A stretch of 64,000 nt of DNA from Batkoa obscura (Eukaryota): NCBI GenBank assembly GCA_030770535.1, contig JASVEC010000012.1, forward strand, positions 620,001 through 684,000, written 5' to 3'. Shown one piece after another: positions 1-64,000 of the stretch. Position 1 is the first letter of the stretch, and every line of letters begins with the position of its first letter. A program made the translations under genes and the position numbers. Below the pieces are notes generated by a model. The model saw only the letters and a program-made list of their open reading frames with translations. It had not been told where the DNA came from and made no database searches.

Positions 1-471
1 AGCTAAACTACAGGATATAAAAAGTGAGAGTGCTACTGCATGACCAGCACCATAACTAATGTATGGAAAAAAAGCAAAATAATCTTTGGAATTTCCTTCC
101 GTATTTGGGTCGTTAGCTAACTTGTTAAACTGAACACGTATGATTAAAAATTTAAGTAAAACATAACATCCTAGGTAAGTTAATATTATCCAAAATATTT
201 TCCAAATACCTAAAAATAAATATTCTTTTGCAAAAACGTTGTAAAATACTTTTTTTAATGAAGGCACTTTATCCTTTTTTTCAAATTGTTCACGCCACGC
301 TTTATCAAGCCTTTGTCCATTATATTTCGAGGTGTCTTGTACTTTTAACTTGATTAGGTCTAGATTTGGGTCATTACGTTGACGGTATACTTTTAATAAT
401 TGAAACACATCGATGAATAATAGTCTTTTGAAACGTACAAATAAACTTTCGGTCGGTTCTTTAGAGCTCAT
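1..471 (-). CDS. ABCC/MRP-type ABC transporter, N-terminal part (runs off the window edge)
   Basis: Open frame from ATG at 471 to base 1, absent from the ORF track because no stop falls in the window: MSSKEPTESLFVRFKRLLFIDVFQLL...RLDKAWREQFEKKDKVPSLKKVFYNVFAKEYLFLGIWKIFW... This resembles the lasso/TMD1 start of ABCC transporters (L..W..E...PSL..F). Confidence 0.65.
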   Translation of the reverse strand, partial: MSSKEPTESLFVRFKRLLFIDVFQLLKVYRQRNDPNLDLIKLKVQDTSKYNGQRLDKAWREQFEKKDKVPSLKKVFYNVFAKEYLFLGIWKIFWIILTYLGCYVLLKFLIIRVQFNKLANDPNTEGNSKDYFAFFPYISYGAGHAVALSLFISCSLA

Positions 472-2827
472 TCTAACTGATGGTTAGTCCTTTTTTGATT
501 TTTTTGGTTAGATGGCCTAAAACTAAATGGAACTTTATTAATGATTACTTTTTAAAATGAGTTGTTTTGGGTATAGTTAATCGTTGGTTGACTTTTCTTT
601 TGTATTTCTGTATCCTTTCGTGTTAATTCGCTCTACTATATTGTATTGGCTTTCAATGTATCTTATATACGATCAAAATACTAATAATTGAACACTCTTA
701 TTCAACTTCTTTATTTTTTATTGTAATTGATATACCCCTGAAATAATAGTATCCTTTATTCCTACCTTACAAAATGAGATTAAATTAAGTAAATATTAAC
801 TAAAGTAAATTATAAAGTAAGTTTCAAAATTAATTTAGTTTTTTATTTATTTTGATTTATTATTGGTTAATTAGCTCTTGATCAACCAAATAAGTAGAAT
901 TTACTCTTTTTTAAGTTTTGCTTGTTTGGGTTATGGAAATAATGAAATAAAGGTTTTATTTTTTTAGCTAGGTTTTTTTAATAACAAAATAGGAGGTTGA
1001 AATCGATAATATTTTTATATTTTTTTATATAATATGATAATAACAATACAATATCAATTGCAATTCTTTATGCCATAAATGGCTAATTATTATTTTAATA
1101 CGTTAAAATGCTAATAATAGTAAACATAGCAGCCATCATCATCTATACCGTCTACACCATGTTTATAATTTACAAAACCTTAACATGACCAAATAATAGC
1201 CAAAGCATTACTTGTTTAGTCTTATTTTTTATGAAAAAAATTCTATCAAATATTACTAAGAACTAGTTGCATTTATACATCTTTTGCTCTTTTTAATTTG
1301 TATTTAATTTCTTTTGAATAAATTCAAGAGCTATGACCTAAAATAAACCCTTGAGTTCATTCAAAAGATATCAAATACAAGTTAAAACCAAGTCAACTAA
1401 ATGCAAATAATTGTAATTCATCATTTAACCATCATTCAAATGATAACAAACAGTATCTTGTCTCTATTATAATTATTGTGGCATTCTATTGAGTTTTTAA
1501 TCTGTTATTCTAAATTTGGTGAAATTGAACGATATTTTGTTAATGATACGATTTTTTATAGAGGTTTGAAAGAAAATGAAGAAATTTAAAAGAACTACAG
1601 ACGTTCAAGTAATTACTTTAAGAAAAATTAATAAAGAAAAAAGGTTGTATTTTAAATAGTGGGGATAGCGCTTTTTTAGATATAAATATATTAAATATGT
1701 CAAGTATGGTAGTAATGTTTGTTTTGATAATAATAGGTTGTATAAAATTATAAACAAAAAGTTGATCTATTAGTTATAAAACTAAGTTTTTAAATCATTA
1801 TAGCTTCAATACATAACAGATACTTTGTTTATTTATTAAATATCTTTATAACATTTGATTTATAGTTTCGTTCTGTCATATTTATTGTAATTAATTTCAG
1901 TGTTAATAATTTTCTATCGTGTCTTAAATTAAAAGCAATAACAACTAAATAGCAAATATCTCATTTTATATTATATTTTGAAACCAGAAATAAAAGTCAA
2001 AATAACTCAAATTAGTGCTTATTATATTTAGCTTACTACGTATATAAATAAATATACTGTTTATTATTCAACTTTAGTTATTTCTAATCTGTGTTTAAAA
2101 TTTCGTTAGTAAAAAAATTTATTTATAATTTCAATTACAGATAAATAATCATAATATTAATATAAGACTTTAGTAAAATAAATGATAAAAATTGATAATG
2201 TGATTTTAAAAATAATTTTTATAAAATTATTAAGGGCATTAATAATCAATACTAGTTATTGTACATTAACCCCTTTTCATTGTAAAGCATAGATTTACTT
2301 CCTAAAATATCAATATAATCATTATAATTCTATCTATTTATAATAGTAGTCTTTAACGTGATTTATGATTTATGATTTATGCTTTATACTTTTTAATATT
2401 AAGACTTTGCTATTTAAACATCCCTTTTATCTACCTTTAAATTATATAAATAGTATAAATGTACGATGATGGATAGCATTTAAAACATCACAAAAATTGT
2501 AATAATTTTTTTACAAAATAAAGGAGAGATTTATGGAGTTTAAAGTTTTAAACCAGTGAATTATTATATTAAAAAGTTTAAACCACTTATAAAGATATGT
2601 CTTTCTTTATCCCTATCGAGTATATTATTTAATTTTAAAATTTTATAGTGAAAGAAAATATTATAATACTATTGACTCAGCAATTGATAGCTACAAAAAG
2701 GTTTGACCAAAATCCAAGCTTACCATCTCCATATTTGCTAAAAATTTCAATGCATTTTTTAAGTAACTTAAAAAAATAGAAGTGACATTGCCTTTCTTAT
2801 TTTACTAACAAAATTTTAAAATTGTAA

Positions 2828-5800
2828 ATGGAGCTTGAAAACCGAAGGAAAGAAGAAGAAAGTAACGAAACTTTAATGAAAAATAATGAAACTGAAAAAC
2901 CCAGTGAACCAGTCTTGGAGGTCACTGATAACACGGTGAAAAAAGAAGATCCTTTAAGCTTAAAAGATAGCAAGATGGAACTTGATTTAAGTCAAGAGAA
3001 AACGACGGATTTAGAAATCAAAACTCAAGTAACTCAAGTTACTGCCCATAAAAAGACAATTGATATCGAAGACAACTGGAAGATAGATTCAACCATTGAA
3101 GACCCAAGGCTAATAAAAAATCGACCAATACGGCTAGTGAACTTTGCATATAAGCAAAGTTATTTGACTTTTTTATCTGAAGTTTGTTTACAAGTAAACT
3201 ACTATTACTCATAATTTAAAAGAACCAAAACTAATCTTAGTTAGCAAGATCAAAACACAATAGGGCCTTTTGAAGCGAGTAGTATATTAGTAACGAATAT
3301 ACCATTGTCTGTATCGTCAGAACAATTGGCTAAAAAATTTGTAAACTTTGGTAATATATTGAAGATTGAAATGCCGCGATGTAACTTCACTTATTCAAGT
3401 CTTGGAGTTGCTAAGATTGTTTATGGCACTGGTTCTTTATTGGATCCTGAAAGTGCTTATTCTGTTAATTTGGCTATTAGTTATCAAAGGCCAATTTTTA
3501 TCGAAGATTCCGAGTTGAAAGTTCGAATGGACCCTAGAGGTGAACTATTTAATAATGAAGTAGAGATACAAAGGGAGAAGATGAGCTCCCATTTTGCTCA
3601 TATTATGAGTGTTAATAAACATCAGATTTTTGAAGACGCAAGGACCCATAGTTCATATAACGAAAATAGTGAAGTCAATTGTAATCAGGACGAAAGTATA
3701 ATAAATACTTCCCGTGTTGAAAGTAATGAGCAAAAACATTCAGCTATATCAGAAACTCAGAATATTGAAGGAAGAACAGTGACTCAAATAGGTGATATAT
3801 TTGAAGAAGAAGTAGAAGCTAATCCAAGTAAAAAAAGTAAAAGCTTAGATGAACAAAGTAGTCACGTAATATCCAATGATATGAAATTACAAGATAACGG
3901 CACAAATATTTTAAAAAATAATCAAGATAACGATATTGACTATCAAACTTGTGGAAATAATAAAAAGAATGGATCAAATGATACGTCGAATGAATCCAGT
4001 ATACCTGCCGAGTCCAAAGAATTTAAAATACATTATGAAAATGGAACTGCAATGACCAAATCATTAACGAATTTCGAAACTGCATCAACTTATTCAGTGG
4101 GATATGACCAAAAAGATACAAATTATAAAGCGTACAAAAACTCACCATTAAAAAATTCATGGAACAATTATAATGATTTACAAAAAAGGGAAGAAGATAG
4201 CAAATATCATGAACAAAATAGTCTAGAAGAAAATGATCTTTATGATAGGAAAAGGTATTTAGATACATATGAGAAAGATAAATTTGAACATCGATTAAGC
4301 CCAGAGTATTCGGGATATAATCAAGAATATAGTGATATTAAATCTAAAAGTCATTTAAATTCACCTTGGAGAAAGGATAGAGAAAATGATCGAAACTCTA
4401 GGTATATAGATAGTTATTCTAATAGATATATAAGAAGAGATGACCGATTGGATAGCCCAAGTTATCCTTACTCAAAAGAGGGATGGAATAATAGGAATAG
4501 AAGATATGATGATGGGTATAACTCACCTTGGCGTAGCAGTCGCCCTAATTTTTATAATTCTTCTAGAAGAGATAATTATGATTATGATAAAAGAAATGAA
4601 TATTGGTCTGAAAGAGCCAATTATAATGAAAAATCAAATGCGGATAGTTATAGGAATGGTAGTTATATGGATTTGAAAAATCAGACCGTGAATAAAGTTG
4701 AAGATTCGGAAGATTCAGAAGAAGTAAGTTTAGCGTTATTTTATTTTAATAAAGTAATTTATAATTTATTAGCCGGATAAAGAACCTGTGGAATATTGTA
4801 TTGCTTTTGATTCTAAATTTTTACCTTTGTTTCTTGCAAAAGAAGCTGATCTAATGGAACATTTCAAAGATTTTTCACCTACACAGGTAAGTAGCATAGC
4901 TAATCCTATTTATGATTATTAATTTATTATGATAGGTAACTAAAGAAAATCGATGTTGGGTAGTGATATTTTCAAATAAAAAGAATGCTAAAAGATGTTC
5001 CAAAAGTGATTTGGCAAAAGGGTTTCTTACTTATCGATTAATTGGAAAATTGCAAAAATTAAATGAATTTCGGAATCCAGAAACGAAATTAAATACAGAA
5101 CAGAAAACAATGAATTTTCATAAAAGATTACCATCTTCTGGATTACCAACATTTAAAAAGATTAGTAATTCTTTAAGAAAGAAAGAGAATGAAGATAATA
5201 AAAGATCGGAATTTAATTCTCCAATAATTAAAAGTAATTCAGATAGTAATAAAATCATAAATGATGGTTTATCTTCAAGCACAAATAATGATGAAGATAA
5301 ATCAGATAATAAATCAATATTAAAAATAATAAAAAAGAATAAAAAAGGGGATTTATATAGTGAAAGTATACTATCACCAAATGACAATATCAAAAGCGAA
5401 TTAAGTCCAAAAAAAAATTTAATAGATAAAGTTAGTAAACGAAAATCAAGTAAAGAAGAAGAGGAGGATATTTCGGATTCTGAATTTGTTGATTTATATA
5501 ATGAAGATGAATTAAATTTCCCTGATTTTGGTGAATTACCCAAAAATTCTACAGGATCAGCTAGAACACAAGGATATTATAAAGTGACCGAAGTCATGAA
5601 AAGATATAAATATCGATTTAGTTTAATGGCAGCCATTCGAGGCCAAGCTTATCGTTTAGGAAAATGGATCCCCTATTCTTCTACCGCCCAAAATTTAGCC
5701 CAACAATTAGAAGATGGAGCTAGTCGAATAGTATTAGCCCGATCAAGTATTCATGATTGGGGTTTATTTGCAGTTGAATTAATTCAAAAAGGGGAATTAG

Positions 5801-6150
5801 TCATTGAATATGTAGGTGAATTGATACGATCTCATTTGGCGGATGTTCGAGAAAAACATTATTTAGCAAATGGGATTGACTCTAGTTACCTTTTTCGAGT
5901 TAATGATATGTATGTTATCGATGCCACTACAAAAGGTAATATTGCTAGATTTATTAATCATTCTTGTACACCGAATTGTTCGGCTAAAATTACCATGGTT
6001 GATGGCAATCTTAGAATCCTCATTTTTGCTAATTCGGATATTAGAAGGGCAGAGGAAATTACATATGATTATCAGTTTCCATTGGAAGATGAAGAGCATA
6101 AAATCAAATGTTTATGTGGTACAGTAAAGTGTAGAGGGTATTTGAATTAA
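2828..6150 (+). CDS. SET1: Histone H3K4 methyltransferase Set1 (COMPASS); about 4 exons
   Basis: ORFs 2828, 3305 and 4963 are joined by GT-AG introns (~3193-3244, ~4724-4772, ~4887-4935). RRM-like segment; N-SET/WIN motif TGSARTQGYYK; SET domain RSSIHDWGLFA...GNIARFINHSCTPNC...EEITYDYQF; post-SET CLCGTVKCRGYLN. Confidence 0.93.
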
Positions 6151-6407
6151 ATTCAAAGTACTAGTTAAGTATGGATTCGTGGAAGAGTTTATAAGTGTGA
6201 GTATTTTTTTGTTATTGAGAGGGCTAATTTTTGAATGAAATATTTTTAATAAATAAAATTCTATTATTTTAAAATATTTACTGATAAATTTTTTAAAATA
6301 ATGAGTATTCTTTAACAAGAATTAAAATTTTAAGTTGAATTTCCAAACATTCAAAAAAATACTTAAATTTAAAAGCCTTCAATTTTTTAATTTTTTATCG
6401 TTGTAAA

Positions 6408-7795
6408 ATGAGTCATCCAAATAAACCAGTACCTACCCCATTTGAAGAAAGTATAGATCAAAAACAATTCAAAGAAAGTCAAGAACAAGAAGAAGAATAT
6501 GTTCATAAAGTATATAATGATATTGCATCTCATTTTTCTAATACACGATATAAGGTAAGAAAGTTAATAATTGTATAAAATAAAGATGAGAACAAATAAA
6601 AACAAGGACATATAGTAACATATAATAACATATAATAACATATAATAACATATAATAACATATAATAATATATAATAATATATAATAACATAATATAAAA
6701 TAATATAAATAATGAACAAAAAAGTAAATAAGAAAATTAAGTTCAATTAAGTTCAATTGACGAATTGATTTTTTTAATTAATATAAATTAATAGCCTTGG
6801 CCTATTATTGAAAGATTTTTAAATTCTTTACCAGAATACTCCATAGGAGCGGATATTGGATGTGGTAATGGAAAATACATGGGAGTGAATAAAAAATTAA
6901 TAGTTATGGGAAGTGATAGGTAAGTTACAATTAATTTTTATTGAATATTTAAATATTATTTGTTTGTTTTAAAAAAAAGTGAAGAGTTAAGATAAAAATT
7001 AGATGTTGAGAATAGAAAATAGAAAAACTCTAGAAAATTAATAATATTTAATTGAATTTTAATTTTATTTAGGAGTTCCAATCTCATTGAAATCTGCTCT
7101 AAACGAGGCTTTGAAGCTTTAGTAGCTGATAATTTAACTCTTCCATACAGAGATAATGCATTTGTAAGTTGAAATTTACATTATTTTATTATTATTTTAT
7201 TTTTTATTTTTTATGCTATGGTTATTATTATTTAATTAACAAAGTAATCTCAAGTATGTTAATTATTCAATTCTTTTTTAAAATTTAGGATTTTTGTATC
7301 TCAGTAGCAGTGATTCATCATTTAACTACTAATGAACGTAGGAAAAAAGCAGTACAGGTAAAAGAAAAGAGATGGAAGAGGATTTTATAGATAATTTGAA
7401 TTAACGAAATTTTCATAATAATATAGGAATTGATAAGGATTATTAAACCAGGTGGTAAATTATTAGTTTATGTTTGGGCCTTAGAACAAAAGGTAAGAAT
7501 TAATATTAATATTATAATAATTAATAATTTAATTTATTTTCTATTAATATTTTTTATTTAAATTATTTAGAGTCGAAGAGATTTTGATCCTAATGTTCAA
7601 GATGTTTTAGTGCCTTGGGTATTAAATAAATCATTTACTCAAGATAATGAAGATAAAGTTTATCAAAGATATTATCATTTATTTAAACAAGGTGAATTAG
7701 AAGAATTAGTTTTATCAACAGATAATAAACTTCAAATGGTCAATAATGGTTATGATAAAGATAATTGGTATATTGAAATTGTTAAACAAGAATAA
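6408..7795 (+). CDS. TRM9: tRNA (carboxymethyluridine-34) methyltransferase, Trm9/ALKBH8-like; multi-exon
   Basis: Spliced translation: [31 protein letters not shown]...[11 protein letters not shown]...[12 protein letters not shown]...DNLTLPYR...|[12 protein letters not shown]...|[21 protein letters not shown]...DVLVPW...[16 protein letters not shown]...YDKDNWY. Confidence 0.92.
6611..6692 (+). repeat. Minisatellite (TATAATAACA)n in TRM9 intron 1
   Basis: About 8 tandem 10-bp units with minor variants; explains spurious ORFs 6538..6756 and 6564..6746. Confidence 0.9.
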
Positions 7796-7826
7796 AATAA
7801 AATAAAATAAAATAAAATAAAATAAA
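7791..7826 (+). repeat. (AAATA)n microsatellite
   Basis: About 7 tandem pentamer units immediately after the TRM9 stop. Confidence 0.85.
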
Positions 7827-7876
7827 AAATATATACATATATTATAATTGAATTTTATTTGAAATAAATAATTTAT

Positions 7877-10800
7877 TTACTCTGATTTAATTAAAATATA
7901 ATAATTCACATGAACAATAGGTAAATGAGATTTAAAATCTTCATCTCCATTTTCCAATTTATCAGGTGATAATTTCCAACCTTCTGGTACACAAACAATA
8001 AATTCTTTTAATTTTAATTTCAATTCAAAATTTCTAATAATATCTTCTAATACTAATAAACTTAATGGTATTAATCGATTCCCATTTTTCTTATGTAATC
8101 GATAATCTTGTATACCAATAATAAACAAACCATTTTCATCTAATCGATCATAATTTTCTCTTATTATTTGTAATATTGTTTTTCTTAAATATGGGATTGT
8201 AAATGAAGCTAATAAATAATTAGGTATATGAGAAACATAAATTAGTCCTAATAAATTGTGTTCATTTGGTGGTAAAGTCATCATAAAATCATAATGATTA
8301 ATATCATCATTAGTAGTATCATTGATATCAATATTTAAACCTAATTTTAACATTATTTGATTATTTTGTTTTATTTGATTTAATCTTTTTCTTTCATATT
8401 CATTAATTTCTTGTTTTTTATTAAAATTATTAACTTTAGGTGGTGATATCATTTCTGATTTTTGTTCATAAATAAAATTCAATTTAGCTTCTTCCCAATT
8501 TTTATTTATTGGTGCAAATCTTTCAATCATTCTAGACTGTATTAATTTTTCAAAGGAATAAATTTCTGATGTTTCAAATAGCCATACTGTGCCCATAATA
8601 TTTTCTTTACGATTAATTGGATAATTAGGTACTCCGTGAGCAATTAGTTCTACTTTAATTATACCTTTACCATATAATACATCTTCTGGTGATAATAAAA
8701 TAGCTGTTACTCGTTTTGATACTTCTTTTTTTCTTTTTCTAAATATAGCAATATATTCATGAGTTAAGATTAAAAAATCAAATTTTTCTGAAAGATAAGT
8801 TCCTAAACCATACATTTGACATTGTCGTTGTCTTTTTAGTATTAATTCTTCTAATTCAAATCCAATATTCATATAACTTCTTATTGTTTGATAACCAACT
8901 GGTATATAAAAACATTTACTTCGATTATCCCCAATACCTAATGTTAATCTACCGTTTATTTTTAATAATTTCCATGATTCTTTTGCTACTAATGACATTT
9001 GATTTTGAAATTCTAATTCATTACTAATTCTTGATAAATCTCCACTTAAATTAGTTGAGTATTGTACACAATCTTTATAAGGTGGATGAGATAATATATG
9101 ATCAAATTTACATTCATTAATCTTATTTAAATTACTTAAATTTCTTGCATCTCCTTGTAATATTAATGGTCTTAAACTAACATCCATTTTCAAACTAGGT
9201 GGTAATGCAAAACTACAATTCTTTTGACTTAAAGTTATAGCTACTGGATTTATATCTACACCAATACATCTATTATAATGTAATATTAATAAAAGTTATT
9301 TATCTATTATTTATATAGTATATTCTTACTTTCTACCATTTAAAAAACATTCAATAGCATCTGTACCTCTACCTAAAAAATTAGATAAAACAAGTGCTCC
9401 AGGCTTAGTATATTTTAATAACGATCTTCGTACTGTTTGTGCTAACCAAGTACCATGATAATCTGAAGCAGAATGAGAAGCCCCTAAATAGAAAAATAAT
9501 TAATTAAAATAATAATATATAATATAATTATAATATTCTTTACATCTTGGAGCTCTTCCAGGTATATCTAAATAAGTTGAATATAAATTTAAAGAATATC
9601 TTTGATTTTCTTTTGGTCCATAAGAATCCAATAGTTTAGCTTGATTATTATCTAAAGGCAAATGATAATGATCATACATTGTTCTTGTGTTATAAGGTAA
9701 ATGAGTATACTCTTCTGTATTTGTATTATATTGATTAGATTGTTTTTTATCTTGTTTTCCTTTATTTTTCTTTGATAATCTTTTTTTTCTTAATTTTCCT
9801 TTTTCTCCAGAACTAAAACATTGATGACATAATAAAACTCCATAATAACCTATCAAAGTGTTAATATCTTGTTGCTTATTATAATTTATTTAAATTACTT
9901 TTTCTCCAAACTTTAGATTTTTCACACCAACAGTAAGCACATTGTAATTTTTTTCTACCTTTTTTTAAATTTCTTATTTCTTGTTCATCATTTCTTTTTT
10001 CTATTAAATAAACAAAACATTAACAATAGTTCATTTGATTTTTATAAAACATTTACTTCTGATTGGTATACTAACTTTAGAACGCGTAGATGTTAATAAC
10101 ATTCGATCTTGATCTATAAAATAACAGATAGCCAGTAAACTATATATGCTTTAAGTTAAATTAAAATTTTTACCTGTGATTACAAAGGATTCTTTATCGT
10201 GGTTATGTTCCACTAATTCAAATCGATGATGATAACACTAAAATATTTTAATCAAAAACATAATTATATATAATAAATAAACTCCTACCAAAGAACAAAG
10301 ATCATAAGAAGAAAAAGTAGCTTGCTTCAAACAAGTAAAACAAGTAAACCAACTATATTTTAATTTATCATTATTAAGTATATCAATTTCTTCAGTAACT
10401 AAATATAAATTAATAAAGATATTATTAATATGTTAATAATTTAAAACTTACTTATTTCTTCCTCATTAGTATCAATATCAACAATTTTTTCAATTGGACT
10501 ATCATCATCAATAATAATATCACTATCTTGATGTGGATCTAAAGTACAGCTTTCGATATCTAACTTATCATCCTCATCGTCTTCATCTTCTTCAATTTCA
10601 ATCAATGGATCTTCAATTTCAATTGTATGTAAATTATTAATTGAAAACTCAGTTGCTTTTTCCATTTCGAAAGAATCTTCTAAATCCATTTCTTTAGCTT
10701 TAGTTGATTTTATGTTTAATGGTGAATTATCGCTATCTGGGCCTTCGATATTGTTTTGAAAACTATTATTATTGCCATTTCTATTATCAACATTATCTGG

Positions 10801-13406
10801 AATATTATTGCCACCCTCATTCATAATCTCAATTTCATTAAGAGTATTATTATTGGGCAAACAATATTTTTCATTCATATTATTTAGATTCACATTTGAT
10901 TCTTCATTTTCATTTTGAACACCATTGGTATTAACAACATGATTTGTTTCCAAGTCTAACTGCGAGATATCTTGAACAACACTCTTTATCTCAATTTGAT
11001 TCTCACAAATACCATTTTCCTTTGCACTTAAATCTGATTTTTTATTCACTTTACTCTCCGCGCCACAATCGATTTCTTTAAACCCACTCAAATCCCTTTC
11101 AAACCAATCTGGAATATTTAAACATGATACATCCGTTAAACTCGATACTGGACTTGACATTAAAAATGTTTGATCTCCTATTTCGGATATTGAAGTCAAA
11201 GAAGATAAATCAGAAAAGGTATCTAATCTAAAGTGATCTATTTTCATCTCTGGTTCTTCTTCAATATTAACTATTTCTTCTAATTTTTGTTTCATCATTT
11301 CATCGTATTGAAGTTTAAATTCTTTTTGCATTTCTTTTGTCAATACAGGTACCCCTTGATCATTATATTCTAATTTCGGATCCAGGGGAAGAGGAAGATG
11401 ACAAAGATCACAATGGAAATATTCATTAAAGGCATCTTTTTCATAATACAAGCTCTCATGATATGGACAAAAGAAGACTACGCCTTTTGAAAATTGTTGC
11501 ACAGATTTTCCAGTACATTTTAAATGATAATATTTGCTACAATCATCTTTGGTACATCCTATCATTGCCCCTATCCCTCTACATTTACTACATTTATGTT
11601 TATTGCTGTCCCTTACAGATCGTGAGATGTTATAGATATCTGACTGAGATGGGTTTTTTATACTTGGATTTATTCCAAGTACTAGTACTTGACCAACAAA
11701 TTTAGCACAATTGACATGACACCAAAATAAATCCAAAAAAAAGTTGGGGATATTGATTAAAGATTCAAATGGATTTAAACTATGAATTCCCTTCTTTGGT
11801 CGCCCTCTTTTATTTTGCGGTTTTAATAAATCATGGATTTCTTTGGCCCAAACTTCACCAAAATAATACTTTAATGTTGAATAACTCAATTCCCCATTTT
11901 GTAATCTAGCAGCATATTTTTGCCACATTTTAGGTCCTGGTTTGAGGATAAATGGTTTTTTAACATCAAATAATTCCCCAGTAATTTCTGTATGACTATC
12001 CGTATCATGACAAAACACACATGTAATCTTTCTTGGCAAACTTCGCTTATTAAATAATGGAAAATAACGATAGACACCAGGTATTGTAGGTACGCTTTTT
12101 TTAATTTCTTTTTTATATCTCAAAGTTAAAGAAGGTGGTAATTTATTCCTTACTTTATCTGTTTGGGCTATCAATTTCATCTCTTTATCATTCCCATCTT
12201 CTACTACCAATGGAAATATTGCATCCTGATCATAACTAACAATCAACTGAGTACCAGAAGGTTCATTTGAATTTGAATTGATAGTATGAAAGTAACCAAT
12301 TTTACCCCCTACTTTTTTACGGGAATAGGAGTTTACATTGTGCTCAGTGATTAAACATTCGACAGCAAAAGATAATCTTGGATGTTCATGTTTTTTTGGA
12401 AATTTTTTCAAGTAGCAGTTAGGGCATAAATCGAAGTCTTCTCCACCTTCAGTTAGAGTTGAAGATTTGCAGTCCAAGCAGTAGTATCGGTACTGTTCGA
12501 TGAATGAATTACATTCGTTGCAGTATAATGTCCAACCATCGCTTCGTGAGATGGTGCTGTTCAATGGGAGGTTTGAAACGTTTTGAATGGAGATTGGATC
12601 TTCCAGGATGATAGGTTCTTCGAATTTAGTTTCCCTTTTAATGTGTTTAGTTGAAGTACTTGGTTGATTGTCTACTTGTAAAAGTTTACGTGGTCTACCA
12701 CGGTCTTTTTTAGGTAAGGTAAAAGCTTTTTTAAACTCCTTTATGATTTTTTTGGGTTGGTTTGTTGCTTTTGGCGGCATCACTAAAAAAATTATCAGTT
12801 AATACCTACAAGTTTAAGCACAATAAAACCTACTTTTACCACTAGAACCATTCTCAAGCCTCTTAGTCCCCTCCACGCCATTAAAGCTTAATGGTTTAAC
12901 CCTATTTTGATCTGTTCTTATCCACTCATTCCTATAGCTCGCTTCATTTTTATATTTGATACAAACCTTATCATTTTCTTGTTTAATAATAATAGCTTCA
13001 CACCATATGCCTTTTCGATCTAGTACTAATACTTCGTCATCTATGTTGTAAGTTATTACTACTCCAGTATCGATTTCATGATTCTCAATTTCCTTCAAAG
13101 CTTCTTTTTTAGCCCCATTTGATACCTTTGAAGTTATAGAATGTTTCTTGTGAACTAAGAATGTATTAGTAAGTGTAAATGAAAAATTAAAACTATTTAG
13201 CTGTTACCTTTCCCATTCTCTACCGAATTGTGAATTTTCTTTGGTCTCCCTCTACCATCTTTTTTTATCACTTTCTCTTCAGGTAACGGACTATCTTCTA
13301 AAGAGCATACTCTCTTAAGTATATTCCTGGTAATATAATTACCAATGATCAATGGCTTTTCTTCTTTCTTTTTTATATCTTTTACCGGACACATATTGTC
13401 TTTCAT
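7877..13406 (-). CDS. Multidomain chromatin-reader / N6-adenine- or N4-cytosine-type amino-methyltransferase fusion protein (about 10 exons, ~1,700 aa)
   Basis: Exons join in frame through short GT-AG introns: AT-hook GRGRPKK; Tudor/chromo-like barrel (VLVLDRKGIWCEAII...YRNEWI); ZZ finger (CNEC...CLDC...DFDLCPNC...HEH); ePHD (CVFC...HVNC...CSKC...C..DDC..YYHLKC...CPYH); second ZZ; GATA finger CAYC-x17-CHQC; MTase motif I SNFLGRGT, GVDIN, GDAR and motif IV SHPPY; degenerate second MTase copy at the C-terminus. Confidence 0.85.
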
Positions 13407-13906
13407 TTGCAAAATCCAGTGCTAATTGCTGTAATACTGCTAGTTCGCTAATACTATATATTGTTGCTATTTTTGTTAATGAAATAGAAATAAAAATAAA
13501 AATAAAAATAAAATAGGGGTTGTTAGAATGAAAACATTTTAGTTTTTTTATTGGAACTTGAATTTTTGATGACAACGAAATCAAACCGGTTTTAGTTTAT
13601 GGCTTGAATTTTTTATCAGTGATTTTCTTGATTTTTCATTTATAATTTCTGATGAAATTAAGTTTTTAATTTTTGTTTAAATACTAAATAAGCTAATTTT
13701 TAGAAAATTAGGTCAAAGTTTAAAAAACCAAGTTTTATTAAAATTTAATCGTAAATTTCAGCCTACCTCAAAGCCTAAAAACTTGTTCAAATCACTCTTA
13801 CAAAAACGACTTCCCACATCCCAACCAGAAAAATTATATATAACCTCAAATAAATAAAAATTTATTAATAAAAAAAGCTACTCATCCTCAAACTGTACAT
13901 TCTTCA

Positions 13907-15566
13907 TTATTCTCCAGCATATAGCTCAACCCTATCTGCAGGTGGATGTTTACTATCGCCTAAATAACCTCTAGCAATATCCAAATCCTCCTGCTCTGTC
14001 ATTAAAATAAAGTCATCGTCTTCATCCCTATATCTTAGCCTTAATTTACTATTATTAAACTTTTTTTGTACACGATCTAAAAGCTTTTCAAATTTTACAT
14101 CCGTTTTCATTAACAATACACATGTCTCATTATAATGCACTTTCACTTTAAGCTATTTAAAAAAGAATTAAAGCTTAAAATAACTTGATTCATATTAAAA
14201 TTTTACCTGGCCAGGAGGCAATGGCAATTTAGGTATCGAAGGTTTGATCATAGCGGGGTGATTGATATATGGCTGGTTCACCATCTGTGTATAAAAATTA
14301 GCTGGAGTACCTAAAGCACCTATTTGATGATTTTGATTCGTCAGAATCACTGCACTATGTTTATTAGTTTTATTGTTAGATGCATTGGTTGGGCTTCCTG
14401 GTGCACTCGACCCTGTAGAGGGTGGGGTAGGCAACTTGATCTTCCTTGACTCCCTTTTTTTCCTTTCTGCGTGTAATCGTTTCTTCTCTGATAATACTGC
14501 ATCGTCTATGCTCTTCAATTTAACTGGTGGCTTTTCAGGAATTTCTACTGGTATTATTTGAGGCATTGGACTACTGTTACCAGCATTCTATTATATTTAA
14601 GGTTAAAAAATTATCCTATTATCACTTTTATTATTATTTACCTCTTTTGCCTGCTTACCAGCAAACCCAGTAAAACTATCCTTATCATCTTGAGCCCCGA
14701 TGACCTTCGATTTACCCAAATAATCTACTTTTTTAGTGTTTTTAGACTTGGTTTCGGCTGGTCGGAAGATGGAGCCTTTTGGTAATAGTATTGGCTCACA
14801 TTCCTTAATAAATTTAATAAACTGGTTCAGTACGTGATTGACTTATTAGTTTACCTTGCCATCTTTTTTGACTGCTTTTGGGATAATAGCGCTATGCGAA
14901 TCAAGTTGCTTATTCACCATTGCATACATAATATCCTCTTTAAATTTAGCCTTATTTTCCAAACGAGAGTAACACAAGGATCGATTGTACGCTACTTCAC
15001 ATGAGTATAAGGTGTGGTCTAACCCCAATTGAGCATAATTGATCAACAGGTTACCCCTAAGGTACTTTAATATATGATTAGTTATAAGATGAAGTTTTTA
15101 AAATGTGAATTACTTGAAAAGATTTATCATAGTCTTCAATTGCTTCTTCATAACTTTCTAATTTAAAACGAGCATTTCCTTTACAATAATGACCAATGGC
15201 TGAGTATTGATCAATACCTACTGCGGTTTCAAACGATTTTAACTAAGGTATTAGAGTTAGTATTGTATTTTTTAGTTTATAGTAGTGAGCACTTACTGAG
15301 TTTTCAATGTCATTCATAGCGTCATACACCAACCCTATATTTAACGCCACCCTAAAAGATTCGGGCAAATCCTAGTTTACTATTAGTAAAAGCGGTAAAG
15401 CCTATATGATGTTGTTTACTTGAAAGATGGATAACGCTTCTAAATAATTTTCTTCTTCAAAGCATTTTACTGCTTCTTGCCACTGCTCAATCTCTACCTA
15501 GAAAATTTTCAAATCGTAAGTTGTTGTGGTATATTATCACTAATAACGACTTACTTTTAAAGCCAT
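13907..15566 (-). CDS. noxR: NADPH oxidase regulator NoxR (p67phox-like; TPR + PB1)
   Basis: Spliced N-terminus MALK|VEIEQWQEAVNAFEEENYLEALSIFQ...TPR helices...YLRGNLLINYAQLGLDHTLYSCEVAYNRSLC; C-terminal PB1 domain KVKVHY...LRYRDEDDDFILMTEQEDLDIA. Confidence 0.85.
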
Positions 15567-17704
15567 GACAACTAGTTTTTCAGCTTCAGTTGTTAAATTG
15601 AGATTTTAGTTTTTTTTATAGGCTATAGAATTAAGATTAAATAAAGAGGAATAAAAAAGTATACTACTTGTTTAAATTGTAATTATTTAATTTTTGGTAA
15701 GCTTTGAAGATCTTAACTTTAGCAAAATTGAAATTTTGATCTTCTTAATTTGATGATTATCGGCTTTAAGTTTAATTCATTTTGGGTTTGATAGTACAAA
15801 TTTTAAAGAATGGGGAAAACTGCTTTTTTTAGTAAACCTTCTTGGCTTTTGTCATTATTTTTTGATTTTAGTGTGCTAATTTTAAGCTTAAAATTATATT
15901 TGTAAATTTCTACTTTCAATTAAATTGTGGTGGCAAATTGGCTAATTTATTGTTGCAATAACCAAGGCGAAGTTTTATTATAATAAGAGGTGATAAAATA
16001 GCAACAGGTTATAAAAAAATGATATGTCTTCTTTTGTTTAAGCCTTATTAATATATTAGCTATCATTTTACTATCTATTTATAATAAGAACCGGGATAGT
16101 ATTTTATAATACTTTAATTACAAATTAATCAAATTGAGTAGAAACTTTACAATTTTAAAGTTACAAATTAAAACTGACCAAGAATAGACAATTTGAAAGA
16201 GTAGTTATGATAATCAACAATTAAATTAAAATCGAATTTAATAAAAAATACCTGAGTTTTATATTAATAAAAGTAAGCCACTATATTATATCACTATACT
16301 ATTAATAGTCGTAAAATTTAATAAATCTAGGTTGCCACTGTCAACACAAACAAGCTTGAGATTATTTCATAATTAACATCGTTGAAGAAATTGAAATTAA
16401 ACTCGATCTTAGTTTTAATAAGTACTAGAAAATCTCAATTTTTAATAGTTTTTAATCATAAAAAATATTAATTAATAGTTGAAATTGAAAATAATCACAA
16501 AATAAAGATATACCTTTAAGAGCTATAATAATAATGTAATAAAAGCTTAATCTTTTATTTATTATTACGATCGATCACTAAAAATTCATTTTTAGTGGCA
16601 ACCGTAGAATTTTTTTAAAATAAAGATTTTACTATATTTTTTAAAATAGTAAATATTCAGCTAAAGTTATTCCCTCCTTCGTTTTATGTTAATAACTTAG
16701 TTTGAAACCATCAAGTTTACTCTTTTGGTTGAGTAACAATAACAAATATAAACTCAGTTGAATTCTAATTTAAAAAATACGGATAAACTTCATAGAAACT
16801 ATTATAAATCAAAAACTATTTCTTTAAGTTTATTTTTTAATTAAACATTTGCTCCTATTGATTATAAACCGTAAAAAGACGTTGCTAAAATATATACATA
16901 AATTTATTCTCTGTATAATTAGCACCTATATATTGCTTTAAAAAAAATAGATATATTTTTATAAATAATCCATATTTAGTTTTTGTATAAAATCCCATAT
17001 AGTAATTAGTATAAAAATACTCCTTCATATTACTCCAATCTTTCATTTATATTATAATAGCTAATAGTAGCCTAGATTTTTTTAATAATTTATAAATTAT
17101 TATCTTAATACTAAAACACTGACTTGGCTTAAATTTGATGCAATAATTAGCTGACTAAATTAAATGCTGGAAATTTTCAAGGTAAGAATCATAGTTGCCC
17201 ATTTTTTTACGGAATTTAAATAGGCACTTAAAAAGAAAATAGTATAACTATAAATTATTATTAGCCATACGTTTAAAATAGTCCTACATCTCAAAATATA
17301 GTTTTCAATGGCTCGATTATTATTTCAATCTATTTATCTTAAAAATATCTGAACTAATAAAGTGACGTTTATCAATCTTAATCCCATTTAAATTATTTTA
17401 GTAATAGTAAATCTAACCATCAGTATGCCTGAAATAAAAGGTTTAATTGTTTTGAAGGTTTTATATTATTTACATAACTTTGTATTATAGCATTAGCCTG
17501 TGTTATTGATTTTATTGTTGTTATTTATAAATTTAGTAGCTTTTTAAAATGTTAAATGAGTTACCTAGACCTTAATTATTCAGAGTGAGTTTAAAAGGAA
17601 AGAGGCATCGATGGTTATGAAGAAAGTTAGAGCAGTTTGCAGTTAGATGTCTTCTACTGTTTTTGATTTAGAGTGAAAAAAGACTATTATGAATTTAACA
17701 ATAT

Positions 17705-17801
17705 GGGGATATATTTTTGTGTTTAAGAATTTTACTAGCAATCTTTCCACTCAAATAGCGCTTAAAAAATGGAAAAAATATTGAAGCCAAAAAACACCCC
17801 C
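17705..17801 (+). mobile_element. ~97-bp MITE (Sola2-related family), copy 1
   Basis: GGGGAT...ACACCCCC termini, ATAT TSD on both sides, shared core TTTCCrCTCAAATAGyGCTTAAAAAATGGAAAAA. Confidence 0.88.
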
Positions 17802-19252
17802 ATATAAAAAAGCTGTAACCTTAAATTCATGTTGGAAAAATTGACTATAAATTAAAAATAACAAAAAAACACCTAACTCCAAGTTGCTCAAGTAGAAAAT
17901 TTAAAGGGTAAAATTAAGTAGAGATAATGGATCGAAGATATAATAATTCTACATTACAAATTTATAATTTTGAATATTAAAATAACAAGTTGCTGCATAA
18001 ACCAGTTACTGTCCTTTTCTTAATAGAAGGCAGAGAAACATTGTATTCCTATTAATAAACCGACTTTTCATTCAAGTATTAATATATATAAGGGTATTTC
18101 CGAAATAATCTCCTTTTTTTTTTCAGAAAATGAAAAAGTTATTAACTACAACAGCAAATATTTTGACATCTAAAAATAAAACATTTTTGATGCAAAAAAT
18201 TCTACTTGTTGCAAGTCTATATTCTTAGAGCAAAGTTTGAACGAAAAGGGAGAATGCTTTAGAAACACCCTTATAAACAAATGGGGATTTAAAAAATAGC
18301 AAGTTGTTTCAAACCAATATAATTAAATCAATGCCGCAATAATGTGTAGTGTAATTAATTAATGCTTGCATAAACAAGCGAGTCATAAATATGTTTTTTC
18401 CTTTGCTTCTAAAAGAAAAAGATAAGAGTTGACACATTAACTGTATATTAAAATTATGTGCTTGTGACTAAAAAAAGGTTAGATTTTACAATACCCCAAA
18501 TGTTTTTATCTCGGTGTTAAAAGCTTTACTTAGCTTGGCAAAACATTCAAACTAAGCGTCATAGATAACATTAAGTCTTGTGCTGCATTTTGCGCAGTTT
18601 TTAATCAAACTATTCTATTTTGGGATATAATGGATAGCAAGCATCTCAAACTATACTATGATTGTGTAATCCAAGTACATAATTTTACAGTATAACTATG
18701 AGATAACAGCTCAAGGCCAAGAAAAATTATGAACATGTGCGGCTGTAATAATCAAATTATAATAACTTAAAGTGAGTGGTGTTATGCTATATTTAGAAAT
18801 AATTAAAAAAAGAGTAACTGTTATAAAAACAATTGTTTAGAGGGACCAAGGTTGAATGATAAGATGGAAATAAACATTACGATGTAATAAATAGTCTTCA
18901 TAAATACTTTAAATGTATACATCAAGAGAGGTAGTTCCGTTTTAGAACAATTATTCAAAGTATATAACGCCATGTTAGTGGTTAAGTAAAAGTTAAGTGG
19001 TTACAACAGCAGTTGAATATTGAAGCCTCTTGATAATTAAGCTTAATTCAAAAAGAAAATTCTAAAAATCACTATCTTACTTAATATAGATTTTATTAAG
19101 CCATAAAATAGCATCATCTTAATTATTATGCAAGCGATAACAAATATTACTATTTAATTTCGATAGAGTTTCTAGGAGAAATGATAAAGTATATAAATAG
19201 TGTAAATGGAAGTATCTAATTATTAAAAGAAGGATTTAGTTATAAGTTAAAC

Positions 19253-20701
19253 ATGATTAAAACTTCAAAGTATTTTGTTCTATTTTTAATTACTATCAGT
19301 GGTATGATAGCCCCTTTAGCTTCTACCATCTACTTACCTTCCGTAAACTTAATCAAACTTGATTTAAATACTAATGACAGTATGGTTGATTTAAGTGTAT
19401 CTCTATTTCTATTTACTATTGCTGTATTCCCTTTAATGTGGGGTAACTTAAGTGACCAAGTAGGTAGACGGATACCGTCAATAATATCTCAAGTCATATT
19501 GATCTTGGCCAGTTTAGCTTGTGGTTTAGCAAATAGTATAGAAGCTTTAGTCGCTTTTCGAGTATTGTTGGGGATCGGGTCCTCGGCATATGGTGTGATC
19601 GGAGTTGGTATTATCATTGATTTATTTAGTAAAGAAGAAAAAGGTTTTGCTATGGGTATCTTTTTTATTGGAGCAACCTTTGGACCTAGTTTAGGGCCCC
19701 TATTAGGAGGGATCATCAATGAGTATTTTAAGGACTGGAGATATAATTTTTATTTCTTATTTGTGTTGTCAATTGTATTGTTTATACTTAATTTCATATT
19801 TATAAAAGAAACATTGAGTCCAGAAAAAAAAAAAGAGATTGAAGTCATTAAGATAAAGAATGGTGTTACGGATAATGAAAAGATAACTATTTATAATTAT
19901 GATGATGATTCTAACTTATATGATTATGAATCTTACAAAAATTATAAGCATTTTAATTTATTTAATAATTTCTATGTTAAATACAACTTAAACCTAAATC
20001 CGTTAAAGTGTTTCTATCTATTTTTCAATTTAAGAGTTTTAATTTTGATGTTATACTCTGGTCTAATCTATGGCTCTTATTATAACATCTCATTAAGCCA
20101 AACTCGTATCATGGATGAACAATACAACCTAAAATCTATTGAAATTGGCCTATCTTATTTACCTTCCGGTATAGGTAACATGTTGGGTAGCTACACTGGG
20201 GGTATATTATCCGACTATTTGATAAAACGAGCGAGCATCAAGAATGATAACGACAATGTAGATTATGAATATCGATTAAACGGAGCCTGGCTTGGGGTGG
20301 CCTTAGTAATGGTAGGCTTATTTTTAACCGGATATCACATTGAATTAGACCACTCTTTATATTTGGTTTTATTAGCACAATTTATCATTGGGTTTGGAAT
20401 GGCAAATGTATTCATCATTATCAACACTTATCTAACGGACATTGTAAGTGATAGACCATCGAGTATCACAGCATGTACCAATTTTATGAGATTTGGATTA
20501 TCGGGGATTATTACTTCATTCAGTTCTAAATTATTACAAAACCTTGGACCTTTTTACCTGTTTTTAATCTTCTCTTTGTTGCAAATTTTTGGCTTTGTTG
20601 TGTTAGCTTATTTTACTTTTACTTTTAAAAATGTTTTTAATTATTTATTTAAAAAAGAAAAAAGCAATAAAGAAGTGCTATTTATTAATGATATAAGTTA
20701 G
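19253..20701 (+). CDS. MFS drug:H+ antiporter (DHA1/QDR-like), intronless
   Basis: 482 aa, about 12 hydrophobic segments, STIYLPS, WGNLSDQVGRR (motif A), GPSLGPLLGG, WRYNF. Confidence 0.9.
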   Translation: MIKTSKYFVLFLITISGMIAPLASTIYLPSVNLIKLDLNTNDSMVDLSVSLFLFTIAVFPLMWGNLSDQVGRRIPSIISQVILILASLACGLANSIEALVAFRVLLGIGSSAYGVIGVGIIIDLFSKEEKGFAMGIFFIGATFGPSLGPLLGGIINEYFKDWRYNFYFLFVLSIVLFILNFIFIKETLSPEKKKEIEVIKIKNGVTDNEKITIYNYDDDSNLYDYESYKNYKHFNLFNNFYVKYNLNLNPLKCFYLFFNLRVLILMLYSGLIYGSYYNISLSQTRIMDEQYNLKSIEIGLSYLPSGIGNMLGSYTGGILSDYLIKRASIKNDNDNVDYEYRLNGAWLGVALVMVGLFLTGYHIELDHSLYLVLLAQFIIGFGMANVFIIINTYLTDIVSDRPSSITACTNFMRFGLSGIITSFSSKLLQNLGPFYLFLIFSLLQIFGFVVLAYFTFTFKNVFNYLFKKEKSNKEVLFINDIS

Positions 20702-20956
20702 ATTATACCATAAAATAGCTGATATTTAGTTGAATTTTATCTTTTACCCCTGTTTTTAATCATTACATATACTTTTATTTTTACTTTTATTTTTACTTTT
20801 ATTTTTATTTATAGATTATTAGGATCAATATTTTAATGTTAGCTTTGTTGAAAAAATTATAAATAAACCATAACTAAATAATGCAATTTTGTAGTATATA
20901 AAAATAAAGAAAAAGAAATAAAGAATTAGCTATTTATTAATTTGATTTTATATTTC

Positions 20957-21976
20957 ATGGTAGACTTAGATTCAACATTAAAGTATATTTCATTGTATAA
21001 CAATCTAATATCATTAATATGCGGTATCACTTTATTTCTCATTGTATTATACACCATTCTATACAACTACGAAGGCAGTGATAAATTAAGTTATAAATTT
21101 TATCTATGGATAGCAATTAATGATGTATCTTACAATTTATTAATTTTTATAAAGCAATATATAGTCTTACTTTATAATCCTGATACTAACATCGATGGAA
21201 CGTTAAGTGAGATAGTATATAGCTATGTTAATCCACAATATTGTAACTTTAACATACATGTTGAGCATGTATTAAATTTATGGTATGTATTTTTGATTGC
21301 TTGTTTAGGCATCAACTTACACGCTTCGTTTTTGAAAAATAAAGCTATTAAACTGTACACTGATTTACAGTACGCTATGACAACCATCTTTTTATCTGTT
21401 TTATTAAATTTACCATCCTTTATCGTGGGTATCGTGTACAATAAATGTTCTGGGTTAACTAATTTATACTTCGGTACCTACTCTTATCTGCACTTTTTCC
21501 TTACTTTCTTTCTACCAAATATATTCGCTATTGGCTACATTACTTTTATCTTCTTACTCTCCTTCAAAAAATTGATTAATAATAAACTGGGGTCTATCTC
21601 CGCAACCTCTTACTCCAACCAGTTTAATCGGCTATCAAAGCGCTTTTTAGGCTATGCTATTATCCCTCTAATTACCCAACTACCCTATCTGATCTGTTCA
21701 ATAAGCCTATACGTCAGTTTCAAATACACAATCATTCATTTCTTCTTTATGGACATTTTAGGCTCTTGCAATGGCTGGTTAAATCTCTTATTTTTCTTAT
21801 TGGATCCGTTAGTCCCTAAGCTATACGTTCAGTTGAAGCACCGCTACCATAATGGCCTATTGTTTAACTCAAAACTAACAGATAATGGATTAAATCATGA
21901 CAATACTCGTTACTTTATGTTTAATTTAAATTTTATGAGGCCTAAAAATAAGGTTAATAAATATACTTTGATTTGA
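20957..21976 (+). CDS. Seven-transmembrane GPCR-like protein (cAMP-receptor/Git3-like), intronless
   Basis: About 7 hydrophobic helices, Cys at the start of TM3 (QYCNF), RFLGYAIIPLITQLP in TM6, NGWLNLLFFLLDP in TM7. Confidence 0.7.
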   Translation: MVDLDSTLKYISLYNNLISLICGITLFLIVLYTILYNYEGSDKLSYKFYLWIAINDVSYNLLIFIKQYIVLLYNPDTNIDGTLSEIVYSYVNPQYCNFNIHVEHVLNLWYVFLIACLGINLHASFLKNKAIKLYTDLQYAMTTIFLSVLLNLPSFIVGIVYNKCSGLTNLYFGTYSYLHFFLTFFLPNIFAIGYITFIFLLSFKKLINNKLGSISATSYSNQFNRLSKRFLGYAIIPLITQLPYLICSISLYVSFKYTIIHFFFMDILGSCNGWLNLLFFLLDPLVPKLYVQLKHRYHNGLLFNSKLTDNGLNHDNTRYFMFNLNFMRPKNKVNKYTLI

Positions 21977-22009
21977 TAGTTATTGTTTTTTTTTATATTT
22001 AATATAATT

Positions 22010-22125
22010 TTCTTAAACAAAAAAATACATCCCCACATGATAGTTTTCAAGAATTTTACTAACAATCTTTCCGCTCAAATAGCACTCAAAAAATGGAAAA
22101 AATGATGAAACCAAGAAACATCCTC
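22010..22125. mobile_element. Rearranged MITE copy 2 (inverted left end plus body)
   Basis: 22010-22034 is the reverse-complement left end (TTCTTAAACAAAAAAATACATCCCC); 22047-22125 is the + orientation body ending GAAACCAAGAAACATCCTC. Confidence 0.75.
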
Positions 22126-22675
22126 ACGTATTGTTTTTTAGTCTAATACTTTAGCACCTATCTTTCAAGATTTAGGTTAACCTTAAGAGACTTTCAGCAA
22201 GTTTGCGTTCAAAAGATGCATCATTAGAATTAGATATATTATAACTAAACCATTATGTCAACATTCGAAATTAGAAATATACATGTTTTGAATAAAAGTT
22301 ACCATGCTCATCTTTATATTTGTGCATTCATTAAACTACTCCAAGTTTTATTATCAATATTAAAATTTGAAGGCACATGTAAGCCACATGATGTTTGTAA
22401 CTAATGCTATTTATAAGACCCAATTCAAAAAGTAAAAATATCTGAGTAAGGTCTTAGAGGACTGCTATGAGAAAAAGGGCATATAAAAAAGTCCTTTTTT
22501 GTAAATTAAAAACAAACCCTAAAAACATCAAATATAGTAGAAAATAGCTACAGCTGCTTTTTAAATATACTAAACCTAAACCTAACATAACATCAACCTA
22601 ACACTAATAAATCAACGCTTACTTTATTATCTACCCTAAGCTAATTTTTATTTTTTAGAATTCGAATTTGCAAAT

Positions 22676-22774
22676 GGGGATGTATTTTTTTGTTTAAGAA
22701 TTTTACTAACAATTTTTCCGCTCAAATAGTGCTTAAAACATGGAAAAAACAATGAAGCCAAAAAAGACACCCCC
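22676..22774 (+). mobile_element. MITE copy 3
   Basis: GGGGATGTATTTT...GACACCCCC; AAAT TSD on both sides. Confidence 0.9.
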
Positions 22775-22979
22775 AAATGCTCTATTGTTTAATTAAACTT
22801 TTTTATTATTAATTTTTGATTAATTTAATATAAGGGCCATGAAAAGTATTGAATAGTATTAATAACTCCTTATCAATACCTTTAAATGTTTAAGATTTTT
22901 ATGGATGATAAAATTTTATAAATCTTATATATATATAAAGTTCAAGTTATTATCTTTTTTTATAACAATTTTAACATAT

Positions 22980-23076
22980 GAGGATGTTTTTTTTGGTTTC
23001 ATCATTTTTTCCATTTTTTAAGCGCTATTTGAGTGGAAAGATTGTTAATAAATTTCTCACATAAAAATACATCCAC
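22980..23076 (-). mobile_element. MITE copy 4
   Basis: GAGGATGTTTTTTTTGGTTTCA...AATACATCCAC; ATAT TSD. Confidence 0.88.
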
Positions 23077-24277
23077 ATATCAACTAATATGTCTTTAATT
23101 TTTATTCACTAATTTAGTAGTGAGTTTTTTTTGAGAAGCCAAACTTGCTAATAAAAAAAGTATTGTTTAATTGATTATTTCTTAAGTTGTGTTAAAACAA
23201 TTCATTTATTCGAAAGCATGATAAATATTTTGACAGGGCGTGTATCACGCAAATGGGTGATAAATTACTTGATATTCTAATAAATGATTTCAAAAAATTA
23301 CAGTAGTGATATACAGTCTAAAACTTCCCCCAGGAATCTAACTCGACGCTCTATAGATTTTCTCTAAACACATTCGGATTTTATTTTATGAAATAAATCC
23401 ACTGCCTGTTTCTAGAGAATTGGTATGTTTAAAAAAATTCACACTATAAACTAGCTAGGGTTTTTGAGTGAATTCTATTAAAAACTAACTCACTTGTAAT
23501 TTACTATCATTCTTTTATCAAGTTAAAGAGAGGATCCTGGTATATCTGAATAAAACCAATCTAAATACATGTCTGTTTTTGAGAACTATTTCTAACTTTA
23601 CAAGAATTTTTCTCATAATTTGACGCCCATAAAATCTCGCCAATTATAATATCATCAAAAGGTTGAATTATCGTATGTTCATAGCTATTTCGATTTACAA
23701 ATTACCTTAGGGTCAGAGTAAGACCCATTTTCACATGTAATTAGAACTCCTTTTACTTGCTTATAATCAATAAAATTATATTTAACTATACAAAATATAT
23801 TACGCTTAAAATTGGGTTACTTTTTAAAATTGCTAATGGTTCAAAATTTCCTGTGTTGGCTGTTATTTTTAATATAAAGGGTATATCAACTTTACTCGAT
23901 AAAAGTGACCTACCCACTTGTTGAGAATGGCTTTAAGCAAATGTTTCCAAATGAACTATTTTTAGTAAAAATTATTATTAGATTAAGATAAAACTCCTTT
24001 TTCAAAGTAGGTTCATGGAAGCTACTAAATAATTATAGATATTATATTAATAAAAATTTAAAACTTAATTTTAAAATTTAAAAAATCAAAGCATCCGAAT
24101 GATATGTAATACTAACTTTAATAAACCAAAGTCAAATCTACTATACTTAATTTGAAGCTTAATTAAAGTTGAAGTCCTCTCAATCTATTTTAAGCAGAAC
24201 CCCAACCTACTTAAACTTTTTATAATTGGCATTCATTTCAATTTGAATGTAAAGAATCACAATATATTATAGATCTT

Positions 24278-25613
24278 TCAAGTCTTATTCTCGGGTTTAC
24301 GATAATGACGCTGACCTTTAAATCGATTATTATTTGAACTACCACCATCTGGTGCAATCTTACCATTCTCCACAAGGAATACTTTACGGGGAGTGCTTGT
24401 TTCTCCTTTGTTTTTAAGGCCCTCCTTAGGCTTAGATCCGTTATTAGGAGTATTATTTGGCTTAGGCGCGTTACTGTAAGTATTACTTAGCTTAGGTCCA
24501 TTATTAGAGGTATTATTTGGTTTTCCTGGCTTTTCTTCATGTTCAGCGGGATTTGGTTTTACAGCCTTTAATATTTGGACTGGCTTATTACCAAATGGCT
24601 CAGATTTCTTTTTTGCAAAATTGGGTTTGCCTTTAAAACGTTCTTTATTCCCTCCTTCTTTATTCCCTTCTTTGTTTTTCTTTGCCGCCTTTTCTTTATT
24701 TGATCCATTTTTTTCTTTGCCATTGCTATTATTCTTGGTCCCGTTCTGACCTTCGTTCTCTTTATTACGATTTTTTTTGCGTGAATCAAACCTAGCAGTT
24801 TTTGATCTCAAGTACTCAATTAATGGAGTCACCTTTTCATCTTTAACTTCTGCTTTATTAGCATATACTTTAACCATTATGACTATTTACCTTGTGAGTT
24901 GGTTTGGCCAGCTTCGTTGGCTTTAGTATCTTCAACTTCGTCTTCATTATTTTCTAGCTTGTTTAAAAATCGAATGTATTCCGGATCTTAAATATTGGCT
25001 TTAAATGTACAGTTAAAGTTATACAAAGTTTATTACCCGTTTCAATGGTGCCAACTTTATTATCTTCTCGAATGTTTTTTGGAGCTTTTTGATTTAGAGC
25101 ATAATCGACTAAAGCAATGCTTTCAGTACCTAAAGTAATGAATAAGAAAAGCGCAGTTTTGTAAAGAAAACTGTTTACCTTTACTATCGATAAATTTATG
25201 ACCGTTGTAAGATTTATAAAATTCAATCAAGAATTCTATAGCATTAAACTTTATATAAGCTCTTGAGCTAGTATTCTTTTTGTTGAAACTTAAAACACAA
25301 TTAAAATCAAATCTATATATCTATATGAAACTTACTTTTGATATACCTTCCCTGGGAAATATTTAAAATAACTGATTCTTTCTTCAGTATACCATTCCTT
25401 GATACTTTGCTCGAAAATTGCTTGTGGTAAAGTTGGAGGTAAGTGACGAACAACCAATTTTAATTTTAAGCTTTCTGTACCCTCTAATTCTTTGTCTAAA
25501 TTAATATCTCGAAACACCTTTTCTCTTTTTCCTTTTTTGCCTCTTGGCTTCTTCCTTGGCTTAGCGCCATTCCCACCCAAGTTCCCCTTATTTACTGGTT
25601 TAGGTTCATTCAT
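24278..25613 (-). CDS. UPF3: Nonsense-mediated decay factor Upf3 (Smg4/UPF3 RRM); multi-exon
   Basis: LKLVVRHLPPTL...YFKYFPGKV|...SRAYIKF...IALVDYALNQKAPK...DNKVGTIE...DPEYIRFL...VTPLIEYLR, followed by a Lys/Asn-rich tail. Confidence 0.88.
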
Positions 25614-25989
25614 TGAAAAAAGAAAACTCGTTTTTTGGGACTAAAAAGGATTTGAAATTAATTGCCAATTAAAAAGGAAATTCTATATGAATATTTTTAG
25701 CAATTGGAAATCGCTGTAGCAGAGTTTATAGTATGCTATATAATGTATCTCAATAAATGATCAAATATTGACAAAGTAAGCAAATGTACTTGACACTAAA
25801 AATTCAATTTACTACAACTTTAATTCTAACTATCAATATATATAAAGCTTAGTCTGGTATTTTAAAGATAGATTTATAAATTATATCACGCAGTAAAATA
25901 AAAAGTTAGTCAACTATGTATAATTACAAGTTTAAAGCCACCAAAAAAACTCAAAATTAAAGCTTGTTTTTTTATTAAATCGTTCAATA

Positions 25990-28214
25990 ATGAAAAAAGC
26001 TAAAGGAATTATATTAAAGCCACCAAAAGTGCCAAATCAGATTAACGAAAAGTTACCCAACGTCTTGTTTGCTTACATCTTTTCATTTTTAAGTCCAAAG
26101 GAATTGGTAAGCCTCTTTTTCAACAACTGAAACATAATTTAATTTAAGGTTTAGAGCGTAGCAACCCAAGTGTGTAAGTTTTGGAACCAACTGATGGAAG
26201 ATGATTATGTATGGCAAGTAGCTTTTATTAAAAACTTTGGAAGTTTACCAATATAGTAATTCCTTTTGGTATTAAATTTTTTGAAATAACTGGTTATTAG
26301 TAGAGTTGCAGGAACATGGAAACATGAGTTTATTAAAAGGGTTAAAATGATTAGGTAATTGAAATGAAATTAATGGTAACAATAATTAAGAATTTGATAG
26401 AAATTTGGAATATGATCGCTGTGCAGCGGACAGGATTGGAAGTAGGATGGATTTTATAACTAACTTGGAGTTGATCCCAACCGAAGTCGAGCCAAAGTTT
26501 ATACTAGTTGGTAACCAATCTGAGGGTAAATCAAATAACAAATTTAGACTACTGTTTTTTTGTTTATAAATCAATTAGGCATAAGTAGCTTGATAGACAT
26601 AAAAACTGGTAAATTTATCAAGCAGTTGACTTTTGGTTCGAATAGGAGAATAACTACTTGTTTAAACTTAGTAAAGTAAGTTCATTTTTAAAAGAAATTA
26701 CATATGTTGAATTTTTAGAGATATCATAATGCTAGGTTATGAATCTGGAGAAGTGGCCTTCAACTTTTATGAGAGCGGCAACACCAATCTATTTCCATTA
26801 GTTGGCTCCCATGTGTCTGCTGTTACTATATTAACACCTTACAGCAAAGAAACTGAAATAATTCTACTAAGTGGTTCTATCGATGGCTCAATTATAAAAT
26901 GGGACTTAACAACAAAAACAAAGTTGTGTAACTTAAATGGTATATTTTATTGTGTTATATTTGTTATAATAAAAATTTAATATCTGCAGGACTTAAAAAT
27001 AACATCGTTGGCTTACTACAGAGTGGAAAGTATACCATAGCATTAGATAACCTCAACCAGATTTATTTATGGCACCATACAGAACCAGTACAAAACCTTC
27101 TCCCTTATCATAGGATCACCTTGGACACTCCTGTGATAGGGATCAAGATCTTTGATGAAGAAACTTTGCTAATATGTACAGCAAATCAACTCATTAAATT
27201 AAATATGGTATCGTTAAGTACGATAAGATATGAATTCCAATTTAGAGCTGTTTGTTGCAATACAAATAGTTTATTTCCAGACTTACTGGCTATTGGAAGA
27301 GGAGATAATGGGGTTACTATGTTTAACATAGTAGATATGGAAGAATCAAGGTAGATATTAAAGTTCCAAGTTTGAGCTTGCTTTTTTAACATTATAATAG
27401 AACATATAAACCAAGGCATAGTCGAGGTGTACCTTCTGTTACTAGTTTAAATGCTGTACTATTCGACGCGGTTAAAATTATTGGGTTTGAGTAAGACAAT
27501 TGAAGTATAAGAGATAAAACTAAATTTTATATAAAGTGGAAGTTCAGCTTTAATGTACATTTGGGATATTACATCAAAGAGGCTAATTCGTAAAATCAAA
27601 CTATGGTAATTTACTTTATTTTAATAGTGATGTAGATGGTTTACTTATAGTTCGAAATAGGAATTTTATAAACAAACGATACCACCCCCTAGATTTTGTT
27701 AACTACAATGTGACAATTATAAAATTATACTTAACCAAAGTCATTTTTGCTATCCATGGAAACATTTTTATTTTGCATTTTGGAAATCACTTGAGTAAGT
27801 TATTTATATCATTATAAGCTTAAATTTTTATTTTATTTTAGCTCAATTATCAGCTAATAGATCAAAGCCGCTATCTAAAGCGGGACCAAAAGGTAGTACC
27901 ATTTTACTCGCTTTTATTAATAAATTTATCTCTTGTTCCTAGGTTCTACTCATTACGATATCAAAGAGTCTATAAGAGATCATAGAAAAGATAAGCAATA
28001 CCAAGACATGGTTTATGATCAAGTCAAAAAATTGCAAGATCTTCCATTATCAGAAGAAGAGATGTTAGAATACGCTTTATTTTTATCAAGTCAAAACTCC
28101 CCCAGTGTAATGCCAAACAACTCAAACTTAGAACAAGAGTTTGAAGCTTTAGCTTTAAGTGAAGAAGAAGCTTTAAAATTGGCAATTTTAATGTCTCAAG
28201 AGGACGTCAATTAG
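25990..28214 (+). CDS. F-box/WD40 protein with two C-terminal UIM-like motifs; many exons
   Basis: F-box LPNVLFAYIFSFLSPKEL|SVATQVCKFWNQLMEDDYVW; WD repeats (SHVSAVT...LLSGSIDGSIIKWDL); UIMs LSEEEMLEYALFLS and LSEEEALKLAILMS. Confidence 0.8.
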
Positions 28215-28395
28215 ATTAAAAGTCAATTTTATAAATTAGTTATTTTTATAGCATGATTGGATTTTTATTCCAAATTTATTAAATAATAAAAAGTTAATGA
28301 TTTTGTGTAAATTTAATGATAAAAAAGATTAGCTAGTTAGATATTTCTCAAGTTAAAGTGGATTTTACAAACACCGCGTTCGCTTAAAAACTTCT

Positions 28396-28435
28396 TTACT
28401 ATTTACTATTTACTATTTACTATTTACTATTTACT
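28396..28435 (+). repeat. (TTTACTA)n microsatellite
   Basis: About 5 tandem heptamers abutting the ABCG stop codon. Confidence 0.85.
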
Positions 28436-31400
28436 GCATCTTTTCCCTATTCGCCAACTTAAATGCCAAAAAGGCAAATAATTGCCATATAAACCCAATG
28501 ACTAACACTATTAGCAGATTACCAGCATAGCTATCCCCACTATATCCAAACCACCTCTGTCCAATTTTTTCTGGATCCATATACCCTTTTGCTTCTGTTT
28601 CTACTATATAGAAGGCAGCGATTGCCCATCGAGGTGCTGAAAAATTGAATAACCAAAAGATATTTGGACCCCACTCAGTTTGCACTTGTCGTAAAGTAGG
28701 TTGTACTCCTGAAAAAGCAATGGCCCAAAACAGTGCTACGACTACACCTACCAAGGATGCTTTTTCCTTACGTACCAAAGCGGAAATAAAGTATCCCGTT
28801 GAAAATCCCCAATAATATAAAGCAGTTACAATCCAAAGCAACTGTGAAAAATCACTTGAGTTGGGGTACACTGCAATTAGTGAACATGTAAACATTAAAG
28901 AAGCAATGAGTATTCTAGGTATATCGGAAAGTGATTTTGCTATAAAATAAGGAAAGGTAGGTATCCCCGAGGAGGCTTCTCTCCAGTACACTGTACGCTC
29001 ATTACCGAATGTCCCTGATCCAACAGAAATACCAGCAAATCCAATACCCCATGAAAGAAAAGTACCAATGTGAGCAGCTTGGTCAATAACCGGACGCTTA
29101 CATTTTGGAAGTAACATTAGAGCAGTGACATTGCAAATGACATCTGGTAAAGGACCTAAAAAGACTGAATTTTGAGCAGCAATAGAAATAAATAAACCAC
29201 ATCCAAAATGCAGTAACTGATCCGAAACGAAGCCAAGAGGAGGTCGGAATATTTGTATAAAAGCTCTGTTTAAACACAGTATAAACACTTTGAAAAATCC
29301 TGGAGTGTTTCTTACTGGATCTTTTGCCCCGTTTTTAAGTACTTGATAAAAGGATAGTATAGTTTCAATCAACTCTGTTAAAACGGAAGTTATCCAACTT
29401 AAAATATCCAAAAACAGTAGAGCCAAATACTGTAATACTGGAGAAATGATATTTGTCAAAAACAACCTCCATCCCGGTTCACAAGTCGATCGCATACATG
29501 TAACTTCTTTATCTTTCCCGTTTGTATCATTGAAATAAGACTCATTAATATTAACTAAACCATCCTCACTCGAAATAGATGATCCTAACGGCGAAAATAA
29601 TGCTTCATAGCTTTCTCCGTAGTTATTCGAAAGTTTTTGATTCATTTCTATTATTTTTTTTATGGTAAAAGGCACTCCTTCATTTACACTTTGCTCATAA
29701 TCTTCCCATAGAGTATAAAGATCTGTTATTGAAAAATCAGCAATTTTAGAATTTATTATCTTTCCTGTAGCTACATCCATATAATAATCAGACGGAGAGG
29801 AATAAGGAGGACAAGTGAAACCTATTGAATCAAAATAATCTACTGCATCTATAATAGTTCCATGATAAATAACTCTTCCACCTTTACCTAAAAGTAATAA
29901 ATCATCAAACTCATTAAACGCAATAGGTGAAGGAGAGTGAATAACTGCAGCAATAGTCAAGCCCTTATCCCTAGCTATATTTTTTAATAGGGAACATACT
30001 TCAACCGAAGTGGAAGAATCAAGCCCAGAAGTAGGCTCATCCAAAAATAAAATGGCAGGGTCAGCTACCAACTCCATTCCAATATTTACTCTCTTTCTTT
30101 GACCGCCTGATATTCCTCTATCTTCCTCGTCACCAATAATCGTATGCATAACATGCCTTAATCCCAAATATTCAATGTATTCCAATACTTTATTATGTTT
30201 TTCCTCATCACTTAATTCTGCTGGTAGACGTACCATAGCTGAATGTGTAAGGATCTCTTCTGCGTTCAATTTACGTAACATTACATCTTCTTGAGGTACA
30301 AATCCAATAAGCTTACGATAAGCAGCTAAACTCTTTTCTTCTCCATTTATAAATATTTTGCCCTCTGTTTTTTTGGCCTTTCCAGTGAGTAAAGAAATAA
30401 ACGTTGTTTTACCAGCACCTGATGGACCCATAATGGCACATGTCCTTCCAGAGCTTAATTTTCCAGTTACCCCCTAAAATTAAAGTTATGAAATAATAAA
30501 CAAATATAATAAAAACTACCTTCATAATTTCGACCCCATTAGGAAGCTTTAGTCCCAAATTTTCGAAATTAATTTCAAATCGAACCGAGCCCTTTTCTTT
30601 TGCTACCTTCAAACCCGGAGAATTTTGAAACGCTTGCATGCCTTTTGAATTTTTACTAATATTTTCAAACTTCCTATCATACTCTAATCGTTTAAACTTT
30701 AACTGCCTCTCTTTTAACGAATATCCGATCCAAACGACCACTAAGAAAAAGATAAAAAAGATAAAGATTTCATATTTCCTAATTGTTTTTGATCCTTCTG
30801 GGCATTTACCAAAGTAACATTTACGTTTCTCGATGGAACCTTCTTGGCAAAAATGGCCTTTTGGACATAATTTGATCTCTTTGGGGGTTGGACAATAATA
30901 TCCGCCACAACAAAAGGAGGGTTGAAAAGTATCAGCTGGGCAATAAAATCCTTTTGTACATTTTTGTACAAAATTAGGTGCCATGCAAAAATGTCCCGCT
31001 GGACATGACCATTGTTTTACCCTAGTGCAAAAGCAATTACTATTTATATGAGGCGATGTACCTTCACATCTTTCAACGATTATCACATCAGAAAGTGATA
31101 CTCCGGATAACATGGCAGCTGAGGAATCAGAGTCTGGACCTAGTTCTGGGTCTACATTTGTATCATCGTTCTGTACAATATACAAACCCTCTAAATCATT
31201 TTGGCTGATAGGTGTATTGAACAATACTTGACCTTGAGCTTTCAAATCTACTTTGATTTCTGACCTATCCCTCTCCAACCCTCCTTCCTCTTCTTCAATT
31301 TCACTATAGGCTTCATTGACCGCAACTGCTACTTCATCAATCATCTTTTTATATCTTTTCCAAGGCGCTAAAATGTATTGGTCTTTTAAATCTCCCGCTT

Positions 31401-32574
31401 TTTTATGTAGGGAACTATTGGTGAATAGATATTTTAATTCTTCAATTAAATCTTCATCAGCATCTTGATCTGAATCTCCAGAATCCTCCTCTTCACTTAA
31501 ACTTGTGCCATCATTTACTTCCTTATTAACAAAATTTGCACTATGCTCTGGTTTTGATGTTTTTGAATGTGAACTATGTAAGTTTTTGAACTTTTTCAAA
31601 AGATTTTCTAAATCATCTTTTTTTGGCATTTGTGTTTCTGTTGTTATTTTCTTCGAATTTGTTTCCAATCCAGAGTCGTCGTCTATCAAATCAGATCCAT
31701 CGCCACTGTTTTTAACCATAGGATCTTCTACGTAATCTTCATTTTTACTTCCCATGCTATTTTTAGCTTTAGTATCTTCGTTTTTATTGATATTATTTGG
31801 ATCTTTATCATCTAAGTCTAATTTTTTAACCTTTTCTTCTAACTTTTTAAAAAGTAAGGAACTGAGTTGCTCATTACTCAGGTCTTCTAGTTTCTTATCA
31901 TTAGGTTCGATTTCATCTTCGTTTAAAACTGATTTTGCCATATTAAATAAATTTTTGAGGCTGAAGTCTTCTTGATCTTTCTTATTTTTATCTTCTTCGC
32001 CGTCATCTAAAATTGACTTAGCTACATTAAACAGGCTTTTTAAATAAAGATCTCCCTTATCTTTCCTTTTGTTATCTTCACTATCATCCAAAACTAATTT
32101 TGCCATATCGACTAAATTCTTTAGCTTAAAATCCTCCTTTTTATCTTTATCATCCTCGCTTTCATCAAACAGTGACTTTGCTTTATCAAATAAATCTTTT
32201 AATTTAAAATCTTCCTGGCTTTCATTATCTCCCTTTTTTTCCTCTTTTTGCTCTTCAAGGATTTTTTTCTTGATATCTTGAACTTTTTTATTTTTAAATA
32301 AATCTGAAAACAATTCTTTAAACTCGTCTACAAGGTCAATATCTTCATCTTCCTCCGATTCTTCACTGTTTGAATTTAAACTATTTCCACTATTACTTTG
32401 AACCTTATTGTTAGATCTTGGCACTATCATCTTTGGAGCCTCTTCCTTATTTTTTTCCTTTATACTATTTATTGAAACATCCTTATTAATATCATCTTGA
32501 TTTAAGCTCGCATATATTCCAAATAAATTGAGCAATAATAAATAGATAATTAGTAACGTAGTTACAACCTTCAT
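28431..32574 (-). CDS. Half-size ABCG transporter with signal peptide and large acidic plus Cys-rich ectodomain (ADP1/ABCG24-28-like architecture)
   Basis: One intron (~30476-30519) joins the 733-aa and 666-aa ORFs (GVEIMK|GVTGKLSSGRTCAIMGPSGAGKT). Walker A GPSGAGKT, signature ISGGQRKR, Walker B LFLDEPTSGLD, C-terminal TMD; CPAGHFC/CTKGFYC/CPKGHFC repeats precede a TM helix. Confidence 0.92.
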
Positions 32575-33182
32575 TCTAATACTTTTAGCTTTAAAAAAGC
32601 TCACTTGCAATTTGTACAGTTGATTAGTATTAAAAAGTGTTATCTTAACTGAAATTAAAAATGCTATTTATGACAATGTTGAAACTTACTATTGGTTTAA
32701 ATTTGCTCTGTTTAATTGATTGAGCGATGGAGGGTAGGTGAAGCGCCTTTTTTAGTAATTGTAAATAAATGAAATATGTTTGTTATCATATTAACTATTG
32801 TCTACTTTTTAATTGAATCAGTTTAATAATTATTATAAGATTATATAAATGCTTGTTATTTAAATTTCATAGTTTATACTTAAATATTAATAAAGCCTAT
32901 AAACATTTAGTACGATTTACTATGTATACTTTCTAATTAACCATGGTGTTTGCGATTATACAAATAGAAATTAAGTATAGTAAGCATTGTTATATTTATG
33001 TAAAATATTTATTCAAAATAATAAAACATTAAAGAAAATACATTAAAATATCCAAATTACAAAATGTTTAATTCTAGAATTATCTTTAAACATTTATAAC
33101 ACAAACTTAATTTTAAGGGAGGTAAAGCATACTATTAACTTTGTTTTAGTTCATTTTTTCTATCTCCATTCTTTAACTCTTA

Positions 33183-34509
33183 TTAAACTTTAAAAGTAAA
33201 ATAATCATTATCAAATTGATGAAGTCGAACGTAACCATCTTCTCCTCCACTGGCAAATCTAAATAACGATTAAGCTTTAATATCATTTTGATACTATTCA
33301 AATGCATAATTACCCTTTTCCTGTAGGTTGGGCAGCAATGGTATTGATAGGTCCAAAATGGCCTTTAAGTCTACCCATTTCTTCGCTATAAATTTTATGG
33401 TAGAATCGGCACTCAAATTTACCGGCTCTAGCAGAAGTGGTAGTTACATCCATAGCTTCTTGACCACCACCAACAATCACCTAAGACAATAGTGTTATTT
33501 TATTAATTCAACTCCTACTTTTGATCTATACTTACAAAATCTTGAATTGGAGTAATAGAGGCGGAATTGAGTGGAGTGTCTGTAGTATAACTTTTTAGCA
33601 TCTTTAAAGTAGATGTTTCAAAGACCTAATATTTATTAATACTAGTTGTTAAAAAATTTAATATCTTCTTACTTTAGCTTCTTTATCTTTTGAACTTGTA
33701 ATAAAATAAGACTTATCTTCTGACATTTGAATATCAGTGATTTGTTCTTCATGTGGTTTAATTGAGTTTAACACTTTTCCAGTCTAACAACTATTAACCT
33801 TAATTTTTTAAAACAAAGAATAATTTACCTCCCAATCAACTAAAGAAACGCTGCCATCCAAATGTCCTACTACAAGATTTTTATCGAACCAAGCCCAAGT
33901 GGCTACTGTAATCTTTTTAGAATCTTTTTCATTTTTAATTACATTAATTGGTACAGGTGAGGCTAAACAAAAGCGTTTAGAATTTAAATAAGTTAAAATT
34001 GATAATCAATTACTATTTTGAGGATTTTCAAAATCTAACTTATAGATTGAAACACCACCTGGGAAACCCATTCTTTGTTCAGTAACAAAGAGTACTTTAT
34101 CTTGTGAACAAGAAAACTCACATCTTTTGACTGCTGTCTTTTCATTCCAAGTATAAAGACACTTCCCATCGCTCACTTTCCAAAGTTTGGCTGTATTGTC
34201 TCCAGAACCTGTAATACAGTAGGTAGTGTCATCTAATCAATTTAATATTGTATTAAATATATCAATTTTTGTATTACTTGTCACATCAATAGTGTATATA
34301 GAACCATTATGTCCATTATAAGTTCCGAGCCTTTCTCCGTTGTGTGCATACCACACATTGGCTACTTTGTCCTTAGCGACGGTAAAGAGTAAATCGCCCT
34401 CTCTATTGTATTTGATTTGTGTAAGTGGACGGGTATGCCCTTGTAAAAGAATAGGTCTCTAAATTCATGGTTTAATTATATATTTGTTGTCTATTTGTTA
34501 AATTACCAT
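33183..34509 (-). CDS. TIF34: Translation initiation factor eIF3 subunit i (WD40); about 8 exons, not in the ORF track
   Basis: [53 protein letters not shown]...[12 protein letters not shown]...[10 protein letters not shown]...[19 protein letters not shown]. Confidence 0.95.
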
Positions 34510-35027
34510 TTTAACTTAAAAAAAGCTTCTGAATGTTCTTATTATTTTACTAGTAAATAGAAGTTTGGATTTAAATTTGCGTCTAAAATCATTTTGAAAT
34601 ATGGGATAATTTGGAAGCCAACTTTATATTTGACTTTTGCTAATAAATCATGCTAAAAGAGTTTAACAATATTAAGAAAAGGTTGTTTTATCTTTTATAT
34701 ATCACTATAGGCCGATGATATGTATTAAAATATTCTTACGACCCAGTTGTTTTAAAACAAAATTATTAAATAAATTTACAGCAGTTTAGTTTTTTTCTTA
34801 ATTGAAATGTCTATTGCTCTTAAATAGTGTGTTTTATACAATTAATGCTTTGTAAAATTAAAATTACTTCTAACTTCAATATCTATTTCTTATGCTATTA
34901 ATCTTCATGTATTAAGAGTTTCGTTTTATGATGTTTTTCTTATTAAGCATATAATTTTATGGACTGGGTTTGCGCAATTAACTTAAATACTCAGTTTCAA
35001 ATTTTAATCAAAAACTAATTTTTGAAA

Positions 35028-35730
35028 ATGAAAATATTGAAAACATTGAATTATTTTAAAAATGAATTTATAATAAGCAACAAACAAACAAATGCATCAT
35101 TTAGGAAGATACATCAAATGAAGTATAGGTAAAATCAAGATACTGTAGTTTTTACTTATCTAATCATCTCAATAGTCATTTAAAGCAAAAGAGCCAACAT
35201 TCTACAAAAGATCTTCAACTTTTAGATAAAGTTAAACAAAGTTTACGCTTAGTAACAAATCCAGGTAAGCATAAATTAAATTTATAAATTTTATCTGATT
35301 TTTGCTTCTAGTAAACGTTATAACTACTCAATCCCAATCTAAAACAATATCTGGGATAACCGTAAATTCGGTAACCTCATTATCTATGGATCCAATACTA
35401 CTGACTTTTAATGTAAAACTACCTTCCCATTTTTCAGCTCAACTTCACCAAACTCGATACTGTGCTATAAACACTCTAACAACAAACCAAAAATTAATTG
35501 CTCAGTTTTTTTCAAAACCAGGCCATGGTGAGTTTGATGATAGTCAGAATCATTTTTCTTGGCTTGGTAGTATCCCTTATTTAAATAAGTCTTTAGCTAC
35601 CTTTTTATGTAAAGTAAAGCATGTCTTCCCAGTGGCTGATCATGAGGTTTGGGTTGTCCAAGTTATTGAAGTTGCTTCAGGCGATAACCAGGATACAGGT
35701 TTATTATATAGAGATCAAAAGTATATTTAA
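35028..35730 (+). CDS. Flavin reductase-like protein (possible mitochondrial presequence); 3 exons
   Basis: VNVITT...GITVNSVTSLSMDPILLTFNV...ADHEVWVVQV...LLYRDQKY, the Flavin_Reduct pattern; upstream exons join in frame. Confidence 0.85.
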
Positions 35731-35892
35731 ATAAATAGTTTTTAATGTTAAATTTACAATACCATTTTATAATATTCTAGAGTAAACAAAAAACTAACCA
35801 AATTTTAAAACTGTATTAAAAAATTAATTTAGATTAATATTTAAGATTTATATTTAATTGTTAAGCATAATAATAGTAATATGTATTAAATA

Positions 35893-36906
35893 TTACTTAA
35901 AAAAATGGGCAATGAAGTTACTCAATAATGCATATATACCTATTCCAAATATTAAAAACGAAAAATCATCAAAGAATAGGTTAACCGCGCCATAATAATA
36001 TTTGAACAAGTTTTTCAGCCTCTGAATAATTCCAAGGTAGCCATTTTGTTGAAACATATCTAGGTTGTCTTGTTTCTATTATAATTTAGCGTCAATTGAT
36101 TTGTCCTTTAAATTTGATAATTACCTTATAATTCAAATAGAACGATATTTGCTTTAGAATTAATATCAACAATACAAGGTGAAAAGGAAACTAAACGTGT
36201 TAATTAAATTTACCAAATAAAAAAATGACTTACAATTTGGCCGATATAAGGTACTTCAATGTATAAAGCCTCTGTTCTACTTAAAAGTTCAATCTCCAAC
36301 CTTTCATTATTTTTAACTTGAACAGTAAATAAGGAATAGAAGAGAAAAATTAACAGCCCAAAAATAGGTACCAATATGTTCACTACCCCAAGCCAGTTGT
36401 CTCTAAGGATACTGGCCAAATATTGCTTATCCTCATCTGATACATCATTCAATATTGAAAACTTCATTGATTCCATTTGATCTTTAAGATAATTGGACAT
36501 TTCTTCTTTTTCATCAAGCTTTGAAGTTGAAATAGAAACATCCCTTTCTAAATCATCCTTCTCTACCTTTGTTTTTGTCGCTGTTATTGTTTCTGCATCT
36601 TTTTTTAATTCTTCAGCTATTATTGTTCATTATTTTCTTGATTTGTTTCATTTATAAAAAAATACCTTTATCTTCAATTTCTTCTGAAATACTACTGTGA
36701 CTTTCTTTGACTTCATTTTGAGCTGGTTTACTGATATCCCCTGGTTTATCAGAAAAGGAAGAATAAACTCCCATTATTTTATCTATTCTACTTTTACCAG
36801 TATCAAGAATCTTTTTATTACGGGCTTCCCTCCTTTTTCTTAACCTTTCAGCATTACTTAAACCTGGTTGATCTCCACCAGCATTCTCAGTGGATATTGT
36901 ACTCAT
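35893..36906 (-). CDS. GET2/CAML-like tail-anchored protein insertion receptor
   Basis: N-terminal basic helix AERLRKRREARNKKILDTGKSRIDKIMG and three C-terminal hydrophobic segments (ending ...LFFDDFSFLIFGIGIYALLSNF). Confidence 0.65.
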
Positions 36907-37875
36907 ATTATGAATATAAACGATTGATTTTTCTTGTAAATATACCTAAAGCGTTACCAAAGTTCGGTTACGCTTAACTGCCAAAGTTCAAACTTTAACA
37001 GAGCTAACTGGAGTATTACAACTCTTTTGTTATGCTTTTGTATTTGGTTCAGTTACCTTTGATCTCATTGGTTCTTTTTATTATAATGTTTTAAATTAAA
37101 TCATTTTTTGCTAGAAGTGGGTTTTGACTGCTTTTACTATTTCTGAGGTATTTTTTCGGCAATAAGCATGCTAGAGTTGCAGTTTTAGAGCTAAATTACT
37201 GCTTTAAAGTGTGATCTTTAGTTTTCCTGCAACAAGATTTTGTTATGAATCTAGAGCAGACGAGGTAGGAAAATAACATTTTGATAGACTTAAGTAGCAG
37301 AATTTTTGTTTTAAATGGTTTTAATTTTTCGATTTTTTAATAATCCATTAGTATGAATGTTTTAAATTTTGGTTAATGTATAAGAAACTCAATCTTGAGT
37401 TTGGCGAATCTACAAAGTCTATATAATTATTTTAAAGTTAAATAAAAGATGATTATCTATATGATATTTATCCGTAATCTATAAGAATATGTTATAAATT
37501 AAGACCGGTCAAAAATCAAACACAAGCTCATTTATGTTTATTGATAGAATAATATATTTAATCTATGTATAGCAATACCATCCGATAGTACTTTTTAAAT
37601 GATTTATCAGGTATTTAATGGTTGATTTAAAGGTTTCAAAATAAAGTAAAACTTAGAAATTATTGTTTATTCATACGAAATAAACCAAGAAATAGAAGGC
37701 TCGACATGACTTTAAATATATTTTTTTAGCTCCAAGAAAGTCTTCAATTCATATCGAATTTTTATCCTAATAATTACATATATTAGATCGTTTGTTATAT
37801 TTCAGTACAAGTTTATATATACTAAAAAAACTATCAGTTGTTGGCTGCAACACCATTAAAGATTTTCAATAAATT

Positions 37876-37972
37876 AAGGAGGTATTTCTTTGTTTAAGAA
37901 TTTTACTAACAATCTTTCCGCTCAAATAGTGCTTAAAAAATGGAAAAAGTAATGAAACTAGAAAAAACACCC
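37876..37972 (+). mobile_element. MITE copy 5 (degenerate ends)
   Basis: Core TGTTTAAGAATTTTACTAACAATCTTTCCGCTCAAATAGTGCTTAAAAAATGGAAAAAG; TSD not clean. Confidence 0.8.
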
Positions 37973-38135
37973 AGTTATTTTTATTTTGCAGTTAAAAAAT
38001 ATTTACTGTTGCAAGCAACAATTTAAAGCCTTTCGTTCGCATGAATTTGTACTAGAACATAATGAACAACCCAATAAAAGGTGCTTTGTAAATTCGACCA
38101 GAATTTGATTATAACGCATACCTAAAACATAATAT

Positions 38136-38233
38136 GAGGATGTTTTTTTTGGTTTCATTATTTTTTCCATTTTTTGAGCGCTATTTGAGCAGAAAGATTG
38201 TTAGTAAAATTCTTAAACAAAAAATACATCTCC
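38136..38233 (-). mobile_element. MITE copy 6
   Basis: GAGGATGTTTT...ATACATCTCC; ATAT TSD; lies at the 3' part of the DUF4419-like pseudogene. Confidence 0.88.
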
Positions 38234-38239
38234 ATATGA

Positions 38240-39116
38240 TTTTTTTCCTCTTTATAGTTGAGTTTTCAATACAACCAGTACCAGATTGTAAGTACGAATA
38301 AAAACGCTAATCCAACTTAATACATACGTGCCGCCAGAACCACCTTACCTTCTGTATAGGCTAATCAAAAATTCGTTACTCACACTACTGTCTTTAACTT
38401 TAATAAATTCCTCTAATATAGGTATTATTCACTGCTCCGAAATTTCAATCTTTAAATTGGTTCAATAATTTTTTATATCTTTCTAATAGATCCTTCCAAT
38501 CATCAGTAGTACCAAATAGGCTAATTTCAGGTATAGCACAAGCTATGCAAACTGTATAACCAAAATAACTTTTATAGATATCCATAATAGTAAGTGAAGT
38601 GACTGCGATTGATAATTCATTAGATGTTGAAAATGGTTTATTAAGCAGTTCACGCAATTCATTAATAACTTCCCTTTCAACAATTTCAACAAATTTCAAA
38701 AATAACTCCTATCAGTCATTTTCATTACTCAATACAAAGCTAGGCCTATTAATTTTAATATCCTTTTTCTCCTCATAATCGATTCCCACTATTTTTTTAC
38801 ATTTGTCGCTATTTAAATTGATGTGAATGGCCAAAGCCTGTAATATAACAATCAAAAGACGGTACAAGCATAAAGAAAGTCCATGATGTAAAGTATAAGC
38901 TATATGAATAGCTTCAGCAAACCCATTTAAGCTCAAACTGTGTAGAACTCCACTAAAAGTTAAGACTTTGTTTTTACCTAATGCTTCAAATTTTTTATCT
39001 TTAAAAATAATATTTTTCTTAATTCTTTGTTCAACTAAAACCAGTTCGTATATGTCAGTTTTTTCAACTTTGATGCCTTTGCTTACTTTAAATGCTTTAA
39101 ATGCTTTGATGTCCAA
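38240..39116 (-). pseudogene. DUF4419-like pseudogene
   Basis: NGFAEAIHIAYTLHHGLSL...ILQALAIHINLNS...PFSTS...MDIYKSYFGY...CAIPEISLFGTTDDWKDL...IPILEEF...GGSGGTYVLSWISVF. Broken by in-frame TGA/TAG near 38712, a frameshift near 38445 and further stops. Confidence 0.7.
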
Positions 39117-40116
39117 TTGTACAATTACTTTTTTAAGTAGTTTATTGAAAACGATTTTTTATAGTTTTCTTTATAGACTAAGGTTTCAAACCGCGGTATC
39201 ATCAGATTATATTGTAAAAACCTTTAACTGACTTGTTGTTCAGGTCTCTTTTACAATGATCATAACTTGGCCCCAATGTTCATATAATACTATTATGTCA
39301 TTGTTTTATATAGTATAAATTAGAAATTAAAAAACCAAGCTATGGAAAAAAATGGCTAATATCAATTCATTCAATATTATGTAAAACTAAAAAAAAGCTT
39401 ATAAAACTCCTTTAGATAGCAATATACACAAACTTGTTCTTATTCAGTTATTAATTTTTGATAGCTTAACCAAATTTTGAGCTTAAAAAATTAAAAAGAT
39501 GTTGAAAGAAAAAATATTCCCATGTATTCTTTGTTTCGGTTTAGGCTATAATTGTTATGCCATAACAACATTACCTCTTTTATTAGCCCATAACCATGTT
39601 TTAAAAACACTCTTTTTCTATGACAATGATAGTAAGTAGTATTTTGGTACTAGTTTATTACTTATAAGATATTAGTTATTTATAACTGGCTTTAACAGCT
39701 AGAGTTTAAAAATAAAACTAGATATTTGTATAAAAAACTTTATGTACAGTTTTAGGATCATAAAGTTAAAAATAAATATAAAACAATAAGTTAATTATTT
39801 ATAATATTAATTTTCTATAAACTACTTGAAACTATTGTTTATACTTAGTGCTTTTAATTCAAGCTCATTATGTTTAAGGGATAAGGTCTCAATACAAAAA
39901 AATTGACTGGTATTTAACTACGATTTTTGTCAACTTTTATAAATAGTCTTTTATATTTGATTATTAAACATAATAAAGTCGCAATTAAAATATATTAATA
40001 GACAACAACTGAATTGAAACTTTGAAATTTATAAATACACATTTCTTATTTTTAAAATAAATTTAAGATAAGAACTAAAATGTTAGCAAGCACATTAAAA
40101 CAATTTGAATTTAAGC

Positions 40117-40500
40117 ATGAAATTTCTTACTTTAATCCCTCTCTTTGTTATCAAGATTTATTGCGCCACCACTGCTAACAGTGACTTAAATTCAGTAATC
40201 TCCGCCACTAATCAAGTAGATCAAAAAAGTAACCGAATGGCTGTAAGCAGCTCTAACAGCCAACAAAAAATCATTATATGCAATTTAGTGGCCCCATCCA
40301 AAGTATCCTTGGGTAAGCATGCAGGAATTTATCAGCTAGGGGTATCCAGTTATCCAGTATGTAAAGAAGGCTTAATGTTTTGTGATTATTACTCTTATGG
40401 TTTTTGGACTTGTGCACAAGGTCGATTTGTTTTTCGTAACTGTGGACCAGGCACTAAATGTGTTCAACATAATGGTAACCTTTATTGCGACTATGCTTAA
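40117..40500 (+). CDS. Small secreted Cys-rich protein with a C-terminal CBM19-like (chitin-binding) module
   Basis: Signal peptide MKFLTLIPLFVIKIYC; C-terminal CKEGLMFC...FWTCAQGRFVFRNCGPGTKC...C. Confidence 0.65.
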   Translation: MKFLTLIPLFVIKIYCATTANSDLNSVISATNQVDQKSNRMAVSSSNSQQKIIICNLVAPSKVSLGKHAGIYQLGVSSYPVCKEGLMFCDYYSYGFWTCAQGRFVFRNCGPGTKCVQHNGNLYCDYA

Positions 40501-40610
40501 TTTATTATTTTCTTTTGCACTGTAAAATATTATCAGCTTAAATGTTAGTTTAAACTATTATTCAATAAACCATCTTGATTATTTACTTTTTTTTAAAATT
40601 CTCACTATTT

Positions 40611-41535
40611 AAGGATATCGAAATTGGTTTCATTTTTTTATTCAATTTTTAAATACAAAATATTTAAAAACTTTGCCTAAAATTCTATAAAAATAAATTC
40701 TTTATTAAAAACTAAAAGTACCCCCGATACAGTTTTAAATTATTTTATTATAATTTATATTATAAGTTAATAGAATTTCTATTAAATTTAATACAAATTC
40801 CCGGATTAGCAAGGCTTCTACTAATATAGCCTATATATTAATATTAATTAAAGTTGTATTATGTAAATAAATACATATCTTTATAAAACTTCATAGAAAA
40901 ATATTTATTATTGACTGCTTTGTAGCCAATATTGCAGATTTGCTATCAAATAAATAGATAATTTTGAGGCTATGATTACATTATTAATATATTACTAAGT
41001 TAACAAATAGCTGTATAGGAGGGAGTGGTTAGCCCCAAAACTATAATTAACCATTCCTATGTAATACAAGCAGTATAATAATAGTTCCTATTTATTATTA
41101 TAATTACTTGCTCTTTGACTATTTATTAATTTAGCTATTAATAATTTAAGTAATATCAACATTTAATAATTGATTTCTATCATCTAATAAACTACTTACT
41201 TGCTTACTAAATATTGAAACTTTGAAATTTTTTATAATTTTTGTAAGATAAACTGGGGTTGATCTTTTAGTTTTTCTATTTTCTATAGACTTTATAACTT
41301 TAATTAGACTTATAACACTTTTTTTTGATTTATCAGATGCTGGATAGCAGTGCAGTTTATTATCACGTTTAATAAGATGTAAATACTTTTTAATACCTTG
41401 TATTTCTTTTATTTTTTTTATTTTTTGTTTCTTTTATACTTTTTAAAAATTATATTTGTTTTCCCATTATTAACAGTTGAGTTATTAATTCTATTATGTT
41501 CACAAATAAAACTCTCAAATTTTGAAATTAATTTT
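40611..41535 (-). mobile_element. Truncated, diverged copy of the Sola2-like transposon (one TIR plus transposase 3' end)
   Basis: Colinear by eye with 53086-54003; starts with a decayed TIR AAGGATATCGAAATTGGTTTCA and contains the shared GGAGGGAGTGGTTAGCCCCAAAACTATAATTAACC. Confidence 0.88.
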
Positions 41536-42563
41536 ATTATTTATTTAAAATATTTTGTTTATTTATGATTAAAAATTAAAATAATAAAATAATTATCTCA
41601 TATTATTAGATTCTTTTATTTTATTAAATTTTTATAAATTTATTAGCTTTATCTTAATTTACTATTACTAGTTTTTTATAACTAATAAAATTTAATAAAA
41701 CTTGAATATTTTAAATGTAAAGTTGAGCATTTTGATTGTTTATTTTATGCAAAATCAATATTTTTTATAAAACCAAACTAGATTTTAGACTTTTGAGGTT
41801 TAAAATCTAGCTTGATCTAATTTTTTAAATATTTAATCTTATAAAAACTGAACAAAAAACCTTTAAAAAAACATTACTATTCCTAATTGTTCTTTCTTAA
41901 AAGTTTAAAAATTAATCAATTTTTTATTCTTTGATGGAGATATTTTAAACCAATAGATAAGTTTTAATAATGAAATGGACTTTAAAAATTTTATGGAAAT
42001 TTCTCCAAGATTGAGTTTTAATATTACCCAATCATTGATGACCAGTTATTGTTATGTTAAACTAGTTGGCTTTATTATTTCAACTTGTTCTTAGAGAAAT
42101 AAAGCTGAAAAAATAGTTTATTAATAAAATTTATTATGTCCGCTTTGATGTTTTTTGTTATATTTCTACTATAAAATTTATTATATATTTTATATATAAC
42201 TCTAATAAATGATTATAATACATTAATTATGCTATTATTTATTTTTAAAAATGGAATAAGTTTAATTGTTGATAACTAATAACTATCAATAAACTAACTA
42301 TTAAGCCACTAAAGCTGAAGGATCCAAAATGCAAGCTTGAAAGTGTGGATGAAATATTAGGATTTCGATTTTGATTGGTTAAAATTAAATTAAAAAATCT
42401 AACAATAACTTAAACTGAGGTGACAAGAATAATATAAAATCGTGAAAGTTCCATTTATAAAAAAAATTGAATCCTTTTTTATTCATATTATTTTAAAAAA
42501 TTCTATTTTTTACCCTTTTCCCATTTAGTTTCATTTATTTAGATTATTATACTATCGATTTCA

Positions 42564-45500
42564 ATGAGTTATAAAGGTTTTAATTTTTCTTCATTTACTC
42601 GTTCACTTAATGGTTTTCAAGTAACTTTATTAATAATACTAAAAAAAAGAATATTAACATTGAACCTTCAATTAGTGGTCCAAACCGGCTACAGTTGTTG
42701 AAGAACCAGTGGAAAAACTAGACCATCCTAAAATCTATAAAGATTTATTAACCCGGGTGACTGTATTAAAACAAGTGCAAATTAATCTAGTCAAAATCAC
42801 CAAAGAAGCTTTTCCAGGTTGTAAAAAAGAAAATGAGCAATTAACTTTTGTTAAAGAATCCATTACTTCGATTTCAAATTCCATTACCAATTCTTTAGCT
42901 TCCAATTCTTCCAATTCGAATCATCAATCAAAAGGCAGTGTTTCTTCAATTGCTTCAAATCGACCACGATCCCATTCCAAAAGTAACTCTTTAAACTCGG
43001 AACCCATTGACCATCCTACTGCGTATCATACAATGGCTTTAGCATTTGTTGATTGTGGACTTGATGTTGGCGTTGAAGAATCTTTAGGTGAATTATTTTA
43101 CAATATTTTGATTAATATTCATATTGAAACTTCATCTATTAGGAGCTGCGCTATATAAAGTAGCTACTATTCAACAAAAGATTGGGGATGCTCTTATTAC
43201 TATGGTAATATTAATATCAAGATTATTTTTATTTTTATTTAGTTTGTCATTATTATTAGGAATCCATATTAACTAAAAACTTTATTGAACCATTATTAAT
43301 TAATATTGAAACAAATATTAAATTTATTGAAGTAATAATATTGTTATTTGTTTATTATTTATTTATTAATATATTACTTTTTATTATAGAAAACTTGTAC
43401 AGATGTAGATAATGCTTTAATTTCACTTAACAATGTAAAACTTAGATGTAATAATAGTGGTGATAACCCAAGCGATGAGGTAAAACAAGATTAATAGTTA
43501 ATATTTAATTAATAATTAATAATTTTTTATTAGCTTAAATCGGAACTCACCATATGTGAAGAAAATTATACAAAAGTATTAGATATGGCTACTCACTTAA
43601 TGAAGAATGTAATTGATTCTCCAGAAACTATTCAACGTTTATTAGAATTAATAACTTCTCAAATGGGGTATCATAAAGAAGCATTTCAATTATTATCGGA
43701 TATTTTGCCTCAATTAAATGATATGGTTGCTACTCAAGAAGTACTTCATAATGAAAAAGATTCTTCTAATTCGGATAATGATTCAAATAATAAAAAGGAG
43801 CTTAATCATGTGGATGATTCAAATGTACCAAATGATACATTAACTAAATTAATAGAAAATGAAACTGATAGTAATAATAAGCAACAAGATTTAACTTATC
43901 AACAATCAAGTAATCTTAATATTAATTCAACTTTAAATGAAAGAGAACCATCTATATTATCTAATAATTCACTTGAACCATCTAAACCAGAAATTAATGT
44001 TATTGAGCCATCCTTTAATGCTTCAGCTGCCCCTTATTTTAACCCATTTTCACAAGCAACTACTTCTACTGAAGCAGTTCATACTATCGCTCATGATTCT
44101 AGTTCTGAACATTTAAGTTCTGATTTAGTTGAAGATAGTGAACCACGTCATATCTTCATACCAGATATATTAAATTCAGCAACCCCTTCTATAATGGATC
44201 AATCTGAACCTGAATATGCATCTTCCAATATTGAAGAAAGTCAAGAATTTTATAAAAATGAAGTAGATGAAGATAGTAAAGATCAATATTCAACAAAAGT
44301 AATGACTCTTAATAGAGAATTAATTCGAGATTCAAATGAAAATTTGATTCATCAATTTTCGAATTTATCTGGTACACCAGATCTTACTGTAGATTTAGAT
44401 CGCTCCCTTAGTAATGATCAAAGTAGTATTAATAATTATCATTCTATTGAAGCGGAATCTTCTTCTTTACAAACTTCTAATTTACCAATGTTAAGTGAAC
44501 CTACTACCAATGATATTATTTTAGAAGAAGTCAGTTTACCTGAATCTACTTTTAACAATTCAATAGAAATGGAAGTACCTACTTGTTTTATGGAAAGTTC
44601 AACACCATTTGAATCATTACAAGTAGATGAAGTTGAAGATCAAAATGATGCTATAGAAATTAAAGAAGATGAAGTTGATTTAGAATCATTTACCGAAGAG
44701 AAGGAGATTTTTGAAGATGTCCTTCCAGCTTTTGAAACCAATCAAGTTGAAGAAGAATCAACTGTTGAACATGAAATCAAGGGAAATGATATTAATTTAC
44801 ATTCTTTTGCCGAAGAGATGTTAGAATCTAAACCTTTCATTAAGGAAAGTGAAATTGGTCTTCCAGTTGTTGTACCAGAACAAATCAAAGAAGATGAAGA
44901 AGGAGTTCAAATCATTGAAAGATCCGTTAAAGATAAAGAAGTCAATTTAAATTTCATTACTGAAGACCAACTTGCTTTTGGTAAAATTTTTAAAGAAAGT
45001 GAAATTGCCCTTCCAACCTTTGAAACAGAACAAACCGAAGAAGATCAAGTAGAACAAAACATTAAAGGATCCATTAAAGATAATGAAGTTGTATTAGATT
45101 CTATCATTGAGGGAAGTGGAACGTTTAAACCCACCTTTAATGCCCTTAAAGCTCCCCTTCCAACGTTTGAAGATGAGGAAGATGAGGAAGATAACGAAGA
45201 TGAGAAAGAAGAAATGATTGAACATGAAATTAAAGATAATGAAGTTCTTTTAGATTCATTTGAAGAAAAACAAAATTCTAAGCTCACTATTGAAGAAGTT
45301 GAAAGTGCCCTTCCAGCCTTTAAAACCGAAGAAGTTGGAGATGAAAAAAGCACTAAAAGATCCATTGAAAATAATGATATCATTTTAAATCCTTTCACTG
45401 AAGAAAAAGATACCTCTGAATCAATTAGTGAAGAAGCACTCATTACTCAATTGGAAAAAACAATTGAAAATAGTGAAAGTCCCACCTTTGATAACCAATT

Positions 45501-48500
45501 AATAATTGAAGAGGATGAGGAATCTTCCATCATGCGCTCCAATAATGTAGATATCCCAATTCCATCCACATCCTCCTTTTTACATCAAGAAATTGAAGGA
45601 GCGGATACTTTCAATCCAACTAACACCAGTTATATGAATTTACCCGATAATACTATAGAAGATGGAGAAAGTCCTACCTTTCATGAACATGTATTGGCCG
45701 AAAAACAGGTATTTAATCTTGTTAATCAACAATATAATTTAGGTGAAGATGATGAATATTCGGATGATGGACCTAATTTCGAAAATGAGTTTGTACCGAC
45801 TCCATTAGAAAAAATTGATGAATTGAGTGAAGAAGAGGAGGTTGAGGAGGAGTTGATGCCTCATATTGAAGCTAGAAGTATCAATGTTATCGCTGAGAAT
45901 AGCGAAGAAGAGGTTGATAAGGAGTTGGAAAATCAACTCAATTCCACTGCTGTTGAAAATGTCAATGTGATTGATGGAGCCAGTAAAGAAAAAGAGGATG
46001 AAAAGGAGTTAGATGCTGAAAACGAATCCATTATTGAAGCTAAAAGTGTAAATACTATTGTTGAGGATAGCGAAGAAGAATTTGAGGAGAAACCAGAAGC
46101 TCAATTCGATTCCATTGTTGAAATTAAAAGTGTCAATCCAATTGATGAGGCTAGTGAACAAGAAGAGGTTGGAAAAGAGTTAGAGACTCAAATCGATCCC
46201 GATATTCAACCTAGAAGCGTCAATATAATTGGTGAAACTAGTGAAGAAAAAGAGGATGGAGAAAAGCTAAAAGAGGAACTAGATGCTCAACTCGATCCCC
46301 CTATTGTTGAAGCTGAAAGTGATAACATTGTAAAAAGCACTCCATTAAATAACCTTGATGAGCAATCCATTTCTCAAGCATTAGAATCAACTGAAGAAAC
46401 TTCCGATTTTGAAATCATCGTACCAAAATCAAATGAAGAAATCGATGAAGGAAATGAGGCTTACAATTCTACCTTAGGGTTTTACCATTCAGATAAAAAA
46501 TTAAATGAAGAAAGTGAAGATATCAAATCGGAAGAAGATGAAGCTTTCATCAATGAAGAAGAAGATTTGGAAAGTATAATGACTAAATTAAAAGAAGTAA
46601 ATGTTGAAGAACCCTTATCGGAAGTAGCTGCCATGGCTTATGATAATACATTGGGATTTTATCAAACTCCTATTGTAGATAAAGAGGATTTAGAAGAAGA
46701 TGCAGAAAGAGTTGAAGCTGATAAAGAAACCGAGGAAGAGGAACTTGAAACTGAGGAAATTGAAGTTGGTTATGAGCCACAATCTGAGATTGGTGCTATG
46801 GCCTATGGTTCTACTTTAGGATTTTATCAATCGCCTAATAACAATAGTTTGACTCCTAATGAATTAGATGAAGGTAACGAACTTAGTGAAGATGAAATTG
46901 ATATTCAAAGTGATGAAGGTGATATGGGCTATTCTTCTATGTTAGGATTTTATAAAGGAGGGGATAAGCAAAACGGAATTGAAGAATCTAATTTGTTAAA
47001 TCAATTAGAAAAGGAAAGTGATAACGAACATAACATTGTTAGAGAGATTCAAAATAATGAACAAATTGAAGAATCAGATAATGAACTTAATTTAGACACT
47101 GAAATAAAAGATAATACTAATGCTTTAGAATTCAATGAAATTAGTGAACTGAATATTGATCAATATGAAGAAGAAGGAATTCAAGTTGAACATCAATTAA
47201 AAGAACAAGAAATTAGAATTGTCGATGAAGTTGATGAGATTGAAGGTAAACAAATTGATTTAAATGAAAAGGAAGAAAAGATTGATGGCGATTCTTTAGA
47301 ACAAGAAGTTCGAAGTGATATTGATTCTTTAGAAAAAGAAATTCAAACTGAAATTGCTCCTTTGGAAAAAGAAATTGGTTCAATCTCAGCTCCACAAGTT
47401 GAATTAGATACTTCAAATGAAAAGGAAGAAGTTGTTATCAAATCTTTGGAAAAAGAAATTACATCTGATAATTTAATGACTGAAGATCAAACATCAATTA
47501 ATGAATCCAAAGAATTAAAGCATGAAGATATTATTGAAAACGAACAGGAAATCACAAGATCCGATTTAGAACAAACTGTTATTAAATCTTTTGAAGAAGA
47601 AATTCCATCCGATAATCTAATGACTGAAGATCAAACATCAATTAACGAATCCAAAGAATTGAAACATGAAGATATTATTGAAAACCAACAGGAAATCACA
47701 AGATCCGGTTTAGAACAAGTTGAAATCCTTAACCCAACAACAGAAGAAGAAACTCAGATCAGTCATGTAGTTAATGAATTATTGAATTCAGTTAATAATT
47801 TAAATGAAACATTAATTAAAAGTCCAGATAATTTAGCTATTGAAAAGGAGATTGGTGATGAAATGGAAATTGATGAATTGAATATTAACATTGAAAATGA
47901 AAATTCATTATTAGATTTTGCTAAACAAATGTCAAGTAAGATTGAATCAATTTCTAGTCTAGTAGAAACTTCAAGTTTAAGTTTAAATAAAAAGTTCAAC
48001 GAGAATGAAGTTAACGAAGTTGAAGAAGTTAATGCTGTTGATCCTGCTGATCAAGTCCATGAGAATGGAAATGATACTATTGAAGACTTAAACCAAGATA
48101 TTGCTGTTGATACTGATATTAGTGATCAAGACGATGAACCAATTATCCTTACTAAAGAATTGAGTAAAGACAGTATTATTGAAAATGAAAATATTGAAAT
48201 TAATGAAGAATCAAAACAAGTCGAAGGTTTTGATCAAGAAAGTCAAATGAACATGACTGAAGATTTAGACACTTCATTAAATGAACCAATTGAAAAGGAA
48301 GTAACAGAGGAGTTAGCTGAATCTTTAAATGAAGATACCGAAAAAGAAGTAACAGAAGATTTAACTACTTCTTTAAATAATTTTATTGGAACCAATTTAG
48401 CAACTTCATTAAATGAATTTAATGGATTAAATTTAACGGATCCTTTAAATCAAATTGCTGATAAGGAAATAGTGGAAGATTTAACTAATACTTTAAATGA

Positions 48501-49972
48501 GCCACTTAAAGAAAATATAAAGGATTTAACTACTTCTTTAAGTGAGCCAATTGAGAAAAGTGTATCAGACTTGACTACTTCTTTTAATGAATTTGCTGGA
48601 AAAGATGTAACTGAAGATTCAACTAAATCTTTAAATGAATCAATTGAAAAGAATATAATTGAAGATTTATCAACCTCATCAAATCAACTTATTAAAGAAG
48701 ATAGAACTGAAGATTTAGTTACTTCATTAAACGAACAAATTGATTTATTCAAGAATGAATTTAATGAAGATAAATTAAATGAATTAGAATTCAATGAAAA
48801 TGAAGTTGAATTCAATGAAGAGTTAGAAGACAGACTAAGTGAACAATTTAATACTATTGAAACCCAAAAACAATTGGCTGAAGAAGAATCAATTACATCT
48901 GAAACTAAAGAAATCAATAAAGATAATGAAATACCAATTATTTTAAATGAAGAATTAAATGACGATGAAATTGATATCCCATTAAAACTAGAAGTTAATG
49001 ATGATGATTTAATTAATGAAGATGAAGATATTGAAATTGATGAAGATGAATCAAACCAAGAAGTTGAAGAAGAAAAGAATGAAGATTTTACTAATTCTAT
49101 TTTTAATTCGTTAAATAGTATTCCTATTTCATTAGATACTAAATTTAATTTAAATAATATTAATCAAGTAAAACAAGGATTAATAGATGATGATAATATT
49201 AATAGTAAAGATATTATTAATTCATTAAATAGTATACCAATTTCATTAGATAATACTATTGAAACAGAATTTAATAATACTATTAATGGTAAGTTTATCA
49301 TTCTTAATTATAATATAGTAGAATTAATAATATTAAATAGATACAAAAGAACCCTTTAATTCGATAGATATTAATTTAGAAGATTCTATGTTTAATGAAT
49401 TTAATAATGAATTTAATTTATTATCTGTTGATAATAATGAATTAGATCATTCTTCCCCACAAGAAAGTATGTCACCAAATACACCAAGATCAATAACTCA
49501 TGATGAAGATGAAAATAACAATGAAAGTTATGAACTTAATGAATCAGATTTAGAAATGGATTTAACTGGAGAAGATGCTAATGAAGAACAGGCTAAATTA
49601 GTAGCTAATATTTCAAATTCAGAAAATGAATTAAACCATTTAATAGAAAATAACAAACAAGATGAAGAAGGTAAAGAACAAGAAGAATTAAGTAACGATC
49701 CAAATAATTCACATAAAAGATCTATCTCTTTAGCCATAGATGTTAATAAAGCTAAAATGGATATTAAAAATAAATCTGGTCCATCTACACCTACTTCAAC
49801 TAAAGAAATTAAAACTGGGTTACATAAAAAATCCAATTCAATATTAGATAAATTAGCTCAATTTGAAAAAAATTCTTCCCCTTTACCACCTTCTCGTAAT
49901 CTTGGTAAAAATAATAAGTCCAGTTCAAAATCTTCATTTTCTTCTGCATTTGCTAAATTTGAAAAATCATAA
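42564..49972 (+). CDS. BAR-domain (Gvp36-like) protein with a ~2,000-aa acidic repetitive C-terminal extension
   Basis: Spliced N-terminus MSYKGFNFSSFTRSLNGFQ|...HPTAYHTMALAF...SLG|AALYKVATIQQKIGDA...|...ATHLMKNVIDSPETIQRLLELITSQMGYHKEAFQLL, matching the Gvp36/BAR pattern. The last intron (~49289-49340) links to ORF 49388. Confidence 0.7.
47434..47718 (+). repeat. 144-bp coding tandem duplication (2 copies)
   Basis: VIKS.E.EI.SDNLMTEDQTSINESKELKHEDIIEN.QEITRS.LEQ repeated at 47434 and 47578. Confidence 0.9.
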
Positions 49973-50563
49973 ATTGAACGATTGTATAAATGATTTGCAT
50001 TTTGAAAGTTTATTGTATTATTTTTAAATAAAATAAAATAAAAAATATTGTTTAAATGATAAAATAGTTTAATTTATTTGATTTTATATCCTTTTTTTAC
50101 ATTTGATTGATATAGCAATATAACATCTTTCAATAAGTCTTTGGAGTTAAATTCAAAATTGTTTCTAAATACTCCTTGTATCCCATCTCATTGAATTTTA
50201 GGAGTTACATAGCCTATGACCTCTAAAACTTCCTTGGGTTAATTTTTATTGTAATTCATTAAAAAAAATTGTTCTTATTAGTTAATTGATTAAATTAAAC
50301 TTCACTTGACTAAAAAAGTACATGACTTAAATAGAGACAGAGTTTTTATCTTTTAAAAATTCATCTTTATTATTTACCCGAGCAGCACTCATTGTGTGCA
50401 CTTGACTTGTTTATATTACCGCCTTAGCTTGATTGAAGGTTTTGAGAAAAAAAGAATTAAGATGCGGACTTTTTTGATTGGACTTTATAGCATTTTTCAA
50501 TCTATTTAGCTGGTTTATAGAAGTCACAATAAACTGAATAATAGTAATAAATTTAGAATATGT

Positions 50564-50659
50564 GGGGATGTTTTCTTTGATTTCATCACTTTTTCCATTT
50601 TTTGAGCGCTATTTAAGCGGAAAGATTGTTAGTAAAATTTTTGAAAAAAATACATCCCC
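50564..50659 (-). mobile_element. MITE copy 7
   Basis: GGGGATGTTTT...TACATCCCC; flanks ATGT/ATAT (one mismatch). Confidence 0.85.
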
Positions 50660-50817
50660 ATATAGTTGATTTATGATATTTTAAAGTTTTAAAAAAAGTG
50701 ATTAACAATAAATTAATTTTATTATAATAGAAGAAGAATATAGAATTCAAGTTTATTTATTTTCAAATCTCCTAATTATTTTCGTTTAATTCTTAAAAAA
50801 TCTCAAATTTATTTTAT

Positions 50818-52459
50818 TTACATTCTCTTTTTTGTCCTTGCTTTTGATAGTATCATACACTCTTCTAGTAATTTTTTTGCATTAACTTTTAAATATTTCA
50901 CAACTTCTCTTGAGTTCCATCTCAATTCTGGCTTTGGATGTAATAAAAAACATAATAACTCCAACCAACAATCATTATCTTTCAAATCTCTTTTTAAATG
51001 TTTATATTGTTCAATTGGATCTTCAATAATTTCTCTTATTTGCTTTAATTGTTTTTCTAATACTCCACCCCATGGTGATAAATTAGTTAAAATTCGAAAT
51101 ATTAAAATCCCTAAGCTATAAATATCTTCTTTTTTCGGGTCATATAATTTAATCGGTTGAATGAATTCTTGTTTATGATGGGTGGGGATAGTGAGAATAG
51201 ATCTATTATAATAATTAATAATTAATATTATATTTATATTTATATTTGTTTAGTACTATTATTACCTATATAGAACAAACCCATGTTCTGGTTTACATAA
51301 TTTAATTAAAGGTAAATGAATTAAATCATCTTTATCTATTAAACTATGTCTTTTAACTTGTATATTTTTAATAAAATTCATATTTAATGACATTGATTTA
51401 CCAAAATCAATAATAATTGGCTCATACTCTTTAATATCTTTTAAATTGTATGGATTTAAATGTTTTTTGATATCATTTATATTCTCTTCGTTCTCTTCTT
51501 TAATATTTAATAATTCAATTAAACTTCTGGTTAATAATACATTAACTTCACTTAAATCATTGTGAGCAATATCATATTGATGAATTAAATTTAATTTTAA
51601 TATTAATTGATAGATCATATGAAATTTAAATTTTCCGGTTAATTTATATCGTTTTGAATTTAATAACGTTTTTATATCAATTGAATACCTTTATATATTT
51701 ATTTATAAAATGATAAATGTTAATAATAACAACTTACTTTGGCATAATAAACCCACGAATATTTATTTTAGAATCAATTAATAAAGATTCAATCTTACCT
51801 ATCCCAGATGAGTTATTGAAATAACTAAATAGTATAAAAACATAATTAAATAAGATGTAATAAATTATTACCAATAAATACAAATTTCTTTAACTCTATC
51901 CATTAAATTAATAAAATTAAATTCATTAAAGCAACAAATAACTTGTTGTTCATTTCCTTCCATTTGATATAGCCTTTTAAACTTACCTTCCAACCCAATA
52001 GGCGCCATCTTTTTTTCAACTTCTTCAAACGAACTTAATTTTAATTCAGGGTAAAGATCAATAATTGCTAAAACAAATTGTATATATATATATTCAATTC
52101 AAATAACATTGAAACTTACTTTTAATTCCATAATAATCCCCTATTGATTTCAATGAAACTGATTTATCTAACAATCCCTTCCCATTAATGTTTAAACTTT
52201 TAAAAATATAACTTAAAATCAATTGATCCATCCTTTTGCCTTTATAATGTTCTAAAAGATCATTTAAATTTTGTTGAAATTCTAAAGTAGAGCCATAACC
52301 CGATTGTAGAGATGATGAATAACTGGTTTTTAATTCGCTGTCGGGGAACAATAGATTGAGGACTTGAAGTAAGGAATTGTGCTTCTTTGTGTTGTCGCTT
52401 CGCTTTCGTTTCTTTAAATTGAACGCAGGATCTAGTTGAGTGATATAGTAATTGTTCAT
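50818..52459 (-). CDS. Divergent protein-kinase-fold protein (probable pseudokinase); 5 exons
   Basis: RGFIMPK|YSID, HNDLSEVNVLL, IIDFGK, DIYSLGILI...PWGG, LLHPKPELRWN. Confidence 0.75.
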
Positions 52460-52632
52460 GTTAGTGCAAAGCTAACCCAGGTTACCTTGGTTTTGATCCA
52501 TCCTTGTCTTTTAAATTTGAAAAAGTTAAAAATAGATTTCTCATTTTATTTTTTCGAAATTAAAGCCAATTTTGAAACCGTTTTTTTTAATTTAGTTTAA
52601 AATCAATTTTTTAGAAAATCAACAAGATTGAA

Positions 52633-52705
52633 GCTCCGTTAGCTCAGTTGGCAGAGCGTGGTGCTAATAACGCTAAGGTCATAGGTTCAAGCCCTATACG
52701 GAGCA
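52633..52705 (+). tRNA. tRNA-Ile (anticodon AAT), intronless
   Basis: GCTCCGT acceptor stem pairs with ACGGAGC; D-arm GCTCAGTTGGCAGAGC; anticodon loop CTAATAA; T-loop GGTTCAAGCC; T-run terminator about 30 nt downstream. Confidence 0.95.
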
Positions 52706-53085
52706 TTATATGGTATGGATTTCTTATATACCATTTTTACTAAAATAGCTATGATTTTACTTCTTTCCACTAACATTTTTCCTTTATGTGTCTACTACTT
52801 TTAAAATAAAACATTAGCTATTTTTAATACTGGAATTTTATTTGAAATTAACAATAATTTATCTAATTTGATATTCAATTTAAGAATAGTATTAAATATT
52901 TTAAGTAAAAAATTATGTAAATTAGATTAAAAAGTATATGGATTAAATTTTGAAACAAAAAATCATAATGTTTCATATTGTTTAAAAATCATATACTATT
53001 CTGTATATCATATACAATCTTTATTTATTACTCACTAGCTTATTATTTTATTTAATAAAAGTTAAAACTAAAAAAAGCAACATAT

Positions 53086-55948
53086 GGGGGTGTCCGAATT
53101 GGTTTCATTTTTTTATCCAATTTTTAAATATTTATATTTTAAAAACTTTGCTTAAAATTCTATAAAAATAAATTCTTTATTAAAAGCAAAAGTACCCGAC
53201 ACAGTTTTAAATTATTTTGTTATAATTTATATTGTTAATTAGCGGAATTTTTGCTAAATTTAATATAAATTTCTGGATTAGCAAAGATTTTACCAATATA
53301 GCCTGTATATTGATATTAGTCAAAGTTGTAATATGTAAATAAATATATACTTTTATATAACTTTATTAAGAAATATTTATTATTAACTGTTTTATATTTA
53401 ACACTGCAGATTTGCTATCAAATAAATAGATAATTTTGAGGTTATGATTACATTATTAATATATCGCTAAGTTAATAAATAGCTGCATGGGAGGGAGTGG
53501 TTAGCCCCAAAACTATAATTAACCATCCCTATGTAACACAAGCAGTGTAATAATAGTTTTTACTTATCATTACAACTACTTGGTCTTTGACTATTTATTA
53601 ACTTAGCTATTAATAATTTAATATCAACATTTAATAATTGATTTCTATCATCTAATAAACTACTTACTTGCTTACTAAATATTGAAACTTTTAAATTTTC
53701 TGTTATTTTTGTAAGATAAGCTGGGGTTGATCTTTTAATTTTTCTATCCTCTATAGACTCTATAACTTTAATTGAAATTATATCGCTTTTTTTTGATCTA
53801 TCAGATACTGGATAACAGTGTAGTTTTTCACCACGTTTAATAAGATGTAAATACTTTTTAATACCTTTTATTTTTATTATTTTTTTTATATCTTTATTTC
53901 TTTCATACTTTTTAAAAATCATATTTATTTGCCCATTATTGACCAGTTGAGTTATTAAATCTATTATTTTCACAAACAAAAATCTCAAATTTTGAAATTA
54001 ATTGATCAATATCTTCTATTTTACCTAATGCTTCAAGATTATTTTTCCACTGTGAAAGATTTCCAAAATGCCCGTCAACTATATTTTTTCCATGATGCTG
54101 AGCAAAAAAATTAAGATCAATATTTAAACTACTATTTATTTTATAAATTTCTTCAAATATATAATGTAAAAACTCTTGAGATTAAAATGATATCCTGTAT
54201 CTGCCCATATATTAATTTTTGTAAACTTTTTAAACAAAGGCTCTTTAGATATTGAATCAATTAAACAATCTCCTGCATATGCTGAATCATGATTTAATAT
54301 TTCAGATAAATAATCAAAATAAATTTTGCCTATTGTTTTATCGTTTTTTAAATACAAAACGCCAAACCCTAATATTGATATAGCTTGTTTGTTATAATGA
54401 TCTAAGTTTATTGGATCTGGTCTTGTTCCTATTTCCATATTTTGTTTAAAGTCTAGAATTATTATACAACTTCTATTATTTAATTTTTCAATAGTTTCAT
54501 TAAGTATGTTTTTTTGAGTATCAACACAAAATTCATGTAATTTATATAACCTTTTTTCTTTATTAAAAGATTCCTCTATCTCTGCTTTATTTTCTGTCGT
54601 ATTTATTTTATTTTCAAATAACTTTTTTCTAACTGTATACTGGGCATATATATTACATAAATCTGTTTTTCTTGCTGGATTTTTAAAATTATTTGGTATA
54701 TATTTAAATAATGTTGACCTAGCTACTGCTTTATCTTTTAAATCATTAAAATATTTACTGTATATCATTCTTCTATTTTTATTTAATATATATATATTAT
54801 CTGACGAATATTTATTATCATTATTTTTTTTACTAAATCTCGATGAAATAGTTGAATTATCAAGTAAATATTGTATAATAATCTCAATTTGCTCATCTTT
54901 AATTTTTTTTGTATTTTTGATAGTAGGTTGTAATGTTGGTGTTTTATTATTATTGATTATTTTTGAATAATCATATTGATTTCTACTTGTATTAAATCCA
55001 AAACTTTTACATTCATCAAAAGAATATACTGAAGCTATAGTCGATAATAATGCTACTTGTTGGTTTTTATTTCCTGTTTCCCTTAAAACACTAATTTTAT
55101 ACATTGCTTGATTAAGTCTGTTATTATTAATAGTAAAATTTAATAACATTTTTTTTCTTTTTTTTGTTTTATTATAAAATCCTATAAACTCTGGGTTATT
55201 GTGAATAGTTGTTAAAATTGATGTAGATGAATTACAATGTTTATATAATGTGCTTCTCCCTATCGTATTAAATTTTTTAGAAATTCCATTTCGAAGTTTA
55301 GTTATAAAAGCTTGCATTTTGTTTTTATTTTAATAAAAAATAAAGTCAAATAATTATATAATTATATATTATATAGCTATTGAATATTTAATAAAGAATA
55401 CAAAACACTGTGAAATATCGTTTCATCAGCTCTGTGATTGATTATCGCATAATAATCACTTAACTTGTTTACAAAACTAGTTGGAGTATAAAATAGATTT
55501 TTCAACATAATAGCTCAAGGCTTTTTAATTGAATTGTTCCCTAATATTTTACTTTTAATAAAGCCACTAAGTCTTTCTGACAATATCTTATGTAGATTTT
55601 ACAGTAGTATCCTGTATTCTATTTATTTTACATAGCTCGTAGCTTATTGCGTATTACTCCTATTGATTTAAGTCTATCTTAGCTACATAAACTAAGGCCT
55701 TTTGACTTACGGCCAGTTAACTAAGCTAGAACTGCCTCTAACTTCAATTACTGAGTACTAACTTTCACAAACATATAATCAAAAAAATAAAATAAAATAA
55801 AATAAATAAAATAAGTCTTTAAGTTAAATTTTTATATTTAGTTTTAAGCTTTTTAAATTTAGCTGATCATACATTAAAGACACAAATTTAAAAACTTAAA
55901 ATTTGGATTAATTTCTAGTTAAATTCTGAAACCAATTCGGACACCCCC
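53086..55948 (-). mobile_element. Full-length Sola2-like DNA transposon (2,863 bp)
   Basis: Perfect 22-bp TIRs GGGGGTGTCCGAATTGGTTTCA (53086-53107) and TGAAACCAATTCGGACACCCCC (55927-55948); 4-bp TSD ATAT (53082-85, 55949-52); internal transposase. Confidence 0.92.
53560..55317 (-). pseudogene. Sola2-like DDD transposase with two frameshifts
   Basis: TDLC..Y motif; putative catalytic segments ILDFKQN, IWADTGYHF and (shifted frame, ~54075-54110) FFAQHHGKNIVDGHFG; -1 nt at ~54182 and +1 nt at ~53943. Confidence 0.8.
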
Positions 55949-56085
55949 ATATATTATGATAAATAATTTAAGACTGCTAAAATACTTTTGTTTTTTAATA
56001 AAAAACAGCTTTTAAAATTACAATTATTATTTAAAAAGTTTTTTTAAATGATTTTATCAATATGTTAAAATTAATAGTATTAAAT

Positions 56086-56180
56086 GAGGATATGTTTTTT
56101 TGTTTAATAATTTTACTAATAATTTTTCCGCTCAAATAGTGCTTAAAAAATGGAAAAAGTGATGAAACCAAAACATCCCC
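56086..56180 (+). mobile_element. MITE copy 8
   Basis: GAGGATATG...GAAACCAAAACATCCCC; flanks AAAT/TAAT. Confidence 0.85.
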
Positions 56181-57366
56181 TAATGGTTTTCAATTAGTAA
56201 ATTAATACTAAAAATCTTTTAGATTTATTATATTAAAAAAACAAACTTAATAAATATATACTTTTTTAACTATCTTACTTGCTTTTTTATAACTTTAAGT
56301 TTAAAATTCTATGTTATATTCAACATTTATTATTATATTTTTAATAACTTAAAACTAAAATCATTAACTATAATAAAAGCTGGACCTTTTATTTTTTGTT
56401 TTTTATTTAGTATAAGCTTCTTTTTTAGTGATAAAGCATTTAAAAATTCTTTGCTTTTATAAAATTCTAAAATAATTAAAAATCGTACATTTGATTTAAA
56501 ACAAGAACAATGTTAATATTTTTATTTTTCAAAAGCCAATAAACCCTTTGAGTACCAAGTACAAACATTTAAAAAAAATTCTGTTTGGTTGGATCGGAAT
56601 TTTTGATCCATCTTTTAATTATTGTAGAATGATTTCTGCTTACTTAAGGCTAATTTGACAAACTATACTTATCAATGACACTCAAGTTGTTAAAGTTTAC
56701 TTTTAAAGTAAATTTTATATTATATAATAACAGTGCATTACTTATTAAATGATCAAAATATATAAAATGCTGCATTTAAAATATTATTGATTTGTATAAT
56801 TTATAATAATAAGCATTATAAATTATATAATAAATAAAATATTTTGGCTTCACATAATTAAGGTTTTTAAAATATTAGCTTTTAAATGACATACCTAACC
56901 CTGAACTTACAATTAATATAAAATTAACACTGAAATTCATAATTTTTAAAAATCTAAAAATAGATAAAAAAATGCCTAGATAGAACATTGCAATGCAGGT
57001 GGTTAAAATTCATATTTCTCCGCTTTATTTATATTTGAATTATAACTTTAATTGCAATATAATATAAATTATTGATTGGTGTAAGCTGGGATATTTAAAT
57101 ATTAAAAATTAAAAATGGCTTAACTTTAAAATTGGTGAAATATGTTTAATCATAGAACCACCAGAAAAACATAAAATATTAGTTTTCAATATAAAAATTT
57201 AAACAGGAATAAGCTATGGACCAAAAATTGATAAGAGTAAATAAAATGAACCATCTTATGATAATATTTCTTTTCAACAGTTGTTATCATAATAGAGAGA
57301 GTAATTGGGGCAGCGACATGATGTGGTTAAATTGGTTAAACAATCAAATATTAATTGATTTTGAAA

Positions 57367-58788
57367 TTAATGACGAGGGGGATCCTGAAATTTACTGCTA
57401 CTGCGAAGGCTAGATAAAGATTAAAATATAGTAGATATAATGAAACTAAAACATACTTACATTCGATCAGATGGTTCAATGTTTCTGTTTCCAGTAGGTC
57501 CTTGCTCATTCCCTTCTTGACGTGATTTGCGAACTGGAGCACGACCTGCTGCTAAATTTGCGGTTTGAATATTGGCTGGGTTAGGTGCATTAGGGTTTGG
57601 ACGAGATGAAGTGATAGGCTAAAGGATTATTAATATAACTCATATCTCAATAAATATTTAGTTTACTTCATTTGCATCCTTATTTTGACTTTCCTATAAA
57701 AAATATTTAGATTCAAAATAAATCAACAATAATAGTACTACATATTTCTTTAGGGTCCAATCAAATACATAATCATAAGAAAATCCTTCACGAACAAAAA
57801 GATCGCGGAATAATTTTCTCAGGTAAGTATAATCAGGTTTATCATCAAAGCGTAAGCTACGTGTATAGTTGAGATAAATGGCAAATTCTCTTTTATATCC
57901 TGCACATAATACATCAGTTGGGGTTGTCATCTTTTTTTCCATAATCCTATCATATTTTTGCTTTTTAGATGCAGCTTTCAAACCTTGCCATGGAAGTGAA
58001 CCACGGCAGAAATACATTAAAACATATCCAAGTGATTCGAGATCATCTCTACGACTTTGTTCTATTAAAGTATTAATATTAAGTAAAATAAAAATCTATA
58101 GAATATTTACCGACTCCTAAATGAGTATTAACACTAGCGTATCTTGCAGTTCCAGTGAGGTTTTTATTCTCACGATAGGGAATATGTAAATAAGTCCTTG
58201 GATCACGGTATTTTTTAGCTAAGCCAAAATCAATTACGTTAACTTGGTTTGCTCTTCTACCTACTCCCATTAAAAAGTTATCTGGCTTAATATCACGATG
58301 TAAAAAGTTTTTAGAGTGAATATATTCAATTCTAGATAACTAAAAAAAATCAGGGTTATTTTCAAATATTAAACAAAAATTCATACTAATTGATCAGCTA
58401 ATAAAAGCACTGTTTTAAGCCCAAATTTCCTATTGCAAAAATTAAATAAATCTTCAAGGGAAGGCCCTAATAAATCCATAACAAGGAAGTTATAATCTCC
58501 TTCAGTACAAAAATTGCGTACAAAAGGGATTCCCACCCCTCCTGCAAGAATCCTATAAACCTTAGATTCGTACTCAAGTTGAGGATGACGCGCTTTATTT
58601 GATTCCACTTTTATTGCAATTTCTTCCCCACTTACACAATTTACGCCTGATTTTGTTAAAACAGATTATTTTATATTTATAATAACCTCACCTATATAAA
58701 TTTCTCCAAAAGATCCAGATCCGATTTTTTTTCCAAGTTTATACTTGTTCATAATTCGGGTTGGCATGGGAGGTCTTTCTGAGCTCAT
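57367..58788 (-). CDS. HRR25: Casein kinase I (delta/epsilon, Hrr25/Hhp1-like); multi-exon
   Basis: [18 protein letters not shown]|...IAIKVES...HPQLEYE...[13 protein letters not shown]...[12 protein letters not shown]...[11 protein letters not shown]...[13 protein letters not shown]...[11 protein letters not shown]...LPWQGLKA. Confidence 0.95.
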
Positions 58789-59456
58789 TTTTAAAATTGA
58801 ACTAAATTATATTTTTTTAAAAGGGTGAAATTGGACTAATATAATAAATTTATTGAATATATCGTTTTAAAATATAATCAAAAAGTAATTTGAATAAAAA
58901 AATTGGATGGATGTGCTGCTTAACGTTTTATCGACAATAAGAAAATGAACGGTAATTCCTAAAACATGTTGAAGTTATCTAATTTTACTAACAATTCTGC
59001 TTAGAATTTATTTAGTTTCACATCACCTTTTAAGCCAATCATTAGTTGATTATCTTAAATTTGATCAATCATTGAATACCACCTTTCAAATGGCGACGAA
59101 TGAGAATAAATATGATTTCTAACTTTATGGGACATTAATTTATGATGCCTAATATAGTGTGCTAAGGTGTTCTATTTATAAATTGAAGAAAGTGTGGTAG
59201 TTTTAAATTAAAATTTAATACAACAATTAACCTTAACTCATCAAGCGCATATGTCGTATATTACGTCATGGGTGAGAGTAGCTTTTAACCAGTGAAGCCA
59301 TAAATTCAAGCAATCAAATCAATTAATGACTAAATACTATCTATTGGCTATAGAATAAATAATGACTTTATTAGCATAAGGAGTTAACGTCAGCCGCTTT
59401 TTTCGAAAATTTGGAGACGTTTGAGGGGTTAATATAAGAATCAGTACTTTTTATAT

Positions 59457-59552
59457 GAGGGTGTTTTCTGGTTTCATTATTTTTTCGATTTTTAAGCGCT
59501 ATTTGAGTGGAAAGATTGTTAGTGAAATCCTTAAACACAAAAATACATCCCC
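59457..59552 (-). mobile_element. MITE copy 9
   Basis: GAGGGTGTTTTCTGGTTTCA...AATACATCCCC; ATAT TSD. Confidence 0.9.
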
Positions 59553-59749
59553 ATATAATATTAGCTTTGTTATATTATTACTAAAATTGATAAATTTTTA
59601 TATTTCGTGATATAGACATAAAAGTAGATCTTGGTAAGCTTTTACCAACTTTGATAATGTTAGCACTAATTTCATGTTTTTTCGAGAATAAATATAAAAT
59701 TAGAAGTGAAAAAAAACCAAAGTAGCAAAATAAAATCTGTTTACAGTAT

Positions 59750-59842
59750 GGTGATGTATTTCTGTTTAAGGATTTTACCAACAATTTTTCCACTCAAATA
59801 GCGCTTAAAGATGGAAAAAATGATGAAACCAAAAAGTCCCCC
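59750..59842 (+). mobile_element. MITE copy 10
   Basis: GGTGATGTATTT...GAAACCAAAAAGTCCCCC; flanks GTAT/TTAT. Confidence 0.82.
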
Positions 59843-60753
59843 TTATATATGATTATTTTATGATACAAGCTTTAAATCTTGTTTATAGACTATAAAACTT
59901 GGTAGCTGAGACTATGTTCCCTGTTATGTAAATATCAGTTCAACCAATACTAGTTATTTGAATTAGCAAGTATCAATAATAGTGAATATGTTCCTTAAAT
60001 GCAGCTTTTAAAATATGACTGCTTTTGGTGGATTTTCAAGCTTACACATTGTTCTAAAATCCTGTAATTAAAGTTGACCTATAAAATTAATATTCTCTTT
60101 TTTGACCAATAGCATTCTTATTTCATCAAAATACCTAACCCAAAAGAATTTGAGGTGTCTTTTTTCTTTTAGTATTGTCCATTTGTTAAGCAGTTTAAAA
60201 TTTCGAAAATCCTTATTAAAATTAAAAAACATCACTGTATTGTTTGTGTTCAATCTGAATTTAATAATTCAAGCTTCCAAGTGCACTTAACAAACTGGAT
60301 TGAAAACGACGTTTTCTCATATTTATCCTTAGACTTAAAAATCGCTTCCCTTAAAATGAAGCAAGTTGATGTCTAAATGACCTTCTGTTTTTTACGCATT
60401 TGTTTTATTCTCCTAAGCAAGCAATTACCCAGAGTTCTGTATAAAAACGTTATTTCAAATAGCTATAATAAATAAAAAAGAATAAATAAAATTAGTTAAC
60501 TAACACTTTATCAAAGTATTGTATTTTTTTGGCTTAAAGCTACTATTATTAAAGTTAGTTTAACGAGTAGTTTTATATTTGTTAAGTAATTATTGTATAA
60601 ATTTTTTTTTTTGAATATTTTAAATTGCAATATTAGAACAAAAAATAATACGTCATATAAAATAAAACTCATATAAAAATGAATAATTTAATAAAGCATT
60701 AGCTTGCTAGTTCAATATTCAATACGTTATTGCAATTAAAATATCGTAATAGT

Positions 60754-61397
60754 TTAACGATTTTCGATCCAGGCGTTTTCTTTACGGATTTCAGCTTCTT
60801 CTTCCTCTGTGAAGTCGTTAATAATATTGAACTCTTCCCTGATTTGTTGAATGTTTTTACCTATTCAACCTATTACTATATTGTAGCTGTTTAAATATAA
60901 AAAATCTTACCGCGAATCATATTGGCAATCATTTTACAGCAGACTTGGATCAAAGGTTTAATGTCCAAGTAGTTAGCGGCCTATGAATTAAACACAATTA
61001 ATTATGATTTAAAACTATTTTAGCGTAGATCATACCAAAATAAGCTCATACAGGCTTTCTTTATCTAACTTAGCAAAGTTGAAATCCCAAGGGTCAATAT
61101 CTTCGATGGCTCTAGCTCTGTTTGGTGGCTCATCGTCCTCTTCTTCTTCAACTACAGGATCATCTCTGTGGTGCTCGCAATATTCAATAATCCTTAATAA
61201 GGTTTCTTCATTAACGTTCATTAAAGGAATAGCTAAAATCTACGCTTAAAAGTAATGCAAAATAAAAATAAAAAAGACTTACAAGCATCGGCATCATTAG
61301 TATCTTCCAATAATCCTTTGATTAGTTTTGATCTTTCAATGACACTTCTTTCAACTTTGACTTCTTTATTATCCGAGGTAGTAAGAATGATGGGCAT
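60754..61397 (-). CDS. SKP1: SCF subunit Skp1; 4 exons
   Basis: [32 protein letters not shown]...[21 protein letters not shown]...[60 protein letters not shown]. Confidence 0.95.
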
Positions 61398-61883
61398 CTT
61401 TAAAAAGTATAAAAGAAAATATCAACTCTATTCACTTTTTATACCTTTTTTTACATAATTTTTTAAACTCAAGGTAGAACCAATAATCTTTCATAGTTTT
61501 GCGTAGTTGGGAGGAAATTGATTGAAACGGCTCTGTATTTAAACAGGTTTCATAGGAAGTATGGTTGCCCATTAAATAAACTTTTTGATAAAAAACCTTA
61601 ATAACTAGTTAAAATATTACTGATGATGCATTTGTTCAAGTTTTTTGTATATAAAATTGAGTTTATAATGGTTAATAACCTAAATCTGAATCTCAATCTT
61701 TAACGATTGTCCTTGCCCATAACGTTCTTATGCTATTGTGTGTAGAATTGAGCAAATAAAAGCTACAATCACAGTAGTAAAAGAACAAAAATTCTTTTAT
61801 TAGCATCAATTTACTTAAAAATCTAACCAAATTTTTGTTTAGTAAATTATTGATGTATAACTAATGATCCGATTTAAGCGTAG

Positions 61884-61975
61884 ATTAGGCATTTTCACTT
61901 TTGTATTTTCTATGTTTAATCATAGGGGCTTTTTTCTTTGTCTATCCAATAAATACAAAATTGAAAATGCCTAAT
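61884..61975. repeat. Inverted repeat (25-bp arms, 1 mismatch, 42-bp spacer)
   Basis: ATTAGGCATTTTCACTTTTGTATTT (61884-61908) versus AAATACAAAATTGAAAATGCCTAAT (61951-61975). Confidence 0.8.
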
Positions 61976-62274
61976 ACATGTTTAAAGTGTATTAATAGTA
62001 GCAATTTATCAAACACAATTTGTTATAACAATTTTTTACCCTTGATATTAGGTTCATATTGATCATTGTCACAAAAAAAAGTTAGAATACAATTATTTCT
62101 TAATTGTGATTATATTTATCTTTTTATGTAAATCATCATTTAATTACATGAGTTTTACGCTAATAACTTTACAATCTGATTGAAATTTTAAGCTGAGAAA
62201 TTAATTTACCAAATGAAAAAAAAGAAACAAGTTAGAATATTTTTTGAAAAAGATCACAAAACTTTAAAAAAAAA

Positions 62275-63415
62275 ATGCAACCTTTAACAATAACAAATGT
62301 GAAGGAGTTAATCTTTAACAAATATAAACTAGCCCTGAATTGTAATAAATTATTTTATTATCCTTCCATCGATTATTCTTTAAGCAAAAAAAATTTGATT
62401 CAAGTAAATCTCATCTACCTTTTATTTAGAACAAGGATAGATTAACAATAATTTTAGTATCAGATCCGCCTTGTACCTGCATTAAAAAAGAAAACAGAAA
62501 AAAGAGAGGAAAGTTTTAATAAAAAAGAGCCAACAAAACCAATTAAATCAACCCTTAAAAATACTAACCCTTTTTTACCTTGTGATCCAGACTTATTGAT
62601 AAGTGATACGTTATACCCAAACCATAACTTGGTATTAAATAAGTTTTGTGTGGTACCAGGACATATTTTACTAACTACAAAAGGTAATTTAAACTATTCA
62701 CATTTACTCAATAAAATTTATTTAGACCAAAAATTAGAATATGAATCTCAAGACATTCCGTTAAATGTAGTTGATTTTGAAGCGTTAATAGATTTGATGG
62801 TCAACTATGGACCAGATAAATTATTAGCTTTTTTTAACTGTGGCAAAAATTCAGGGGCGAGGTAATAGGTTTAATATGCTTTATTTTAAAATTAATTTAG
62901 TTTATAAAAGTCAACCACATAAACATATTCAATTGATTCCTTTAAGTATAAACGAACCCCCAATCAAACATTCTTTAGATAAACTTATGGAAGATTTAGA
63001 ACACGGTATTATTACTTGTAAAATATTATAATGTACTATTGATATATGTTTTTTAGATAAAATTTATGAACTTTCTGACTTACCTTATTCCCATCGAATA
63101 GTAAAATTAAGTGACTCAGTTAGTAATACCTCCCCAACAACTGTTTTTAATTTTTATAATTTAATGATACAACAGTTAAAGAGCGATTCAATGTTACATC
63201 ATAATTTAACTTTATTTAATAATTATATTTATGTATTACCAAGGAAAGAGGCTCATTTTATTTTAGAGAATGAAACTTTTTCTATCAATTCTTTAGGCTC
63301 AGTACATATGATTATGGCAAAAGATGAAACGCAACTAAATTTATTAAAAGAAGAGATAGGGAGCTCAAATTTAGAGTTTTGGGCTGGAAGCTGGGTTGGT
63401 TTTAAAAAAGAATAA
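62275..63415 (+). CDS. Ap4A phosphorylase / ATP adenylyltransferase (Apa1/Apa2 family); multi-exon
   Basis: NPFLP...LNKFCVVPGHILLTT...AFFNCGKNSGA|SQPHKHIQ (HxHxQ motif)...FSINSLG. Confidence 0.88.
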
Positions 63416-63486
63416 TAAAGTTTTACTTTAATTAACTATTATCAATGTGCTAATATACTAATATACTAATACATACTCTTTGTTCT

Positions 63487-64000
63487 TTACTCTTTACTTT
63501 TTTTAATCTCTTTCTTATTGTTTGCTTGATCCTTGTTTGATTTATTACTGTGACTCATCGCTAATTGTGATAAGCTAGATTGTAAAGCAGCTAATGGGGA
63601 TTGAGTAATCCCAATGGAACCTATTGGTGAAGCAGCTACTCTAGGTTTCATCAATTTACGTGTATTATTAATTGTAAATGGTGAATCATAAGTTGTAAAT
63701 GGGGAATTCGAGTGATTATTAACCACTTTAAAGTTACTAGCCGTAATTAATGGGGAAGTGTCATTGATCTGTGGACCTGTAGCTAAGATATTTGGATGAT
63801 ACAATCTAATTGGATTGAATTTTGTTATGATTTCATTATCTCCATCTTTAATAAGATTATTGTCCCATTCCCATGGAACAAATTCATTTTCGTCCGCTGT
63901 ATTGTTTTTGATATCAGAAGAATAATTTGATTTAGCTTCAAAGGGAAATAACCTTTTGATTCGTGGATCATTAATTGCAGTTTTAGTTAACTTGGGATAG
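63487..64000 (-). CDS. 3' end of an unidentified protein-coding gene (extends beyond the window)
   Basis: Frame open from the window edge: ...RIKRLFPFE...EFVPWEWDNNL...NPIRLYHPNILATGP... to the stop at 63487; no family recognised. Confidence 0.55.
   Translation of the reverse strand, partial: YPKLTKTAINDPRIKRLFPFEAKSNYSSDIKNNTADENEFVPWEWDNNLIKDGDNEIITKFNPIRLYHPNILATGPQINDTSPLITASNFKVVNNHSNSPFTTYDSPFTINNTRKLMKPRVAASPIGSIGITQSPLAALQSSLSQLAMSHSNKSNKDQANNKKEIKKSKE

Follow-up and report, generated by a model that had tools for sequence, protein, structure and literature searches.

A spliced Batkoa obscura gene joining predicted chromatin readers to a predicted exocyclic-amine methyltransferase of the fungal Group-1 Clade 4 type

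The minus strand of a 64,000-nt window of Batkoa obscura DNA (contig JASVEC010000012.1, positions 620,001-684,000 of the forward strand; all coordinates below are those of the window) contains a locus initially annotated as a single gene fusing chromatin readers to an amino-methyltransferase (MTase). This raises the questions of whether the fusion is genuine, to which family its product belongs and what it might methylate.

Gene structure and reader domains

Joining the open reading frame pieces by their coordinates gives nine GT-AG introns of 49-60 nt each and a coding sequence of 5,037 nt with a single terminal stop (Table 1), in agreement with the earlier proposal that six listed reading frames and several micro-exons join in frame through short introns. 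Translation that begins at the ATG at 13406 yields one frame of 1,678 aa; the alternative ATG at 13394, the start used by the Neoconidiobolus homolog, would give 1,674 aa. The spliced contigs place the donor of intron 2 at 12833. Eight of the nine introns appear as joints in four of the eight listed runs compared, with contigs from three studies, while the ninth (9543-9484) coincides with a repeat skipped by the tool and shows as abutting pieces of two contigs; these runs are assembled contigs with a guessed RNA label, one contig not being equivalent to one molecule. A 4,168-nt contig of this kind extends from 13444 to 8803, crosses all nine introns and includes everything from the AT-hooks through motif IV. 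Further, the protein shows 92% full-length identity (1547/1678) to an annotated Neoconidiobolus thromboides protein of 1,676 aa, and hence the fused reading frame is not a chance product.

The guessed RNA label of the assembled contigs is the one point in favour of the readers and the MTase being separate genes, or of the fusion being a modelling artefact. Against this stand the single spliced contig linking the AT-hooks to motif IV, the homolog with 92% identity over its full length, and the co-occurrence of ePHD and MTase Pfam matches in most of 116 long homologs, which leave such an account exceedingly improbable; separate genes were rejected. The locus holds a genuine fungal gene of ten spliced exons that encodes one protein.

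Table 1. Features of the gene, in window coordinates
Feature	Position	Strand	Basis or remark
Whole gene	7877..13406	-	10 exons, 1,678 aa; splicing, homolog, spliced contigs
Exons 1-5 of the MTase-fusion gene	13406-13208, 13154-12834, 12782-10452, 10398-10289, 10237-10174	-	
Exons 6-10 of the MTase-fusion gene	10113-10057, 10000-9899, 9849-9544, 9483-9330, 9269-7877	-	
AT-hook 1 (GRGRPKK)	13236..13256	-	sequence
Tudor/chromo-like barrel, single	12892..13050	-	Agenet E 4e-4, below cut-off; alignment
AT-hook 2 (RGRPRK)	12685..12702	-	sequence
ZZ finger 1	12382..12522	-	ZZ E 0.019, below cut-off; alignment
Extended PHD (ePHD): Zn knuckle CVFC + HC5HC2H finger	11458..12021	-	PF13771 E 7.8e-10; alignment
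AT-hook 3, between the two ePHD parts	11808-11791	-	sequence
ZZ finger 2, split	10199..11412	-	CDLC 11412-11401; CFTC...DLCSLC...HNH 10342-10199
Acidic insert inside ZZ 2, 335 aa	10343..11400	-	24% D/E, 7% K/R; present in spliced contigs
GATA-like finger C-x2-C-x17-C-x2-C, split by intron 7	9818..9941	-	CAYC 9941-9930, CHQC 9829-9818
MTase domain 1, intact-looking, unpermuted	8735..9556	-	motifs, profiles, predicted fold
Motif I SNFLGRGT	9385-9362	-	sequence
Motif II	9262-9245	-	sequence
Motif IV	SHPPY 9091-9077, HPPY 9088-9077	-	sequence
GIGDNR	8938-8921	-	sequence
Degenerate second MTase copy	7898..8593	-	without glycine-rich motif I, without PPY
Helical insert in MTase domain 2	around 8398-8384	-	candidate; label "KRI domain" borrowed from Iyer et al.

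The recomputed positions of the AT-hooks, CAYC/CHQC, SNFLGRGT and SHPPY agree with those reported at first. Profile matches support the ePHD and, when scored on the homolog, the MTase (N6_N4_Mtase, 1.2e-15), while the barrel, ZZ and GATA assignments derive from conserved residues in a 20-sequence alignment, Pfam matches being below cut-off or, for GATA on the Batkoa protein, absent. AT-hooks and GATA fingers both belong to the DNA-binding module types. The fused partners are DNA and chromatin modules, an observation that speaks for action on DNA.

Two features set the Batkoa protein apart from most homologs. First, 90 of the 95 homologs of at least 1,500 aa possess two to four barrels as against one here; this barrel is devoid of the G-W pair common in homologs and has a reduced aromatic set, the latter counting against the chromatin-targeted activity favoured below. 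Second, the second ZZ finger is present as annotated, but the 335-aa acidic insert which splits it had been overlooked. For the corresponding CxxC spacing, 91 of the 94 scorable homologs (of 116) fall within 14-23 aa, the outliers being 43 (one homolog), 118 (Massospora) and 342 (Neoconidiobolus). An intron in place of the acidic stretch was rejected as spliced contigs cover it. Identity to the Neoconidiobolus protein is 84% in the insert and 99% in MTase domain 1, in keeping with catalytic conservation of the latter. A lineage with ZZ 2 split by this insert and one barrel left is newly recognized here.

Family membership, methyltransferase domains and prokaryotic relatives

The suggestion that reader-MTase fusions had already been noted computationally in basal fungi proved correct: Iyer, Zhang and Aravind described such a family in 2016 as Group-1 Clade 4 (PMC4738411), and sequence and architecture place the Batkoa protein among these fungal N6-MTases. 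It shares with Clade 4 (PMC4738411) an unpermuted MTase with an SNFLGRG...HPPY core, AT-hooks, a range within early-diverging fungi and the same ZZ-PHD-PHD-ZZ-GATA-MTase-inactive MTase(KRI) order. The chromo, ZZ, PHD, GATA and AT-hook elements are fused in the Clade 4 order, though with one barrel and a split ZZ 2, and the inactive C-terminal MTase bears an insert that is a putative KRI; by eye, no DNMT3-like finger is evident in the N-terminus. All named eukaryotic homologs come from early-diverging fungi or Paramicrosporidium, and the published list of Clade 4 members includes a 597-aa fragment from Conidiobolus coronatus (PMC4738411). Our literature searches, with most subscription papers outside reach, found no experimental study of any family member.

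The annotation of an MTase with motif I ahead of motif IV is confirmed, although the second, degenerate C-terminal copy had escaped notice. Conserved motifs and the above N6_N4_Mtase match support its assignment as an exocyclic-amino MTase: HPPY is conserved in 117/117 aligned rows, GIGDNR in 116/116 and the motif II Asp in 115/116. In domain 1 all the SAM- and base-binding motifs stay nearly unchanged between chytrids and Mucorales, while domain 2 of these proteins has lost them. The description of the His in HPPY as non-canonical was overstated, since the motif IV definition of Iyer et al., [DNSH]PP[YFW] (PMC4738411), accepts it and HPPY is the form seen in 100 of the 120 prokaryotic relatives. 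Motif I reads S-N-F in about 110 of 113 rows, departing from the usual D-P-F, a departure that weighs against DNA 6mA. The two domains are predicted to fold as one unit (pLDDT 85.6, pTM 0.90), and a construct without motif I is predicted poorly (pLDDT 61.7). Compared directly with each other they match weakly (HHalign probability 3.5, E 0.012); the case for duplication rests on prokaryotic comparisons.

A profile of the 120 prokaryotic relatives matches MTase domain 1 with an E-value of 1.9e-66, and the best BLAST match of the fungal domain among them is a tandem protein (43% identity). Such tandems, with an intact and a degenerate copy, align colinearly across the two fungal domains (426 columns at an HHalign probability of 100); the existence of the same intact-plus-degenerate tandem in prokaryotes is a new observation. 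Iyer et al. place prokaryotic relatives in DpnII-type restriction-modification loci beside DpnM; the nearest prokaryotic architecture found here is the tandem, usually without DpnM as judged from its DpnII-family loci. A fungal homolog scores 1.9e-38 against the PADLOC Type II restriction-modification (R-M) MTase model as against 0.012, far under cut-off, for the Trm11-type TIGR01177; NCBIfam returned no match for the full-length homolog. Among PDB sequences TTHA0409, a putative DNA methylase of the beta class, scores best (2.8e-18), ahead of Trm11 (1.8e-10), and PDB chains named DpnA match the motif-I half only, in permuted order (E 3.4e-6).

Recognizable nuclease genes occur at 17 of 80 tandem loci, 11 of the DpnII family and 6 of the PD-(D/E)XK type (calls from gene clusters, Pfam-checked for 5/11 and 2/6, respectively), and therefore a DNA substrate is favoured. 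A motif scan detects a second, DpnM-like MTase gene in only one of the 11 DpnII-family loci. The remaining 63 of 80 loci have no recognized nuclease gene, and the commonest downstream genes are unannotated, which tells against a DNA substrate. GATC avoidance gives no pointer to the target: the observed/expected ratio, computed with no control genomes, is 0.55 for 7 DpnII loci, 0.33 for 4 distant-DpnII loci and 0.55 for the other 69.

A quick, unrooted IQ-TREE analysis covered 75 rows, namely the window protein, 24 chosen eukaryote-type sequences, 28 of 113 single-domain prokaryotic sequences and 22 tandems (4 proteins and 18 of 73 loci). A branch with SH-aLRT 100 sets the 25 eukaryote-type rows apart from all others, and the single-domain prokaryotic rows are split from the fungal-plus-tandem set (SH-aLRT 97); the tree has no outgroup and hence identifies no donor.

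Predicted activity

Iyer et al. predict that Clade 4 methylates adenine N6 in (ss)DNA, the single-stranded activity being extrapolated from DpnA (PMC4738411). In keeping with the sequence evidence above, we consider it about an even prospect that the Batkoa protein is a DNA exocyclic-amine MTase, most likely modifying adenine N6 at few sites, with its chromatin and DNA domains predicted to direct it. Domain 1 would bind SAM, and the target base would stack on the HPPY tyrosine while His and the carbonyl of Pro-Pro hold its amine (after the mechanism in Box 1 of Iyer et al.). The dead second copy could stand in for a partner subunit within the one chain, much like the partner in beta-class dimers and in METTL3-METTL14. 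The AT-hooks and GATA-like finger may hold DNA and the barrel, ZZ and ePHD modules may dock on nucleosomes. Such an enzyme would leave a sparse or short-lived mark, separate from the bulk 6mA of MTA1c/MetB.

The earlier idea that the protein places abundant fungal 6mA is disfavoured. MetB loss in Mucor removes 70-75% of 6mA (PMC11258239), and loss of mta1 or p1 removes all symmetric sites. Mucor lusitanicus and Rhizopus microsporus both possess the gene (P0066, P0010; the M. lusitanicus orthologue is MUCCIDRAFT_114945), and most of their 6mA is due to MetB and MTA1c; it is also present in Glomeromycota and chytrids, where 6mA is generally <0.3%, distributions that sit poorly with a 6mA product. 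Because most of the 6mA measured in fungi is already accounted for by MTA1c and MetB, a main-writer role for the Clade 4 enzyme is unlikely. The family extends from chytrids to Mucorales and keeps its catalytic motifs invariant, yet the Mucor deletions of the 2024 study did not include it; it is an obvious candidate still left for the 25-30% of 6mA that Mucor retains after metB deletion, or for an unscored mark.

With little bulk 6mA left to explain, one alternative is a chromatin-guided, N4CMT-like writer of 4mC in DNA, from a separate bacterial source. TTHA0409, the top PDB match, carries SPPY and is most similar in the base-binding half (44.6 bits), 4mC enzymes arose repeatedly out of 6mA enzymes (PMC4738411), and N4CMT, in which a PF01555 enzyme is joined to a chromodomain, offers a precedent (PMC8885841). 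However, the motif IV Ser typical of 4mC enzymes (PMC4738411) is a His in the Batkoa protein, C. thermocellum, with an Iyer-listed single-domain relative by DpnII and DpnM, shows only m6A and m5C motifs, and the passages searched in two fungal methylome papers do not mention 4mC. We regard this alternative as rather improbable.

Structure searches with domain 1 place tRNA m2G MTases closest (Z 18.8-19.7), the solved folds nearest to its model being TrmN (Z 19.6, rmsd 2.1, 176 aligned), Trm11 (19.4) and Trm14 (18.8); the aligners used may put permuted beta-class enzymes at a disadvantage. This proximity to tRNA guanine-N2 MTases runs counter to a DNA 6mA activity. It invites the reading that the enzyme was redirected to RNA, placing m6A or m2G on nascent or chromatin-bound transcripts with the readers tethering it to transcribed chromatin. 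NCBI labels several prokaryotic relatives "TRM11 family", and Iyer et al. report four to five shifts to RNA and propose a single-strand preference for the clade (PMC4738411). On the other hand, Pfam detects no THUMP or other RNA-binding domain, the TIGR01177 score is far under cut-off, restriction-type nucleases adjoin the prokaryotic relatives, and AT-hooks and GATA fingers are of DNA-binding types; redirection to RNA is accordingly unlikely in our estimation.

Loss of any useful nucleic-acid methylation, leaving a chromatin scaffold, a reader of methylated bases or a protein MTase, would accord with the altered motif I, with the assignment of known 6mA largely to other enzymes and with the presence of protein glutamine MTases among PPY-type folds (PMC4738411). 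It is nonetheless quite improbable given that domain 1 motifs are near-invariant from chytrids to Mucorales in the very proteins whose domain 2 has lost them. More speculatively, a chromatin-guided single-chain pseudo-dimer, acquired entire from a prokaryotic R-M lineage, might write a third, unreported mark in early-diverging fungi, either 4mC in DNA or N2-methylguanine, the latter on DNA or on nascent RNA. This is a minority prospect; such a mark, if real, would have gone unnoticed, as methylome studies of fungi scored 6mA and 5mC alone.

Comparison with known systems

The favoured DNA amino-MTase can be set against several known enzymes. MetB of Mucor resembles it as a bacterial-derived amino-MTase of early-diverging fungi, with a proven AAACA 6mA product (PMC11258239). 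However, MetB combines PF02384 with an MmeI-like target domain, PF20466, whereas the Batkoa protein is PF01555-like and matches neither in Pfam; the initially suggested link is wrong and orthology is rejected. Membership in MT-A70/MTA1c is likewise rejected, the PF05063 domain, permuted order and DPPW of that group not being those of the Batkoa protein.

Trm11, TrmN and Trm14 have a THUMP RNA-binding domain. They share the MTase fold and motif order of domain 1 but differ in having this domain and the TIGR01177 signature, and their sequence match is much weaker than that of R-M MTases. Conversely, the prokaryotic HPPY Type II MTases of PADLOC PDLC03376, above all the ~520-aa tandems, share HPPY, motif order and colinearity of both domains; unlike the fungal protein they are without chromatin domains and a helical KRI-type insert, carry D-x-F in motif I instead of S-N-F, and often adjoin nuclease genes. 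These compact tandems provide an easy route to the chemistry of the family.

The closest tested functional analogue is N4CMT of bdelloid rotifers, a PF01555 enzyme from bacteria with a single chromodomain and proven 4mC activity (PMC8885841). Its permuted beta order, with motif IV before motif I, and its SPPY differ from the arrangement in the Batkoa protein, the gene for which represents a lineage variant of the known Clade 4 family rather than a new system.

Gene structure, transcripts and neighbours

The window has a GC content of 22-35% and short introns, and here the fusion gene resolves into ten exons and nine GT-AG introns (49-60 nt), yielding a 5,037-nt frame whose one stop is terminal. 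A last-exon search restricted to longer proteins recovered 116 matches among 5,755 candidates, the best being a Neoconidiobolus thromboides protein of 1,676 aa, which aligns end-to-end with the gene model at 92% identity. Contigs from four of the eight listed runs, whose RNA label is a guess, were compared with the gene: joints mark eight of the introns, and at the ninth contig pieces abut, with a single contig of 4,168 nt covering 13444-8803 and a second covering 10744-7870. The spliced contigs place the intron-2 donor at 12833, not 12839. Given these contigs and the full-length homolog, it is very unlikely that the readers and the MTase are two separate genes, the point in favour of such a split being that the evidence consists of assembled contigs of guessed label as opposed to one full-length molecule. 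The single gene proposed in the initial annotation is thus borne out by the contig joints and the homolog, and its motif coordinates all match the spliced model.

In the region 7700-13600, runs X1 and X2 each yield a pair of spliced forms of the gene with similar coverage: the first matches the window exactly, the second differs by ~9% over 12422-12782. The pair may reflect hybrid or heterokaryotic material, sample mixing or a paralog. The Set1-like gene lies two genes away from the fusion gene on the opposite strand, a proximity that is probably due to chance, and the upstream PB1-containing gene may encode a NoxR or Cdc24-type protein.

Coordinates of the fusion gene, its neighbours and example members of gene families recurring in prokaryotic tandem-MTase loci (L)
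Feature	Position	Strand	Remarks
Set1-like H3K4 methyltransferase (RRM + SET)	2828-6150	+	best PDB matches are H3K4 enzymes, E 1e-50
Trm9-like tRNA methyltransferase, short exons	6339-7795	+	converges on fusion gene, ~80 nt between stops
Reader-MTase fusion gene	13406-7877	-	
Upstream gene, PB1 domain at its end	13907-15097	-	E 4e-10
Recurrent family, example	L049:2599-3177		
Recurrent family, example	L029:1560-2912		
Recurrent family, example	L044:6566-7147		

Domain anatomy

The encoded protein carries, in order, an AT-hook, one Tudor/chromo-like barrel, an AT-hook, a ZZ, an extended PHD (ePHD) with a third AT-hook inside, a second ZZ, a GATA-like finger, an MTase and a degenerate MTase. The ePHD and N6_N4_Mtase score above the Pfam cut-off and the barrel and ZZ below it, while GATA has no Pfam match on this protein; the barrel, ZZ and GATA ligand residues are kept across a 20-sequence alignment. 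The PF01555 match is split into two halves whose order is swapped, motif I preceding motif IV. Among the aligned rows HPPY is invariant (117), as is GIGDNR (116/116), and 115 of 116 rows keep the motif II Asp. The last 240 residues repeat the MTase pattern without motif I or PPY. In the homolog, the tandem region modelled by AlphaFold from 85 sequences takes up a compact fold, predicted with confidence (pLDDT 85.6, pTM 0.90).

In the second ZZ, an acidic insert of 335 residues, covered by spliced contigs, separates the first two CxxC pairs. Massospora has a spacing of 118 here, and of the 94 homologs that could be scored, 91 have 14-23. This split ZZ is a putative zinc finger, and the acidic stretch a candidate regulator of DNA binding. 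Two to four barrels occur in 90 of 95 long homologs and one here; judged from sequence, the single barrel and the ZZ insert are two lineage changes.

Prokaryotic relatives and the predicted substrate

A search with a prokaryotic relative gave 3,998 matches, with HPPY in 100 of the best 120; in 17 of these 120 motif IV is QPPY, another unusual variant. Four of the best 120 are ~520 aa long, and their C-terminal region is top-ranked by the fungal second-domain profile. When their profiles are compared, the tandems of fungi and prokaryotes align over both domains, the helical insert excepted (probability 100, 426 columns), and a quick unrooted tree parts single-domain prokaryotic rows from fungal-plus-tandem rows (SH-aLRT 97). 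We infer that the intact-plus-dead pair would predate acquisition by fungi.

Scanning genomes turned up 199 relatives, of which the best 80 loci were kept, some of them truncated at contig ends. Nuclease genes are of the DpnII family in 11 (one with a second MTase by motif scan) and PD-(D/E)XK in six; the other 63 have no recognised nuclease. The tandem MTase may be the protective enzyme of its own prokaryotic system, which would imply double-stranded DNA, not the single-stranded role proposed from DpnA. Three gene families recur in these loci (23, 14 and 14 of 80), mostly directly downstream; neither Pfam nor PADLOC matches the members sampled, and the families are candidate unrecognised restriction enzymes.

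The favoured reading, at about even odds, is that the fungal protein is targeted to chromatin and works as a DNA amino-methyltransferase that leaves sparse 6mA. Catalysis would fall to domain 1, with domain 2 in the role of partner subunit; the analogy is with beta-class dimers, described in the available text of PMC7544214 as sharing out recognition and catalysis. Sequence scores favour DNA enzymes, since a fungal homolog matches the PADLOC Type II MTase at E 1.9e-38 versus 0.012 for TIGR01177, and PDB sequence matches give TTHA0409 2.8e-18 versus 1.8e-10 for Trm11. In contrast, structure search with domain 1 opposes this evidence, as TrmN, Trm11 and Trm14 lead (Z 18.8-19.7); against the sequence matches, the RNA substrate to which these neighbours point is unlikely. 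A 4mC product, for which rotifer N4CMT is a tested analogue (PMC8885841, available text), is rather unlikely, with weak contrary evidence from C. thermocellum, which has no m4C motif in the available text of PMC6791906. That the product is either 4mC or m2G is unlikely, and a scaffold role or protein substrate distinctly improbable.

Further, Mucor loses 70-75% of its 6mA when metB is deleted (PMC11258239, available text), deleting mta1 or p1 abolishes all symmetric sites, and the available text of a Rhizopus paper credits 6mA deposition to MTA1c alone (PMC12019607). These genetic results limit the role of the family member, although both the Mucor and the Rhizopus species carry the gene. Groups whose 6mA is generally below 0.3% have it as well.

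Relation to known families

Literature searches, which miss most subscription journals, found no experimental study of the family, and PF01555 is not mentioned in the available portions of a review of methylation in fungi from 2026 (PMC13297926), a 2025 survey (PMC12695648) or the Rhizophagus methylome paper (PMC8298701). Identity with MetB was rejected: Lax et al. 2024 (PMC11258239) define MetB as PF02384, for which our protein has no match. Paramicrosporidium (Rozellomycota) members (P0157, P0142, P0149) have ZZ, ePHD and HPPY intact, and this reach of the family would trace the fusion back to the root of the fungi or close to it.

The family has been in print since 2015-2016; added here are transcript support, tandem prokaryotic relatives and the two lineage changes. 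The prokaryotic entries seen in the supplement of PMC4738411 are 318-364 aa, and tandem relatives may figure elsewhere in it. The computationally noted reader-MTase fusions of basal fungi, mentioned in the initial annotation, are indeed those of Iyer, Zhang and Aravind (PMC4738411), who describe Group-1 Clade 4. On sequence grounds the architecture is known and the gene is a new member of that clade: in the available text, their list names proteins matched here (e.g., RMCBS344292_14260, MVEG_09762), their motif IV is [DNSH]PP[YFW], and their Clade 4 alignment has the same core motifs as this gene.
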